The notes below the pieces were generated by a model. The model was not told the DNA's origin, searched no databases, and saw nothing but the letters and a program-made list of their open reading frames with translations. Both the position numbers and the translations under genes were made by a program. Of a stretch of DNA of 64,000 bases, positions 1 to 64,000 are shown one piece after another (positions within the stretch are counted from its first letter, which is position 1; the number at the start of each line of letters is the position of its first letter). This DNA is from a virus (taxonomy: Duplodnaviria > Heunggongvirae > Uroviricota > Caudoviricetes): the IMG/VR virus record IMGVR_UViG_3300017650_000009, one strand, 5' to 3'.

Positions 1-665
1 CTAAGTCTTACACGAACTGGATACGAGCAGCCAGTAGCAATTTGTTCTATGAGGATGGTGCTGCCGAAGACAAATATAGGGATATTCTCCCACAATACCC
101 GGATAAGGTTTACGACTACTATAGAGTCGATCGTGTACTGGGCGTTGGTGTTCAATTCCCACAAGGATGGAATGTTCAGCTTTCTGAAAAACTAAAAACA
201 CTTGGACCAAAAAAGCAAATGAATGCTATTGTGGTTCTAGCAGACGCCAATAAGATTGCACCGGATTTTGCTTTTGCATTGCGTCGTTTTTGGATGGGTT
301 TCAAAAAGAATGATGCTGTAATTGTCGTGGGCCTTGATCAGGGTAACGTCAAATGGGCTGAAGTTATGAGTTGGTCCAAGAAAAGTATCTTCGATATTTC
401 CATGCGTGATTATTTGTATTCGAAACAAGACACGGCATTCGATTTTACTGAAATGCTAGGCAAGCTTGATACGTTTGCAACTGAATATTATGAACGCCGT
501 GAAATGAAAGAGTTCGAATACCTCAAATCACAAATTCCGACACCAACATGGTTGACAATCATGTTAGTCGTGTTAAGTGTGGGTGGAAGTATTGGACTCA
601 CGTGGTTCTTTCACAAAGAGGATCCATTCGGTGGTAACATGAAACTTAGGAGAAGTTTTCGATGA
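1..665 (+). CDS. Membrane-anchored protein, TPM-like domain possible (5' truncated by window edge)
   Basis: Frame open from position 3; C-terminal TM helix (WLTIMLVVLSVGGSIGLTWFF); 'KKNDAVIVVG' resembles TPM-domain core; stop overlaps the LemA-like gene start. Confidence 0.6.
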   Translation, partial: KSYTNWIRAASSNLFYEDGAAEDKYRDILPQYPDKVYDYYRVDRVLGVGVQFPQGWNVQLSEKLKTLGPKKQMNAIVVLADANKIAPDFAFALRRFWMGFKKNDAVIVVGLDQGNVKWAEVMSWSKKSIFDISMRDYLYSKQDTAFDFTEMLGKLDTFATEYYERREMKEFEYLKSQIPTPTWLTIMLVVLSVGGSIGLTWFFHKEDPFGGNMKLRRSFR

Positions 666-1213
666 AACTAGGACTTATTTTGGGCGGTGTAATCGCCGTA
701 CTTGCACTTGCATTTGGTGGAATGTATGTGAGCTATTCGAATCTCGGTGTTCGCCATGAGGCGGGTATCGAAGCCCAGGTCTCGCAGAATCAGAACAAGT
801 ATTCTGAATTCACGCAGACTGCGGTCGAACAGATGGGCATTGCGCGTGAATATCAGGGCGCTGTTTCCAAAGTGATCAAGGAAGCAATCGAGGGCCGGTT
901 CGGTGAGAACGGTTCCCAGGCGCTATTGCAGGCTTTCAACGAAGCTTATCCGGCCAACTTAGATCCGGATCTTTACAAGAAAGTTATGCAGACGGTCGAA
1001 GCAGGTCGACGTGACTTTGCCAATGAACAGAAAATGCTAATCAGCAAGGTTCAGGCTTACAAAATCGATCTCAAAAGTTTCTGGTCCGGTATGTGGCTGA
1101 AGCAGGCAGGATATCCAATGCTGGATCTTTCTGAACCACAGTTCAACCCAGTGATTACTGGTCAGACCCGCGATACTTTCCGTACGGGAACCGACGAAGG
1201 CATCAAATTCTAA
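662..1213 (+). CDS. LemA-like membrane-anchored protein
   Basis: AGGAG RBS; N-terminal TM followed by YSNL...E..I; 'EAYPANL..LYKKVMQTVE..R..F' pattern resembles the LemA family. Confidence 0.65.
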   Translation: MKLGLILGGVIAVLALAFGGMYVSYSNLGVRHEAGIEAQVSQNQNKYSEFTQTAVEQMGIAREYQGAVSKVIKEAIEGRFGENGSQALLQAFNEAYPANLDPDLYKKVMQTVEAGRRDFANEQKMLISKVQAYKIDLKSFWSGMWLKQAGYPMLDLSEPQFNPVITGQTRDTFRTGTDEGIKF

Positions 1214-1219
1214 TACATC

Positions 1220-1248
1220 AAAGGGGAGGAAAATTTTCCTCCCCTTTT
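1220..1248 (+). terminator. Intrinsic terminator
   Basis: AAAGGGGAGGAA-aatt-TTCCTCCCCTTT hairpin with T tail right after the stop codon. Confidence 0.8.
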
Positions 1249-1250
1249 CC

Positions 1251-1279
1251 TTGACTATAAATCTAAACCCTATTATAAC
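1251..1279 (+). promoter_or_regulatory. sigma70-like early promoter
   Basis: TTGACT-N17-TATAAC. Confidence 0.65.
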
Positions 1280-1284
1280 GACGT

Positions 1285-1485
1285 ATGGGACCAAGTAGGC
1301 AGCCAAGTTAGTGTCATCGGGATGAAGGCGCTGAAAAGTCAACCGAATAGTCCTACAAAGGAACTCAGCGTTCTGAGTTTCTGGTTGCGGATTGGATGCA
1401 CTCTCCCGGAAGTAAACGCTAACGCTTTCGGTCATAGTGGTGTGGTGTTGAGGAACGGGGAAACTCGACTTGTAGGAGACTAAAC
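1285..1485 (+). ncRNA. Candidate structured 5' leader / cis-regulatory RNA
   Basis: 200 nt without a plausible + strand ORF after a promoter; hairpins at 1360-1381 and 1456-1467 (GAAA tetraloop); long-range helix 1351-1358/1470-1477 covers the RBS. Confidence 0.55.
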
Positions 1486-1635
1486 ATGGGACAGATTGTC
1501 CAAGAATATTTTCTGTGGTTCTTTGGTGCAACTATTGTTGCGGGTTGGGCACTTGGTATTGCCACATATTATTGGCGGCGAAATAAATGCCCACACAACA
1601 TGAACTGCCCACTCGTAGAAACATGTGTGCGGTAA
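1486..1635 (+). CDS. 49-aa small membrane protein with Cys-containing tail (absent from ORF track)
   Basis: AGGAG RBS; MGQIVQEYFLWFFGATIVAGWALGIATYYWRRNKCPHNMNCPLVETCVR. Confidence 0.65.
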   Translation: MGQIVQEYFLWFFGATIVAGWALGIATYYWRRNKCPHNMNCPLVETCVR

Positions 1636-1649
1636 AGGATGATTGCGCT

Positions 1650-1874
1650 GTGCGAGCTTCTTTGATAGCTTTCCTTGCATTCCTATGGCTTATGTGCCCA
1701 GCGAATGCAAACGACCCTGAGGTACTAAACTTGCCGGATGGTCGGCAAGTACAAGTTATGCCGTCACCTGGGCCGGGCATTGTTGTGCAAAAATCACTAA
1801 ACGGGTTAACGTTGTTTGGTTTGAGTTTTGCGCTTGGATTCGGTGTTAGCTGGTTTATTAATCGACTTCGATGA
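1650..1874 (+). CDS. Small exported/membrane protein
   Basis: GTG start after AAGGA; signal peptide ending ANA; C-terminal TM helix. Confidence 0.6.
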   Translation: MRASLIAFLAFLWLMCPANANDPEVLNLPDGRQVQVMPSPGPGIVVQKSLNGLTLFGLSFALGFGVSWFINRLR

Positions 1875-1889
1875 TCGAAAGGAGATCAT

Positions 1890-2507
1890 ATGTCTTACAA
1901 ATATTTCACACGTATTGGACTTGCACTTGCGTTGGTGCTCACAACATTTGTGGGAACTGCATTTGCGGATAATTCCATCGATATTTCCACACTAACGCCG
2001 GAAAAGCTCCAGCAGATTCAAAAGATCATCGCCGAACCTTCAACGGCAGATACTGTTAAGGCAGTCGCTGATGCTGTTACTCCAGAACGTGTTAGCTCTT
2101 ATGCAGAGTTGGGCAAAGCTGTAGGGCAGGGTCTCGCGGCAACTGCTAAGGAACTTGGTATTGCTGCGAATACATTTTCGCAGACTGGCATTGGCAAAGT
2201 CGCACTATTCCTTATTGTGTGGAAACTTGCCTTGGGGAACATTGTCAGTGGTTTCCTAACAACGCTATTGGGAGTCAGTTGGCTGATTGTTGTCTTTACC
2301 ATTTGGACCCGTTATTTCCGGCATATGTGTTTGATTGAAGCCACGGAAGTCATCGAGACAACCAAATACGAAGGCGACAAAGCCATTCCGGTTAAAACCA
2401 CACGGGTCCACAATTATGAGCCGGATAATGAAGCCGTAAATGTCACTCGTTTCCTCATGTTTATTGCCCTTGCAATTGCATGTATTCCAGGTTTTATCCT
2501 GATTTAA
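1890..2507 (+). CDS. Membrane protein with signal peptide and several TM helices
   Basis: AAGGAG RBS; signal peptide ending AFA; hydrophobic segments. Confidence 0.75.
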   Translation: MSYKYFTRIGLALALVLTTFVGTAFADNSIDISTLTPEKLQQIQKIIAEPSTADTVKAVADAVTPERVSSYAELGKAVGQGLAATAKELGIAANTFSQTGIGKVALFLIVWKLALGNIVSGFLTTLLGVSWLIVVFTIWTRYFRHMCLIEATEVIETTKYEGDKAIPVKTTRVHNYEPDNEAVNVTRFLMFIALAIACIPGFILI

Positions 2508-2519
2508 TAAAAAACAGGC

Positions 2520-2561
2520 TTGACAGGTTTAGTGTCCCACAGTATTGTTAGGACACTAAAC
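2520..2561 (+). promoter_or_regulatory. Early promoter embedded in an 11-bp inverted repeat
   Basis: TTGACA-N17-TATTGT; GTTTAGTGTCC (2527-2537) / GGACACTAAAC (2551-2561) flank the -10. Confidence 0.7.
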
Positions 2562-2578
2562 GCAACAAGGAGATCGAA

Positions 2579-2905
2579 ATGCCAAACACTTTGACCCTCG
2601 CAGATTTCATCGAAAAGACCGCAAACGGAAAGATCTTTACGATCAGCTTTTACAAGCGTTCCGACGGCAACTTGCGCGTTATGAATTGCCGCCGCAATGT
2701 CCAGAAGGGCGTTACGGGCAAGGGTCTCAAGTTTGACCCGAAGGAAAAGAATCTGCTCGTGGTCTACGATATGCAGAAGATCACCGAAGGCAAAGATGAA
2801 AAAGGAGCTTTCCGTATGGTCAACCTTTCGGATCTGCAATCGCTCAAGATGGACGGCAAGTCCTATAACTGGGACAACGTCAAGCAGGAGTTCACCGAAG
2901 TCTAA
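2579..2905 (+). CDS. WYL_2 / Sm-like SH3 beta-barrel protein
   Basis: 'FTISFYKRSDGNLRVMNC...VYDMQK..GAFRMVNL' motif typical of this phage family; strong RBS. Confidence 0.7.
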   Translation: MPNTLTLADFIEKTANGKIFTISFYKRSDGNLRVMNCRRNVQKGVTGKGLKFDPKEKNLLVVYDMQKITEGKDEKGAFRMVNLSDLQSLKMDGKSYNWDNVKQEFTEV

Positions 2906-2911
2906 TAAATA
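2906..2911 (+). promoter_or_regulatory. Putative late promoter (TAAATA)
   Basis: T4-like late box upstream of the cell-wall hydrolase genes; the same box recurs before structural genes. Confidence 0.45.
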
Positions 2912-2932
2912 GACGAAATACATATTAACCAT

Positions 2933-2960
2933 AAGGGCCTGGAGCTTGCTCCGGGCCTTT
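2933..2960 (+). terminator. Hairpin, probable terminator
   Basis: AAGGGCCTGGAG-cttg-CTCCGGGCCTTT. Confidence 0.6.
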
Positions 2961-2981
2961 ATCTATTTGAAAAGGAATTTA

Positions 2982-3383
2982 ATGACATTCAAAAAGGGCT
3001 TGTGTGCGTTGTTAGTAACAGGAATACTGCTAGGAACGCCGGCACACGGTACTGAAGTTACGTCAAGCAAAACTATATTTGTAGCTCAAACCAAAAGTGT
3101 CAAATATCGATGTTTCCCGGCGAAATTGCAGGGAATAATTCGATTCATCCAAAGGGAAACAAAACGAAAGGTTATAATTACTTCGGGTCATAGGACCTAC
3201 GGCAGGAAAGGCTCAATGCATCGCTCATGTAGAGCCGCCGATATTCGTGTACCTGGGGTCTCAATGCGTAGACTCAAAGCTGTTGCACGTAGAGCGCCCA
3301 ACATCGGAGGAATTGGAACTTACCGGGGAAAACCTGGATTGCTCCATGTAGATGTTGGTCCGAGAAGAGAATGGACCTATTAA
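2982..3383 (+). CDS. Peptidase M15-family cell-wall hydrolase with signal peptide
   Basis: ITSGHR, SMH..CRAADI and LHVDVG Zn-binding motifs; N-terminal signal peptide. Confidence 0.85.
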   Translation: MTFKKGLCALLVTGILLGTPAHGTEVTSSKTIFVAQTKSVKYRCFPAKLQGIIRFIQRETKRKVIITSGHRTYGRKGSMHRSCRAADIRVPGVSMRRLKAVARRAPNIGGIGTYRGKPGLLHVDVGPRREWTY

Positions 3384-3406
3384 GGGCCCAAACAAAAGGA
3401 AATGTA

Positions 3407-3814
3407 ATGAAATTACTAGTATGGATAATTGCCGGCCTTCTGGTCGCGAGTTTCGGTCTCACAGTTGCTGAAGCCAAACCAAAACAGAACACCGATAAGG
3501 AAATCATCCTAGCGTATGCGGATGCTCACGGTATCCCACGCAACGTAATCAACTACGTTGCAAAGCGTGAGAGCGGGTTCAGGTGCTCACCTGGCAATCC
3601 CCGCTATAAAGGACCCCTCCAAGTCAGTCCAGGTAGTGCTCGTGCCCTCGGTTATAAGAGTGCTGAAGGACCCCTCAACAATTGCCGTGCCGGTCTCAAA
3701 TACGGCATGCGCCATCTCAAACTTTGCGTGAATAAAGTCGGCGCTAATCCAAAACGTGCCGCTCACTGCCATGCAATGCCTGCAAAATACGGCGTTCATG
3801 TAGTTTGGAAATAA
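3407..3814 (+). CDS. Lytic transglycosylase (SLT-like) with signal peptide
   Basis: KRESGF catalytic Glu motif, GPLQV motif, 'GLKYGMRHL'; signal peptide ending AEA. Confidence 0.8.
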   Translation: MKLLVWIIAGLLVASFGLTVAEAKPKQNTDKEIILAYADAHGIPRNVINYVAKRESGFRCSPGNPRYKGPLQVSPGSARALGYKSAEGPLNNCRAGLKYGMRHLKLCVNKVGANPKRAAHCHAMPAKYGVHVVWK

Positions 3815-3816
3815 GC

Positions 3817-3861
3817 TTGACAAAGCTCTGTTCCCTGCTACAACGTGGGGAACAGATTTTT
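3817..3861 (+). promoter_or_regulatory. Early promoter overlapping a terminator-like hairpin whose loop is the -10 hexamer
   Basis: TTGACA-N16-TACAAC; stem TCTGTTCCCTGC/GTGGGGAACAGA (2 G:U) followed by TTTTT. Confidence 0.7.
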
Positions 3862-3870
3862 GGAGGCATT

Positions 3871-4527
3871 ATGACTGAAACTACAACAGCATATCCACTT
3901 GATTCATACACCAATCGCAAGAGAATGAATTCCAATTTTGAAAAGGGGAAACCAGTTTGGGTTATGCTCAAAGATGGAAGTGCTCGCGATGGTTCGATCG
4001 GCCAAGCTTATCCCGTTGACAAAGTAGAAGAAGCAGGTGAACCTTTTACTTTCACTGCTGGCTCTCATTATCATTATTATGGCGTCAATCGTCTAGATGT
4101 TTTCTTCCCAGGAAAGAAACCCAAGCGTATTGATCTGGGTAAAAAGGAATTGCATTATTTGCCCTACTACAAGGGTAAAGGTGAAAATGTTTTCGTCAAA
4201 GGCGCGTCAAAGCAAAAGCATTTTCCTCTTGATCTCATGGGTAAGCCAATTACTCCCGGATGCATGATTATCTATACAAATCGTGCCGGAGTATTGCGAT
4301 TCGGTAAAGTCGAAGAGGTTTCCGAGAGTGGGCTTTCCGTACTAATTCGAACCATCGATATCGAAAATGCCCAATACACGAGTGCACCATCATATTCCTT
4401 TAGAAGCGATGGGTTGCTTCGATTGAACACCAAGTCGAATCTCCCAGACAAACGTTGTGAACAGATCAATGTGATCCGTTCGGATCTCCTAACGGATCTC
4501 ATGATGGTCAAGCTTCAAATCAAATAA
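3871..4527 (+). CDS. Hypothetical protein, probable SH3-like domain
   Basis: GGAGG RBS; 'DLMGKPITPGCMIIY...FGKVEEV' resembles phage SH3/KOW-like modules. Confidence 0.7.
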   Translation: MTETTTAYPLDSYTNRKRMNSNFEKGKPVWVMLKDGSARDGSIGQAYPVDKVEEAGEPFTFTAGSHYHYYGVNRLDVFFPGKKPKRIDLGKKELHYLPYYKGKGENVFVKGASKQKHFPLDLMGKPITPGCMIIYTNRAGVLRFGKVEEVSESGLSVLIRTIDIENAQYTSAPSYSFRSDGLLRLNTKSNLPDKRCEQINVIRSDLLTDLMMVKLQIK

Positions 4528-4530
4528 CGC

Positions 4531-4581
4531 TTGACGTCCTTGTGATTCCTGTTATACATGAGCAAATAGGAATCACAAGGA
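4531..4581 (+). promoter_or_regulatory. Early promoter inside a 14-bp perfect inverted repeat that covers the RBS
   Basis: TTGACG-N16-TATACA; TCCTTGTGATTCCT (4537-4550) / AGGAATCACAAGGA (4568-4581). Confidence 0.75.
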
Positions 4582-4588
4582 GATCGAA

Positions 4589-5110
4589 ATGTCAGTATCC
4601 CGTCGTAGTTTTCTCACTGGTCTCTTTAGCACTGCTACACTTGCCGTTGCTTTGCCACATTTTGCAACACCCGCGCTTGCACAGACTTATGTGGACAAAA
4701 TCAAACAAGTCGAAATTCTTGTCAATGCGTTGTTGGAAAAGCATCGAACATATTCATTCATAAGCGAGCGTGGTAAGCCAATGAATCATCATCTGTATGA
4801 ATCTCATATGGGTGATACCGGAGTCGATCTTATGTCGTTCTTGGTTATCAATTTCAAAAGAATTGAAATTGATGATCGAACTAAACAGGCATTTCTGCAA
4901 TTAGAAAATCGAGGTGGTGAAATTGATTTTCGATCAATCCCACCCGAAACGATTGAAGAATTTATTCCATTTGTCGTGCTTCGAGAATTGTTCACAATTC
5001 ATAAGGTTAGACCTGCCCCATTGTTTTCGAACAAAGCAAGCTCATATTTTGACATTTTTGCCAAAAGCTTTGTGCCTCTCTTAGATTATGAGCGCTCACT
5101 TAATGTGTAG
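4589..5110 (+). CDS. Protein with twin-arginine (Tat) signal peptide
   Basis: MSVSRRSFL + hydrophobic stretch + PALA cleavage site. Confidence 0.75.
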   Translation: MSVSRRSFLTGLFSTATLAVALPHFATPALAQTYVDKIKQVEILVNALLEKHRTYSFISERGKPMNHHLYESHMGDTGVDLMSFLVINFKRIEIDDRTKQAFLQLENRGGEIDFRSIPPETIEEFIPFVVLRELFTIHKVRPAPLFSNKASSYFDIFAKSFVPLLDYERSLNV

Positions 5111-5117
5111 TTTTTGG

Positions 5118-5145
5118 TTGACTGTTTCCCGGTTCCCGTTATGTT
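5118..5145 (+). promoter_or_regulatory. Early promoter
   Basis: TTGACT-N16-TATGTT. Confidence 0.65.
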
Positions 5146-5182
5146 GGGATTAATCAAGTAACAGTAACTAAGGAGATCGAAT

Positions 5183-5542
5183 ATGGATTTCAACGACAAA
5201 CTCAAAAACAATGAGTACCGCACAAAACTCGAATACCCACGCAACAGCTTGTCGCGCCCAACACTCAAGCCGGGTGCCACACCAGATGAGATTCGGGCAT
5301 TTGCTGATCTCACTGAAGCCTACAATGCCGAAAAAATCAAAGTCGAAGAGGCACGGAAAGTTTACCGGGATGATGAACAGCGACTTCAGGATCTGTTCGT
5401 GAAGGAGCTCTTCGAGTATCACGGCGTGACGGATCATCCGAAGGTATGGAAAGCATACCACCTCGCATATGAATATGGTCATAGCGCGGGTATGGCCGAA
5501 GTGGCCAATTATTTCAGTGATCTTGTTGAACTGATCAAGTAA
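5183..5542 (+). CDS. Hypothetical phage protein
   Basis: AAGGAG RBS; 'AYEYGHSAG..EV..YFSDLVELIK' C-terminus typical of a common phage family. Confidence 0.75.
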   Translation: MDFNDKLKNNEYRTKLEYPRNSLSRPTLKPGATPDEIRAFADLTEAYNAEKIKVEEARKVYRDDEQRLQDLFVKELFEYHGVTDHPKVWKAYHLAYEYGHSAGMAEVANYFSDLVELIK

Positions 5543-5551
5543 GGAACAATT

Positions 5552-5728
5552 ATGCCCTTCGCAAACTGGGTTGGACCATTCATCCTACGTACCCCTGTGC
5601 AGGAACTTGCCTACACGTTGAGGGCAGCAAAAGCTTGTTTGCGTTGGGCACATGCCAATCCGGAATATCGCCGGATTGGTTTGGATCTTTACCTAAGACA
5701 TAGAAAATTGCGTAAGGAATTGAAATGA
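5552..5728 (+). CDS. 58-aa hypothetical protein (absent from ORF track)
   Basis: AAGGA RBS; fills the intergenic gap; ATGA overlap with the next gene. Confidence 0.6.
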   Translation: MPFANWVGPFILRTPVQELAYTLRAAKACLRWAHANPEYRRIGLDLYLRHRKLRKELK

Positions 5729-6285
5729 GCAAGGACTGGCTCACCGGTAAGGGAAAGGTCGTTTATGATCCATTCCGTGGCGGTATGAAAAACAAAATTG
5801 ATTGGTGGTGCGTCATCGAACTCGATGACAGCATAACTGATTATTACCGTTGGTGGGCCAATAAGTATGTGAATCCACTCGGATATACCGAGGCCGACAA
5901 ATACGACGCTAAGGGGAATTTCACTTGGCATTCACTCCGTGACAAGCGCGAGGATCTCATGCTTCCGAGTTGGGGCGCACATATGAGCATTGTGCGGGGT
6001 GAAAAGCCACGGGAAGACCTTATGCATCTGTGGCGCAAATATCATGGCCAAATTGTTGAATTCAAATATTCGCCCAATGTTCGGTTCAGTGGTGACACTA
6101 GTGGTTCCTCAATGGATCCAGATAAGCAAGGTGTATATTGGTTTATTGATGCTAAGTGTGAACTAGGTACTCATATCCGTGACGAGCTAGAGAAGCCAAG
6201 TCATTGGAATTTCCATATCACCGTTGGTCGAGTTCGTCAAGGACAGGATTTCAAATATATTCCACCAGTGAGGAAACCACTATGA
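5725..6285 (+). CDS. 2H phosphoesterase superfamily protein
   Basis: Two HxS/T motifs: AHMSIV and FHITVG. Confidence 0.75.
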   Translation: MSKDWLTGKGKVVYDPFRGGMKNKIDWWCVIELDDSITDYYRWWANKYVNPLGYTEADKYDAKGNFTWHSLRDKREDLMLPSWGAHMSIVRGEKPREDLMHLWRKYHGQIVEFKYSPNVRFSGDTSGSSMDPDKQGVYWFIDAKCELGTHIRDELEKPSHWNFHITVGRVRQGQDFKYIPPVRKPL

Positions 6286-6677
6286 AAACCAAACGTGGCA
6301 CATTTTATGTTCTTCGCGTTGGTGAAAATTTCTTTGCTGGCATGTCTCCGGTTATGGAAGTTGTATCCAAACAAATCACCGTTCCAATACGGGAGACCAA
6401 GGATAAGAAAAAACTTCCCAAATATTTGTTTGAAAAGATCAATCGTAGCATGTGGTCTTGGGGCGGAGCAAGAGATAGGATTCGTTACACGTATGAGACT
6501 CAAAAGAGTGAACGTATGACTGGCGAATTTACAAATATTTGGACTGATAATCCAAAAGAAGCAAAGCCGTTCAGAGATCATAGCAAAGCATTGACAAAGG
6601 CTAAAGAGCTTGCTAAGGATCTTGGCGTCAATGAAAATATGATCAGGATCGATCTAATAGAAGGAGATAAAAAATGA
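6282..6677 (+). CDS. Hypothetical protein
   Basis: GAGG RBS; ATGA overlaps with both neighbours. Confidence 0.7.
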   Translation: MKTKRGTFYVLRVGENFFAGMSPVMEVVSKQITVPIRETKDKKKLPKYLFEKINRSMWSWGGARDRIRYTYETQKSERMTGEFTNIWTDNPKEAKPFRDHSKALTKAKELAKDLGVNENMIRIDLIEGDKK

Positions 6678-7132
6678 TTCTCGAAAAGCTCCGCGCACGT
6701 ACTTTGGAGTACCGCAAAGCTCGTCATCCTATGGCAGCATTCCTGGTTTCCGTCACGGCCAAGGCTGCTGATTTTGCGAAAAAGGAAAACCCGCAGGATC
6801 CAGTCATTACCGAGGATCATGCTGTTCGCGCAATTCAGAGTTTCGTGAAGGGTGCAGAAGACAATATCAAACTGTTGGCTCACGATACGGCAAATCGCCT
6901 TTATGTGCTGGCACAAGAGGAACGCAAGCTGTTGAAGGAATTCCTTCCTGCTGAAGCCACTGATGAAGAAGTTCGTGCGTTCGCAGTGGCATTTGTTGAG
7001 GAACGCGGTGATTGGATGGGTGCAAAGATGGCACTTATGGGTGGTATCATGGCGGAACTCAAGCATAAGTTTGGTGCGTCTCTCAATAGCGCGGCTGCAT
7101 CCAAAATTGTGAAGGAAGTGTTGAGTGAGTAA
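6674..7132 (+). CDS. GatB/YqeY domain protein
   Basis: 'E..LLKEFLP....EEV', 'MGGIMAELK', 'ASKIVKEVL' YqeY pattern. Confidence 0.8.
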   Translation: MILEKLRARTLEYRKARHPMAAFLVSVTAKAADFAKKENPQDPVITEDHAVRAIQSFVKGAEDNIKLLAHDTANRLYVLAQEERKLLKEFLPAEATDEEVRAFAVAFVEERGDWMGAKMALMGGIMAELKHKFGASLNSAAASKIVKEVLSE

Positions 7133-7544
7133 ACCCACTGATTTCATTTTGTGGTTTAACGGAACGCCGGTGACTCTAAGTCTTCTAGAGCACTGGCGTC
7201 CTGGTATCACAAGCTGCGGTATAGTCGAGGCTCTTGAGTGTTTGCCTGAGTATTTCGGGCAAGCCACTAGTCGCGTCAGCATTGCGGATATAAAGCTGGA
7301 TTTCAAATTTACACCGAAAGCTGGTGAAACTCCTGAATCCCTACGGAAAGAACGACAGGTACTTGAGGACCAATATCTTATTGCGGTTCAAAAATATCTG
7401 GAACACGACCGCACAATGTCGAATGAGTCTTCATATGACGATAAAGTCCTTTGGGCTAATCTGAACTGTGATGTAAAAGATGTTGAAGAAAAACTAATTG
7501 AGATCAATAAAAAGATTTCAATGGTTTCAAGGCTTTCCGAATAA
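7125..7544 (+). CDS. Hypothetical protein, C-terminal coiled coil
   Basis: GTG start overlapping the previous gene; fills operon. Confidence 0.6.
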   Translation: MSKPTDFILWFNGTPVTLSLLEHWRPGITSCGIVEALECLPEYFGQATSRVSIADIKLDFKFTPKAGETPESLRKERQVLEDQYLIAVQKYLEHDRTMSNESSYDDKVLWANLNCDVKDVEEKLIEINKKISMVSRLSE

Positions 7545-7579
7545 AATTCAGTTTATTTCAAAAAAGTTAGAAAAACAGG

Positions 7580-7607
7580 TTGACGCCTTCCTATCCTATG
7601 TTATGTT
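7580..7607 (+). promoter_or_regulatory. Early promoter
   Basis: TTGACG-N16-TATGTT with TG extension and A-rich upstream region. Confidence 0.7.
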
Positions 7608-7675
7608 GAGTACATGAAGCGCACAACAAACAACGCGCTAACGGAAACAGAAACAAAGATCGAAAGGAATACAAA

Positions 7676-8005
7676 ATGGCTAAGGTTCTCAATTTCAACG
7701 TTGCAGCTCTCGCACTTCTCGGTTCGAACGTTCAGGTTCGTGTGCGCGTCAAGAACGATGCACTTCAGGTTCGCCCATCGGCACGTGTGCTGGCAACGAA
7801 TCTTCCGGAAGGTGAAGTTATGCGCAACGTGAGCTTCAAGCGCGAAGGTGACAAGGTTCGCGGCGCTGTGGTCAACCTGAAGGATTTCGGCGGCGAAGCA
7901 GGACAGGCATACGAACTGTCCAAGGGCAAGTACGGCTGGCTCAACCTCACCCCGGTTGCAGAAGTTGCAAAGGGTGCTGCATACGGTCGCGTTGCGGTCA
8001 AGTAA
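7676..8005 (+). CDS. Small basic beta-rich protein, paralogue of 8463-8831
   Basis: AAGGA RBS; C-ending codon bias; shares L.FN..A, RP[ST].R and YGW..LT motifs with 8463-8831. Confidence 0.8.
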   Translation: MAKVLNFNVAALALLGSNVQVRVRVKNDALQVRPSARVLATNLPEGEVMRNVSFKREGDKVRGAVVNLKDFGGEAGQAYELSKGKYGWLNLTPVAEVAKGAAYGRVAVK

Positions 8006-8025
8006 TACGCCGATAAGGTCGGCAA

Positions 8026-8048
8026 GGGGCAGTGGTTAATGCTGCCCC
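8026..8048 (+). terminator. GC-rich hairpin after gene
   Basis: GGGGCAG-tggttaatg-CTGCCCC; no clear U tract. Confidence 0.5.
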
Positions 8049-8151
8049 CACAGTTAGCTTCCCTTAAACAACTAGAGGAGTATGTGTCCGTTAACAGCTA
8101 ATTTCATTTGTGATTGGTTTTTAGATAGAGACTCAAATTCAACTCTAACGG

Positions 8152-8182
8152 AAAAAGCTTGGACCTCCAGCCAAGCTTTTTT
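8152..8182. terminator. Bidirectional terminator-like hairpin
   Basis: AAAAAGCTTGG-acctccag-CCAAGCTTTTT. Confidence 0.6.
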
Positions 8183-8363
8183 CTACCTGTGAGTTCCAGC
8201 AAAAATGTTACAGTTTCGTAATATTTGTTGTTAGCTGCTTGGAATCACGTTGACAAAAGCAAAAAACATATAAATCAAACCGTTTTTACGGTTGGCAAGT
8301 TATTGATTTTATTGATGTCAATAACAAAGTTCGTTCAAAACCACTTTAATCACAGTCTTTACG

Positions 8364-8391
8364 TTGACATTATAGCATAAGGAACTACATT
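8364..8391 (+). promoter_or_regulatory. Early promoter
   Basis: TTGACA-N16-TACATT. Confidence 0.6.
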
Positions 8392-8462
8392 AAGAGCATG
8401 AACAGCACAAAACGGTGCAGTTCTTAAACAGCGCAACAGGCGCATATTTAAGGAGATCGAAA

Positions 8463-8831
8463 ATGGAAAACGCAACTGCAACTGAAACGAAGACCATCGG
8501 CCTGTCCTTCAACGGCAATGCTGTATCGGCTTTCTTGAACAAGATGCCATCGAGCAACCGCTTCCGTGTTGCAAACCACGACGGCGTAATGTTTCTCCGT
8601 CCGACGGATCGCAAGAAGGGTCCTCATGTGTTTGCGGACTTTATGCAGACACCCCAGGCCGGCAGCACACTTCGTGTTCAGCTCACCGACGCACAACTTG
8701 ACAAGCTCGGCATCAACATTGAGCAGGGCCAGAAGTTCGGTGTTCAGCAGGATCGATACGGCTGGTTCTTCCTCACTTCGGACGATTCCGGTATCGAAGG
8801 CGCAAAGGCAACGGTGGTCAAGGGTCAGTAA
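8463..8831 (+). CDS. Small protein, paralogue of 7676-8005
   Basis: AAGGAGATCGAAAATG RBS; shared motifs with 7676-8005. Confidence 0.8.
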   Translation: MENATATETKTIGLSFNGNAVSAFLNKMPSSNRFRVANHDGVMFLRPTDRKKGPHVFADFMQTPQAGSTLRVQLTDAQLDKLGINIEQGQKFGVQQDRYGWFFLTSDDSGIEGAKATVVKGQ

Positions 8832-8863
8832 AAACTCTTAACTCGGAATGCCAGCACACAACA

Positions 8864-8890
8864 AAAAAGCGGGACATTGTCCCGCTTTTT
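8864..8890. terminator. Bidirectional intrinsic terminator between convergent genes
   Basis: AAAAAGCGGGAC-att-GTCCCGCTTTTT. Confidence 0.85.
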
Positions 8891-8896
8891 ATTTCT

Positions 8897-11800
8897 TTAA
8901 AGTTTTCTAATATATGCGGCGCCTGCACCTGGAGTAATTTGGTTTTCACCATTTTTATCCCACTGATGCCCAGGGACACCAATAATAAGATTACCACGTG
9001 GATCAATATCAACGGCATAACCAAACATATCATCAACATCGCTTGCATTGGTCATTGGTGTGCCATCCTCATTTAGGAAACCAATAATATCAGTACCCGC
9101 ATCCCACTGACCCGCGACACGCTTATATGCGGTGATGATACCCTTATTTGAATCATCTGTTGGCTGACCAACTACTAGGATATTATTGTTAAAGCCCAAT
9201 AGTTTCGCACCATCAAGTTGTTCAACAGCAAGATCAAAAGTCTTATCCAGAGTTAGATTTGCACCATCGAACACGAATACATGTACTAGGTCGCGACCGG
9301 ATTCAGCAATTGCAACATTGTTTGTGACATTATCAATCGAAACATATGCGCCGAAACGTGCAAAGTTATTACGTTCTGGAGCAACAAATTTTCCAAGTAA
9401 TGGGAAACCGTTTGTACGAGCATAAATCCAAACCGCACCCGAACCTTCCATACTATTGAGTCCCTGTTCATCATATGCATGTTCAGGAGAACCAACAACC
9501 ACATAAGCACGGCTTGAGCTAATTGATGCACCAAACATATCGCCTTCACCGCGGCCATTTGTCGCGCCCAAGGCACTCAAATAGCTGTCAAATGTAAAGT
9601 TACCAGCATCACGCTTGAACAATGCAACTGCACCAAAGTGTGACAAACTATCTTCGGCGGCAGTACCATTACGCATTGGTATACCAGCAACAGCACGGTT
9701 TGCATCAGCAATTGCTACACTCTCAACGCTTGCTAGTTCGTTACCTTCAAGACCTGGGATATCCTTGGTAATTGTTGAACCACCCAACGAAGCCCATTCG
9801 CCCGGTGCAACACGCTGGAACATTTCAACTCTGTTATCCGTTTCATCGGACTTACTTGTGATGATGTAATTGTCACGACCACCAAGTGTTTGACCAAGTC
9901 CTATAACATTTGTAGTAAGCTTAACTTCTGGATTCCAATTTACACCATTATATCCGTAAACGAACAATGCGCCTTCAGTTGAAAGTGGAGCACCAGTAGT
10001 TGTGAATTTGTGGTAAGGACTTGCCGAAACGATGAAGTCCTTACCCGCAAATACTGACTTACCAAACATATCACCGGCTTGGATACCATTGCTGTAGCCG
10101 ATTTCGTTGAGTTCATACTTAGCAATTCCAAGAGAACCATCAGAACCATACAAATAGCCCAAAGCGTAACCAGCTGCCGGTAGATCAATTTGATTTCCAA
10201 ATCCAGTGTTGCCATCCTTGAATAGTTCGAATGCCATTGTTGTGCTTGGAATGACCAAACGTGACCCAGTTGTGCCAGTAAACTTACGTAGAATTTCACC
10301 AGTCTGTGACATCTCAATAAGCTTGTTCTCAGTTTCAACGCCCACGTATAGCTTTCCGTCCATCACGCTAAGGGAAGAACCCTGCAAGGTCCAACCATCA
10401 ACAAACGAAGATGCATACTTTGCAACATAAGGATATTTGCTACCAGTTAGTGCCGTGTTAGTGAATTTGAAAACGGCTCCAATATCAGTATGTGTAGTTG
10501 TCACACCATTTTCTTCAATTACGTCCTGACCTGGGGCACCAACAAAAATGTTGTTTCCGCTGATAGCAACCGATGTACCAAACTTGTCGTTCTCATTACG
10601 TGACCACATTGAACCATTGTATGTGAACTGAGTCGTCGGTAAGTTTGTTTCACCAGAAACGATCTGAATACCACCAATATTTTCTTCCTTAAACTGCGGT
10701 GAAGCCATGTTTAGGGAATACATTGGAGTACCCAAATAATAATTGGAACCAATTGCCGCTACACCCGTAGTACGCTGTTGTGATGTCGTGAAGCTTTGGG
10801 TTGTTTCAACATTGATAAGTTCTTCTGTTGGTTTATAAGACAAAGTCGAATAACGTTGTGAACCAAACCAGTTGTTTACCACTAGATTTGTTAGATCTAC
10901 ATTCATAGTGGAAATCATACGTCCACTAAGGGTGATAAATTTAGTTTCAGTATCACCACGGATGAAATCAAAATTATAGCCAAAGTATGCATTTGCTGTA
11001 CTAATTTTGTCTGTAATTTTTGACTGTAATTCCCAACTTCCATTGATCTTCTTGTAATATTGGATAGAACCAGAATTTTGAGGAAGAGTATCACCAGTTA
11101 TAGTTTGACTCGTTCCCGGCGCACCTATAAACAAACGGTTATCGTCAAAAATACGAGTCTTATATCCGAATCGTTCATTGGCAACACGCAAGTTTATCTT
11201 ACTTGGTGATGAATACAAACTATATCCGTTTTGGGCTCTATCATACGCTAGTTCAAAATTGTATGTCATACCGCCTGGCATACCATCCTTACGTGAATCA
11301 CCAGCAGTATTATTGCCGCCACCACCACCGCCGGCTGCGATAGCAATGACGTCACCGTTGAACGTAATATACGATGCACCACCGCCATAACCAGCATTTT
11401 GCACTGTAGCAGGAGTTCTAGATCTAGCTCCTGCACCACTCAATGCATCATAACGCAATTGTTCACGACTAGTATCGGCGTCAACAGAACGACCTCCTGA
11501 GCCACCAAGACCAATACGAACAAGCAAAGTATCGGTTTCGGAAACATTTAGGGATCCTCGAATAAAGCCACCCGCACCACCCAAAGCAGATCTTGGAGAA
11601 GTAGGAGCAGTAGTGAAACCAGCAGCACCACCACCTGCACCCCAAAGTTGAATATCAGCAACGGTTGCACCATTAGGAATGTTTACTGGTATTTCATCAC
11701 CAGTAGTACCAGCAACAGTTATAATTTCCCCAGTATTGAATGTTATAATTCCGTAACCATGCTTGCCGTTACGATTTGCAATATCCGAACTATATGTCCC

Positions 11801-14800
11801 ACCTGCACCAGTTGTATGATCAGCACTTGGCAGAACTGAGGTATTACCTGGACTCACTAATGCTTCCCATGATTCTGGCAATTTATTTGTACCACCAAAT
11901 GCGCCGTATGAATCCGTACGAGTTCCACCAGCAAATCCTCCAAGGGCACCACCGCCGCCGCCACCGGCAATGACTGAATCAGAAAATACGGTTTCGGCAT
12001 CACTACCCGCCATTATGCCTCGGTTGGTTCTCCAAACCCCATCAATATTTTTCAGTACCCCAATTGCTCCACTGTTGGCAAGAAGTGGATAGCCGTAAGA
12101 CGAGGCTAATGACATAACAATGTTTTCACCTGAAGGTTTAATAACCGCTTGGGTCAAGTTATTTTCCATAGCGTTCGAAGATGTCAACTTCCAAGTTGCA
12201 TTTTCTGCAGGTTCATAAACAAACGAAGCTATGCCAGGAGTCGAAACTACTAATTTCTCATCTGCCCAAGACATACTTGCGCCAAAAGAATTAGTAGAAC
12301 CCAAAGTTGGACTCATAATAAAGGAATGGTAATCATATTTTGATGTATGCGGATTCCATTCATAAACATAAATTCGACCCCAATTAGTATATCGTGTACC
12401 AGCAATTGATAATGACATTGTATTTGATGAACTAGACCAATACCAAGGGAATGCACCATCGAATGACGCAGCAATGGCCAATTTGGAACCATCCGGTGAT
12501 AGCACCATCGAACGCGCATAATCTAGTGTAAGATTATTTGAACTTAATGCTGTGGACAAAACGTGACCAGGTTCTAGAACATTTGCACCATTTTTAGTTT
12601 GTGATGTAATCGGGTTCGCATTAAAAGTCCACGACGTTGCCGATGTTGGACTAATCGTAAATGCGGCTCCATACATACGAGCCATAACATCTGGTGTTTC
12701 CGGATATGTTGGATTGGTGTTAGCCATAACAACTGTATTTGTTTTATTATCAAACAAAACGTTTTGTGTATTTGTAGAAGCAAATGTCATTGAATAACCA
12801 GCAACAGGAGCAATTGTTGTTGGCTGGAATGTATTTGAACTATCCAGCGTAAACATCGTCGAACCTGTATTGGTTGATCCTGCAAATAATACTCCATCAC
12901 CCATGCCTACGTTCAAGCCATTACTAGTCGTAGTTGTAGTTTCAAATGTAATTTTCTGATGAGCAGTAAAACTACCATCATCCAAAACATAGGTGTATAT
13001 ACCACCACGAGTTGGGTTAGTTACGGTGCCCATATAGTTGTACTTGTAATTCGGAACACCCACAGCAACACAACCCTTAAACACACTTACTGATGTGCCA
13101 AACTGGTCATCCTGATTTCGATTGTTAACAAAACCATCAATTTGATAAACCTGTCGAGTTTTTGCAGTATTATTTGTTACGGTTTCAAAATAACCAGAAG
13201 CTGGTCCTGATTGAGTTGCCCCTGGCGATCCAATGTAGAATAGGTTTCTAGAATCATCATACGCCATACCACTACCAAACAAAGCGTTTGATGTTGTATT
13301 GGTTACTATTACCGTATTTGCGAATGTAGCAGAAGGTCCAGTTCCAGAAGAAGTCAAAGTAAATGCCGCACCTGAATTATTGGATACTTTCTGAGAAATC
13401 ATAAATCCACTGTCAGCAAATCGTTCAATACGACTACCATAATATAGATTATTAGAAGGATTAGTAATACTAACTTGTTTTTTGTTCAAACGCCATGCGT
13501 GTTTAATATCGTCCCAATAATAGATGTATGCTGAACCATAATTAGTTCCAGTACTAGTAACCAATGGCGTTCCAGCATATGAATTACCAGTAGCACTAAC
13601 AATAAGGAATTTTTTATCATTACTAAAACGTACCACTTCACCGAAGAAATCGTTTCTAGAACGCATCAATACTTCATTTTCATATGTTGTATTATAGTTT
13701 AGAGTTCCATAATCGTATAAACCAGCAGACATAAATGGTACAACATATGTAGAAACCGTGGTTGCCCATGCGGCTGTTTCACTTGTACGGGTACGCTCGT
13801 TGAATGCACCAAAACGATATGGTATGTTACTCGTCGTGTAAGTTCCACCAAACGCAGGAGCACCCATAATGATTTTAGTAGGCGAAATCATTACGGCAGA
13901 ACGAGTAGTGAACGAAGGTGCAGAATTTAGTTCATTCTGATATTTCCATTTTGAGCCATCATAGTTAAAAATTCTGGAATACCCGGCCATACTCGTTGTA
14001 TTTGTACCATAACTTGTAAGAATTGCAAATTCACCATTAAGATCTACGGTAGTTCCATATAATGTTCCTGTTGCAATATTTGTTTCACTCATCAATTTGG
14101 ATTTAAATGCCCACGAATTGCCGTCCTTAACAAACATAAATCCAGCACCAGTTTGATTAGCCGTTGCGCCAGAATCAAGCAAATTGTATCTAGGTGCGCC
14201 AACAAGTAGACGAGTGCCATCAGTGACCATTGATGCGCCAAACTCAGCAACCGTTCGTGAACTTACTGTCTGTTTTGTTTCGAATGTTGTTGGATTAATG
14301 GTATATTGTTGTGATGCAACATTCAATTCAAGCAAATTCAACTTACCAAAACTAATATTATTGTTCGAAGTTTGATCAGGGCTACCAACTACAATGTTAT
14401 CGGAATCTTCGAAGAAATTCAAAGATGAATTCAAATATGTTGTTGGTGCAAATGTTGTTGGACCTCTGTATTCAGTAAATCCAATATTATCTACTTGTTG
14501 AGTAAGTGTTAGTGACGTCCCATTAGTATAGACGAAAACTGAACTATTGGCATATGTTCCTGCAGATTGTGGTGTAGTTGATGTCCCAATAGTAACTTTA
14601 TTTCCTCTGGTATCAATTCGTGATCCAAAGAGCCAATTCTGAGAACTCGTAGGATACAAAGACTGAATATTCTTATATGCGACTTCAGGCGCACTATAAC
14701 GGAATACCTCAGTAGATCCCGTATAAGACGATGTATTGGTATTAGAATACAACGGTTTTGTATTTTTCGGACGACCAACAATGATATCAGTACCTGAGAT

Positions 14801-17800
14801 ACCAACAGCAAAGCCCATCATTTCACCAGTTTCATAATTCTGTCCATTGTCGCCAGGATATGACACTACATAAGCATTAGAATATGGACGGTTATTTGTG
14901 TCGTCTGGAATCAATTTGACGACTGCACCAGTGGCCGATTCACCCCAATTTGCACTTGTTGATGACAACGTTATGTTCGAAGACCAAAGTTCGTTATTAT
15001 ACAATACGAATTTACCATTAGTATTCACATATGGCCAACCATAAACACGGTTAGGAGAGCCGGCAGTTCCGGACCATGAAGCGCCAGTTGTAAGATCTAC
15101 GTTATTTCCGGAAAGACTAGTAGCCGGCATATACCAACTAAAAATTCCGTTTGATTTGGAATCAATGCACATTTTATTCCTAGTAGCCGGGTCAATACGT
15201 CCCAGAACATTACCATAATCCAAACCAAACTCACCTTTATAATTGTATGCTCCTGTAGCAGAATTAGTAACATTCGCTTGGAAATGTGCCAAATTCATAT
15301 TCAAAGTCACAGATCGAATTAGTCCGTATCCAGTTGAACCTTGCAAACTTAGTAAAATAGTATCATCAGGATTTGTCGTTATACCGATGCTTTGCAAAGC
15401 ATTATTGCCTGATCCCAAAGCAGGATTCACATAGCGATCAATCAATTTGAAATTATTTTGCACATCGTAAACCATAACAGAACCAGATGAATATCGATCG
15501 GTTCGAGTGGTGTCGATATCATAAAAAATACCCAAAGCACTAATATAAACTTTGTTATTACGAACAGCAACACTATCGCCGTAATTTATAGTACGCCATC
15601 CATTGCCCGACGCCAAACGAGGCAAGAAACTACCATTTGCAATAATCGGCAACGCATTGGTTGCCCAATTTGTTCCATCGAAAGTTTTGATATCGACTTT
15701 GCCTCGTTCGGACAATGACATATTATAAATTGGAGTTTCCAAGCTCGAACGGTTCGTACCTGCTTTGATTGGTACAAATCCGCTATATTTTGGTGCACCA
15801 GATAAGATTGTATTATCATCCAAAACCAACGTTGCTGAACCTCGACCAAATTCAGACTCAACCATTTGTTTTGTATCACCATTTGGATCCGGTGAGAAAG
15901 AAGCTTTATATGCAGCAATATTACGAACACGGAATTCACTCAATCGATAAGTTATACCGGCTCCATTACTAACAGTATTATTTGCACGAATAATATGAGT
16001 TCCCATATCAAACTCATATCCAGTGATATCATAAGTATTAGTGTGGATTCCATGAACATATGTTCTTAATTCATTACCATCTCTAACAATGGCTAGATGT
16101 TTCCATTCAGTAGTTTCGAAACGACCAATATCAAATTGCACCACTTTTGTATCAGTGACATCATTTAGTAATTCAAAATAAAGCATAAATGAACCGATAA
16201 TTGGTTCAGCACGATATTTGATATTCCAACTATTGGTATTCGCGGAGCCAGTTGTATTTTGAAACAATATACCATCAAGGCGATCAGTTGTAATCGAGCC
16301 CATAGCTTTTGAATTCAAAGCTACATATACTTCAAAAGTGAAATTATTAAGATTTGTAAAGGTCGTACCAGTAATTGTAGGACAACCAGTACCAGTATTA
16401 GATAGCGTGGTATTAAAATGTAGACTACGTCCATAACCAACCGTAGGTGTAGCAGGTGTAGAAAATGCCGTAATACCAACAGCATTAAATAATTGTGCTC
16501 CATTAGGTTGATTTACATTTGTACCATCAGCAGCAATACTCGTACCTCTTGCATACATCACAATGTCAGAATCGGAATTATCTAAAACTGCGCTAGTTTG
16601 TGTCCATACGCCTTCACTTAGTTTGAACACGTAACTAGCTGAGTTTCCTGACGCTTCAATTGAGATAGTATTACCTTTAATTGATATAGCATTACCAAAA
16701 CGAGAGTTTGCAGTTCTAAGACCAACTAGCTTTTGTACTTGGACCGGCGTGGAACTAACATCATATACCCATACCGAACCAGCATTAGTTACGAGATTAT
16801 CGCCATTTTCATCGAACCCATTTACACTGGAAACTAGCAATGTATCTGCATCAATAGCCAGTTTATGCCCAAAAAAGTCACTATTAGTGGATGCATTAGT
16901 ACCCGTAGGTATGATCTGTGCTTCTTGAACCCAGGAAGTCCCATCGAAAGTAAAACTATATACGGATCCTGGATACGAGGATGAACCATTAACACTAGTT
17001 GAACCAACAAAAAGTTTTGTTCCGTTAAACGCCAAACTGGTTCCGAAACTAGAGTTGGCTGCACGAGTAGTAGGAACTATTTTTTGGAAACGGGTCCATG
17101 TGTTCGCAACTAAACGATAAACCCAAACAGCACCAGCATTCGTTAATGAATTGGCTCCATTAGCGTCATGAGCATGACCTGGCCCACCCATGAATGCCCA
17201 TTCACCTGCAATAGCTACTGATGTACCAAAGTAGTTGTTGGCAGCTCGAACATTTGTGCCAGAGGTTGGAGCAAATTTAGAAACTTGTTTCCAATCAACA
17301 ATAGTAGTTTCTTCAACTGTTTCGACAAAATAATCATATTCTACGATTATCACACCATCGGTGCCTTTAGTAGTATCGGTTCCACCAATCCCATATGTAT
17401 CAAAAAATGAAGGAAGCTTGCGTTTATCACCATCAAAACAGGTTACGTTTTTTACATAGCTAGGATTTGGACCGAACCCCGGTGTGACTTCAGCCATACT
17501 TGATCCACCAGACCCTGAGCCACCACATGCAAATGCTGTAAATGCACCTGTTGATCCTGCTCTGTAACCGTAAGCATTCGTACCAGCTGCACCGCCGCGA
17601 TAACCACCGCCACCTGCACCAGAATTGAATGGGTTGTCGACAAGTGTTCCGCTATTATAGGGAACAGCATTATCGCCACTCATATAAATCGGATCCATGA
17701 TGGTTTTACCACGGAGATTTGCACTATTTGCATTGACATAGTTTGTAGTCAAGTTACTATTTACGACGCCATAGATAAAATAATTCGGCGAGGACCATGC

Positions 17801-18595
17801 ATTGTTATAACCAATAACATAACGATTGGCTCCACGTGCGCGTAAGTCTACCACAACAGGATGTGTAGTCGCAGGAGAAGCTGCGCCATCACCAGCAACA
17901 AGACCACCATAACCTCCGGGACCATCTTTACCAGCGCCTCCACCGCCGCCCGCAGTTATCAAATCACCGTAAAGGATATCATGAAATGCTGATCGACCAC
18001 CACCAGAGCCACCTCGACCGTTAGGGGCAGTCAAATATCCGCCACCACCAATGGTACTAATTGTGCCACCAACTACGCCTCCCTCGCCAACAATTAGCTT
18101 ATAAGTCTTACCTGATTGAACATTGAAAGTCGCTTTTGTATATCCACCGTTACCACCTGCAAACGCACCATCAAGCGTGCCGCCGCCACCAGCACCGATG
18201 AGTTGAACTGTAACTTCTTTGACTCCTTCAGGAACAACGAAATCATATATTCCTGCAGTAGTATAAGTTAGTTTCTGCCTACGACGCTGTTTGGTGATTT
18301 TTGAACTTGGTTTTACAATTTTCTGAAATACCATTGCTCCGCCTGCATTTGCAAGCGTTGCTGTAACAGAATCATCATCTGAATAGCTGTATCCAGGAGC
18401 ACCAACAATAGTGAATATACCATCTGTTGCAACTGAATGACCAAACCTATCATTAGGTCGATAGCGACCAGAAACTGTTTCGATTGGAAACAGTGAACTT
18501 GTTTGGTTAAATGACTTCTTAGAGGCATTTGTTTTCGACTTGGATTTACCATTAAGGATCAAATCGTTATTATTGTTGGAAAAGTCTGTAGTCAT
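8897..18595 (-). CDS. Giant (3232 aa) FG-GAP beta-propeller virion protein with Gly-rich and LamG-like domains
   Basis: Many FGxSVA...VGAP...GAVxVY blades; two Gly-rich domains; WKHLAIVR...EFRV LamG motif; late promoter and GGAG RBS. Confidence 0.85.
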   Translation of the reverse strand: MTTDFSNNNNDLILNGKSKSKTNASKKSFNQTSSLFPIETVSGRYRPNDRFGHSVATDGIFTIVGAPGYSYSDDDSVTATLANAGGAMVFQKIVKPSSKITKQRRRQKLTYTTAGIYDFVVPEGVKEVTVQLIGAGGGGTLDGAFAGGNGGYTKATFNVQSGKTYKLIVGEGGVVGGTISTIGGGGYLTAPNGRGGSGGGRSAFHDILYGDLITAGGGGGAGKDGPGGYGGLVAGDGAASPATTHPVVVDLRARGANRYVIGYNNAWSSPNYFIYGVVNSNLTTNYVNANSANLRGKTIMDPIYMSGDNAVPYNSGTLVDNPFNSGAGGGGYRGGAAGTNAYGYRAGSTGAFTAFACGGSGSGGSSMAEVTPGFGPNPSYVKNVTCFDGDKRKLPSFFDTYGIGGTDTTKGTDGVIIVEYDYFVETVEETTIVDWKQVSKFAPTSGTNVRAANNYFGTSVAIAGEWAFMGGPGHAHDANGANSLTNAGAVWVYRLVANTWTRFQKIVPTTRAANSSFGTSLAFNGTKLFVGSTSVNGSSSYPGSVYSFTFDGTSWVQEAQIIPTGTNASTNSDFFGHKLAIDADTLLVSSVNGFDENGDNLVTNAGSVWVYDVSSTPVQVQKLVGLRTANSRFGNAISIKGNTISIEASGNSASYVFKLSEGVWTQTSAVLDNSDSDIVMYARGTSIAADGTNVNQPNGAQLFNAVGITAFSTPATPTVGYGRSLHFNTTLSNTGTGCPTITGTTFTNLNNFTFEVYVALNSKAMGSITTDRLDGILFQNTTGSANTNSWNIKYRAEPIIGSFMLYFELLNDVTDTKVVQFDIGRFETTEWKHLAIVRDGNELRTYVHGIHTNTYDITGYEFDMGTHIIRANNTVSNGAGITYRLSEFRVRNIAAYKASFSPDPNGDTKQMVESEFGRGSATLVLDDNTILSGAPKYSGFVPIKAGTNRSSLETPIYNMSLSERGKVDIKTFDGTNWATNALPIIANGSFLPRLASGNGWRTINYGDSVAVRNNKVYISALGIFYDIDTTRTDRYSSGSVMVYDVQNNFKLIDRYVNPALGSGNNALQSIGITTNPDDTILLSLQGSTGYGLIRSVTLNMNLAHFQANVTNSATGAYNYKGEFGLDYGNVLGRIDPATRNKMCIDSKSNGIFSWYMPATSLSGNNVDLTTGASWSGTAGSPNRVYGWPYVNTNGKFVLYNNELWSSNITLSSTSANWGESATGAVVKLIPDDTNNRPYSNAYVVSYPGDNGQNYETGEMMGFAVGISGTDIIVGRPKNTKPLYSNTNTSSYTGSTEVFRYSAPEVAYKNIQSLYPTSSQNWLFGSRIDTRGNKVTIGTSTTPQSAGTYANSSVFVYTNGTSLTLTQQVDNIGFTEYRGPTTFAPTTYLNSSLNFFEDSDNIVVGSPDQTSNNNISFGKLNLLELNVASQQYTINPTTFETKQTVSSRTVAEFGASMVTDGTRLLVGAPRYNLLDSGATANQTGAGFMFVKDGNSWAFKSKLMSETNIATGTLYGTTVDLNGEFAILTSYGTNTTSMAGYSRIFNYDGSKWKYQNELNSAPSFTTRSAVMISPTKIIMGAPAFGGTYTTSNIPYRFGAFNERTRTSETAAWATTVSTYVVPFMSAGLYDYGTLNYNTTYENEVLMRSRNDFFGEVVRFSNDKKFLIVSATGNSYAGTPLVTSTGTNYGSAYIYYWDDIKHAWRLNKKQVSITNPSNNLYYGSRIERFADSGFMISQKVSNNSGAAFTLTSSGTGPSATFANTVIVTNTTSNALFGSGMAYDDSRNLFYIGSPGATQSGPASGYFETVTNNTAKTRQVYQIDGFVNNRNQDDQFGTSVSVFKGCVAVGVPNYKYNYMGTVTNPTRGGIYTYVLDDGSFTAHQKITFETTTTTSNGLNVGMGDGVLFAGSTNTGSTMFTLDSSNTFQPTTIAPVAGYSMTFASTNTQNVLFDNKTNTVVMANTNPTYPETPDVMARMYGAAFTISPTSATSWTFNANPITSQTKNGANVLEPGHVLSTALSSNNLTLDYARSMVLSPDGSKLAIAASFDGAFPWYWSSSSNTMSLSIAGTRYTNWGRIYVYEWNPHTSKYDYHSFIMSPTLGSTNSFGASMSWADEKLVVSTPGIASFVYEPAENATWKLTSSNAMENNLTQAVIKPSGENIVMSLASSYGYPLLANSGAIGVLKNIDGVWRTNRGIMAGSDAETVFSDSVIAGGGGGGALGGFAGGTRTDSYGAFGGTNKLPESWEALVSPGNTSVLPSADHTTGAGGTYSSDIANRNGKHGYGIITFNTGEIITVAGTTGDEIPVNIPNGATVADIQLWGAGGGAAGFTTAPTSPRSALGGAGGFIRGSLNVSETDTLLVRIGLGGSGGRSVDADTSREQLRYDALSGAGARSRTPATVQNAGYGGGASYITFNGDVIAIAAGGGGGGNNTAGDSRKDGMPGGMTYNFELAYDRAQNGYSLYSSPSKINLRVANERFGYKTRIFDDNRLFIGAPGTSQTITGDTLPQNSGSIQYYKKINGSWELQSKITDKISTANAYFGYNFDFIRGDTETKFITLSGRMISTMNVDLTNLVVNNWFGSQRYSTLSYKPTEELINVETTQSFTTSQQRTTGVAAIGSNYYLGTPMYSLNMASPQFKEENIGGIQIVSGETNLPTTQFTYNGSMWSRNENDKFGTSVAISGNNIFVGAPGQDVIEENGVTTTHTDIGAVFKFTNTALTGSKYPYVAKYASSFVDGWTLQGSSLSVMDGKLYVGVETENKLIEMSQTGEILRKFTGTTGSRLVIPSTTMAFELFKDGNTGFGNQIDLPAAGYALGYLYGSDGSLGIAKYELNEIGYSNGIQAGDMFGKSVFAGKDFIVSASPYHKFTTTGAPLSTEGALFVYGYNGVNWNPEVKLTTNVIGLGQTLGGRDNYIITSKSDETDNRVEMFQRVAPGEWASLGGSTITKDIPGLEGNELASVESVAIADANRAVAGIPMRNGTAAEDSLSHFGAVALFKRDAGNFTFDSYLSALGATNGRGEGDMFGASISSSRAYVVVGSPEHAYDEQGLNSMEGSGAVWIYARTNGFPLLGKFVAPERNNFARFGAYVSIDNVTNNVAIAESGRDLVHVFVFDGANLTLDKTFDLAVEQLDGAKLLGFNNNILVVGQPTDDSNKGIITAYKRVAGQWDAGTDIIGFLNEDGTPMTNASDVDDMFGYAVDIDPRGNLIIGVPGHQWDKNGENQITPGAGAAYIRKL

Positions 18596-18601
18596 GAAAA
18601 A

Positions 18602-18650
18602 TGTCTCCAGGAATAATCAATATTTTGAGTATTTATACTTCCTGGAGACA
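18602..18650 (-). promoter_or_regulatory. Late promoter TATAAATA inside a 12-bp inverted repeat that sequesters the RBS
   Basis: Minus strand TGTCTCCAGGAA-gTATAAATA...-TTCCTGGAGACA, ending a few nt before the ATG. Confidence 0.75.
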
Positions 18651-18661
18651 CTGTAAAGTTG

Positions 18662-21600
18662 TTAGTTCTTATACCACAAAGCTTTAAGATTGGTGGGTTT
18701 TACATTCGATGCACCATTTGAAATTACATCTGCAACATCAGCATTTGTTAATTTGGTATTCCAAATTGCGATATCTGACATCTGCCCAACAAAGCCATTG
18801 ATTGTAGGCTCAGTGGTGTTTCGTTCTGCAAACATTGCGCCAATAGCCAACATACTAGAAGCAGCGATTGGCTTCGTAACTACAGTATCAAATATTTTTG
18901 TGGTTCCTTTATAAACGGTTAACGAACCAGCAGCGTATGCATAGGTTATATTAAACCATGTATCATCAATCTCACTCGTTGTTCCACCAATAATATATTG
19001 ATTATCTCCACTAACTGTGATTTCACCATCATTGGTGACACGTAAGAAATGAGCATTTGCATTTTCAGTTTCACCAACATGCAAAGCTACTAAACCCGCT
19101 TGACCTGTTTTACCTGCAGTTCCATTGTAGAAATTATCTGCACGATATGGTGTTCTCAATTTAGATGCAATATTCATTGGAATTGGTAGGTTATTAGTAA
19201 CAATTTTATATGTATCCAAAATAACGGTTGAATCAATAACATTAGTTGCGCTAGTTGATGCGCCCGATGCAATAGAAACAACTGATGAGCCATTTTTTGT
19301 TATAATAGTAGAGGCATTCGCATTTGCCCCTGCTACTGTTACTGCAATAACATCACCCGAAATTACTGGTATCTTACCTCTTGCGAATCCACCCGATATA
19401 TTAGCAGTGTTCGAACCTGATCCCCATGCACTAAAATATACCCAATTCACACCTGCAGGAACTGTAATATTTCCTGTTGTAGTATAAACTGTTGGTTCAA
19501 AAAAGTTTTCACGGTTCATATTATTGATTGAGAAAATAGTTCCCATATTTTGCATACGATCAACAATGTCGGATTTAACCCATGCATTAAATGTGAATGA
19601 GTCAGTAATATCGTCAATTACTGATGAACCATCCAAATAGCCATCAATGCTGACAACATTAGTTCGTTCAGGAGAAACTGTCTTCATATCATAAACAAAT
19701 ACACGTCCATATTCAGAAACGCCAGCAGTAGTGCTTGTTAGGTTCGTTGGCGCACCAACTACAACGACATCATCGTAACCTGCAATCGCAGACCCAAGCG
19801 CTTGGTTACGTTGAACTTCGGAATATGGAGCAGTCAATGAACGGGCTAGTGTAAACGCACCATCAAGTGGAAGGTCGTTATTTGCTTCATCCATCACAAC
19901 GCTTGCCAATGTAGTAGGATTCAATTCAGCAACAGCCTGGAAAGCAGGATCACTAAACACAACAGACGGTGTCATAGTATATCCTGAACCTCCATTAGTT
20001 AGAACTAATGTCGCACCAGCACCTGATGAAATAACAGCCGTTGCTGTTGCCGTACGAATAGGATTTCCACCAGCAAAACTAATAGTTGTATTTGAATCAA
20101 CATCTGTACCACCATTGATTACTTCAACAGATTCAACAGTTGTAGGGGCAAGCAAGATAGTAGCTGTTGCTGTACCATCGATATTGATTATAGGCAAAGT
20201 TCTATAACCCTGACCTGCATTTATAATCGAAACCTTGGTAACAATTGCATCAATATCAACATTTATATCGGAAATAGTCAAAGTTCCATAGTTGTCATCG
20301 GACGTTACTGAATCAGTAACACTACCGTAATTTTCATTTTCAGTTGTAGAATCAGTGATATTTCCATAATCCAATTCAGGAACAATAGGTGTTGCTATTA
20401 CATCATCAAAAGAACTAATCGTTGTAAATTCACCAGCATCTATAATAATAAAGCCATCAATGTTTCCGCTAACGTCAACACTGGAAACTTCTATTATTGC
20501 ATTACGAATATCGAATTCAATTTCATATTGCTCACCAATTACACCCAAAACAGTTGATTTTACACGAACTGTTTCCAAGCTCATACTCGCTTTAGCTGTT
20601 GCAGTTGTTCCGCTTTGTGGTGCAGAAATAGTTACACTTGGAATTGAACGATACCCCGTACCTGAATTATCAACATTAATTGTTCCAATACCAGTTGCTG
20701 CCAATATTGCAAGAAGAGACACATTATTTCCAGAAGATGCCGAAACTGTAGGCACACTAGTATAACCTGAGCCTGCATCATCAATATCAACTGAAACAAT
20801 TGACTGTTCTTGAATTATATATTCAGCAGTTGCACCTGATCCAGTGGTATCTTTAGGATGATTAATGATTGATACCGTAGGTTGACCGATTCCTGCATTT
20901 GTGAGGTTTAGTTTTCTAACACTTGTTGGAGCCAACAAAGCATGTGCTTCAAAACCATCAAGTGTAAATTCAACATCCGGGTTGCCCAGATAGCCCGCAC
21001 CAGATGTCAATACTGAAACACCATCAAACAAACCATTTTGGGTTTTAATACCAACCGTTGCAGGAACTGATGGATTACCTCCGACTAATCCCACTTGAAG
21101 ACCATCGAGACCTTCTAGCTTGAACATATGGGCTATACCGTAGTTTGCCCAGTTCAAATTACCATACTCATCACTACTATAAGCCTGCACCCCAACTGCT
21201 AGGATACCATTATCAAAATCAAAAGTAGTACCAAATGCGGCGTTTGTAGTTCTATTAGGTGCTAATATCTTCTGTTTGAACGTCATATTGTCAGTGTCAC
21301 GCTTGAACAAATAAATTGCACCAGCACCGGTTACCGAAACATTGTCAGTATCAAAACCATGTTTAGGCGCACCAACTAAAAGAATTCCGTTCTTTGCTAC
21401 AATTGTCGTACCAAAACCACTAGTGACATTTGGGTTTGAACCACCCGGAACAATCTTATCGAATGTATACCACATACCATCGGCTTTACGCTCAAACTCA
21501 TATACTGCACCTGCAACGGAATGATTTGGTGAACCGACAAATAATCTTGATGTTGATTCATCGTAACTTATACCAGTTCCAAATGCATCATTTGAATTGT

Positions 21601-24600
21601 GATTCCCAGTACCAGTAGGGGTTAACTTCTGTTTGAATACGGTACCTGTTTCTATAACATCAAATACATAAACAGCACCTGCATTTAAACCAACATCTCT
21701 GTTCAAATTATCAAAGCGAGATGTTGGGGACGTAACAAACAAAGTACCAGAGTTGGTGAATATATAATTAGTACCGAATGCATCATTAACCTTTGTAGGA
21801 CGTTGTGCGCTAACGCGATCAACATATGCCCATGTACCATTAATTTTATGGAAAATAGCGGCCGTGTTACCACCATTCACCGTTGATGTATTTCCTGGAG
21901 CACCAGCAACTGCAATGTCGCCATTTATTGCAACAGAATAGCCAAGATTTCTAGCAGTAACATTGCTATATGTATCACCATATGTAAAAATTTGATTCCA
22001 AGCTGAACCATCATTTTCGAAGATATAAACACGCCCGTATTCTGCTGAACCAGTAGTTGAAGGAGTTCTAGGCGCTCCCACAATAAGTGTCGAACCATCA
22101 AAATCCAAACTGGAGCCAAATGCGCCAATGTTACTAGTCAAGTTCAAATTTGTATTATTCGAGTTAATTATAGTTTCGAATACAAATTTGGTTCCATTCC
22201 ACTTATACGTGATTACTTGGCCTTTGTTGGCAGTACCATCAACTGTGAGTCCTGGTACGCCAACAAAAAGAGTATCACCACGAAGTAATACGCTTGCTCC
22301 ATAATACGCATTTTCACTGCGGGTACCTACATTATCGACTGTAATATCAAGTGTCTGAACAAGGGTCCAAGCTGTTGTTTCATTTGACCAAATACTAACA
22401 GTACCAGCATTTGGTATATATGCCGTGCCGTTCGTGTTATATGGACTTGATGGTGCACCAACAGCAATTAGATTACCTGATGCAGATGTGGATGCACCAT
22501 ATCGTGCGCCCGAAATTAACAAGTCAGTAGATGCATCCAGTATTTGAGTTTGAACAAAGTTTGATGAATTATCAGGGCGTGTTAGAACATAAACAACACC
22601 AGCAATAGCGGACGAACTACCAATATCAACACCAGAAGAATCGTGACGTGTGCCAGATGCACCAATCATAATATCATTTCCTGCACATGATACCGACGAG
22701 CCAAAGTTGGCATTTGTTGTTCTAGTAACAGGAATTGTATTATTGCCGTTTGTTGATCCTGCCACAAACGATTGGATATTATTCCATTGTCCAGGAGCTA
22801 TTTGCTTAAAGTAATAAGCAACACCTGCACCAATAACCGCATTACCTGCGGCGTCGTTTGAATGCGAAGGAGCACCAACAAGAACTTCATTACTACCATT
22901 AATAGCAACAGATTTACCAAATTTTGCACCAGCAATTAGTGGAATATTTGTTGGTAATAATTGAGTCTCAAATACCCAAGGATATTTTTTACCAGGAGTT
23001 GAATCAAATTTATAAACATAAGCTGATCCCCCAATGACGTCACCACTGGTTCCGCCTTCTGCGCCAATAACAAGTGTATCATCGGACAAAGCAATGGAAC
23101 TACCAAAATTTGCATTAGTGGTACGATTAGAAGCTACGATTTTTTGTTCAATAAGCCATTTCGATGTGGCTGAATTCCAAATCCAAACATAGACAGCACC
23201 TGCGTTGTCAAGATAGAAATTACCTTCAGCATCGTTTGAATGATTGACAGAAGCTACTGCAATTCGCATACCATCGGGGGAACGCGCTAGAATATCACCA
23301 GTACGGTCATTGTCTCCTAATTCATCACTCCAGCTGGCTAGCTTTTGCTGCTCAACCCAATTTCCTTCGATGTTTTCAAACACCCATGCAGCACCTGCAT
23401 TAGGTTTGTTTTGAGATGCACTTATACTTTCATTCTGGTCAAAACTGTGATTAGGCGCACCGATAACCATAAGATTATCATTAATATCAACACTTGTTCC
23501 GAATTTATCAGTTGATGACATGTTCGGAGATGCAGGGGAAATTATTTTAACAAATTCCCATCCTTCTGTACCCTTAGTGTACGCAATAGCTCCACCACCC
23601 AGAGGAAGTTCCGATGGATTAGTTGGATCATCGGTGAACCAAATTGAACCTACTCCAGTATTTTTACCAGTAAAATTACCAGTAAGATCATTCCATCCAT
23701 TTGGAAAATTATCAAAAGTATGAAGCAAATAAGTATCATCATCGATATTATTATTTTTCACACGATTTGCAGGTATAGTCAAATCTTTAGCATTTCTAGA
23801 AATACGCATATACGAGCAGACTGTACTCATAGCAACATCAGATGTATTAGTTGGCGAGGTTAAGTTTACCGTTCTATTCAACACGTTACATGTTAAGTCA
23901 CTATTAAATACTCTGGAAGCCTTTACACCATCAAAATAAACCGAATATTCTGTTCCTTTCTTAACGATGCCAACATGTACTTGAGAATTATTAACAACGC
24001 CAGAGGTAATATTAGTAATAGTGGCACCAGAAGTAGCATTGGTAAATGTAACTTGTAAAGTAGTTGTTTGTGCTGGTCGGTACAAATTAAGTGCCATTCC
24101 ACCCAAAGCTGCAATTCTAGGCAACTCGAACATCAGTCTTCCAGTGGTAGAAGAATATACCCCTGTATCGACAATAAGCTCAATAGTCATATCACCGTCG
24201 ACATCAAATGGTATTGCTTGTGGGCGCACATTCAATGCAAGTGTGTTACGGTTAATGTTAATACTACCCGTTTTGGAAATTCCAGGTGCACCAACAATAA
24301 GAGTTTGTGCATCAGCAGTAAGAGCAGTATCAAAGCCAAATTGTGCATTTGGCTGAATCAGGTTTGTGGCCGGAGTCAAAACATTCTTACGAACCCAAAT
24401 TTCATTTTCTAGATTATACGTAACAACTGCACCAACTTTAAATGTGCTATCACCAAACCAAGTGCCATTAGCACCAACAACGAGAGTATCATTTTCAACA
24501 GTCAATGAATAGCCGAATTGGCTATCATTTTTACGAATAGTTGCAGGCGCTGTTAATTTTTGATTCATTTTAAGAATGCCATCAGTCCATTTCCAGACAT

Positions 24601-27600
24601 AGACCGCACCTGCACGAGTCATTTTGTTCGAATTATTAGAATCGTAAGATTGTCCTGGAGCACCAACAAATACATAATCATTATAATAGGCAACTTTGAA
24701 TCCAATCTGATCACCAGCAAATCGAACATCACCGAATGGAGCCAATCGTTGCAAGTCATCCCAATAACCATCTATTTTTTTATAAACAAAGACAATACCC
24801 GCACGAAGTTTACTTTCCTCGCCAAATTCGTCAAAGTTATGTGTAGGTGCACCTACTAGAATAAAATCGCCATCAACACTGATTGACGACCCAAAACTCG
24901 AATTAAGAGAATCGCCTTGATCTCCAAAAGGCAAGCGAAGAGAAGTTTGTTTCCATACAAGCCCATCATGTTCGAAAACACAAACTGCTCCAACATTATA
25001 ATTTGCAGTTGTTTCATCAGATTTGATTCGATTGTTCGGTGCAGAAACAGCAAGTGTTATACCATCGGTTGCAATAACAGAACCAAATTTCTGTGGTGTT
25101 GTTGTATCAAGACCAGAAGGGGTTAATTTAGCTTCAAAAGTCCAATCGTCATTTGATACTTCTTCAAACCATTCAAATATAACACAACCATCATTACCTA
25201 AGCCCGGCAAATATTGAGCTTCGAACGAAAGCTTCAAATGTTCGATAAGTCCCAGCTTATTCGTTTTTGTAAAACCTTCAACTTCAGGAGAAAGATAAGA
25301 TGAACCACCGCCACCAAATGCAAACAAGTTAGTAGCTGAAAGTGAGCTAATGCCGCCAGAAGCACCACCATACCATCCATCACCACCACCACCAATAGCA
25401 ATATTTCTAACAGAATGGAATGCACCATTACCACCATTTGGCCAACCACCCTGTGTAGTGGTAAATCCCGATTCAGTAATATTAACCGATCCGCCTTGTT
25501 TGTGACTTCCGGCAACTCCTACATATCCACCTGCAGGTGGAGTTGCAAAATAACGAATGTTACCACCGGTGGTTTGGCTGCCGCCCAATCCCGGATATGT
25601 ACGGTTATCTCCACTAAATGCATTTTCACCTAGAAGGCCACCACCAGAGCCAGCAATGCCATATGAATTGGAGTTAGTATGAGCGCCAGCGCCACCGCCT
25701 GCAACTATAAGTGTCGTCGTTGAACGAAGAATTTCAGAACGACCACCGCCTGCTGCATGTGCTGTTGGCATTTTACCAACAATAACAGTGAGCGTTTCAC
25801 CAGGAGTTACGTCGAATTTTGCTTGAACAAAACCACCAGACCCACCAATACTTGTGGATGATTGTGCACCACCTGCCGCGCCCCATACGTATGCATTCAA
25901 AGATGTAATATTTTCTGGAACGATAAATGATTGATTTGCACCAATACCACTGAATATCTGTGTCTTTCTAACACGTGATTTTGTACGCTGTTCAGGGGTC
26001 TGTGCACTTTTACGATAGGCATATACTGCACCAGTAACTTCATTATTCTCGTTAAGAGCATCTGGTGCGCCAACGAACATAATATCTTCTTTAACTGATA
26101 TTGATGTACCAAAGGCCATGTTTTCGACACGGTCAGGAGCTGCGATTTTCTGACTAAATGCCCATGTACCATTAATATATTTGAATACAAAAACTGCGCC
26201 TGAATTTAGAATAGAACGTTTTACATTGTTGCCCCATTGATAACTAGGAGCACCGACTACAAGTGTATCACCATCCAGAGCAACCGACTGGCCATAACCA
26301 TCTGTGGCCAAGCGATCAGCACCACCACGAGCCAATTTATGCTGATATACCCAAGTGTCACCTTCATATGTGAACACCCATGCTGCGCCACCACCAATAA
26401 TTTGATTTGATGTATCTCCAGGGAAACTGTTTTGATCAGCATTGCCTCCGACAATTACAATATTATCTTTAATTGTGATGGATTTACCAAAATTGATATT
26501 TTGTCTGCGATCATTGGGAACCAAAGTAGTTTCATATGACCAACCATCCGGAAGGGTACGATATATATCAACTGCGCCACAATTAGTAAATGAGTTCTGA
26601 CCAGAAGCATCCAAGCGCAATGATGGTGAACCAACCGCAAGAATCAAGTGAGAAAGAGACAACGTTTTACCATATTCAACATTGAATCCAACACCGTCAG
26701 GCGAACGTGGCATAAAAGTACGATCGGCAACAAAACGACCATTATCGAAACGGTACAAATACACCTTACCAATATTGAAAGTGGTTATTGTTCCGGAAAC
26801 ATCACGTTTATAATTTGGTGCTGCAATAGCAATATGTGTATTACTGATAGCAACAGTCGACCCAAAATTCATACCTGCATCGCGTGTTTCAAAAGCAACT
26901 AGCTTCTGAAGGAATACAAGATTTCCATCAACCCAATTATATACATATGCTGCACCTGCACCTTCAAGGAAATTAGATGCTTTGTCGTCCAAACTATTTG
27001 TTGGTGTACCAATAACAACATGAGAATCAGTGGTTGCAATCGAAGCACCAAACTGATCGCCACTATTACGGTCCTGAGGTGTACCAGCAATTTTATAATC
27101 AGGAACCCATGTGCTGCCCTGACCAATTTGTGTCTTACGCTGGAATACACAGGCAGAACCTGCACCATCTAAGCTATTCAAGCCGTTCGTGTCAAACTTA
27201 TCAAATGGTGTACTGACAACAGCCAGTGAATCACGAATATCAACGGAGAAACCAAAGTACGTATCGATATTACGTCCACCCAAATCATCTTGGGTCAACT
27301 TTGTCTTATACACCCATGAACCGTTTTCCAACTCATAAATGTGAGCTGCACCGGCATTTGAAACCAAAGGTGTTGCTGCGTTTGATTTGTTACGATCACT
27401 AGCAGGAGCACCAATGATCATACGATTATTGTTGACTTTTACGTCCCAACCAAAACGAGAATTATTCGTTCCACTTGTGTCAAGTGTTGCTTTGAATGTC
27501 CAAGTTGTTCCAATGCGTTCCCAAATATATGAACGACCAGCACCCCAGGTTGTAGAACCGGATTTCTTATCCTCACCCGGTGCACCTACAACGAGCGTAG

Positions 27601-29998
27601 ACATGTCTTCCGCAATGTTTCGGTTAACAACACTCAAGCTTACGGCAAAGCCGAAATAGTTGTTAGCACCACGTGTGGGCGCAACTAGAACACGGTTAAA
27701 TACCCATGCACCCTCGATGCTACGGTACAAATAAACAGCACCAGCGTTTGTGATTGCTCCGGAGAATGTCTCATCAAAGCGTCCACCAGGAACACCAACT
27801 GCCATCCAATTTCCATCACCACTAACCGAGTAACCCATATAATCATTAGGACTACGCTGGTTGTTTGGGCCAGCAAGCTTATCAATTTGAGTCCAAGTTG
27901 CTCCGGAAAGCGCATAAACAAATGCAGCACCAGCGCCCGCCTTGGGGTCTTGATCGCTACTGTTGAGCGAATGATTAGCAGCACCAACAACTAGAATGTT
28001 GTTCTGTAGGGCCAAAGATGAACCAAATTGGCTTTCTTTAATTTTCTGTCCCGCTGGGAGAATTACAGTTTCATTAGCGAAAGTACCAGCGTCATAAATC
28101 CATGACCAAGCAGAACCATGCTCTCCAGTAGAAGTGTCACTAAGTGTAATTGCAAATTTAGAATCGGCAGCAACAATGGTTGTATCAGTTACAGCAAGAG
28201 TTGTCAACTTGATTGGTGTCGAACCATTTGTTACTTGAACATGACCAGTGATAGCAAATTTGCCTGCCGTCAAATCACAATAATAGATACGGCCGACTGC
28301 CGAACCCGAAATGTTATCCGCATTAATGAACAAACGGTTTGCGCTCAAACGTACTAGGCGACCAAAATTTCCATTCGCAGTAACTTCAACGGGTGCAGGA
28401 ATTTTGTGAGAGAATGTAAGCTCAGTACCCAAGCGCTCCCAAACATAAACAGCACCAGAATTTGCGGTGTAGCGTGAGCCATCGAAGGATTGACCAGGAG
28501 CTCCAATTGCAACAAAGCGATCGTTATACGCGAATGAAGTTGCAAAGTGATCGTTTGCCGCGCGTTCATTAAAGAATGCGCGCAAAGAACGTTCATAGCC
28601 CCAGCCCAACGTATCCTTACGGTATACGTCGATGGAACCTGCTTCTGTGCCGACTGCATGATCCGTTAGCGGTGCACCGACGACAACTATATCATCTGCC
28701 GCACTTACGCTTTCACCCTTACGTCCCGCATATACTTTCGAGTTTGGATTGAAATCACCAGCAAGCTGACGTACTAGGGTCCAAGTTCCACCCTCGCGCA
28801 CGTATAGGTAACCCAATCCATGATTCGCAATTGGTGTTGCCTGCCAAGTATGTGGAGTTACGTTTGTATCAACTGAAGTAAACTCAGGCGCAATCTGCCC
28901 AGGTGCACCAACAACAATATTATTGCCGTACACACTGACCGAATGACCAAATTCAGCATTAACCAAATATGTTTGTTCAGGCGCAGTTTCATAATCTGCA
29001 TCCAATTCAATTACGGCAGGAGCAAATGTCTGGGTATTGTCCCATGTTCCAACATCATTACGCTCGAAAACATAAGCTAGACCATTGCCATTAGCGTTCT
29101 TTGCACCAACAACGATTGTTGTTTCGTGAATGCTAACGGATGAACCAAAGTTTGCATGAGCAAGACGATCAGGAGCAAAGATGATACCAGCATAAACCCA
29201 GTGATCAACTTGCCATGAATAGATGAATACCCCACCAGCATTAACTAGCTTATTTGTACCACCCACGCCATAAGAATAGTTTGGTGTACCAATAACCAAA
29301 GTATTACGATGTGCTGCAACTGAGTATCCAAAATGGTCATCACGATTGCGTTCGTTATTACCAGCAATGATCTTCGTACTGATCCAATCCCCATTGGAGT
29401 CACGCTCATAAGCCCAAATTGCACCAGCACCCGCAGCATCTTCGACGCCTTCAAGGTTTTTACCATGCAAAGGTGCACCAACATAAACAACATTTGGTTG
29501 TGCACTTACTTGATAACCATAATCATCATCGATTTCAACCTCTGAAGGACGAAGGGTTGCCTCAAGTGTGGCCGAACCACTCGAAACATTATAGATATAA
29601 GCAGCTCCGCCTGCCTTTGGTGATCCAACAACTAGTGTGGAGCCGTTCAAACTAACAGAGAAGCCAAACATACGGTCTTCACCGCGAGTTGCTACTGGAG
29701 CACTAATATCGTAAGCAAACTCCCAAGCATCAAGGGTTCTACGATAAACAAATACTCGACCAGCATCTAGTAGTTCATTCTGTCCATTATCATCGAATGC
29801 TTGTGAAGGTGCGCCAACGACAGCTAGATCACCACTGATACTTACAGCGTTACCAAATTTGTCACCACTATTGCGAGCTTCTTCGCCTTCACCAACGATA
29901 CGAGTAGGTTTAAAAAGTTCAGGGAATTTAAATTCGCCTCGGTAACCTACGCGCTGTTCGGACAAAACATTAATGAAATCGGATGCTTTAACGGCCAT
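18662..29998 (-). CDS. Giant (3778 aa) FG-GAP beta-propeller virion protein with Gly-rich, GSGY-repeat and LamG domains
   Basis: Dozens of FG-GAP blades; GSGY/GxGY repeats at about 19.9-21.1 kb; C-terminal LamG ('GQMSDIAIWNTKLT'). Confidence 0.85.
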   Translation of the reverse strand: MAVKASDFINVLSEQRVGYRGEFKFPELFKPTRIVGEGEEARNSGDKFGNAVSISGDLAVVGAPSQAFDDNGQNELLDAGRVFVYRRTLDAWEFAYDISAPVATRGEDRMFGFSVSLNGSTLVVGSPKAGGAAYIYNVSSGSATLEATLRPSEVEIDDDYGYQVSAQPNVVYVGAPLHGKNLEGVEDAAGAGAIWAYERDSNGDWISTKIIAGNNERNRDDHFGYSVAAHRNTLVIGTPNYSYGVGGTNKLVNAGGVFIYSWQVDHWVYAGIIFAPDRLAHANFGSSVSIHETTIVVGAKNANGNGLAYVFERNDVGTWDNTQTFAPAVIELDADYETAPEQTYLVNAEFGHSVSVYGNNIVVGAPGQIAPEFTSVDTNVTPHTWQATPIANHGLGYLYVREGGTWTLVRQLAGDFNPNSKVYAGRKGESVSAADDIVVVGAPLTDHAVGTEAGSIDVYRKDTLGWGYERSLRAFFNERAANDHFATSFAYNDRFVAIGAPGQSFDGSRYTANSGAVYVWERLGTELTFSHKIPAPVEVTANGNFGRLVRLSANRLFINADNISGSAVGRIYYCDLTAGKFAITGHVQVTNGSTPIKLTTLAVTDTTIVAADSKFAITLSDTSTGEHGSAWSWIYDAGTFANETVILPAGQKIKESQFGSSLALQNNILVVGAANHSLNSSDQDPKAGAGAAFVYALSGATWTQIDKLAGPNNQRSPNDYMGYSVSGDGNWMAVGVPGGRFDETFSGAITNAGAVYLYRSIEGAWVFNRVLVAPTRGANNYFGFAVSLSVVNRNIAEDMSTLVVGAPGEDKKSGSTTWGAGRSYIWERIGTTWTFKATLDTSGTNNSRFGWDVKVNNNRMIIGAPASDRNKSNAATPLVSNAGAAHIYELENGSWVYKTKLTQDDLGGRNIDTYFGFSVDIRDSLAVVSTPFDKFDTNGLNSLDGAGSACVFQRKTQIGQGSTWVPDYKIAGTPQDRNSGDQFGASIATTDSHVVIGTPTNSLDDKASNFLEGAGAAYVYNWVDGNLVFLQKLVAFETRDAGMNFGSTVAISNTHIAIAAPNYKRDVSGTITTFNIGKVYLYRFDNGRFVADRTFMPRSPDGVGFNVEYGKTLSLSHLILAVGSPSLRLDASGQNSFTNCGAVDIYRTLPDGWSYETTLVPNDRRQNINFGKSITIKDNIVIVGGNADQNSFPGDTSNQIIGGGAAWVFTYEGDTWVYQHKLARGGADRLATDGYGQSVALDGDTLVVGAPSYQWGNNVKRSILNSGAVFVFKYINGTWAFSQKIAAPDRVENMAFGTSISVKEDIMFVGAPDALNENNEVTGAVYAYRKSAQTPEQRTKSRVRKTQIFSGIGANQSFIVPENITSLNAYVWGAAGGAQSSTSIGGSGGFVQAKFDVTPGETLTVIVGKMPTAHAAGGGRSEILRSTTTLIVAGGGAGAHTNSNSYGIAGSGGGLLGENAFSGDNRTYPGLGGSQTTGGNIRYFATPPAGGYVGVAGSHKQGGSVNITESGFTTTQGGWPNGGNGAFHSVRNIAIGGGGDGWYGGASGGISSLSATNLFAFGGGGSSYLSPEVEGFTKTNKLGLIEHLKLSFEAQYLPGLGNDGCVIFEWFEEVSNDDWTFEAKLTPSGLDTTTPQKFGSVIATDGITLAVSAPNNRIKSDETTANYNVGAVCVFEHDGLVWKQTSLRLPFGDQGDSLNSSFGSSISVDGDFILVGAPTHNFDEFGEESKLRAGIVFVYKKIDGYWDDLQRLAPFGDVRFAGDQIGFKVAYYNDYVFVGAPGQSYDSNNSNKMTRAGAVYVWKWTDGILKMNQKLTAPATIRKNDSQFGYSLTVENDTLVVGANGTWFGDSTFKVGAVVTYNLENEIWVRKNVLTPATNLIQPNAQFGFDTALTADAQTLIVGAPGISKTGSININRNTLALNVRPQAIPFDVDGDMTIELIVDTGVYSSTTGRLMFELPRIAALGGMALNLYRPAQTTTLQVTFTNATSGATITNITSGVVNNSQVHVGIVKKGTEYSVYFDGVKASRVFNSDLTCNVLNRTVNLTSPTNTSDVAMSTVCSYMRISRNAKDLTIPANRVKNNNIDDDTYLLHTFDNFPNGWNDLTGNFTGKNTGVGSIWFTDDPTNPSELPLGGGAIAYTKGTEGWEFVKIISPASPNMSSTDKFGTSVDINDNLMVIGAPNHSFDQNESISASQNKPNAGAAWVFENIEGNWVEQQKLASWSDELGDNDRTGDILARSPDGMRIAVASVNHSNDAEGNFYLDNAGAVYVWIWNSATSKWLIEQKIVASNRTTNANFGSSIALSDDTLVIGAEGGTSGDVIGGSAYVYKFDSTPGKKYPWVFETQLLPTNIPLIAGAKFGKSVAINGSNEVLVGAPSHSNDAAGNAVIGAGVAYYFKQIAPGQWNNIQSFVAGSTNGNNTIPVTRTTNANFGSSVSCAGNDIMIGASGTRHDSSGVDIGSSSAIAGVVYVLTRPDNSSNFVQTQILDASTDLLISGARYGASTSASGNLIAVGAPSSPYNTNGTAYIPNAGTVSIWSNETTAWTLVQTLDITVDNVGTRSENAYYGASVLLRGDTLFVGVPGLTVDGTANKGQVITYKWNGTKFVFETIINSNNTNLNLTSNIGAFGSSLDFDGSTLIVGAPRTPSTTGSAEYGRVYIFENDGSAWNQIFTYGDTYSNVTARNLGYSVAINGDIAVAGAPGNTSTVNGGNTAAIFHKINGTWAYVDRVSAQRPTKVNDAFGTNYIFTNSGTLFVTSPTSRFDNLNRDVGLNAGAVYVFDVIETGTVFKQKLTPTGTGNHNSNDAFGTGISYDESTSRLFVGSPNHSVAGAVYEFERKADGMWYTFDKIVPGGSNPNVTSGFGTTIVAKNGILLVGAPKHGFDTDNVSVTGAGAIYLFKRDTDNMTFKQKILAPNRTTNAAFGTTFDFDNGILAVGVQAYSSDEYGNLNWANYGIAHMFKLEGLDGLQVGLVGGNPSVPATVGIKTQNGLFDGVSVLTSGAGYLGNPDVEFTLDGFEAHALLAPTSVRKLNLTNAGIGQPTVSIINHPKDTTGSGATAEYIIQEQSIVSVDIDDAGSGYTSVPTVSASSGNNVSLLAILAATGIGTINVDNSGTGYRSIPSVTISAPQSGTTATAKASMSLETVRVKSTVLGVIGEQYEIEFDIRNAIIEVSSVDVSGNIDGFIIIDAGEFTTISSFDDVIATPIVPELDYGNITDSTTENENYGSVTDSVTSDDNYGTLTISDINVDIDAIVTKVSIINAGQGYRTLPIINIDGTATATILLAPTTVESVEVINGGTDVDSNTTISFAGGNPIRTATATAVISSGAGATLVLTNGGSGYTMTPSVVFSDPAFQAVAELNPTTLASVVMDEANNDLPLDGAFTLARSLTAPYSEVQRNQALGSAIAGYDDVVVVGAPTNLTSTTAGVSEYGRVFVYDMKTVSPERTNVVSIDGYLDGSSVIDDITDSFTFNAWVKSDIVDRMQNMGTIFSINNMNRENFFEPTVYTTTGNITVPAGVNWVYFSAWGSGSNTANISGGFARGKIPVISGDVIAVTVAGANANASTIITKNGSSVVSIASGASTSATNVIDSTVILDTYKIVTNNLPIPMNIASKLRTPYRADNFYNGTAGKTGQAGLVALHVGETENANAHFLRVTNDGEITVSGDNQYIIGGTTSEIDDTWFNITYAYAAGSLTVYKGTTKIFDTVVTKPIAASSMLAIGAMFAERNTTEPTINGFVGQMSDIAIWNTKLTNADVADVISNGASNVKPTNLKALWYKN

Positions 29999-30036
29999 TT
30001 TATGGAGTCTCCATGGAGGAATTTCAGTATTACGTC

Positions 30037-30044
30037 TATTTATG
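30037..30044 (-). promoter_or_regulatory. Putative late promoter (CATAAATA) for the giant-protein operon
   Basis: TAAATA box ~40 nt upstream of the ATG. Confidence 0.55.
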
Positions 30045-30070
30045 TTAGGCCCGATAACACAGTTGTGGCA

Positions 30071-30098
30071 TTGACAACAATATTTTTCCTGTTATGAT
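30071..30098 (+). promoter_or_regulatory. Early promoter, divergent from the late promoter
   Basis: TTGACA-N16-TATGAT with TG extension. Confidence 0.75.
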
Positions 30099-30122
30099 AC
30101 AACTGAACAAGGCAAGGATTTT

Positions 30123-30689
30123 ATGGCACTATCGGGAAAATCATTAAGCTCATATATGCTAGATCGGTTCGATTCGGAAAATGTTCCTTTCAGTCGCATT
30201 GAGGAACAGCTTCGTGAGAACGGATGCAATAGTCCGACCTTCGAACGCATTTGGGAAGTTTTCCGTAAAATCCAACAACTCATTGTCATAAACAAGTTGA
30301 ACAGTGGAGAACCCAGTTCTTGGGGTCACATCCGTATGTTGGATCTCCGAAAGATGCTCAATGGCCCAGATGATCGATTGGATTTCGGCGGAAATGGTAT
30401 TGAATTTAGTAAGTGGTATATCGAGCTACTTACATTACAGGCAGCCGGGCTCATCTCAATGGGTTCACTTCATCATCGAATATCTTGCTCCACGCTCGTC
30501 ATTGGTAATTTCGGGCTAAAGAACCCCACCGAAGATGAGATTCAAGCAATACTTCATCGGATGGTGACCGACGATAAAGTTCTACGAACCATCAAGCAAC
30601 ATATTATAACGCGAGCAAAGGCTTTTGATATTGTTCATTTGCTTGTAGATGCAATGTATGCAGAGAGATCAAATGGACATCAATCGTAA
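30123..30689 (+). CDS. Hypothetical protein, possibly a divergent winged helix
   Basis: AAGGA RBS; 'IQQLIVINKLNSG' similar to the next two genes. Confidence 0.7.
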   Translation: MALSGKSLSSYMLDRFDSENVPFSRIEEQLRENGCNSPTFERIWEVFRKIQQLIVINKLNSGEPSSWGHIRMLDLRKMLNGPDDRLDFGGNGIEFSKWYIELLTLQAAGLISMGSLHHRISCSTLVIGNFGLKNPTEDEIQAILHRMVTDDKVLRTIKQHIITRAKAFDIVHLLVDAMYAERSNGHQS

Positions 30690-31245
30690 AATCAAAGCTC
30701 GCCATGCACGGATGCTTCTGAAAGAGATCGAAAATCTCAAGCTAATTCAAAAGCTTAACTACGGGAATACATATGTTCCCGTCGCTGTTTTACGTGAGCA
30801 TTTGACATCAAAAATAGGTCCGGCAAAGGGTTCTTGGAAACATGATCAACAGTTTCGTTTCCTACTTGATAGTCTTCTTGATACAAACGCATTCATGTTC
30901 CAGGAGCCTTGGACCACGGACGTATCCAAGCTTGTTGATTTGACAAAAATGTTCGACGATCTGGGCGTCGGAGTGGATGATCGTGAACTACTCATCCACA
31001 CATCAGCTTTAGGAAACTGGATATCACAAGCAAAACTCGAAGATGATGAAGTGAATGATTTTGTTGTTGAGCTAGTTGAGAACAACTTGAAGATGCATAG
31101 CTTCGGTTATACTCGTACAACGATCATCGAAAACTCACCCACAGTGCCATATCGTATGAGACATGACGTCCCAAAAGTTGAACCAAAAATAATGGGCACA
31201 GTGACTTCAGATGGAGTGGTTGAAATGCTTTGGAGGTCAAAATGA
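30673..31245 (+). CDS. Hypothetical protein, possibly a divergent winged helix
   Basis: 'IENLKLIQKLNYG..VPVAVLREHL'; overlaps both neighbours. Confidence 0.7.
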   Translation: MDINRKIKARHARMLLKEIENLKLIQKLNYGNTYVPVAVLREHLTSKIGPAKGSWKHDQQFRFLLDSLLDTNAFMFQEPWTTDVSKLVDLTKMFDDLGVGVDDRELLIHTSALGNWISQAKLEDDEVNDFVVELVENNLKMHSFGYTRTTIIENSPTVPYRMRHDVPKVEPKIMGTVTSDGVVEMLWRSK

Positions 31246-31751
31246 GTCAGTTTTCGATCATGACATGGAAAGCTGCCCAAGCAATCGGATACGGCAGGAA
31301 TCTTGCGCTTGATGTAGAAGCAAAACTTCCAACAGGCACACAAAAGCGTCTAGCCGAAGAACGTCTTGAGATTCTTAACGAACTCTTAGCCCAGGATATG
31401 CTTGTCAAGCTGACTAAGGGTGAGTTTAGCTTTGAAATTGATCCAGAAGAATCACTTACGGTTCGTGAGATATCCGCACGAACGGGAATGGATCGCACTG
31501 AAGTATCAACGCATTTGGAACATTTGGAGCCATTAGGTTTGGTTTCATATTATGGCCCATCGAAAATTGATACCATATTCTGGAGGAAAATTTCAGACAA
31601 TCCCAAGAAGCGCGGACAGATCAAGCCATTTGCCCATATGAGTCATTATGTGCGTGATTTCCTCTACGGCAAACCAAAGGAAGAGATCGTCGACGTCCTA
31701 CGGGAAGTGCTTGAAACACAAAGCCTTTTGGTAAGAAAGTCATATTTCTAA
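31242..31751 (+). CDS. Winged helix-turn-helix DNA-binding protein
   Basis: LTVREISARTGMDRTEVSTHLEHLEPLGLV (MarR/TrmB-like wHTH); GGAGG RBS. Confidence 0.8.
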   Translation: MSQFSIMTWKAAQAIGYGRNLALDVEAKLPTGTQKRLAEERLEILNELLAQDMLVKLTKGEFSFEIDPEESLTVREISARTGMDRTEVSTHLEHLEPLGLVSYYGPSKIDTIFWRKISDNPKKRGQIKPFAHMSHYVRDFLYGKPKEEIVDVLREVLETQSLLVRKSYF

Positions 31752-31752
31752 T

Positions 31753-32240
31753 AATGCTAAATATTGCAAATTAGGACAGATACAGTTATAGTCCTGAGTA
31801 ATAAGCATTTACAAGAATACGGTGATACCGGGACCACCTGACCGGCACTATGAGAGGCTTTGCTTGTCTCGTTTGGAACGAAATCATTTTGGGCCCCACG
31901 CAAAGGGACTTCCCAAAAATGTGGACCGCCAAGGCTTATTGCCGAAAGAGTCGCCCTTACTGATGGTAAGGAGGAAAAGATTGATGCGATCCCTGAAGAG
32001 ACCAGGGAACATCAAGCCACGAGGAAGTCGAACCTTCTGTTGCTTCCCGTGTAGTGTGGTATTGTCCACGACCGTGTTTCATAGAAATATGAGGATTTCG
32101 GCAAGTTGCAGGTAAATGAACACCGCCTGTGCCAATTGCTTTCAGAAGGTGCCTGAGAAACTCGTAGAATGTTTTCCATTCATAATCCCCCTGATACATA
32201 GCAGTTGTTTGTTTATTCAACTGTGTGTATCGGGGGGAAT
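31753..32240 (+). ncRNA. Candidate large structured non-coding RNA (~480 nt), family not recognised
   Basis: At least 9 helices, G:U pairs consistent with the + strand, a multibranch domain closed by 31939-31947/32096-32104, a 21-bp terminal stem, and TAAATA at 31758. Confidence 0.7.
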
Positions 32241-32366
32241 AACATGCCCTCAAATCTGTAGAATATCATTACTCGCTTCGCTTTTCCTTCCAATCTTTTC
32301 CATAAAACCAGACAAATCACCCACACAATCTACTCCAAATAACCCACAGAGATCTGACATATAACC

Positions 32367-32393
32367 TTGACATGGATATCTACCTGCTATATG
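32367..32393 (+). promoter_or_regulatory. Early promoter
   Basis: CTTGACA...ccTGcTATATG; spacer is short. Confidence 0.55.
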
Positions 32394-32417
32394 GATTAAT
32401 ATCTAATGGAGATACCT

Positions 32418-32984
32418 ATGGGCCTATTAAGGAATATTCACACTTATATCTGCACTAGGCTTGTTGAACGAGCTGAGTCCAAGATCCCTTTGGGTGAACC
32501 CAATATATTCGTACAAAGCTTTAAGGAAGATCTCCCCCATCCAGGGATATATCAGTACAAAGTGGATTTACCAGGAATAAAAGTGGGTGTCTTTTTGAGT
32601 GGTCGACGTCCATTTGATTCACTTGGTTATCGTTTTGGACTTCTTGAACCCAAGCAAATTCTACGATTTACCAGTCATAGCAATGAGATCGAAGTAAAGG
32701 GGTTTGAACCAAGAATTAGTTTTCGTTCTAATCCTGGTGATTCCATTTTGGATAAACTTTCAATTCGTGTGAATGATTTTTCCATAACCGATTTCCTAAG
32801 TAGTTGTTTGGGTTTAGTTGTGGTGTCCATGTTCACACAATCCATAAGTGGATCCGATGACAATGAAAATTTTGTTCAGGTGGCATTTTATGATGAACGC
32901 GATTTCATGCTTTATAAACTTGCGGGTCCAATGTCTGAAACGGACACTAGTCAGTTGCACAAAGTCATTTTTCAATTCCGTTAA
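32418..32984 (+). CDS. Hypothetical protein, 'FxDERD..LxKL' paralogue family
   Basis: GGAG RBS; FYDERDFMLYKLAG. Confidence 0.7.
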   Translation: MGLLRNIHTYICTRLVERAESKIPLGEPNIFVQSFKEDLPHPGIYQYKVDLPGIKVGVFLSGRRPFDSLGYRFGLLEPKQILRFTSHSNEIEVKGFEPRISFRSNPGDSILDKLSIRVNDFSITDFLSSCLGLVVVSMFTQSISGSDDNENFVQVAFYDERDFMLYKLAGPMSETDTSQLHKVIFQFR

Positions 32985-33507
32985 TAATGGATTCTGGGCT
33001 GGCTTTGATCGACTAGCGCGTAAGCAAGGTCGTGAAGTATCACTGATCTACCGGAACATCAATGATTCCGAATTAACATCGTTGTTCTCGAGTAAGCATA
33101 TTGGTATCCCAACTCCGATAAATTCACTTCGTTTGGATTTTATGGTTACCGACAAAACGCTGAAGACCGCAGGCTTTGAATATTCTTTGCGGCCCTACGC
33201 TAGTAAAGTGCAAGCCAATAATTTTTATAATTCCATCTATTTCACATGGCAAAGCCAACTGTTTGATCAGGCATTCCCACAACCAAATGTTCAGTGTGGT
33301 TTGGAGGTGAATGATTGGGATATATTGGATTTTGCACTAACACAGTGTAAGGGATCAGTACGTCTGACCCTGTTTATGGAACAAGAGAAGCATACTTTGG
33401 AATTAACCGACTATATGAGTCTCCATGTTATGTTTTTCGACGAGCGCGATTATATGTTGTTCAAGCTAATCGAGCCATTCAACATTCGTGAGGATTCTTT
33501 TGATTAA
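32890..33507 (+). CDS. Hypothetical protein, same paralogue family (start uncertain)
   Basis: FFDERDYMLFKLIE; VNDWDILDF matches VNDFSITDF of the previous gene. Confidence 0.65.
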   Translation: MMNAISCFINLRVQCLKRTLVSCTKSFFNSVNNGFWAGFDRLARKQGREVSLIYRNINDSELTSLFSSKHIGIPTPINSLRLDFMVTDKTLKTAGFEYSLRPYASKVQANNFYNSIYFTWQSQLFDQAFPQPNVQCGLEVNDWDILDFALTQCKGSVRLTLFMEQEKHTLELTDYMSLHVMFFDERDYMLFKLIEPFNIREDSFD

Positions 33508-34033
33508 ACAGATATTGGAGTTCTTCCGTCGAAAAACTGTAAGACGCTCATTATTGTCAGCATCACTTATTAACTCGTATCGCTACCCCAATACGTATAG
33601 GATTCAATTTTCTCGATATCCACGTTTCATTAATCGGTTAAAGCTGTTCTGGACAAAACCCGTGTATAGTTTGGATCTTAATATGGAACAGTTGCCGTGG
33701 GAACCTGAAAATCCTCATAGTAGTGTATTTTTACGATCCAAATTAATGATGTTAACTGATAAATCAAATAATCATATTTTGGTTGATACCGCTGGCACAC
33801 AAATAACGGATTTCAAGTTTATTTTAGCAAGGCATGATATAAACAAATGGATCTTTGATAATATCGTTGATCTTCTTGTCGTAAACGTTTATACCTATCA
33901 GCAAGTTTCATTTCGTACTCAGTTTAAGATACATTCTCAGTTTTGCCATAGAGTTAGATTAGATTTTTATTCTCCAACGGATGCAGTTATTTTTAAATTC
34001 CTGATTTCCGAATTTAGGAATTCAAACGCTTGA
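33488..34033 (+). CDS. Hypothetical protein, same paralogue family
   Basis: FYSPTDAVIFKFL C-terminus. Confidence 0.6.
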   Translation: MRILLIKQILEFFRRKTVRRSLLSASLINSYRYPNTYRIQFSRYPRFINRLKLFWTKPVYSLDLNMEQLPWEPENPHSSVFLRSKLMMLTDKSNNHILVDTAGTQITDFKFILARHDINKWIFDNIVDLLVVNVYTYQQVSFRTQFKIHSQFCHRVRLDFYSPTDAVIFKFLISEFRNSNA

Positions 34034-34060
34034 CTTATTCCTGAATCCTGTTATTATAAT
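34030..34060 (+). promoter_or_regulatory. Early promoter
   Basis: TTGACT-N16-TATTAT (overlapping TATAAT) with TG extension. Confidence 0.75.
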
Positions 34061-34081
34061 TGTGTAACAAGGAGAAGCGAT

Positions 34082-34351
34082 ATGAGAAACGAAAAGTTCA
34101 GAAATCTAGTTATGCGGATGCTGGATAATCCTCGTGCGTTTCACTACTTGGGCTGGCTCATGCGCGCAACTCCTGATCAGGACTTCGCAATTCGCCGGGT
34201 ACTTAATGTGCTTGCAGTCGCTGAAATTGATCGCAATCGGAAGGATGGATTGCGCCAGCAGATTCGCAATTGGTACCGCGCAAACTATGGTGACAGAAAG
34301 TTCTTCGCAGACAGCGATCTTCATCGCAAGCATAAGAGGGTAATGGTTTAA
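34082..34351 (+). CDS. Small basic hypothetical protein
   Basis: AAGGAG RBS after a promoter. Confidence 0.7.
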   Translation: MRNEKFRNLVMRMLDNPRAFHYLGWLMRATPDQDFAIRRVLNVLAVAEIDRNRKDGLRQQIRNWYRANYGDRKFFADSDLHRKHKRVMV

Positions 34352-34705
34352 TTGAAACCACTGGAACTAACATACGAACATGGATCAACGCGCCTTTACT
34401 TTAGGCACGTTATCTGCCCATTTCCGCTTGATGACCTTGCCTTTGAAATTACTAGTGACACACCAGCTTTGATGTCGATCGTGCATAAACATTTTACACC
34501 CGGTCTGTATGAGTGTGATCCATCCGATGAATTTGATAAATGGGCTCAATCTCTTGGGCTAGATATACAGGTGGGTTTTGTAAAGTATTTGTTCAAGTGC
34601 ACGGATACTGATTTCAAACATGAACTAAAAGACCATACAATATCTGAGATTTGGATGCGTTGTTTGCCTCGTGCTTTGCTGTTATTGAAGTTGAGATGGA
34701 TATGA
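34352..34705 (+). CDS. Hypothetical protein, 'KLxW' family; tandem paralogue of the next gene
   Basis: MKPLEL...PFPLDDLAFEI...LLLKLRWI. Confidence 0.7.
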   Translation: MKPLELTYEHGSTRLYFRHVICPFPLDDLAFEITSDTPALMSIVHKHFTPGLYECDPSDEFDKWAQSLGLDIQVGFVKYLFKCTDTDFKHELKDHTISEIWMRCLPRALLLLKLRWI

Positions 34706-35067
34706 AACAATTAGAATTAAGGTGTGTTAATCAGTTGTATCAATGGGAAACTCTACTTGAGCAAGTAACAGTACCATTTCCTCTTGATGCGTTTGCTTTT
34801 GAAATAGCCATTAACAGCATCTACTTTGGATTGCTCGAAAATACTACACTAAATCTTTTCGATTGCAAACCAGAATTACGTCCGGAAATAATAGACTGGG
34901 CCCATCAAAATGGAATTCATGTTGAAGTTGGCGTTGTTCATTATCGATATCGATCTTATAGTTTGGAAAATGAAAACATGCTGTATATGGGAAGTTCTAA
35001 TTTTGAGATTTATATTCGGTTTAGTTCCGAGAGAGATCATATGCTCACAAAATTGACTTGGCTCTAA
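34702..35067 (+). CDS. Hypothetical protein, 'KLxW' family
   Basis: MKQLEL...PFPLDAFAFEI...FSSERDHMLTKLTWL. Confidence 0.7.
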   Translation: MKQLELRCVNQLYQWETLLEQVTVPFPLDAFAFEIAINSIYFGLLENTTLNLFDCKPELRPEIIDWAHQNGIHVEVGVVHYRYRSYSLENENMLYMGSSNFEIYIRFSSERDHMLTKLTWL

Positions 35068-35081
35068 CGATAAATATCGTT
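35066..35081 (+). promoter_or_regulatory. Late box TAAATA within a short inverted repeat
   Basis: AACGAT-aaat-ATCGTT. Confidence 0.45.
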
Positions 35082-35099
35082 TTAACAAAGGAGTCTCAC

Positions 35100-35393
35100 A
35101 TGGGTTGGGCAGCTAATCACATTTTCAATCTTAAAGCGGGTCGATCTGTAACTTTCAAATACGTTGGAAATCACATGTTTCCTATCGTATCCAATGGCGA
35201 ACTCGTTGAAGTAAATCCAGTTGGTCAGACAAAGCTAAAGAAGGGCATGGTGGTTCTCGTCAAGATGAACGGCCTGGAGCTACTTCATAAGATCACAGAT
35301 ATTAATGACAATCTCGTTGAGATATCAACAAATTCCGGCCATGTAAATGGTTGGACTGATATCGAAAACGTTTATGGAATTGCAAAGAAATAA
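35100..35393 (+). CDS. S24/S26 peptidase-like protein, possibly catalytically altered
   Basis: 'GNHMFPIVSNGELV' (canonical GxSMxP has Ser where His is seen), 'LLHKI', 'NGW'. Confidence 0.65.
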   Translation: MGWAANHIFNLKAGRSVTFKYVGNHMFPIVSNGELVEVNPVGQTKLKKGMVVLVKMNGLELLHKITDINDNLVEISTNSGHVNGWTDIENVYGIAKK

Positions 35394-35394
35394 C

Positions 35395-35454
35395 TTGACA
35401 GTTTTGGACTCCGTGTTAGTCTCTAAGACGTGTAATAGAGGAGTCCAAAATGTC
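35395..35454 (+). promoter_or_regulatory. Early promoter within a hairpin covering the RBS and ATG
   Basis: TTGACA-N16-TAGTCT; TTTTGGACTCC (35402-35412) / GGAGTCCAAAA (35440-35450). Confidence 0.7.
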
Positions 35455-35803
35455 TGAAATCGAATTTCGTTTTCTCGGATGGAATAATACAAACGGATCG
35501 GACAAAATCTGGGGTTGGTTCACTATCGGCGAGAAGGTTTACAATTTCTGGGGACCACGTGGCGAAAAGAAGCTTGTAAAGCTGAGCTTCAAGCAATTCC
35601 CATCTCAGTCGTTCAATCACAATATCAGCTCGGCGCGTTCCAAGCAGCAAGAAAAGCTGCGAAAGGGATATAAGAGTATAAGTGTTGCTGTTGAAGACAA
35701 CATGCTCGTCGATGTCGAACGAATTTATCCCGGGTTTACCGATCACCTCAAGAAGCAGATGCTAATCGCCAAACTCAGTGGTATTGCGTATCGTGCCCAT
35801 TAA
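35450..35803 (+). CDS. WGR-domain-like protein
   Basis: 'SDKIWG...FWGPRG...EKLRKGY' WGR pattern. Confidence 0.7.
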   Translation: MSEIEFRFLGWNNTNGSDKIWGWFTIGEKVYNFWGPRGEKKLVKLSFKQFPSQSFNHNISSARSKQQEKLRKGYKSISVAVEDNMLVDVERIYPGFTDHLKKQMLIAKLSGIAYRAH

Positions 35804-36134
35804 CAGTCCAGCAACCGACCTCAAGACTTTCGACACCTACATGTGCGAGGTCTTGGGGTTTATTCGTTTTGAAAGCCAAACTCATGATGAGGTTTATTGG
35901 CAACACACGATCCCTCATACAACAATTGCAATACGTGTGATGAGTGGACTCTCCTCAAGCGGTGAGATTCTAACACGTGAGCACATGGGTATTAGGATCT
36001 GTTTAATGGATTTGATTACAAACTCGCAGATCGAAAAGCCAATGCGAGTTCGTCGCACAAGGGATTCTCTCCGTAATATTCGAGAGCGAGTTGGTATTCT
36101 TTGGCGCAAGGTGCAAGCCAAAGCTACTAGGTAA
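35778..36134 (+). CDS. Hypothetical phage protein
   Basis: Overlaps previous stop; basic C-terminus RVRRTRDSLRNIRER. Confidence 0.6.
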   Translation: MVLRIVPINSPATDLKTFDTYMCEVLGFIRFESQTHDEVYWQHTIPHTTIAIRVMSGLSSSGEILTREHMGIRICLMDLITNSQIEKPMRVRRTRDSLRNIRERVGILWRKVQAKATR

Positions 36135-36151
36135 GCTCAGACTCCTTTGCT

Positions 36152-36180
36152 GATAAATATCCCGTAGCTGGGAGTTTATC
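36152..36180 (+). promoter_or_regulatory. Late promoter pairing with the downstream RBS
   Basis: GATAAAT.TCCC-gtagct-GGGAGTTTATC directly before the ATG. Confidence 0.6.
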
Positions 36181-39100
36181 ATGCAAGACCGTCAAAGACA
36201 TCATATCATTGTTGACTCAAAAGAAAATGTGCCTACTGTCCTCGAGCAGTTGAAGCAAAGCTCACTCACGGATCTAAAGACGTGGGTTGCATTTCCACTT
36301 CTAATTAGTGCGAGTCTCACTAAGGCTCAAGTTGATTGGTTGAAACGTCATCCTATGATCAGCTTCGTCGAACCCAATAGTGCGGTTTACCTACATGCGG
36401 ATCCCAAGCAATATGAGATAAAGCCCCAACCTGGTGCAGACTTGCAAGATATCCGTGCGAGTCTTTTTGAACAATTCGATATCGAATTATGGCAATTCGA
36501 TGATTTGCCAGACGTGTTGTTTACAACACTGGATGAGGATTCCTATACTAGACTTTCGATGCAAATTCAACAGGGTAACTTTCCTGATATTCTGAGTTTG
36601 CGTGAATCAATTAATCCAGTACGTGAGTTCACAAGAGTTCTAAATTTGGACCGCTACAATTGGGGTATCGAACGAATTTCACATCGCAATACTCGTTTGT
36701 TCGAACGTGTGAGCTTTACTCAGACTGGTGAAAACGTAAACGTATTTGTGTTGGATAACGGCGTACAAAGCAATCATGACGAATTGAGAGGCCGTGTTAG
36801 CCCTCAACGTTATGATGCGTTCCGTGATATGTCTGATCCTCTTTATGGTGAACCAAGCACTAGTACGAGTATGGATGGTTCGCAAATCACATTCGATGAT
36901 CATGGTACACATGTTGCTAGTATCATTGCAGGTTCAACTGTTGGTGTAGCTCCAAGTGCAACCATTTACTCAGTTCGTGTTTTCTCAAATGATTCTGAAG
37001 AACCTACAACTATCAACGATATTTTGCTTGCGGTAGAGTGGACTATAACAATGCATACCACTATTGGTGGTGCATCCATCGTAAACATGAGTTTCGGCAT
37101 TCAGGATGCAGTTATTGGAAATATGTATGTAAGTGATCTGATCACACAGGCGCTAATCAATGTTGGGATTATTACAGTTGTCAGTGCGGGTAACGATGCG
37201 ACAGATGCGTTCTTCACAAAACCAGCCGGTGCAGGTGCAAAACGTGAAGTTCGTCAAGAAGGACAGAAATATTTCCTGGACACAATTATAGATCCAGCAA
37301 TCAAACCAATCACTGTTGGTGCATCTGTTAGCCCTCGTAGCACGGCACGTAATACAGATGGTGTTTGGTCTAAATCGAATTGGGGGGATGTCGTTGATAT
37401 TTTTGCACCTGGTGTGAATATTTTTGCTGCGAGTCTACAACAGGTTGGAGATTCCATTGATTTGAATCGTACAAGTGCATATGCGGTTAAATCAGGAACA
37501 TCAATGGCAGCCCCGCATGTTGCGGGCATCTGTGCTTTGCATTTGTCTAAGGATCCCACGCTTACTCATCAACAAATGCGTGAGCTAATTATAGAACAAG
37601 CAACAAAGAATCCATTCAATATTGCTGAAACACGACATACTCGTGTTGATCCTGTTCGTTATCGTCAAGTTGGATCTCAAGTTGTCCCATATGTGTTTGA
37701 GAATACAACAATGTATTCTCCGAATCGTTTGGCTTTTGCTTGGTTCACTTTAAGCCGATTCAATTGGACTGATCAATCTTATACACTTGAAGTAGATGAG
37801 CATCAGCGTTTGGAAGCCAAAATTAGTGCATCTAGTACAAACTATTACGGCGACAACGAGCTTGTTGATTATGAGATTACTCAACTTGATGTTCCGGTGG
37901 AATATCCTTTGGGCTTCCCTTTGAACTTCACAAGCACTGAATATGTGAGTACAGATGGAAACATTGTTGAAAATATTAATGTTCTGAACTTGCGCATTGA
38001 TGCACCATCAGTCCCAGAGACTCGTATTGGATCGTTTGAGATACAAGCGTATGATGGACGAGTACGTGGATTCCGACGTCTAACAATTCAAACAAATAAT
38101 GTTCCTGCTCCACCAGTTTGGCAAAGTCCGGCAGCGGGTGAACTATTTGCGACCCCCAAACATAAAGGTGATGTATTTGCACAATCAACGTTGGAATTCG
38201 TTGCCACACAAGAAGACAATTTACCGATTACCTATACAATCATTCCGTTGAATGGTTCACTACCGTTGGGATTGAATTTACGCCAAGATCAAGTCGGTAA
38301 TAAATCCTATTTGAGTGGCACAATTGTTTCACTCCCATATAGCCAGGAACCAATTAAATATGAATTTCTAATCCGAGCTACTGCTGGAAATGGATTGATT
38401 GCAGAACGACTATTCACACTAACATGTGAGTATCAAAACTCAATCCATTATTTCAATCCGGATTGGCTTGTTGGGTTCTATGAGATTGAACCTAGCATTT
38501 TGATGATGCCTCCGGCTCGTATTGGTAATACGTATTACCAAGCCATCGATGTTGTAAACGAGGACAATGATGTTCTAACCTATGCAATTGATTTTGTTCC
38601 TGGAATCGTTGAGGGTCCCGGTGTATTCAATGGTCGTTTACCAACGGGTCTGGGAATTTTTGCAGATGGTAGCATTCGAGGAATCGTTGATCCTACTGTC
38701 GTTCTCGGTCTCTATTACATTCGACTCACAGTAACAGATGTTGAGGGAAATGAGATTGCTCAGAATTTCCGCATTACTGTTGAAATCGGTGATGATGATG
38801 TGCTCCAGGAATCTGATCAGATTATTTGGGTTACACCTCCCGGATCAATCGGAAACATTTACGAAACATTCCCGTCGCATGTCCTGGTTGAGGCAATCAA
38901 CCCAGAAGGGACACCTGTTGTTTACTCGGTAAGTCCGAATGGCGGACCTTTGCCCGATGGTCTAACCGTCCAGAGTACAACCGGTTATATAATGGGGTTT
39001 GCTCCTTTTGTTAGTGCTGATACAACCTACACTTTTGCAATCCGTGCAACTGTTGGTGCACGATATGTGGATCGCACTTTTAGTATTACGATTTTGAATC

Positions 39101-40134
39101 AATATGAATCCACAAACATTCGCAATGTAAAGGGACGAATTACAGGTTATGAACGTCAAGAGTTCAAGGACTGGCTTGTCGATTCACCAATTTTGACTCG
39201 TGAGGTTTTATTCCGACCTGGTGATCCAAACTTCGGTGCAGTTGATCAACTTGAACTATATGTGGTATCCGGACTAAACACACAGGCGTTTGATGAGTCT
39301 GGAAATGCAGCAACTATGGTAGAGATTCTAAAGGACTACCACAAGCGCATGTATTTGACATATGGTCCACTCACATATGCACCGGTTTATGATCCATCCG
39401 GCTCATATATTTGTGATGTAATTTATTTCAGTCTAGTGGATCCACAAGCCAAAGCTGGTGGATTTAATGCTGATGGTTCTGAACAGGTCCTAACTTTGCC
39501 ACAGAGTCATCCATATGATCCGGATCTTTGGGACGCACAAACTGGTGAATCGCGTTTCTATCCGAATAGTCTGGGTAATGCGCGTGAAGATTTGATATCA
39601 ACAGTTGATGGTCGTTTGGGCTTTGGACTTGCTGGTGAAGAAGGCATGCCAATGTGGATGAGAACTACGAGTAATCCACGTAATACGAATTTGAAACCAC
39701 GCGGATATACTCCTGCTATCATCCTCGCTTATGTGAAACCAGGTAAGGGATTGCAAGTTTCTAACCAACTTGCGTTACGTGGACTCACAAAGCAATTCCA
39801 AGGCCGTGAACTTATATTGGATCGCTATTACGTGAGTAATAGCTTGATCGCGGCATTGACAACGTTTGATGACAATTTGACTACGTTTGATGTTCCTGGT
39901 ATTCCATTCACATGTGTAAAGCCGGTGTTCTGTGCTTGGGATCCAAATACCGAAACACAAACATGTGATCCACAAGCCGGACAAATTACAGCTTGTGACG
40001 TTCCTGAGAGCACAACAGATGCTCCAACCCAGTTTGATGTTGGCACAACCGAACTTGGTAAATATTATAAATTCAACGACGACGTTCGTATTCTCCGTGA
40101 TCGAGGATATCCAGAACCAGAAGATAATAGGTAA
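36181..40134 (+). CDS. Subtilisin (S8) protease fused to Ig-like repeats; probable baseplate/virion protein
   Basis: Triad motifs VLDNGV, HGTHVA, SGTSMAAPHVAG; N-terminal I9-like prodomain; 'LPxGL....G.I.G' He_PIG-like repeats. Confidence 0.85.
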   Translation: MQDRQRHHIIVDSKENVPTVLEQLKQSSLTDLKTWVAFPLLISASLTKAQVDWLKRHPMISFVEPNSAVYLHADPKQYEIKPQPGADLQDIRASLFEQFDIELWQFDDLPDVLFTTLDEDSYTRLSMQIQQGNFPDILSLRESINPVREFTRVLNLDRYNWGIERISHRNTRLFERVSFTQTGENVNVFVLDNGVQSNHDELRGRVSPQRYDAFRDMSDPLYGEPSTSTSMDGSQITFDDHGTHVASIIAGSTVGVAPSATIYSVRVFSNDSEEPTTINDILLAVEWTITMHTTIGGASIVNMSFGIQDAVIGNMYVSDLITQALINVGIITVVSAGNDATDAFFTKPAGAGAKREVRQEGQKYFLDTIIDPAIKPITVGASVSPRSTARNTDGVWSKSNWGDVVDIFAPGVNIFAASLQQVGDSIDLNRTSAYAVKSGTSMAAPHVAGICALHLSKDPTLTHQQMRELIIEQATKNPFNIAETRHTRVDPVRYRQVGSQVVPYVFENTTMYSPNRLAFAWFTLSRFNWTDQSYTLEVDEHQRLEAKISASSTNYYGDNELVDYEITQLDVPVEYPLGFPLNFTSTEYVSTDGNIVENINVLNLRIDAPSVPETRIGSFEIQAYDGRVRGFRRLTIQTNNVPAPPVWQSPAAGELFATPKHKGDVFAQSTLEFVATQEDNLPITYTIIPLNGSLPLGLNLRQDQVGNKSYLSGTIVSLPYSQEPIKYEFLIRATAGNGLIAERLFTLTCEYQNSIHYFNPDWLVGFYEIEPSILMMPPARIGNTYYQAIDVVNEDNDVLTYAIDFVPGIVEGPGVFNGRLPTGLGIFADGSIRGIVDPTVVLGLYYIRLTVTDVEGNEIAQNFRITVEIGDDDVLQESDQIIWVTPPGSIGNIYETFPSHVLVEAINPEGTPVVYSVSPNGGPLPDGLTVQSTTGYIMGFAPFVSADTTYTFAIRATVGARYVDRTFSITILNQYESTNIRNVKGRITGYERQEFKDWLVDSPILTREVLFRPGDPNFGAVDQLELYVVSGLNTQAFDESGNAATMVEILKDYHKRMYLTYGPLTYAPVYDPSGSYICDVIYFSLVDPQAKAGGFNADGSEQVLTLPQSHPYDPDLWDAQTGESRFYPNSLGNAREDLISTVDGRLGFGLAGEEGMPMWMRTTSNPRNTNLKPRGYTPAIILAYVKPGKGLQVSNQLALRGLTKQFQGRELILDRYYVSNSLIAALTTFDDNLTTFDVPGIPFTCVKPVFCAWDPNTETQTCDPQAGQITACDVPESTTDAPTQFDVGTTELGKYYKFNDDVRILRDRGYPEPEDNR

Positions 40135-40139
40135 CATCG

Positions 40140-42872
40140 ATGACTTCAAAGATTATCGTTAATTCAGTTCTAAATGGCTATAAACCGAATTTTCCGGTTG
40201 AGGGTAAAAATCAACCTTCACAGCCATTTCGTGATAACTTCTCGATTATTAAAAAATCGATTGACATCCTAGCTGAGGAAGTAGGCTTTCTTCATACAAA
40301 GCGAATCACAATTGAAGGTGATGCCACTGGTACAAGTGGGGCTTTAGGAAGTTCTGCGGCCCAACCTGGTGCCATTAACTTGGTTCTAGCGGATACCGGT
40401 GTTACGGCCGGTGATTATGATACAACAAATAATAATCTGAAACTAACTGTTGATTCAAAAGGTCGTATTACTGCGGCAGTTATCGATCCTATAGCTACTA
40501 GACCAAACGTAGCAAAGGTTGTAACTCCTAGTGTTACACTTAATCCACAAGGCAATGCTACGGAACTCAAGTTTGCTTCAATGGAATTTGACGAATACGG
40601 TACACTCGTTGACCTTCAAGAGGATGCAATTGTTGCACCTATTGGTCTCAAGGGTCACGAGTTACCGCGCGGTTCTCTGGTTGTAGGTGGAATTTCGGAT
40701 GAGTCGGACATTCTTCCACCACCATCAATCAGTTTCAACCCATTAGACACTTATGTTTTGGCTTGGCGTCCAACAACTGGTAATCCGACCGCACTTCAGT
40801 GGGTTAAACTTCCTGATGCTGTTGCACCATCAAATGCAAAAGTTGTTTCAGTCAAAGCTGGCGTTGGTATTCACGTTGATACTGATATTGAGAATCCTAC
40901 TGTTAGTTTTGAAACCACAACTATTCCTAGCTATCCAACTAACTTGCCTATCCAAACGGATGCGCAACTTGTTATGTTCGATCCGACAACCAATACAGAT
41001 TATAAGGTTGACGTAACACGTATTACTTCTGGTGCAGTACCAACTGGATTCTTACGTGCGGTTAAGGATGACTTGAATCCCGAACTCGGCGGCGATCTTT
41101 ACTTGGCTAGTAAGAAAATCAAGGGTAATGCTGTAAACGGTATCAAGCTACAAGTACCGGATGCTGGGCAATTCATATTGTCTCATTTGGATCTAACTGA
41201 TCCAAGTATCCCAGTTGAAACAGTTCAATATTTGCCAGCAAAGCCTCCGGTATTCACACAAGCAGAAATAGATGCAGGTGCCAATGCATTCATGAAGATC
41301 GGCCCATCCGGTTACATGTATTGGGATAAGACCCAGATGTCTAGTGGTGGCATCAAACAGATTAATGCAGGACCAGGTATTTCAACTACTCCGATTGGCC
41401 AAATCAACGATACTGGTTCTGTTCGTGTTGATATGGCAGCTTTGCCCGTACAGGTTCCAGACGTATTCAGTGATTACGTCATGCTACAGGATGCGAACAA
41501 CACTTTGTATCGCAATACTTTGAACACTGTAAGCTTGAATCTTCCTAACGTCACAGTAGTTGATCCACAATATGGATCCGATGACCCACATCCAGCTCGT
41601 GGTCAGCTTGGAACCCCATATCGTACAATTAATCGTGCAATTCAATCGCGTCCCGATGATATCACACAAATTAGTTCGATCCTATTGTTGCCTGGTGAGT
41701 ATGTAGAAAATGTGATGATTGATCGTGCTAACATTCAGATTCAAGGACTCTTGGGTCCCGAACAAACAACAATTAAGGGCGAGATCACGTTTGATGCGTA
41801 TCAGTATGGTCAGAATGTTTTGCGTGGTATCAATTTTGATATATCTGCAATGCCAACAGTTCCTGATCGTATTTTGACTGCTATCACGGGCATTGGTGAA
41901 CTCACAGTTGAAAATTGTTATTTCTATCGTGAAGGAACCGACTATAAGCGTTTGCTAGAGATTGTTCGTTTTGCTGGAAATCAACAGGACGCAGTTGTAT
42001 TCAACAATTGCCGTTTCCATGGTATTATCTATAACGATTTCAACTTCGATGTTTCGAACGAATATGAAGATGGTAATGTTATCATCACAAATACTGTTGG
42101 TTCTGAAACATACATGCTCAGCGTTGTTACTGGTCCTAACTCGTTAACTAAAATTACCAATGCCAATTATATGTGTCAAGTAAGACATCTGGGTGGTACT
42201 CTAGAACTTGCTAACATTGGAATGATGCAGGGTGATTTCGCAGATGAAATATGGGATGCAATTGATCCAGAAGTTGATGATCCAGAGGACATGGGCAACA
42301 TTCGTATTGGTGTGTTAAGTACCGCAAATACGAATGCTAGAAATCTTTTGATTATGACCAACGTAAGCATGGGCTTCACAGGATCCTATTACAAGTATAA
42401 GGCTAGCTCAATCACCAAGACCGGTACATGCCAGTATTCCTTTAACAATGTAGATCGTATGCCGCGTCTAGATACTATCAATGGTACGAGATACAAATAC
42501 GGTGGAACACCAGGTGTTGATATTCCTGAAACCGTACACACGGAGACTCAAGTGAGTGGAACATTCGACGCATATATTAGTCGTTCTCGTACTTGGGATC
42601 TTAAACTAACAGGAAACGCAACGATTAATTTGGTTGAGGATTTCTATGCCACTGATACTTATATCCCTGGAGCGTATGCAAATAGTGTAACAATTCTAGT
42701 ACGTCAGGGCGCATCAAACTTCACCGTAAGTTTTGCAGCTTCAGGTGGTATTATTTGGCCGGATGGTGCGGGACAACCCGCAATGGCTAGTGGTCCTGAT
42801 AAAGTATCACTCTATACGTTCCTACGTGTAGGTTCAACTTGGATGGGTTCACGTACATTTAATCAGGTATAA
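40140..42872 (+). CDS. Tail fibre/spike-like protein with beta-helix region
   Basis: N-terminal NFPV.G...SQ.FRDNF; 'GVTAGDY..LTVDSKGRIT' fibre motif; 'PYRTINRAI..LLPGEY' pectin-lyase-like start; C-terminal 'IIWPDG..P'. Confidence 0.75.
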   Translation: MTSKIIVNSVLNGYKPNFPVEGKNQPSQPFRDNFSIIKKSIDILAEEVGFLHTKRITIEGDATGTSGALGSSAAQPGAINLVLADTGVTAGDYDTTNNNLKLTVDSKGRITAAVIDPIATRPNVAKVVTPSVTLNPQGNATELKFASMEFDEYGTLVDLQEDAIVAPIGLKGHELPRGSLVVGGISDESDILPPPSISFNPLDTYVLAWRPTTGNPTALQWVKLPDAVAPSNAKVVSVKAGVGIHVDTDIENPTVSFETTTIPSYPTNLPIQTDAQLVMFDPTTNTDYKVDVTRITSGAVPTGFLRAVKDDLNPELGGDLYLASKKIKGNAVNGIKLQVPDAGQFILSHLDLTDPSIPVETVQYLPAKPPVFTQAEIDAGANAFMKIGPSGYMYWDKTQMSSGGIKQINAGPGISTTPIGQINDTGSVRVDMAALPVQVPDVFSDYVMLQDANNTLYRNTLNTVSLNLPNVTVVDPQYGSDDPHPARGQLGTPYRTINRAIQSRPDDITQISSILLLPGEYVENVMIDRANIQIQGLLGPEQTTIKGEITFDAYQYGQNVLRGINFDISAMPTVPDRILTAITGIGELTVENCYFYREGTDYKRLLEIVRFAGNQQDAVVFNNCRFHGIIYNDFNFDVSNEYEDGNVIITNTVGSETYMLSVVTGPNSLTKITNANYMCQVRHLGGTLELANIGMMQGDFADEIWDAIDPEVDDPEDMGNIRIGVLSTANTNARNLLIMTNVSMGFTGSYYKYKASSITKTGTCQYSFNNVDRMPRLDTINGTRYKYGGTPGVDIPETVHTETQVSGTFDAYISRSRTWDLKLTGNATINLVEDFYATDTYIPGAYANSVTILVRQGASNFTVSFAASGGIIWPDGAGQPAMASGPDKVSLYTFLRVGSTWMGSRTFNQV

Positions 42873-42873
42873 A

Positions 42874-44358
42874 ATGAGAGATGGTTTCTTTTTCCGTGCA
42901 TTACGTATGGGCAATAGTTTGGACTCATACGTGGGTCAGTTTTGTAATGTAGAGAATGGGCTAGTTAATGACGTCCACTCTCTTAACCAAGGCAGAACCG
43001 CTAAGGCTTTCTATGGACAAGTTGCACAGAAATATACCGGTCCTGATGCTGAACCAGAAATAATTATGTTTCGTTGGTACCGAAACACATTGAACAAGTC
43101 TTTGAGTCTTATTGTGGTATGTTCAGATGGCTCACAAAATGCACCATCCGGTTCCGTACAAATGACTCTTTCCGGATTCAATGCAAGTTCTACACTTGAG
43201 GAAACAAACGGCACTGTAACTAAAAATGGTGGTACCTATACTGCGAATCTATCATGGTCCAGTGTTTTAACGGCTGGCTTTGTAATATCGAATGTGGATT
43301 TATCCGTTATCGATAACATTGCGATAAATTTTATCTCAATGAGTGGTGTGAGATATCTCAAAGTTCAAACACTCCCCAATACATTCGTTCGTGTAAAATA
43401 TGATAAACTCCCAATTCTTCGTACACCATCATTGGTTTCTAATTGTGAGCGATTTGTATATCCGGATGGGCAAGCATACATCGTAAATACAGCTCAGGAA
43501 TTAGCTGATGCGATTGCGACAATTACACCACCAACCCAAAGTCAGATTTTCGCACAATGGGGACGTTTTGCTGGTAATGACTGGTATCCAAGTGGTACCA
43601 CACCTGGCGGAGAAGCCGCAAGCTGGGTGTATGATCAAAATTTAGATCGCATCAGTACAACTGTTAACTCATCCAATTACATTGGTTTTGTGAGTCTAGA
43701 GGAACTAGCCTACTATGAGTTCATTGTTCGCATGTCGTCTGATAACGCTGACGATGATCAGATCAGTATGGTTATCGCGTATGCTTTGAATGAACAAAAC
43801 ATACCTTGTTCACTGACAATTGTTCGTAATAATGGCGGTTGGCTATTCCCGGGGAGGTCATGGCTACTAGTGGAATTTGTAGGAAATACCCCGACAGTCA
43901 TTATCGATGCATCAGATGCAATGCCTAGGGTATTTCAGAATCCTGATGAACAAGGCTGGGCTGCATCATTACAAACGGTTGTTCGAGTCAAACGTGTTAA
44001 AAATCATGTTACTCTCCAATGTAGTGAATTTGGTTCAGAAACGTTATCCCCGGCAAGCACGATTGAATATGATATCCCAGAGAACTCGCTCTACTATAAT
44101 AAGAAACCATATGGTGTTTCCTGTTTCAGTCAACAGAACAGCACGTATGATATTCTGTTCTTCGAAGGTGGATTGAATCAAAATTTGATCTGGGATGTAA
44201 CTCAGACTCCTCCTCTTGCGTATGTTTATGAAAACGGAACATGGACGCCAAATCCATCCCTTGATATGTTTTGGGAAGTGGGCGAACCACGCACAATGGA
44301 AAATCCTCTAACTGAAAAGACTTATTATTTGGACGGTACGACAATATCACAGGTATAG
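42874..44358 (+). CDS. Virion structural protein with lectin-like (TSP_C-like) domain
   Basis: 'NADDDQISMVIAY' motif; position in the structural operon. Confidence 0.6.
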   Translation: MRDGFFFRALRMGNSLDSYVGQFCNVENGLVNDVHSLNQGRTAKAFYGQVAQKYTGPDAEPEIIMFRWYRNTLNKSLSLIVVCSDGSQNAPSGSVQMTLSGFNASSTLEETNGTVTKNGGTYTANLSWSSVLTAGFVISNVDLSVIDNIAINFISMSGVRYLKVQTLPNTFVRVKYDKLPILRTPSLVSNCERFVYPDGQAYIVNTAQELADAIATITPPTQSQIFAQWGRFAGNDWYPSGTTPGGEAASWVYDQNLDRISTTVNSSNYIGFVSLEELAYYEFIVRMSSDNADDDQISMVIAYALNEQNIPCSLTIVRNNGGWLFPGRSWLLVEFVGNTPTVIIDASDAMPRVFQNPDEQGWAASLQTVVRVKRVKNHVTLQCSEFGSETLSPASTIEYDIPENSLYYNKKPYGVSCFSQQNSTYDILFFEGGLNQNLIWDVTQTPPLAYVYENGTWTPNPSLDMFWEVGEPRTMENPLTEKTYYLDGTTISQV

Positions 44359-44451
44359 TCCATTTGTATCTGATTTAATAACATAACTTAGCTTGCAACC
44401 TCACCAGTGTAAATATCAGTGAGCAGTTTTTGTAAGTATAGGTTTCGTGTT

Positions 44452-44715
44452 ATGGCAGTAATACCGTTTCCCTTAGCTACTCAGGCTAAACGTAATAGTA
44501 GACAAAAACTTAAATTGGAGTCACCTCACGTCACTCATAACCGACTTGTTTTGGGAGGTTGGAATTTTGAGTGCACTCGTTGTGATGCGCAAATAACTTT
44601 TGACACCACAGCTATGGTGTTCAGAAAGCTGGAATTCTATTGCACAAGTTGTGGTGCCCTTCATACGGTATCGAATCCTGCTTTTGTAGCACCTCCCGCT
44701 CCAAAGAATAAATAA
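44452..44715 (+). CDS. Small zinc-ribbon protein
   Basis: CTRC...CTSC; TAAATA box at 44410. Confidence 0.65.
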   Translation: MAVIPFPLATQAKRNSRQKLKLESPHVTHNRLVLGGWNFECTRCDAQITFDTTAMVFRKLEFYCTSCGALHTVSNPAFVAPPAPKNK

Positions 44716-44750
44716 CAACATATGCAAGTTTCATCAGGAGCGCAGGAAAA

Positions 44751-46490
44751 ATGAGTACAATCGACAAATACGGCATTCAGTATGGTACTGGTGAATTGTT
44801 CCCACTTAACGATCAAGGTCGCGGTACTGAGTCCCCAGAAGAAGTTACACAGCGTCGCAACCGCGGTGGTCAGGGCGAAGCACCTGTTACCGGCGGATCA
44901 ACAGGCGGTGGTGAGATCGATCCTAATAACCCAAATTGGGGCCAGGACCTTTTGAATTCAATTCACATGGCTAATTTGGGCACAGGCGCAGGCGTTTATG
45001 CACGTCGCGAATCAAACACATTCTATTTTAAATCTATCCACGGTGAAGATAGCATCACTGTTCGTAGCACACCAGAAGGTATCTTCATTGGTGGTTCAGC
45101 TACGGCTTGTTTGCCTCCTATGGATCAATATTTTGCCACTGAAGCTGAGTTCGAAGCTTCTGATTGGGGCAAATACTTGCGTATTAAGGCTGACGGCACT
45201 GGTCTAGAATACGTTGACGTTCAGGGTGGATCCGGTACTATTGTTACTGAAGATTCCACAAGCGTTACCCTAACCGGTGACGGCGATGCTGCAACTCCAT
45301 TGAAGGCAGAAGTTGCTATTTCTGCAGATGCGAATAATGCTCTTTCTGTTAATTCAGATGGTCTATTTGCTGTTATGGGTGCAGAAGGACCAGCTGGTCA
45401 GGATGGCGCGGATGGTGCAGACGGTAAGTCCGCATATGAACTAGCTGTTGAATCTGGCTTTGTTGGCACCGAAGCAGAATGGCTTGCATCGCTTAAGGGC
45501 GAAAAGGGTGACCAGGGCGAAGAAGGACCACAGGGTCCTGCTGGTACAACACTTGAATTCAAGGGCGCTGTTGATAATTTCGCAAATCTTCCACAGACTG
45601 GTAATAACGAAGGTGATGCTTGGATCGCAGGTTCCCACGTTTATGTTTGGACTAATGGTGCATGGGTAGATGGCGGCGAAATCAAAGGCGAAAAGGGCGA
45701 TAAAGGTGACAAGGGAGACAAGGGCGATACTGGTGATACTGGTGATACAGGTGCTGCTGGAAAGTCTGCTTATGAAGTTGCTGTCGATGCTGGATTCGTT
45801 GGTACTGAAGCCGAATGGCTAGCTTCGCTCAAGGGAGCAAAAGGTGAGCAGGGCGAACAAGGTATCCAGGGCCTGAAGGGCGATAAGGGCGATAAGGGCG
45901 ACAAAGGTGATACTGGTGACACCGGTGCTGGTGTTCCTGTAGGCGGTACAACTGGGCAAGTTCTTGCTAAGAGCTCTAATGCCGATTTTGCTACTCAGTG
46001 GATCAATGCAGGGTCTGGTGGTGCTTCTAAGTTCACGGATCTCTCTGATGTTCCACAGGCATACACTGGCCAGGCAGGTAAAGTTCTAGCTGTTAATTCA
46101 GGAGCTACTGGTCTTGAGTTTGTAACTGGTGGCGGAAGTGCATCACTTGACGTAAAAACATTTAGAATTAATTTCGCAGGAGCAAATGCATCTGATACTC
46201 AGGATGTGCCTGAAGGCTGGTTGGTTGAATTTAGTGGTGTTAACAATTCCGCTATGAAAGTTACAATGGATACAGCTCGTCCAATAGTTTCAGTTGTGGC
46301 TTATGGTTATCAACCATCTATTGGCGCTCCTAATCCTATAAATGCTGGGTTCAGTAAGAAAGTCCTAGACAGTAACATTTTCTTCACAAGTATTCATGGT
46401 AATGTTTTTGCTATGGCTGGTGGTGTAGCCGCTTCGCCAATGGGCGCAGCCAGTGGTAGCTATTGTATCATTGAAGTAACATTACGTTAA
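44751..46490 (+). CDS. Collagen-like tail fibre protein
   Basis: GXY repeats; two copies of GKSAYE.AV..GFVGTEAEWLASLKG; GGTTGQVLAK; TAAATA at 44709. Confidence 0.85.
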   Translation: MSTIDKYGIQYGTGELFPLNDQGRGTESPEEVTQRRNRGGQGEAPVTGGSTGGGEIDPNNPNWGQDLLNSIHMANLGTGAGVYARRESNTFYFKSIHGEDSITVRSTPEGIFIGGSATACLPPMDQYFATEAEFEASDWGKYLRIKADGTGLEYVDVQGGSGTIVTEDSTSVTLTGDGDAATPLKAEVAISADANNALSVNSDGLFAVMGAEGPAGQDGADGADGKSAYELAVESGFVGTEAEWLASLKGEKGDQGEEGPQGPAGTTLEFKGAVDNFANLPQTGNNEGDAWIAGSHVYVWTNGAWVDGGEIKGEKGDKGDKGDKGDTGDTGDTGAAGKSAYEVAVDAGFVGTEAEWLASLKGAKGEQGEQGIQGLKGDKGDKGDKGDTGDTGAGVPVGGTTGQVLAKSSNADFATQWINAGSGGASKFTDLSDVPQAYTGQAGKVLAVNSGATGLEFVTGGGSASLDVKTFRINFAGANASDTQDVPEGWLVEFSGVNNSAMKVTMDTARPIVSVVAYGYQPSIGAPNPINAGFSKKVLDSNIFFTSIHGNVFAMAGGVAASPMGAASGSYCIIEVTLR

Positions 46491-46502
46491 TAGGAGTTGA
46501 AT

Positions 46503-48623
46503 ATGGCTTTAGTGTTGCCAGCGCGTTGTCTAGTGGGTAATTTAACAATACTATACCCACTAGAATACAATGATGATTCAGCTAATCCTGCTTACAATGC
46601 CGCCTTTAAATGGGCGGCATCAATCGAAGTATTCCCCCAATCTCTTGGTATTCCTACTGAAAAATGGTCATATAATTATGATATTAATGATGTTGAAGTG
46701 GGTGATTGGCTTTTTAGTTCAGATGATGGTAAGGCATTAAAGCTTGTAGAAATCACATCGATTGATAACACGGTTCTACAAGTAGTATTAGAGGATATTG
46801 GTTCTTACAATGCAATGTGTGATATTTCATTGCAATTAGATGGAACTATTCCTGATGGTCCTTGTGTAATTTTCACTTTAGATAGTTTTGGATTACCAGT
46901 TCTTGGACCATTGTCTTCGGGTATTTTTCAAGATATTGCTCAGGACAATCTAGTTGCTCGCTTTAATCATATTGCTAATTATGACATGGGAAGTGGCGAT
47001 GGTTCCTCTACTCTTGAGGAACTCCCGACGGGATCTTATGACGCTGGTGCAGTCATGGGATGGCAGCCAACTGAAACTCTTAAGGACGAAGCTATTAGTG
47101 ATCTGAACGTAATGTTCAGAAAAATCCTTCCCGACGCTTACAACAATTTGTCTGACACAAAAGCATTCTTCAGCGAAGATGATAAAAATGGTCGTAAATT
47201 TGTTCTTGCAGCTGGAACGATCGAGCATTTCGATTCCTCATATGCTCCAGTAGCCGGAGATATAGTTGAAGTAGCAGGTTTTACAACTGCCACAACTACA
47301 ATCGAATCCGCACAATTTGCTAATGGACAACGAACCCTAGCAGTTGCTGGTCCCGGCCATATTGGTAAACTAACTTATAGTGTGAACGGAACTCAACGCG
47401 CTGAGAAGACGTTGTCATGGGCTTCCAACGTCGGCAATAATGGTGGTCTAAACATTTTATCCGATCAAGAAGTTACTGAACATAAAGATGTTTGGAAAGC
47501 TCTATCAATCCAGTTAACCGGGCCATTCGGTGATGGTTCAAACCAGCTGAAGTTAACTCATTCAATCTCCGGAACTCTTACAAAGAATTTCGTAGTTGAT
47601 GAAACAAATAAAGTTCCAACGATCACTAGTGTTAGTTTGGGTAACGCTGGATCAACTCCGGAGCTAAAAGTAATTAGTGGTATCCCACACTATTATAGAA
47701 ATCTTTCCGAACTGTTCATGCTCACAATGACCGGTACTAATTTGGTTTCTCGAACCTATCCGCTAGAGGATATTATGGGTGTTGAACTTGAGTTCACTAA
47801 TCCATTCAACACTAGCTATGATGCGGCAGACTTGACTTCGACCCCATTCGTAATCGATGCGGGTCCAATTAACGCAACAAATAAAATCATTGGTTTTGAT
47901 ATCATTGGTCTTCCTGAAGAAGAGCAACCGGTACGTGAAGCATTTGAAAGCAAGATAATCGCTTATGCTAATAATAGTTTCCGTACAATCACACGTGATA
48001 CAAATCAAACTATTCTGGTTTATGATGGTGATGGTCAGTTCATTGCTGAAACCCCATCCTCTAATAGCATGAACTATGGGTTGAAGCGTCAAGCAATGCC
48101 TACAGGTAGAACCCCTGTATTGGAGGCAATCGATTGGGCTACTGATTATGATAGTTCAACAGGTGGCGATACTAAAGCTCATGAAGCTGTTATTGCTGGT
48201 GGTGTAATCAAGCATTCTAAGACGAATTATTCAGTTGGATATTGGCCAGCTGGTCCTGATTACTCAACAAAGTCTGACACCCAATACATTAGTTTCAAGA
48301 CCCAGCTAAAAAGTAATCGTTTACGTTTGTCAATTGATGGAACATTTGAGGGAATCTCTATTATGCTTCCTGGTATTACAAACGAAATGCCTAATGCGAT
48401 AAATGGATGGTGGAACGGATCTAAGCAGGCTGACTTCCCTCAGACTCTTTGGCCTGGCCATGCATTGGCGAGTGATGGTTGCCTAGTAAGTTCATCGAAC
48501 GGAATATATGAATTTACATTCGGTAACATTAATAGCTCAAGCGCAACCGAACATATGGTGTTTATACGATTCGAATTGATCGCAGGACAATCCATTTCAG
48601 TTCTACAACTTATTGAATCATAA
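46503..48623 (+). CDS. Virion structural protein, C-terminal part paralogous to the next gene
   Basis: AGGAG RBS; SGIPHY, HEA.I.GG, PAGPDYS, NGW shared with 48633-50774. Confidence 0.7.
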   Translation: MALVLPARCLVGNLTILYPLEYNDDSANPAYNAAFKWAASIEVFPQSLGIPTEKWSYNYDINDVEVGDWLFSSDDGKALKLVEITSIDNTVLQVVLEDIGSYNAMCDISLQLDGTIPDGPCVIFTLDSFGLPVLGPLSSGIFQDIAQDNLVARFNHIANYDMGSGDGSSTLEELPTGSYDAGAVMGWQPTETLKDEAISDLNVMFRKILPDAYNNLSDTKAFFSEDDKNGRKFVLAAGTIEHFDSSYAPVAGDIVEVAGFTTATTTIESAQFANGQRTLAVAGPGHIGKLTYSVNGTQRAEKTLSWASNVGNNGGLNILSDQEVTEHKDVWKALSIQLTGPFGDGSNQLKLTHSISGTLTKNFVVDETNKVPTITSVSLGNAGSTPELKVISGIPHYYRNLSELFMLTMTGTNLVSRTYPLEDIMGVELEFTNPFNTSYDAADLTSTPFVIDAGPINATNKIIGFDIIGLPEEEQPVREAFESKIIAYANNSFRTITRDTNQTILVYDGDGQFIAETPSSNSMNYGLKRQAMPTGRTPVLEAIDWATDYDSSTGGDTKAHEAVIAGGVIKHSKTNYSVGYWPAGPDYSTKSDTQYISFKTQLKSNRLRLSIDGTFEGISIMLPGITNEMPNAINGWWNGSKQADFPQTLWPGHALASDGCLVSSSNGIYEFTFGNINSSSATEHMVFIRFELIAGQSISVLQLIES

Positions 48624-48632
48624 GGAGCGGCA

Positions 48633-50774
48633 ATGTCGAATATTGATGTATCACAAAAAGTAGACTTGCTCTGGAAAAAAGCATTATTTGGTGTTTCACA
48701 AACTGGTGTTGATAAGTCAGTTTATGAAGAACTGTCGCATTCTTCAATCTCGGTTCGTGCTACTGAAATTTGGCGTGAGGATGACAAAATCCTCATTCCA
48801 GCACAAGCGGTTTCAGAAGTTGTTGAACAAGTAAGTTTGCGTTTGGTTCCCGAGCAGAACTCAATCGATGGTTCGGTTTGGGTAGCTGTTCGTGCCTTTG
48901 CAAGTGGTATTACCGCCGAAAATAGACTCAAAGATTTCATTAGTCCTCGTGTTGACCCATCATTTGAGGTACAAATATATTCGGATTCCGCTCGTACGCA
49001 ACGAATCCTAAATAGCAAAATACAAACAACTTGGGTATTTGATTACGAAAGTGGTATCCTATGGCTACCAAATGCAGATGCTGAAAACCCACTAACCGAA
49101 GTATATTTGGATGGTTTCCGATATATCGGCGAGAAGGGTATGAACCCAACATTTAGCGGTGATGTTATCGATGTATTGGGCCCATTGGAAAATGGAAACT
49201 TCAATGATGGTTATGTTCCAAATTTCCAGTCCGGTGTTACAAAGATTTCCGAAGCTATTAATTCAATTAACATTGCTGTCAAAGACTTTATCCCAGCAAG
49301 TCCACCGCCGCTATCAGAACAGTACATGGTTGTTCCCGGAGCTACAAACACACTGGATGATGCGAATCTAGTTCTTGCAGAAGGCTTCACAGACGCTTCC
49401 GGCACATTCCCAGTTAAGCCAGTCGCAGGTAACGTTGTACCGAAGATCGTAGGTATGAATGTTGAATCTAGTTTTGTTGGTCCGTTCGGTGATGGGCGTC
49501 AAGGAACACTAGCCGTAATGTTGAATCAGGAATCCGTTGGATCGCGCGAGCTTTCAGTCGGTGATGATACTGGCGTTTATGGAAAACTTTATATCAACCA
49601 AGAGACAACCTATGGTATGGCAATGGCTAGTTTCTGGGAAGTCATTACAGCTAAAGCAGTTGGTCTAGAATTTGCTCCTGGTTTGAACTCTTTGTACTTG
49701 AGTCACTCAATCACAGGTGATTCAAATTATGTATTTTTGGTAAATGATAGTTCAGCTGAATTGCCGGTGGTCAACAGTGTTGGCATTAGACCGATCAATG
49801 AAGTATTGGTTTATTCAAGTGGTATCCCACATTACGGGCGTGATACACGTCTTGCGTTATCCGCAAATGTTGATAACCTAGCAACTGATCTTGCTTTGGA
49901 TACGCGCAACGTCGTATTCAGCACAGAAGGCGCATTTGCTGGTCCAGCAGTATGGGCTTACCCTGGTGCTAATGGTCTGCCATCGGTTCTTACCAAGGCA
50001 ACTAATTACCAAGTTGAAGATGTTATTTTCAATATTTCCGATTATGATGATACTGTTGAGCATGGTTCGGTTAGAATTACAGCTACTGGACAAAATGCTA
50101 ATGGTTCTCACGAACTACAAAGTACACAAATTATTAACTTCATGCGTGGTGGATCCTCACAAGGAATGTCTCCGGTTAACGAATCAGGAATTGCCATTGT
50201 TAACCTCGGTGCATTCGATGAAGGTACTCCACTTGACGCAATGCGCATAGCAATGGCAAATGGCGCAACACCTGCTTGGAATGGACTTCTAGAGGCTTGG
50301 GATTCAACACTTGAACTTCCAGCACATGAAGCTGCAATAGTTGGTGGAGCTATCCGTTTCACTCGTGAAAATTATGCGAACTATTTGCCTGCGGGTCCAG
50401 ATTACTCAAATAAGCTATCCACGCAATATGCGACATTTGCGATTCAACGACGCAATGTAAGTTTGATGAATATCGAGATTGAAGGAAAGTATTCGGGTCT
50501 ACAAATTGCTTTGCCCGGTCTAGCAAATCAGACTTTGGCTCCTAATGGATGGATGGATTGTTTCAGTCCATATGCGGGTTATGGTGTTCCGGGTCGTGAA
50601 GTTCCTGCAGGTTGTGCATTGAATCGTGCGGCTACTGGTGGGTCACAAACTGTGACTGCGACATTCGGCTACGAGAGTAGTTCAAACAGTACAAACAATG
50701 TGATCCTAGTTAGATTCAAACTTCTACAGGGTGATAAGATTACCGGACTACGTTTTAGCGGAGTTAGCCAATGA
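48633..50774 (+). CDS. Virion structural protein (mosaic of both neighbours)
   Basis: N-terminus KVDLLWKK / W.FDY.SG.L shared with the next gene; C-terminus shared with the previous gene. Confidence 0.7.
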   Translation: MSNIDVSQKVDLLWKKALFGVSQTGVDKSVYEELSHSSISVRATEIWREDDKILIPAQAVSEVVEQVSLRLVPEQNSIDGSVWVAVRAFASGITAENRLKDFISPRVDPSFEVQIYSDSARTQRILNSKIQTTWVFDYESGILWLPNADAENPLTEVYLDGFRYIGEKGMNPTFSGDVIDVLGPLENGNFNDGYVPNFQSGVTKISEAINSINIAVKDFIPASPPPLSEQYMVVPGATNTLDDANLVLAEGFTDASGTFPVKPVAGNVVPKIVGMNVESSFVGPFGDGRQGTLAVMLNQESVGSRELSVGDDTGVYGKLYINQETTYGMAMASFWEVITAKAVGLEFAPGLNSLYLSHSITGDSNYVFLVNDSSAELPVVNSVGIRPINEVLVYSSGIPHYGRDTRLALSANVDNLATDLALDTRNVVFSTEGAFAGPAVWAYPGANGLPSVLTKATNYQVEDVIFNISDYDDTVEHGSVRITATGQNANGSHELQSTQIINFMRGGSSQGMSPVNESGIAIVNLGAFDEGTPLDAMRIAMANGATPAWNGLLEAWDSTLELPAHEAAIVGGAIRFTRENYANYLPAGPDYSNKLSTQYATFAIQRRNVSLMNIEIEGKYSGLQIALPGLANQTLAPNGWMDCFSPYAGYGVPGREVPAGCALNRAATGGSQTVTATFGYESSSNSTNNVILVRFKLLQGDKITGLRFSGVSQ

Positions 50775-51718
50775 CATTGAATCACGAAAATAAAGTAGAT
50801 TTGCTTTGGAAGAAACACAAAGGTGTAGCTTCCACAGCTTCTAATAAAGAACATTCTAACGAACGCTATCGTAGCTCAACTCCAATCTTCCAGCGTGATT
50901 TCTGGGCTGATTCGGATTTGATTCCACGTACCGCTCCTAGTGCATCGACGGTTACGGGTAACGAATTGTGGGCAGAAGTTATTGCTCCTCGTCGTCGCGC
51001 AAGTGCGGTTCAAATGCTTCCAGATACAGCGTCATCCAATACGGCTTGGGTTGCAGTTCGCTTCTTACAAAACGGATTAGATGAGTCCAATATTATTCGT
51101 AATTGGGTACCTGATACTTTTGATCGTTCATATACGATTACTGTTTGGGCCGGCAACCCATATGCCAATACAGGAGATGCTCCGGTTCGTTTGACTCCAA
51201 CTATCACTGATCGTGAATGGGAATTTGATTATTCCTCAGGCGTTCTGGTATTCCCAAATGGCATCCCACCTATTGCTATTCAGCGTGGTATTTGGATTGA
51301 AGGTTGGACTTATATCGGTGCTATCGGTCGTGAAACAGATGAATCCGGTGCTGCAAACGGTAGCAAGATTCGTACATTCACATTTACAACCGCACAAATA
51401 GCAGATGGCGCATCAGTCGATTTCACTTTCCCTACAGGGGGTAAATGCACTCTAGTTGAGGCAAAAACTTCTGTTCCCGCAACACTAGAATGCCATGCAA
51501 TTTCCTCACGTACTGATTCTAATCCATATCGCTTTATTTCCATTCAATCACATCTAGTTGATGATGGATCTTATATTGTCGGAGGTCAGAGATATTACGG
51601 TGAGCGATTCATCCAACTGATAAATATGCAAGACACAACAAGTGATGTAACATATTGGCGCGTGTATAATAATTCGGGTGTGCCGAGCACAGTTTCAGTA
51701 ATTGTGAAAGTTGCGTAA
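50771..51718 (+). CDS. Virion structural protein
   Basis: GGAG RBS; KVDLLWKK, WVAVR, WEFDYSSGVL. Confidence 0.7.
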   Translation: MTLNHENKVDLLWKKHKGVASTASNKEHSNERYRSSTPIFQRDFWADSDLIPRTAPSASTVTGNELWAEVIAPRRRASAVQMLPDTASSNTAWVAVRFLQNGLDESNIIRNWVPDTFDRSYTITVWAGNPYANTGDAPVRLTPTITDREWEFDYSSGVLVFPNGIPPIAIQRGIWIEGWTYIGAIGRETDESGAANGSKIRTFTFTTAQIADGASVDFTFPTGGKCTLVEAKTSVPATLECHAISSRTDSNPYRFISIQSHLVDDGSYIVGGQRYYGERFIQLINMQDTTSDVTYWRVYNNSGVPSTVSVIVKVA

Positions 51719-51757
51719 GCCATAAATACACAAAATTAACCAACGAGGTACACTAAT

Positions 51758-52954
51758 ATGACTACTATAGCAAAAGAAGGTTTGACATATATGATTCCGG
51801 GAACGGATGAATTTGGTAAACCAATTGATGAAGCTAATTGCCTTGCAACAAATCTTCTTAATGACCTTCTAACCAATGGTTTTGAAGAAGTAGCAAAAGA
51901 CGGACCTTCCATTGCAGCATCTAAGAAAGTTATTTTGCGTCCAAAGATTGAAGTTGATCCAAATTGGCAATCTGATCCTTGGCACATTTATTTCGAAGTT
52001 AAGGGAAATGCAATTATTAAGAATCCTGCAAACTTAACTCAGGAAATCACAGTTGCAGATCGCGGTCTTTATATGCGCGTTGGTTCCCCAACCCAGCTTC
52101 CTAATATTGCTGGAATTTCAACTGGTATACCTGAATATCCAATTATTCCACAGCAATATTATACTTTGACACCGGACCAACTTACATCTGCTGGTAATAT
52201 TACCAATACATATCCGAGAGTTAGTACAAAGACTCCAATGACATACCAACTTGCAATTTATAATCGTGGATTTGCATTTGTTGCTTGGCCGCAAGTCTTT
52301 ACTGAAGATTTGAAATTTACAACTGTATTCACGATTCAACGTGGTGTAGGCTGTGATGGTTCGGTTCCATCGACTGGGCAGAAGCCATTGTATTTGGTAA
52401 CAAACGTAAGTGCTACGGGAAGTCAAGTTTATTCCGGATCCGCAACTGGTTGGAATATTGATGGGCCTCGTACTGCTTGGTTCTATAATGTGATTCGAGA
52501 AGTAGATACAACTGCACCATTACCAACATGGCAAAGTATGACCGGCAATGGTTCACCATCTATTAATGATGGACCGGGTAATCCAATCAATCAGCCTGGT
52601 AATTATGCTCTGAATTATACTCCTGCTGTTATTAGTGATCCACGTGAACTTTTGGGTCAGTCTTTGAATTATTTTCCAACACGTTGGAGAACCCCAGTAA
52701 CCAACGATAATAACGAATATATTCTAGTATTTCCGTTTGGTCTATGTACTGATCGTTTTGCATTTAGTGAAGAAATTGATCTCATTGCAGTATCCAAAGC
52801 AGATGCATACCAAAGTGAACAGATAGTCCCAGTTGATGTTTATGGGCAGAAGCGATCTTATATTGCTACAAGCTCAAACAACCAAAATGTGAATAACGAC
52901 TCGGGTATTCGTGTTTTTGTTCTTAAGACTGAAGATGATCAGAATGGTGGCTAA
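51758..52954 (+). CDS. Virion structural protein, paralogue of 54027-55016
   Basis: CATAAATA at 51721; RGFAFVAWP, VIREVD, FPFGLCTDR...EIDLI. Confidence 0.75.
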   Translation: MTTIAKEGLTYMIPGTDEFGKPIDEANCLATNLLNDLLTNGFEEVAKDGPSIAASKKVILRPKIEVDPNWQSDPWHIYFEVKGNAIIKNPANLTQEITVADRGLYMRVGSPTQLPNIAGISTGIPEYPIIPQQYYTLTPDQLTSAGNITNTYPRVSTKTPMTYQLAIYNRGFAFVAWPQVFTEDLKFTTVFTIQRGVGCDGSVPSTGQKPLYLVTNVSATGSQVYSGSATGWNIDGPRTAWFYNVIREVDTTAPLPTWQSMTGNGSPSINDGPGNPINQPGNYALNYTPAVISDPRELLGQSLNYFPTRWRTPVTNDNNEYILVFPFGLCTDRFAFSEEIDLIAVSKADAYQSEQIVPVDVYGQKRSYIATSSNNQNVNNDSGIRVFVLKTEDDQNGG

Positions 52955-52956
52955 TT

Positions 52957-53991
52957 TTGGCTTTTGAATATGAAGATAGTGATGGCAACAGATATCCACC
53001 GGATGATCCTCCGGTGGACACGCCTATCTACATTTATCCAGATCCAGTATTACCATATTTTTGTCATGGTCGAAACACTAGAAATGCAAGTGCCGGCTAT
53101 AAACCAAATACATATTGTAAGAAAGATATTACATACTGGAAAAACGACAAATATATTAATATAAAACGACCGTGTAAATCAAATGTGATTACAGTTGATT
53201 TTGTTAAGCGAGTTTGTAATACAAATGTATTGGCAACAAATCTTATTGAAAGATCATTTACCAATTATAAAAGTTGCAGGATATCAGATCGATTTAACGA
53301 CACTATTGGTAAACATTTTATTTGTGGAAGTTTGCCCAGAACTATAAACTTAATAAAAGTCGATCTAGTAACAGGCAAAGTATGTCGTAAAGTAGAACCT
53401 GATGCGATCGTTAATCTTCGACCATGTCGTAAAATTATAAAATGGACAATTGATCCCGTAATAGGCAAGTGGCGTGGTAACAAATGCTATGTAGCATACA
53501 GTCCAAATATATATACTAATAAACCGTGTTTGAATTTACCAGTTGGGCATTTGGAAGATTTCAAGATCTTTACTCATGTATGTAAGAATCCAGGGTTTAT
53601 TGAAAATGAAATGGTACCTGCAAAATTCTGGTGTCGAGTTTCAATGGTTGGACCACAGGCGCCTGTAATTAATAAAACAGTTGCCCCTCGTCTACAAACA
53701 TATACTTGTCATAAAACAGAAGTTTATGTGTTGGTACCACAAGGAAACAAAGTATTTTGTGGTTTCAGAAATGTAATTGCTAATACTTTTACTAGTACAG
53801 CGACAACTTGTCGTATGACATCTAAAATCTATTGGGCTACTGATTTAAAGGTACGTAGATTTAATTGTGGTATTATAAAGTTGAGTACATATGCTGGAAT
53901 TACATACGGGCGAACATTCGGTGGTCGTCCATATGTAAATGGATTTACACGAGTTTCGGGGCGTATGATTGGTAAGCTGTCAAACCCTTAA
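52957..53991 (+). CDS. Basic protein with 16 regularly dispersed cysteines
   Basis: TTG start after GGTGG; fills the gap between paralogues; acidic/Pro-rich N-terminus then K/R-rich. Confidence 0.65.
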   Translation: MAFEYEDSDGNRYPPDDPPVDTPIYIYPDPVLPYFCHGRNTRNASAGYKPNTYCKKDITYWKNDKYINIKRPCKSNVITVDFVKRVCNTNVLATNLIERSFTNYKSCRISDRFNDTIGKHFICGSLPRTINLIKVDLVTGKVCRKVEPDAIVNLRPCRKIIKWTIDPVIGKWRGNKCYVAYSPNIYTNKPCLNLPVGHLEDFKIFTHVCKNPGFIENEMVPAKFWCRVSMVGPQAPVINKTVAPRLQTYTCHKTEVYVLVPQGNKVFCGFRNVIANTFTSTATTCRMTSKIYWATDLKVRRFNCGIIKLSTYAGITYGRTFGGRPYVNGFTRVSGRMIGKLSNP

Positions 53992-54026
53992 CTAAATAGG
54001 ATAAACAAACGTTTGGAGATACTTTA

Positions 54027-55016
54027 ATGGCCGGATATTCCTATGGCGAATCTACATTTACCGATCCTACTGTGATGGGCAATGCAATTGTTAGTAATTT
54101 TAAGAACGGCAATAGTATTGGATGGTTTGAAACATTACTCGATGTTGATGGCACAACAAAGCGCGTCATACTTTTAAAATCAACAGGAGCAATTGACAGT
54201 GTTGTAACTACGGATGCCACACAATCATATCGCTTGCTAATTACATTCACAAAGACAGGCACCGCTTACACCGAAATGACGATACATTTCGGTGATAGTG
54301 GTCAATTGGTTCCAAATCCTGGTGATACGGATGTATTGATTCAGCAGGGCACACCAGTAATGACTGTGTTTAATAACGCAAATCGTCCATCAGTAAACAC
54401 TGAGTACAATTTTAGAATTACACTTACTGATCGTGGTTGGGCTCTTGCTGTATGGCCTACTGCTCGTGTTAATTCACGTCGTAACAATTTTATTGGTGTG
54501 ATGCAACGACCAGTAAACCCTACAAATGGCGAACCAAACATTGGAAGTGCAAAGCCTATATTCGCACTTTGGCATGGTGCTAATTCCGTTGAAAACTATT
54601 TTTCATGGGGCGTAGTACGTGAAGCAGACGTATCTGCAAGTGTTGCAAACGGTACAACTGATTCTGTTTCTCGCTATAACATGTATCGTATTAGCTTGGA
54701 TTGGTCTCATCCAAACTTGTTTGATAACAACTCACATGTTGTTAAATTCCCTTATGGTCTAGCAACACGACGTCATTTGTATTTGGATGAATTGGATTTG
54801 ATTTGCTTTGTTAATGCTGCGGCATTTGCTTCACAACAAGATGTTAAGATTACGATGTATGCGGAAGATTCTGAACGCAAATATAAAACCACATGGGGCG
54901 ATGTTTCCTATGGTGATATTATTCAGAGTGGACAGATATATACTCAGGTTCCACGTGTTACTGCTGGTACACGTTTAGGTATCCTATCTGAAAATGGTGG
55001 TATTACTACCCCGTAA
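54027..55016 (+). CDS. Virion structural protein, paralogue of 51758-52954
   Basis: TAAATA at 53993; RGWALAVWP, VVREAD, FPYGLATRR...ELDLI. Confidence 0.75.
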   Translation: MAGYSYGESTFTDPTVMGNAIVSNFKNGNSIGWFETLLDVDGTTKRVILLKSTGAIDSVVTTDATQSYRLLITFTKTGTAYTEMTIHFGDSGQLVPNPGDTDVLIQQGTPVMTVFNNANRPSVNTEYNFRITLTDRGWALAVWPTARVNSRRNNFIGVMQRPVNPTNGEPNIGSAKPIFALWHGANSVENYFSWGVVREADVSASVANGTTDSVSRYNMYRISLDWSHPNLFDNNSHVVKFPYGLATRRHLYLDELDLICFVNAAAFASQQDVKITMYAEDSERKYKTTWGDVSYGDIIQSGQIYTQVPRVTAGTRLGILSENGGITTP

Positions 55017-55028
55017 TGAGAGGCTGAT

Positions 55029-56213
55029 ATGCCATTTCTTAATATTGGTAATCTAAATTTATCTGGTAAACTAACTGTGGAGCCCTTATTTCAAGGGCCC
55101 ACTTTTAGTCTTTCCGAAACATCAAAATTAACTTCCACTGCTAGAACATTCGGTTATGTATTATCAATGACTTCATCGACTTTGGCAGTTGGAGCTTATG
55201 CTGCCTCAACAGTAAGTACATACGAATTGGTTGATAACAAATGGACTAAAATTTCGGATATTGTTAAGACTGGGCGTTTTGGAGCTAAAGTTGCTGTTAC
55301 GGACGACTGGCTTGCGATCAGTGATAACCCTGTCAGTGGCAACGGAACTGTTTGGATTTATAAACGTAATGGTGCAAGATCTTGGGGTACTACCGAATTT
55401 GCAGTTCTTTCTGCACCTGTAGGAACAACCGGGAATGGTTTTGGTGCTTCAGTAGCATTGGATGGAAATACCTTAGTTGTAGGCCATCGTCAAGCCAATA
55501 GTATTGGTGGGGTGCATGTTTACGTTTTTAATGGAACATCTTGGGTTATTGAAGGAAACTTTTTAACAGTTAACGCTTCTGAGGTTAGAGCATCAACTAG
55601 TCAGAATTTAGGTTCAGAAGTTTCGATTGATGGTGACCTTCTTATTGCAGGCGGCCCGGGTGATACTTTGGGTCGTGGTAATGGTGTTGCATTTGTTAGT
55701 AAACGTACTGGGACTAGTTGGTCTGCCCCTGTTGTTATCAAGCCCACGACTACGTTCTTGGATGGATTTGGCTGGACAGTCAAAGCGAAAAATAATTATG
55801 TTCTAGTTGGCGCACCATATGGCAATGCATCAGAACGAATTCCAGGACGTGCATTTCTTTATGATTGCACTGGGGCTTTGCCTGTACTTGAGGAAACCTT
55901 TACGGTCCGTACTGATCGTTCTACGCTCATACAAGATACACTCATGACAACCAACGACAGCTTCGGTTGGGCTGTAGATATGAATAATGATCATTCAGTA
56001 GTTTTGGTAAGTTCACTTAACCGAAACAGTCGTGGCATTGTCTACGCTTATGAAAAATTCAATAACGTTTGGGGGCCATCAGCTTTGCCCGATAGTGCAA
56101 TGTTACCCAATCCACAAGTTTCCAATGGTAGATTTGGTTCTGCTATTGGTTTCACCAGTTCTGGTGCTGTCATCGGGGCGTATGGTGCAAATGCGTCCTA
56201 CTGGTTCAAATAA
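55029..56213 (+). CDS. Single FG-GAP beta-propeller protein
   Basis: About 7 FG...VG blades; GAGG RBS. Confidence 0.8.
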   Translation: MPFLNIGNLNLSGKLTVEPLFQGPTFSLSETSKLTSTARTFGYVLSMTSSTLAVGAYAASTVSTYELVDNKWTKISDIVKTGRFGAKVAVTDDWLAISDNPVSGNGTVWIYKRNGARSWGTTEFAVLSAPVGTTGNGFGASVALDGNTLVVGHRQANSIGGVHVYVFNGTSWVIEGNFLTVNASEVRASTSQNLGSEVSIDGDLLIAGGPGDTLGRGNGVAFVSKRTGTSWSAPVVIKPTTTFLDGFGWTVKAKNNYVLVGAPYGNASERIPGRAFLYDCTGALPVLEETFTVRTDRSTLIQDTLMTTNDSFGWAVDMNNDHSVVLVSSLNRNSRGIVYAYEKFNNVWGPSALPDSAMLPNPQVSNGRFGSAIGFTSSGAVIGAYGANASYWFK

Positions 56214-56252
56214 CCAGTAGGAATTTTACTCTAAACCTAACAAGGAAAAATC

Positions 56253-57446
56253 ATGACTAATTTGATCGAAAATAACCTTAATGTAACTCCTTCTTATACA
56301 ATCCCATTTAAATCAGTAGATACTTTGGTTAATGCGGATACCACATATGGATATGAAATTACAACATTTGAAAATAAAGCAATCATATCCAAATATGGCA
56401 AATATGATGTCGATTATTATGAAAATGATGGGGCAAACTGGATTAAGAAACAAACAATCACTGGGGCTAGAAACATAGGCACTAAGGTGGCGTTCAATGA
56501 TGAATGGTTAGCTCTTTCAACAATGGTTCCAGGAACAGATGTCGGCTTAGGCACAGTCGAGATGTATCATTTTTCAAATGATGAATGGGTGTTTCATTCG
56601 CAACTTGCCGCTCGCTGGATTCCAAATACTCCACCAACCCCTGCTTTTTATCAAAGCGGATTTGGCTCATCGTTAGCTTTTGATGGCGACACGTTATATG
56701 TGGGTAATAGTGTTATTGATGTATATGGTGCAACTACACCTAATATTGGCGGGATAAAGACTTATACATTTAATGGAACAACTTGGGTTGAAGGTTCTAG
56801 TATTATTCCTCCAGTTGACCAAACATCTGATATAAAACGATATGCTACAAAAATGGTAATAGATGGTGATCTATTAGCTGATGGTCGTTATCAAAACACT
56901 ATTAGCAACTATTATACCCCTGGTCGTGTTTATATTAGTAAACGTGAAAATGGTGTATGGGGAACTCCTATTTTCATTGATCCTCCAGTGGGTAAAGAAC
57001 GTGGTTTCGGATATAGTATTGCGGTTTCTGGTAACTTAGTATTTGTTGGCACACCACGTAGTATGAATACCGATATACCAAATGGCAGCGTTTTCATTTA
57101 TGACTGCTCTGGAGTTTCACCGGTCTTAGTACAAACATTGGAACGTGATGCGAAAGAAGAATTCGGATTTGGAATAAAAGTCAGTAAAGATGGGCAGTAT
57201 CTAGCTATTGTATCTAGACAATACGGTAATCCAGAAGCTAAGGCCGGAAATCAACTTACATTTCCAATAGGAAAAGTTAGTATCTTTAAAAAGAATAGTA
57301 CTGGTCTTTTTGGCGTACAACCGATTCAAATGGTTCGTCCATTTGATATGACTGGTAAAAATTCATTTGGTATTTCAATAGCATTTTCTAATGATTCGCT
57401 TTTGGTTACAAATTATAGCACAGGTGCTATTTCTGTATTCAAATAA
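56253..57446 (+). CDS. Single FG-GAP beta-propeller protein, tandem paralogue
   Basis: FGSSLAFDGDTLYVG, FGYSIAVSGNLVFVGTP; YDC.G..PVL shared with the previous gene. Confidence 0.8.
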   Translation: MTNLIENNLNVTPSYTIPFKSVDTLVNADTTYGYEITTFENKAIISKYGKYDVDYYENDGANWIKKQTITGARNIGTKVAFNDEWLALSTMVPGTDVGLGTVEMYHFSNDEWVFHSQLAARWIPNTPPTPAFYQSGFGSSLAFDGDTLYVGNSVIDVYGATTPNIGGIKTYTFNGTTWVEGSSIIPPVDQTSDIKRYATKMVIDGDLLADGRYQNTISNYYTPGRVYISKRENGVWGTPIFIDPPVGKERGFGYSIAVSGNLVFVGTPRSMNTDIPNGSVFIYDCSGVSPVLVQTLERDAKEEFGFGIKVSKDGQYLAIVSRQYGNPEAKAGNQLTFPIGKVSIFKKNSTGLFGVQPIQMVRPFDMTGKNSFGISIAFSNDSLLVTNYSTGAISVFK

Positions 57447-57505
57447 TGACTTTTTAGCTCAGACTCCGTATATTGGGTTACATAATCTAATATACGGAGT
57501 TTTTT
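57446..57505 (+). promoter_or_regulatory. Terminator-like hairpin containing a possible -10 box and the mazG RBS
   Basis: AGACTCCGTATATTGGGTT-acat-AATCTAATATACGGAGTTT then T run; ATGACT-N17-TATATT. Confidence 0.65.
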
Positions 57506-57913
57506 ATGACTGAACAATATTTGAATCAATATCTGGGCTTTGTCGATGCTGTGACTAGCGACGCATCTAAGAGCAAAGAAGCTTTCATCGCTCGAATTGA
57601 AGAACTATATGAGCAGGGTTGTGATGTTTCCCGTCTCAATACTGCGGCTGCTGGGCTATCGGCGGAAGCAGGTGAGTTCCAGGAAATCGTCAAAAAGATC
57701 ATGTTCCAGGGTAAGCCGTATAATGCGGATAATGTTTTTCATATGAAACGCGAGCTTGGCGATGTTATGTGGTATTTCGCACAGGCTTGTATGGCTCTCA
57801 ATTTGGATCCTTATGAGATTGTTGATGAAAACATCCGCAAGCTTGAAGCACGTTACCCGGGCGGAAAGTTTGAGATTGCACGAAGTGAAGTGCGCAAAGA
57901 GGGCGACCTTTAA
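57506..57913 (+). CDS. mazG: MazG-like nucleotide pyrophosphohydrolase
   Basis: GLSAEAGEF.EIVKK...RELGDVMWY...N..KL.ARYP. Confidence 0.9.
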   Translation: MTEQYLNQYLGFVDAVTSDASKSKEAFIARIEELYEQGCDVSRLNTAAAGLSAEAGEFQEIVKKIMFQGKPYNADNVFHMKRELGDVMWYFAQACMALNLDPYEIVDENIRKLEARYPGGKFEIARSEVRKEGDL

Positions 57914-58170
57914 TGGTAAAAATCCGTAAAGGATTTCGAGCCACCCGCACATGGGGGTTTACGGGTTTATACTCGTATCCCCATGCTTTGCCTTGTGTTT
58001 GTGGTGATGGCGAACCACACCATCATAACGGCTCCGTACTTGAGGTGCCTGAATTTATCATTGGTGAACATGGTGTTCCTGAGAAACTTGTTTACTTGGA
58101 TAAATCCGGAAACCCAGTTGTCACAGGGGATGAAACTGATCCTTATGTACCAGGAAGGAAGTGGACCTAA
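57913..58170 (+). CDS. Small hypothetical protein, possible metal-binding CxC...HHH
   Basis: TAATG overlaps on both sides. Confidence 0.6.
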   Translation: MVKIRKGFRATRTWGFTGLYSYPHALPCVCGDGEPHHHNGSVLEVPEFIIGEHGVPEKLVYLDKSGNPVVTGDETDPYVPGRKWT

Positions 58171-58520
58171 TGCATCCGTTTTTTGACCCCGTAACTATGA
58201 GTGATGATGAACTTCGAGATAAGTTGGATTCACTGAACAATCGCTTATGGGCAGCACATGCAATGGGCATGAGTAGCGATATGCGAGAACAGCTACAGAT
58301 GCTCATAGAGACGATTGAAACAGAAGTTCAGCAACGCTTTGCAAATTCAATGCAGAAAGCGTGGGATGATATGTTCCCGGACGTTATTGAATCGGAACCC
58401 GATTTAAAACCGCAAGTCGATGCGAAAAAGAAACGTCCGACTGTTGGTAACAAAAATATTGAAGAGCAGGAGAAGCCGCGTGTTGCTCCTGCGTTCAACA
58501 AGGTATACAAGAAGAAATGA
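58170..58520 (+). CDS. Helical hypothetical protein
   Basis: MHPFFD...SDDELRDK; GGAAGG RBS. Confidence 0.7.
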   Translation: MHPFFDPVTMSDDELRDKLDSLNNRLWAAHAMGMSSDMREQLQMLIETIETEVQQRFANSMQKAWDDMFPDVIESEPDLKPQVDAKKKRPTVGNKNIEEQEKPRVAPAFNKVYKKK

Positions 58521-58735
58521 TACCAAAGCACCCGCATTCAATAAGTGTGAATCATAGCGCATTTGTTGGTAATGCGGGTGTTCATTCCATCCGTTCAGAT
58601 GTCGAAGAATGGCTTGATCATCATACCCCGGATTGGAACCATATTGTTCATGGACCATTAGGTCTCGTGCATTTCATCCGTTTCGAGTTTAAGTCGGATG
58701 CAGAAGTCATCCTTTTTAAATTAGCCTGGATGTAA
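58517..58735 (+). CDS. 'FKLxW' family small protein
   Basis: VEEWL...FEFKSDAEVILFKLAWM. Confidence 0.7.
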   Translation: MIPKHPHSISVNHSAFVGNAGVHSIRSDVEEWLDHHTPDWNHIVHGPLGLVHFIRFEFKSDAEVILFKLAWM

Positions 58736-58766
58736 GAAATAAGTAGTTTTTTCTAACACTTACGTT

Positions 58767-58945
58767 TATAAATACAAATGCAACAGTGTGAGGACACCTT
58801 AATAGGCTGCTCAAAGTTTTCATACAACGTTGTAAGGCTGGCCAGCCAAACACATTCTTTTTGCTGTTGGATCTCTCCAACAGGTAGTTTTTCAATTGAT
58901 ATTTAGGCACACTCGTAGTATGCTGGGTCAAGTACTCACATATAT
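58767..58945 (+). ncRNA. Candidate late-expressed small structured RNA or long leader
   Basis: Perfect TATAAATA, then ~170 nt non-coding with end-to-end pairing 58787-58792/58935-58940 and several internal hairpins. Confidence 0.45.
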
Positions 58946-58954
58946 GGTAAACTC

Positions 58955-59650
58955 ATGACTGAAGAATATCCCGAATTTATTGTTAAGCTAAATCTTACTT
59001 TTAAAGCGATTCGTGTTTTGGATAATCGTTTAATCCCCACAACATGGAAAATTCACACCGAAGTCATCTACGACGAGGAAGCACAGGAATCTGTCGATTT
59101 CGATGTTGAAGTGAAAACCACAATCGGCAAAATTAACTATTGGTTAGATAACTTAGTTTCGGGAAGTTTGATTTTCAGTCGCGATAATGACTGGACATAT
59201 ATGAGTTTCTTCGATGAAGATGGGCGTTGCACGGCAGGCAATGTTGTCACGATTACACCAGAGGATCCAACTGACGACCATCTAGCTGAAATCATTCACA
59301 GTAAATTCAATGCATTCGGCGGTGATCATATTCAATTTGGTATTGTTGAACTTGAAAGTGACGATACTACTGGGTTGTCATTCATGTTCACAGGTGATGG
59401 CCAAATGAATTTGCCGTTTATGGAAGAATGGGTTGGACCCCATGCATACTTTGATCGTCCTTGGTGGGCGCGTGATGATGGCTCCACATATGACGTTATC
59501 CCCCCAGAGGATGCAGATCTAAGCATTAGACCTGAGAGTTCCATTGATTTGGATTTTATTCGTGCGCGTTTCCGTAAGCAGATGGGTATATCCGGAAATA
59601 TCGTACGACCAACGTTTAAGCCGGAAGTCATTAAGGGTGAATCCAAATAA
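58955..59650 (+). CDS. Acidic hypothetical protein, possible QueD/T-fold relative
   Basis: 'EDPTDDHLAEIIHSK' weakly resembles the PT.E.LA motif; functional call tentative. Confidence 0.6.
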   Translation: MTEEYPEFIVKLNLTFKAIRVLDNRLIPTTWKIHTEVIYDEEAQESVDFDVEVKTTIGKINYWLDNLVSGSLIFSRDNDWTYMSFFDEDGRCTAGNVVTITPEDPTDDHLAEIIHSKFNAFGGDHIQFGIVELESDDTTGLSFMFTGDGQMNLPFMEEWVGPHAYFDRPWWARDDGSTYDVIPPEDADLSIRPESSIDLDFIRARFRKQMGISGNIVRPTFKPEVIKGESK

Positions 59651-59946
59651 TGACTTTATTGAAGGATTTCAAACGTTTATTCAATTCGTTGAAAACGTTC
59701 AATTATAAAGTTGAATTGCCGACGCAAGCGGTATTATCATACCATTATGATACTGGGTTCGATCTTCGTTCCCGCACGAGTATTTGGCTTAAAACCAATG
59801 CAGGAAATGACAATTGGAAAATGCACATACATGATTACGATGATATGGCTCGACCGCTTTGCGACCGAAACATGCGAGTAACATTCATGTTCAACAGCCA
59901 GCGCGCTGCCGTTGGTTTCAAAAAGGAATTTGGAGGTCGGGTGTGA
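59650..59946 (+). CDS. 'FKLxW' family divergent member
   Basis: WLKTNAG...FMFNSQRAAVGFKKEFG. Confidence 0.65.
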   Translation: MTLLKDFKRLFNSLKTFNYKVELPTQAVLSYHYDTGFDLRSRTSIWLKTNAGNDNWKMHIHDYDDMARPLCDRNMRVTFMFNSQRAAVGFKKEFGGRV

Positions 59947-60476
59947 TAGAATTATCCAACCGCACGATTGATGAATATGGTAATGTGATCTTTGATGTGG
60001 CAGATTTATTTCCGCTTATCGTCAAGGGATACGACGTCACAAAATTTTTAGTCAATGATAGTCCAGAAGTTGAACAGTTTCGTGCAACTTGCAAACTGTT
60101 GGATAATGAAGATCTTTCCCTTCAAACATATACGAGACCTGAGGGGTCAATTCAGGACCATTTGGATAAGTTCCGTAATCGTTGGTTCATGCCGGATCGT
60201 TATCGCACACTAAGTTTGCGAGTGTGGCTCAATGGCAAATGTAAGACCCAAGAGGAACGTCAACGTGTTGACGAAGAATTAAAAGTATTCGAAAAATACG
60301 AATTGGAAATGATGCTTAAATCCCTAATATATCTAGTGGATATTTTTGTTGAGCATAAAATAGTATGGGGAGTAGGACGTGGTTCCTCTGTTAGCTCATA
60401 CGTCTTATACTTGATCGGAATCCACAGGGTTAACAGTCTAAAGTATGAACTCGATTTTTCTGAGTTCCTGAACTGA
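59943..60476 (+). CDS. dnaE: DNA polymerase III alpha (DnaE)-like fragment
   Basis: R..EEL..F....L; IVWGVGRGSSVSSYVLYLIGIHRVNSLKYELDFSEFLN; GGAGG RBS. Confidence 0.85.
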   Translation: MIELSNRTIDEYGNVIFDVADLFPLIVKGYDVTKFLVNDSPEVEQFRATCKLLDNEDLSLQTYTRPEGSIQDHLDKFRNRWFMPDRYRTLSLRVWLNGKCKTQEERQRVDEELKVFEKYELEMMLKSLIYLVDIFVEHKIVWGVGRGSSVSSYVLYLIGIHRVNSLKYELDFSEFLN

Positions 60477-60509
60477 TAAATAACTATAGATATAACTGAA
60501 GGAGCAAAA

Positions 60510-60956
60510 ATGTCTAAACAACCAACGCTACCAAGAATGCACACTTCTATGCGCGGTGTTCAGCTTAACATGGAAGAAATGCGCAGTCAGAATGAGCAGT
60601 CCGTTGCGGTTACCGGGCAGGGCTCATCATTACGTATGAATGCTCGTGGAGATTCTCTTGCAGCGGGCGGTAGGATCGATCGTCGTCGTGAAGTTATTGA
60701 CCAGGATTACGCTACCCAGCTTTCGGGTAAGGTTAAGAATGTCGATGTTCGCGCAGTTGCGGTTGATACTTTCGAGACGCCTGCACAGGCACTTGATCGT
60801 ATGAGAAAAGAAAAAGAAACTACAGCTAGAGCTGAAAAGCCAGTGGAACAGAAGGTAGAAGCCCCAAAGGATGAAAGTCCATTTGAGGAAACATCAGTCG
60901 ATCCTACTCCAGCTGTCCAAAAGCCAGCTCGTAAGCTTATCGAGAAAGACGATTAA
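60510..60956 (+). CDS. Hypothetical late protein (NARGD motif)
   Basis: TAAATA at 60477; AAGGAG RBS. Confidence 0.75.
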   Translation: MSKQPTLPRMHTSMRGVQLNMEEMRSQNEQSVAVTGQGSSLRMNARGDSLAAGGRIDRRREVIDQDYATQLSGKVKNVDVRAVAVDTFETPAQALDRMRKEKETTARAEKPVEQKVEAPKDESPFEETSVDPTPAVQKPARKLIEKDD

Positions 60957-60971
60957 GAGGAAACACAAATA

Positions 60972-61319
60972 ATGCCGGCATCGGTTTATTTTAAAGTTAA
61001 TGAGGATATCTCTCCATTAGCGGATCATATTTTGGTTCACAATATGGAGAAGGGTGACAAGCTCACAAAAGGTGGACTACTAATTCCTGATGATAACGGC
61101 AAGGATCGTGGTATTCGTCCTCGCTGGGCACAAGTATATAAAGTCGGTTCTAAAATCGATTATGTTGAGCCGGGTCAGTGGGTACTTATCGAACATGGTC
61201 GTTGGACTTATGGCGTCGATATGGAACTACAAAAGGACGGAGTAGTTGAGAAGCATTACATTCAGCGCGCTGATACTGATGCGATTCTGCTTGTAGCGGA
61301 CGAACCAATTTACGGTTAA
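60972..61319 (+). CDS. groES: Co-chaperonin GroES-like protein
   Basis: PLADHILV...TKGGLLIPD...V..VG....V.PGQ.VL. Confidence 0.85.
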   Translation: MPASVYFKVNEDISPLADHILVHNMEKGDKLTKGGLLIPDDNGKDRGIRPRWAQVYKVGSKIDYVEPGQWVLIEHGRWTYGVDMELQKDGVVEKHYIQRADTDAILLVADEPIYG

Positions 61320-61324
61320 TACTT

Positions 61325-61358
61325 AATGGCTCGGGTATGAAATCCGGGCCATTTCCTT
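61325..61358 (+). terminator. Terminator hairpin after groES
   Basis: AATGGCTCGGG-tatgaaa-TCCGGGCCATT followed by pyrimidines. Confidence 0.6.
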
Positions 61359-61361
61359 GGC

Positions 61362-61390
61362 TTGACACCAGTTGGTTAATCCAATATAGT
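61362..61390 (+). promoter_or_regulatory. Early promoter
   Basis: TTGACA-N17-TATAGT; -10 flanked by CCAA/TTGG. Confidence 0.75.
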
Positions 61391-61409
61391 TGGGGCAAAG
61401 GAGATCTGT

Positions 61410-61655
61410 ATGAAGGCACATTTGCTTTATGTATTTCCACACGAAGTGAGTGTGGCATTCGATGCTTCGTTGAATCGCGAAGGCAAAGCAGCTCGTGCCG
61501 CAGAGGCAATTTCATGGATTCATGAAATGGGTTGGAAGTTTGAAGAGCACTGGAAATTTGTTCGGTTTGGCCTCAACGAAGGTGACACTGGTAATGTTAT
61601 CGTGGGGTTTAAGCGATCAAAAGATGCCACCCAATTCAAATTGACGTGGGGCTAA
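61410..61655 (+). CDS. 'FKLxW' family small protein
   Basis: AAGGAG RBS; FKRSKDATQFKLTWG. Confidence 0.75.
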   Translation: MKAHLLYVFPHEVSVAFDASLNREGKAARAAEAISWIHEMGWKFEEHWKFVRFGLNEGDTGNVIVGFKRSKDATQFKLTWG

Positions 61656-61657
61656 AT

Positions 61658-61945
61658 GTGAACTTCAAATTTACGCCTCAGTTCAAAGCCACACATACAG
61701 TCACTTGGTTTGTGTCGGAAAAACAGCATGTTGTGAAATACCCAAGTATGGTCTTAGATACAACTGTAAAAGCATGGCTCTCCGATAATATCGGAGAGCA
61801 GCGTAAAACAATTTCGGAATTGATTCGCGATGGTACTGGTTGGCATGCAACTGTTGTATGGACAGACAAATTATCCACAACTAAAGTTCAATTCACATTT
61901 GTAAGTAAAAAAGATGCAACCTTATTCAAACTCACTTGGAACTAA
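61658..61945 (+). CDS. 'FKLxW' family small protein
   Basis: VKAWLSDNIGEQ...FVSKKDATLFKLTWN. Confidence 0.75.
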   Translation: MNFKFTPQFKATHTVTWFVSEKQHVVKYPSMVLDTTVKAWLSDNIGEQRKTISELIRDGTGWHATVVWTDKLSTTKVQFTFVSKKDATLFKLTWN

Positions 61946-61946
61946 A

Positions 61947-62300
61947 ATGTATATGGTTCCCGAAGAATATTTTGGCGCATTAATTCGTATGAATGCAAAG
62001 GAATTATCCGATCTTACTGATTCATATAGGGATCAATTTCCACATGTCATAACAGTCGAGGTGGCACGTAATCAGCTCGAAACGCTGGTGGCCGAGACTG
62101 AAACCACTTTGGGTAAGGAACACCCAATGGTTCATGACGAATATAGTGATGGGCATCGTTGGAGCATTTATCATCCGATGATGATTTGGATGGATCGCGA
62201 AGTAATTGACATGTATAACAATAACATTTTGAAGATAGCTGTTGGTTTTGTGGATCCAACTGATGCAGTAATGTTCAAGTTGAGGTGGCATGGTGTTTGA
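61947..62300 (+). CDS. 'FKLxW' family small protein
   Basis: FVDPTDAVMFKLRWHGV. Confidence 0.75.
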   Translation: MYMVPEEYFGALIRMNAKELSDLTDSYRDQFPHVITVEVARNQLETLVAETETTLGKEHPMVHDEYSDGHRWSIYHPMMIWMDREVIDMYNNNILKIAVGFVDPTDAVMFKLRWHGV

Positions 62301-62700
62301 GGTTCTTTTTGATACAAAAGAAGCGGCCAATAAAATGTTGACGACTGGAGCGGTATTTCGAATCAAATATAATCTTTTTGATAAACGTTTCCAATTGTAT
62401 AAATCGTCTTCATGTTTTATCAAGCCAGAGGTTCGTGAATGGCTGCATGAGAATATTGGTCAGGAATCACAATGCGTAAGAGAGCTAGATCAGGCTTTCT
62501 ACGATCTCAATGATATTCCAGTACCCTATGACACATATAGGGAATATCGAATCAGCTCTTATGAGGAATGGAATAACATTAACCCTATCATCCCAAAGGA
62601 ACGGCTTCAATGGCGTGTTACGGGTGATTACCAGCGTAAGGCTACCATCATCTTCAAAAATCCTCAAGATGCTGTGATGTTCAAACTAGCCTGGTTTTAA
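62290..62700 (+). CDS. 'FKLxW' family small protein
   Basis: VREWLHENIGQE...FKNPQDAVMFKLAWF. Confidence 0.75.
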   Translation: MVFEVLFDTKEAANKMLTTGAVFRIKYNLFDKRFQLYKSSSCFIKPEVREWLHENIGQESQCVRELDQAFYDLNDIPVPYDTYREYRISSYEEWNNINPIIPKERLQWRVTGDYQRKATIIFKNPQDAVMFKLAWF

Positions 62701-62702
62701 AA

Positions 62703-62732
62703 TTGACATAACTCTTAGCATGAGTTTATATT
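62703..62732 (+). promoter_or_regulatory. Early/middle promoter
   Basis: TTGACA-N18-TATATT. Confidence 0.5.
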
Positions 62733-62772
62733 CGGACATATAGAGTTTTTATATTTCAAAAGGTCCGATTTG

Positions 62773-63708
62773 ATGCATGATTTATGGGTTGAGAAATACC
62801 GCCCTGATACCTTTGATGGATACGTTTTCAAAGACGCAAGTATGTCAGAACAGTTTCTGGCATGGATTGCAAATGAAGATGGAAAGCGTATTCCTATTCC
62901 ACATTTGTTGTTTTCTGGATCACCTGGTACGGGTAAGACAACGATCGCCCGAATCTTAATCAATATGCTTGGTGTAGATTCTGGTGATCTATTGGATATT
63001 AACGCTTCTCGTGAGAATGGTGTTGATATCGTACGTAGCAAGATCATTAATTTCTGTTCCACTTGGGCAATTGGTTCTTATAAAATCGTCTTCCTCGATG
63101 AGGTGGATAAGTTTTCGTTTGATGCGCAGCAGATTCTCCGTGCTGAAATTGAGAAATATTCGGATAGCGTTCGGTTTATCCTGACTTGTAATTATCCGCA
63201 TAAGATTATTCCAGCTTTGCACTCTCGTATGCAGACGTTTCACATTGATAAGCTCGACCTCGAAAGCTTCATGAACCGAATGATTACGATCCTGGAAAAG
63301 GAAAACGTTGAATTCGATTTCAATGATATCGAAGCATTCGTAAATTATGCTTATCCGGATTTGCGCAAGTGTATTAACTTGTTGGATCAGAATACCCGCG
63401 GTGGTAAGCTTCATGCGCTTCAAGTAAGTGACGGTGAATCACTCGATTATATGAATAAGTTTGTCGAGCTATTCATGGCAAAGCAGTTTACTCAAGCACG
63501 TCAATACATTTGTAGTATCGCAAAACAGGACGATTTTGAGACGATCTATAAGTTTTTCTATAAGAACTTGCAGATGTTCTCCGCAACAGAAGAAGGTCAG
63601 AAACTTGCAATTCTAGCAATTGCAAATGGTCTTCGTAACCACACAATTTGCGCAGATTCTGAAATTAATCTAGCCGCAACAATCATAAGTCTTTCGGAGA
63701 TTCAGTAA
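62773..63708 (+). CDS. Sliding-clamp loader AAA+ ATPase subunit (T4 gp44 / RFC-small-like)
   Basis: WVEKYRP, Walker A GSPGTGKT, INAS, LDEVD, FILTCN, LHSR, DLRKCIN. Confidence 0.92.
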   Translation: MHDLWVEKYRPDTFDGYVFKDASMSEQFLAWIANEDGKRIPIPHLLFSGSPGTGKTTIARILINMLGVDSGDLLDINASRENGVDIVRSKIINFCSTWAIGSYKIVFLDEVDKFSFDAQQILRAEIEKYSDSVRFILTCNYPHKIIPALHSRMQTFHIDKLDLESFMNRMITILEKENVEFDFNDIEAFVNYAYPDLRKCINLLDQNTRGGKLHALQVSDGESLDYMNKFVELFMAKQFTQARQYICSIAKQDDFETIYKFFYKNLQMFSATEEGQKLAILAIANGLRNHTICADSEINLAATIISLSEIQ

Positions 63709-64000
63709 TGTCCAATCGTTCCGTTTACATGATTATCACACATACGAGCAGACCTATTAAGGGTTTGAATACAAATCGTAAGGGTGTGCTTGATGATCCA
63801 GATAATTGGGAAACGTCTGAGAAGATGGTTATCACTGATAATCTCAGTCGTCAGCTTATGACAACTGGATCAATTATTTTGGATCTAATTGGTGGAAAGG
63901 TTGTAAAGAATCGATTTGAAGCCAAGGACACCACAGTGTTCCGAGAATACGTTAGCCGATATCAGCCGGATATTACGGCGGCGCTCAAAATCTGGGCTAC
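63708..64000 (+). CDS. Hypothetical protein, 3' truncated by window edge
   Basis: TAATG overlap, GGAG RBS, frame open to the end (MSNRSVYMII...). Confidence 0.65.
   Translation, partial: MSNRSVYMIITHTSRPIKGLNTNRKGVLDDPDNWETSEKMVITDNLSRQLMTTGSIILDLIGGKVVKNRFEAKDTTVFREYVSRYQPDITAALKIWA

Follow-up and report, generated by a model that had tools for sequence, protein, structure and literature searches.

A large structured candidate RNA carried in several copies by two lineages of jumbo phages

Known large RNAs and the setting of the element

Large structured RNA classes are rare, and several of them have proved to be ribozymes or RNA-only particles. In ColE1 RNA II and at the R-loop origins of T4, a folded transcript of about 500 nt has its own promoter and a G run, with several origins per genome. 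The element described here occupies positions 31753 to 32240 of the window, by which we mean the whole 64,000-nt stretch of phage DNA that was analysed; it differs from these systems in that its G run is paired in a hairpin and no antisense RNA I is present, and origin activity is hypothetical here. GOLLD and ROOL (PMC12286853) are like the element large, ornate, phage-encoded, and ORF-free, contain several pseudoknots or kissing loops, and are of unknown function; covariation first pointed to their kissing loops, and these were then shown to pair between molecules. At about 440 nt, the element is shorter than these RNAs (659 nt and often >800 nt in that paper), and it also differs from them in occurring as two or three dispersed paralogs per lytic genome, in lying (in the window) away from tRNAs, and in matching no Rfam family even at E <= 10. 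GOLLD and ROOL are often encoded close to tRNA islands. Circularly permuted group II ribozymes (PMC8637638) share with the element large size, the lack of an ORF, pseudoknot staples, and an open function, but they are about 900 nt long, carry D5 and D6 at their 5' end, and have GUGYG/AY sites, and none of these features was seen in the element.

A search of the open literature found no description of the RNA type shared by the window, Atu_ph07, and Phosso, or of the RaK2-type RNA discussed below; its scope did not extend to journals behind subscription or to catalogues of predicted viral RNAs published as supplements. No passage on ncRNA was found in the available portions of the Atu_ph07 and AP-J-162 papers, the latter of which counts one unnamed miscellaneous RNA that was not found in its one supplement, and the accessible text of two 2026 preprints has no passage on "jumbo." The over ten thousand candidate viral RNAs of PMC10690425, judged from the part of that paper available, could include fragments of the element.

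The window is a portion of an Atu_ph07-like jumbo phage of about 435 kb; the protein encoded just upstream of the element is recorded from a contig 434,884 bases long. Among named phages of soil bacteria, it is closest to Sinorhizobium phage Phosso and Agrobacterium phage Atu_ph07 (69% and 52% identity in the clamp loader, respectively). The element lies in a gene-free gap bordered upstream by the end of a winged-HTH gene (31230 to 31751, + strand; ArsR/MarR-like, Pfam HTH_5, E 1.7e-7), which neighbours the A-type copy, and downstream by an ORF at 32406, and ARAGORN called no tRNA or tmRNA gene in the 64-kb window. At 8897 to 29998 and 36181 to 40134, the window encodes a pair of giant repeat proteins (3232 aa and 3778 aa) together with a subtilase of 1317 aa that bears Ig-like domains; among named phages, only Phosso and Atu_ph07 have the subtilase at full length.

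Rfam 15 at the gathering threshold (including GOLLD, ROOL, OLE, raiA, RNase P, SRP, 6S, and introns) gave no hit in the 64-kb window. At E <= 10, the eight sub-threshold hits in the window were all unrelated, and at E <= 2 over eight homologous loci there were five hits, none to group I, group II, RNase P, or self-cleaving families. ARAGORN found no tRNA or tmRNA gene at the copies in Phosso or Atu_ph07. These searches bear out two statements of a preliminary description made from the window sequence, namely, that no familiar family was recognised in the element and that it carries no tRNA, tmRNA, RNase P, or group I/II intron signature. A group II D5 triad hairpin with D6, canonical or permuted, gave no Rfam hit and was not seen by eye in the eight copies, and reverse transcriptase (PF00078) was found in neither of the two phage genomes (control positive in 4 of 14), a search that could miss divergent enzymes. 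A group I intron was rejected, the element being intergenic in all copies viewed and having no Rfam hit; a P7-P9-like stretch considered as a group I core lacks, by eye, a covarying P3 partner, and closer inspection did not uphold apparent likenesses to tmRNA, RNase P, hammerhead RNAs, and the two intron groups. The known catalytic and templating classes were removed from consideration because there is no reverse transcriptase, intron signature, or tRNA-like domain.

Copies in related phages

Eight copies of the element were identified on five genomes or contigs: the window copy, two in Phosso (A and B), three in Atu_ph07 (A, B, and C), and those on two metagenome contigs (RCUQ01000203.1 and L059). 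One of the eight is cut at its 5' end, leaving seven that retain it. By blastn, a single phage record was matched, Phosso (74% over 540 nt), whose copy B lies at 385 kb. Two of the Atu_ph07 copies were seen by profile search, and Atu_ph07 C was found by a covariance model (R1) at 62.7 bits, though absent from its training set. Over 46 records, R1 gave significant matches only in Phosso and Atu_ph07; the best other match (record G018, 17.5 bits) lacks the motifs and was rejected. No further copies were found by the covariance models R2 (38 records) and R3 (28 records), by a joint profile in Atu_ph07 or Phosso, or in a complete 462-kb relative (G001; 57% clamp-loader identity), and supposed extra copies at 183 kb in Atu_ph07 and at 145 and 231 kb in Phosso look like coding DNA. 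A pattern scan of metagenomes returned 119 loci from 36 of 64 parts, two of them true copies (99 of the 119 were also checked by model). Pattern scans of IMG/VR returned 0, 0, and 14 loci, the single true one being Atu_ph07 itself, and a search of IMG/VR with the neighbouring proteins gave no loci. Among bacterial and archaeal GTDB genomes, the core pattern of the Atu_ph07/Phosso branch gave 15 loci, none of them true, and plasmids gave no match; no bacterial copy of this branch was found.

Within each genome, every copy is on one strand, and the spacing is uneven (gaps of 114, 107, and 269 kb in Atu_ph07 and of 314 and 155 kb in Phosso). Gene order around the A-type copy is the same in the window, Phosso, and RCUQ01000203.1; its position is kept in these three genomes, and in a fourth it lies upstream of the same protease gene. 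The genes around the element otherwise differ from copy to copy, as do the genes downstream: the A copies precede long same-strand gene runs, and the next genes downstream of Phosso B are annotated on the opposite strand. Phosso B lies 2 kb from a lone tRNA gene, the main tRNA clusters called by ARAGORN being elsewhere. In Phosso (6806 to 7435 of the locus) and RCUQ01000203.1, an RNA ligase gene is found two genes upstream of copy A; an ORF without assignment occupies that place in the window, and no RNA ligase is annotated next to the other copies. Elsewhere in Phosso, at about 419,750 to 419,950, there is a structured gap with its own predicted promoter, in which ARAGORN and Rfam call no tmRNA; part of it reads like the start of a tmRNA tag frame, and the gap may encode a truncated tmRNA-like RNA.

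The element is 74% identical between the window and Phosso, while the adjacent HTH protein is only 26% identical in amino acids to the product of the Phosso gene in the same position. In a comparison with a close strain (run X5; 40 of its 43 changes listed), 7 listed changes fall within 31753 to 32240, whereas the part of the HTH gene that was viewed, its final 244 nt, has 21. In three runs (X5, X7, and X12), another contig shares just positions 32313 to 32361 of the window and may represent a second copy or locus in the window phage. The GenBank record of Atu_ph07 begins and ends inside copy B, within a stretch identical to copy C, perhaps reflecting an assembly break at the repeat, so that the identity of the B and C 5' ends is provisional.

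Fold, helices, and covariation

The stretch from 31753 to 32240 folds at -166.9 kcal/mol, compared with -131.3 +/- 6.4 kcal/mol for shuffled sequences (z -5.6; 0 of 100 as good), so that one refutation foreseen in the preliminary description, folding no better than shuffles, does not apply, and copies A and C of Atu_ph07 rank first and second for folding among 60 gaps of that genome. The minus strand also folds well (z -5.15), and on a trimmed stretch the minus-strand z was the stronger, so folding energy cannot fix the strand. The + strand was chosen because tetraloops and G-U pairs favour it: GNRA or UUCG tetraloops occur in the predicted fold of seven of the eight copies on the + strand and of none on the minus strand, and G-U pairs are more numerous on the + strand in seven of the eight, in agreement with the original argument from G:U wobbles. 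There is no shared ORF, the longest open frames differing in strand and frame across the eight copies, and a 97-codon frame in the window is broken in Phosso by a 1-nt gap; a further foreseen refutation, a conserved ORF, therefore does not apply either.

All features that follow are on the + strand. An inverted repeat at 31753 to 31809 lies over a predicted sigma70-type promoter (TTGCAA-17-TATAGT, 31764 to 31792; predicted start near 31799), and an inverted repeat likewise overlaps the predicted promoter of Phosso B. The window promoter is kept in Phosso A, and similar sites are found upstream of Phosso A, Phosso B, and Atu_ph07 C; the promoter scan found four sites against 2.1 +/- 1.6 expected, which makes it weak alone. 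On this prediction, the RNA is likely to span about 31799 to 32240, with most of the 31753 to 31809 hairpin likely upstream of the transcript start. The repeat was previously read as a 5' hairpin of the RNA; its pairing is present, but it consists mostly of promoter and is likely a DNA-level element. T4 late boxes start with TA ahead of TAAATA; the TAAATA at 31758, formerly taken for a late box, lacks this leading TA, and the window contains the hexamer 23 times.

The 5' strand of pseudoknot 1 (31803 to 31807) pairs with the loop of P3 (31861 to 31865), a complementarity kept in four sequence types among the seven copies with a 5' end. It is followed by P2 (31821 to 31849), a bulged hairpin with a GA...GA loop that was read off the alignment rather than counted by a tool, and by P3 (31854 to 31870), which supplies the 3' strand of pseudoknot 1 and folds in all seven copies with differing stems. 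A conserved YGGAAYG motif (31874 to 31880) occupies near-invariant columns and is predicted, by eye from the alignment and uncounted, to form short long-range helices with 32098 to 32100 and 32073 to 32075. The P4 stem (31885 to 31921) has invariant CC/GG inner pairs, with two-sided changes in eight of its nine pairs. P5 (31923 to 31952) comprises GGAC/GUC, a variable inner hairpin, and an A-rich joint, with 90.6% of cells paired and little variation. P6 (31954 to 31970) carries a UGAUG loop identical in all eight copies on a stem in which four of six pairs change on both sides, and P7 (31981 to 32015), a hairpin with an internal loop, shows such changes in eight of nine. P8 (32018 to 32051) folds in all eight copies, and its loop (32032 to 32039) is the 5' strand of pseudoknot 2. 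P9, a conserved ACCGU joint, and P10, capped by GNRA or UUCG in most copies, occupy 32056 to 32092; P11 (32108 to 32130) has a 13-nt loop ending in ACCR, of the same length and ending in all eight copies. The 3' strand of pseudoknot 2 (32143 to 32150) precedes a long terminal hairpin (32185 to 32240), which has a C run on its opening side and a G run with an A-rich tail on its closing side, is present in all eight copies, and contains the 21-bp terminal stem noticed at the outset. This hairpin has no U tract, and no intrinsic terminator was found on the + strand. Sequence conservation with Phosso extends to about 32390 through a G-poor, weakly structured flank (32245 to 32390) that is common to Phosso A and B and absent from Atu_ph07 B and C and whose membership in the RNA is unclear. 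Positions 32275 to 32281 of the flank are the reverse complement of a very stable DNA mini-hairpin motif, and similar motifs follow the Phosso and Atu_ph07 copies.

Comparison of the copies supports this architecture. In a plain alignment of seven copies, 87.8% of cells are paired, and two-sided change is seen at 17 of 31 pairs; none of 500 shuffles scored as high, and slid controls gave 35 to 50% paired. In an alignment of all eight copies fitted to the model, and therefore leaning toward it, 20 of 30 pairs show two-sided change. At pseudoknot 2, each P8 loop pairs with its own tail through Watson-Crick runs of 5 to 9 nt whose sequences are unrelated between copies, and cognate pairing is found in all eight. 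Only 4 of 5040 permutations among seven copies score as well as the cognate arrangement, in a test that left out Phosso A because it nearly duplicates the RCUQ01000203.1 copy and that used pairing windows chosen by us; some non-cognate pairs equal cognate scores, for example, the Atu_ph07 A and L059 loops with the Atu_ph07 B tail. Atu_ph07 B and C have identical 5' ends, the identity beginning exactly at the 5' strand of pseudoknot 1, and despite this their pseudoknot 2 strands are wholly different. The covariation draws on only eight related sequences and cannot separate intramolecular from intermolecular pairs. What comparison shows, then, is the helices, the two pseudoknots, the motifs that stay invariant in single-stranded stretches, the number of copies, and the absence of any common ORF.

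Much of the preliminary description has thus held up: the helices it named are present in the window, the 8-bp pairing of 32032 to 32039 with 32143 to 32150 is one of the two pseudoknots, and the homologs in related jumbo phages that it called for do exist and give strong covariation, including at this pairing. Two further details fell away. Positions 32143 to 32150, placed in a small hairpin, form a single-stranded tail across homologs, with no conserved hairpin. A 9-bp helix (31939 to 31947 with 32096 to 32104) proposed to close a multibranch domain is complete in the window only; weaker, irregular duplexes are possible in Phosso A, RCUQ01000203.1, and L059, and there is little in Phosso B or the three Atu_ph07 copies. 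The central reading, a large structured RNA, is supported, and as far as we could find the class lacks a description in print.

A RaK2-type RNA and possible roles of the element

The RaK2-like phage XbC2 carries five same-strand copies of another RNA, the RaK2 type, at 28.9, 94.8, 175.3, 259.4, and 339.1 kb. If the record is closed these lie 58 to 84 kb apart (P about 0.002, calculated by hand, post hoc, on one genome). The RaK2-type RNA shares with the element short motifs, a C-run/G-run end, and several same-strand copies; it differs in showing no evident UGAUG-loop hairpin or long terminal hairpin and in having an extra 5' segment. The profile-profile score between the Atu_ph07/Phosso and RaK2 types is 22.8, compared with 11.5 +/- 1.6 (maximum 16.7) for 60 block shuffles (z about 7) and 8.4 to 11.9 for controls; it is 25.7 without the Atu_ph07 copies and 21.3 without the terminal hairpin. 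In the joint alignment the two RNAs are collinear part by part, which overturned an earlier view that the RaK2 type lacks P4-P6. The same pseudoknot between the P8 loop and the 3' tail is found in XbC2, a script detecting 7-bp cognate runs in four of the five copies; in the fifth, where the script mis-picked the loop, 7 bp pair by eye. R1, R2, R3, and nhmmer gave no significant cross-detection between the branches (R2 is a weak model, scoring Atu_ph07 A at only 9 bits), and of 40 pairwise alignments to the XbC2 copies just three, each involving Atu_ph07 B, reach z >3. On balance, we consider common descent of the two types probable.

Matches to one XbC2 copy occur in 62 phage records and in 2 of 5426 E. 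coli genomes, and in the one of these two genomes that was viewed the RaK2-type RNA lies in an integrase island beside ffs. This island (5844 to 15743 of the locus) holds an IS3-split integrase, the RNA, and DUF4326, DUF488, and dual-OB genes. The first 16 kb of XbC2 also contain a second repeated noncoding family, whose members fold strongly and are unrelated to the element. The related jumbo phage PA5oct makes abundant ncRNAs defined by RNA-seq, among them ncRNA002 and ncRNA004, 450 to 620 nt long (PMC7318152); neither matches the Atu_ph07/Phosso or RaK2 branch significantly, the top match, at E 0.42, being a short hairpin motif common to ncRNA004 (1351 to 1395 of its locus) and the RaK2-type RNA.

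Taken together, these data make it very probable that the element is a functional RNA. Two metatranscriptome runs of one sample gave contigs at a depth of 3.7 to 5.6 over part of the element, with ORFs covered too, and so are uninformative on transcription; the signal in four small-share DNA runs is not RNA-specific. A stand-alone RNA is indicated because copies have their own predicted promoters and changing neighbours and because Phosso B is followed by opposite-strand genes. Our preferred reading, held tentatively and at somewhat less than even confidence, is that of a folded RNA scaffold acting in trans and working like GOLLD and ROOL. The element would be transcribed on its own by host RNA polymerase from the sigma70-like promoter and would end at the terminal hairpin, and GGAAYG, the UGAUG loop, ACCGU, and the ACCR loop would form the working core. 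The compact RNA would act in trans, possibly self-assembling as GOLLD and ROOL do into their RNA-only homo-oligomeric cages, and the duplex of P8 loop and tail, private to each paralog, would either staple one molecule or join like molecules, in which case copies in one genome would assemble separately. Counting against a scaffold are the lack of an intrinsic terminator, the position of the window copy away from tRNAs, and the lack of a copy in G001; in addition, a role in cis would better account for how evenly the XbC2 copies are spaced.

The main rival, which we regard as unlikely, is that the copies are replication origins at which the folded transcript forms an R-loop primer, like ColE1 RNA II or the multiple R-loop origins of T4. 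The predicted promoter, the missing terminator, the invariant 3' G run, and the conserved skewed flank would all suit a primer, as would the one-strand arrangement of copies, their even spacing in XbC2, and the presence of the RaK2-type RNA in an E. coli integrase island, as a satellite origin might be. The G run, however, is locked in a long hairpin, the Atu_ph07 and Phosso copies are unevenly spaced with none added by the joint profile, GC skew across the window tracks nothing but the coding strand, and the downstream flank is absent from Atu_ph07 B and C.

A little less probable still is a decoy or trigger in phage-host conflict that binds a host defence or RNA-binding protein and that bacterial islands captured for the same use. 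Several diverged copies per genome are in keeping with such a role, as is the island in which the RaK2-type relative accompanies DUF488, DUF4326, and dual-OB genes (one island viewed, from 2 of 5426 E. coli genomes), but no repeated protein-binding motif is evident, and the island link concerns only the RaK2-type relative, none of the 15 bacterial and archaeal loci for the Atu_ph07/Phosso branch being true. We think it improbable that the element is a ribozyme, either a new fold or a deeply changed intron derivative with the invariant joints as active site. Its size, two pseudoknots, and short invariant single-stranded motifs would fit, the variable pairing of loop and tail is reminiscent of exon-binding or guide duplexes, and Phosso A has an RNA ligase gene two genes upstream; against this, no group I, group II, RNase P, or self-cleaving family is matched (E <= 10 in the window, E <= 2 over eight homologous loci), no gene is interrupted, PF00078 is found in neither phage, and no RNA ligase is annotated by other copies.

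It is very improbable that the element is an ORF-less mobile element or a structure acting as single-stranded DNA: the dispersed copies, the sharp common 5' border of Atu_ph07 B and C, and the patchy presence recall mobility, but the tetraloops and G-U pairs on one strand are of RNA type, the position of copy A is kept in three genomes with the same protease gene downstream in a fourth, no reverse transcriptase was found, and the annotation around the copies viewed shows no transposase. A role in cis as a leader or antiterminator is scarcely credible, since, although A copies stand ahead of long same-strand gene runs without a terminator, the variable neighbours and the opposite-strand genes after Phosso B argue against it.

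A bolder joint reading, which we find doubtful, is that the element is a branch of an undescribed large-RNA class in two jumbo-phage lineages and does something no known RNA does, either as a primer RNA that marks multiple origins and was stolen by bacterial islands or as a new ribozyme or self-sorting RNA particle with private pairing codes for each paralog. The element may work like the large ornate phage RNAs, yet it belongs to no catalogued family; what is new is the fold, and what is already known is the kind, a large phage RNA of unknown function. Several copies have been kept in two distant jumbo-phage lineages, and the presence of the element in two cultured phages with laboratory hosts, Phosso and Atu_ph07, makes its expression, structure, and knockouts directly testable.
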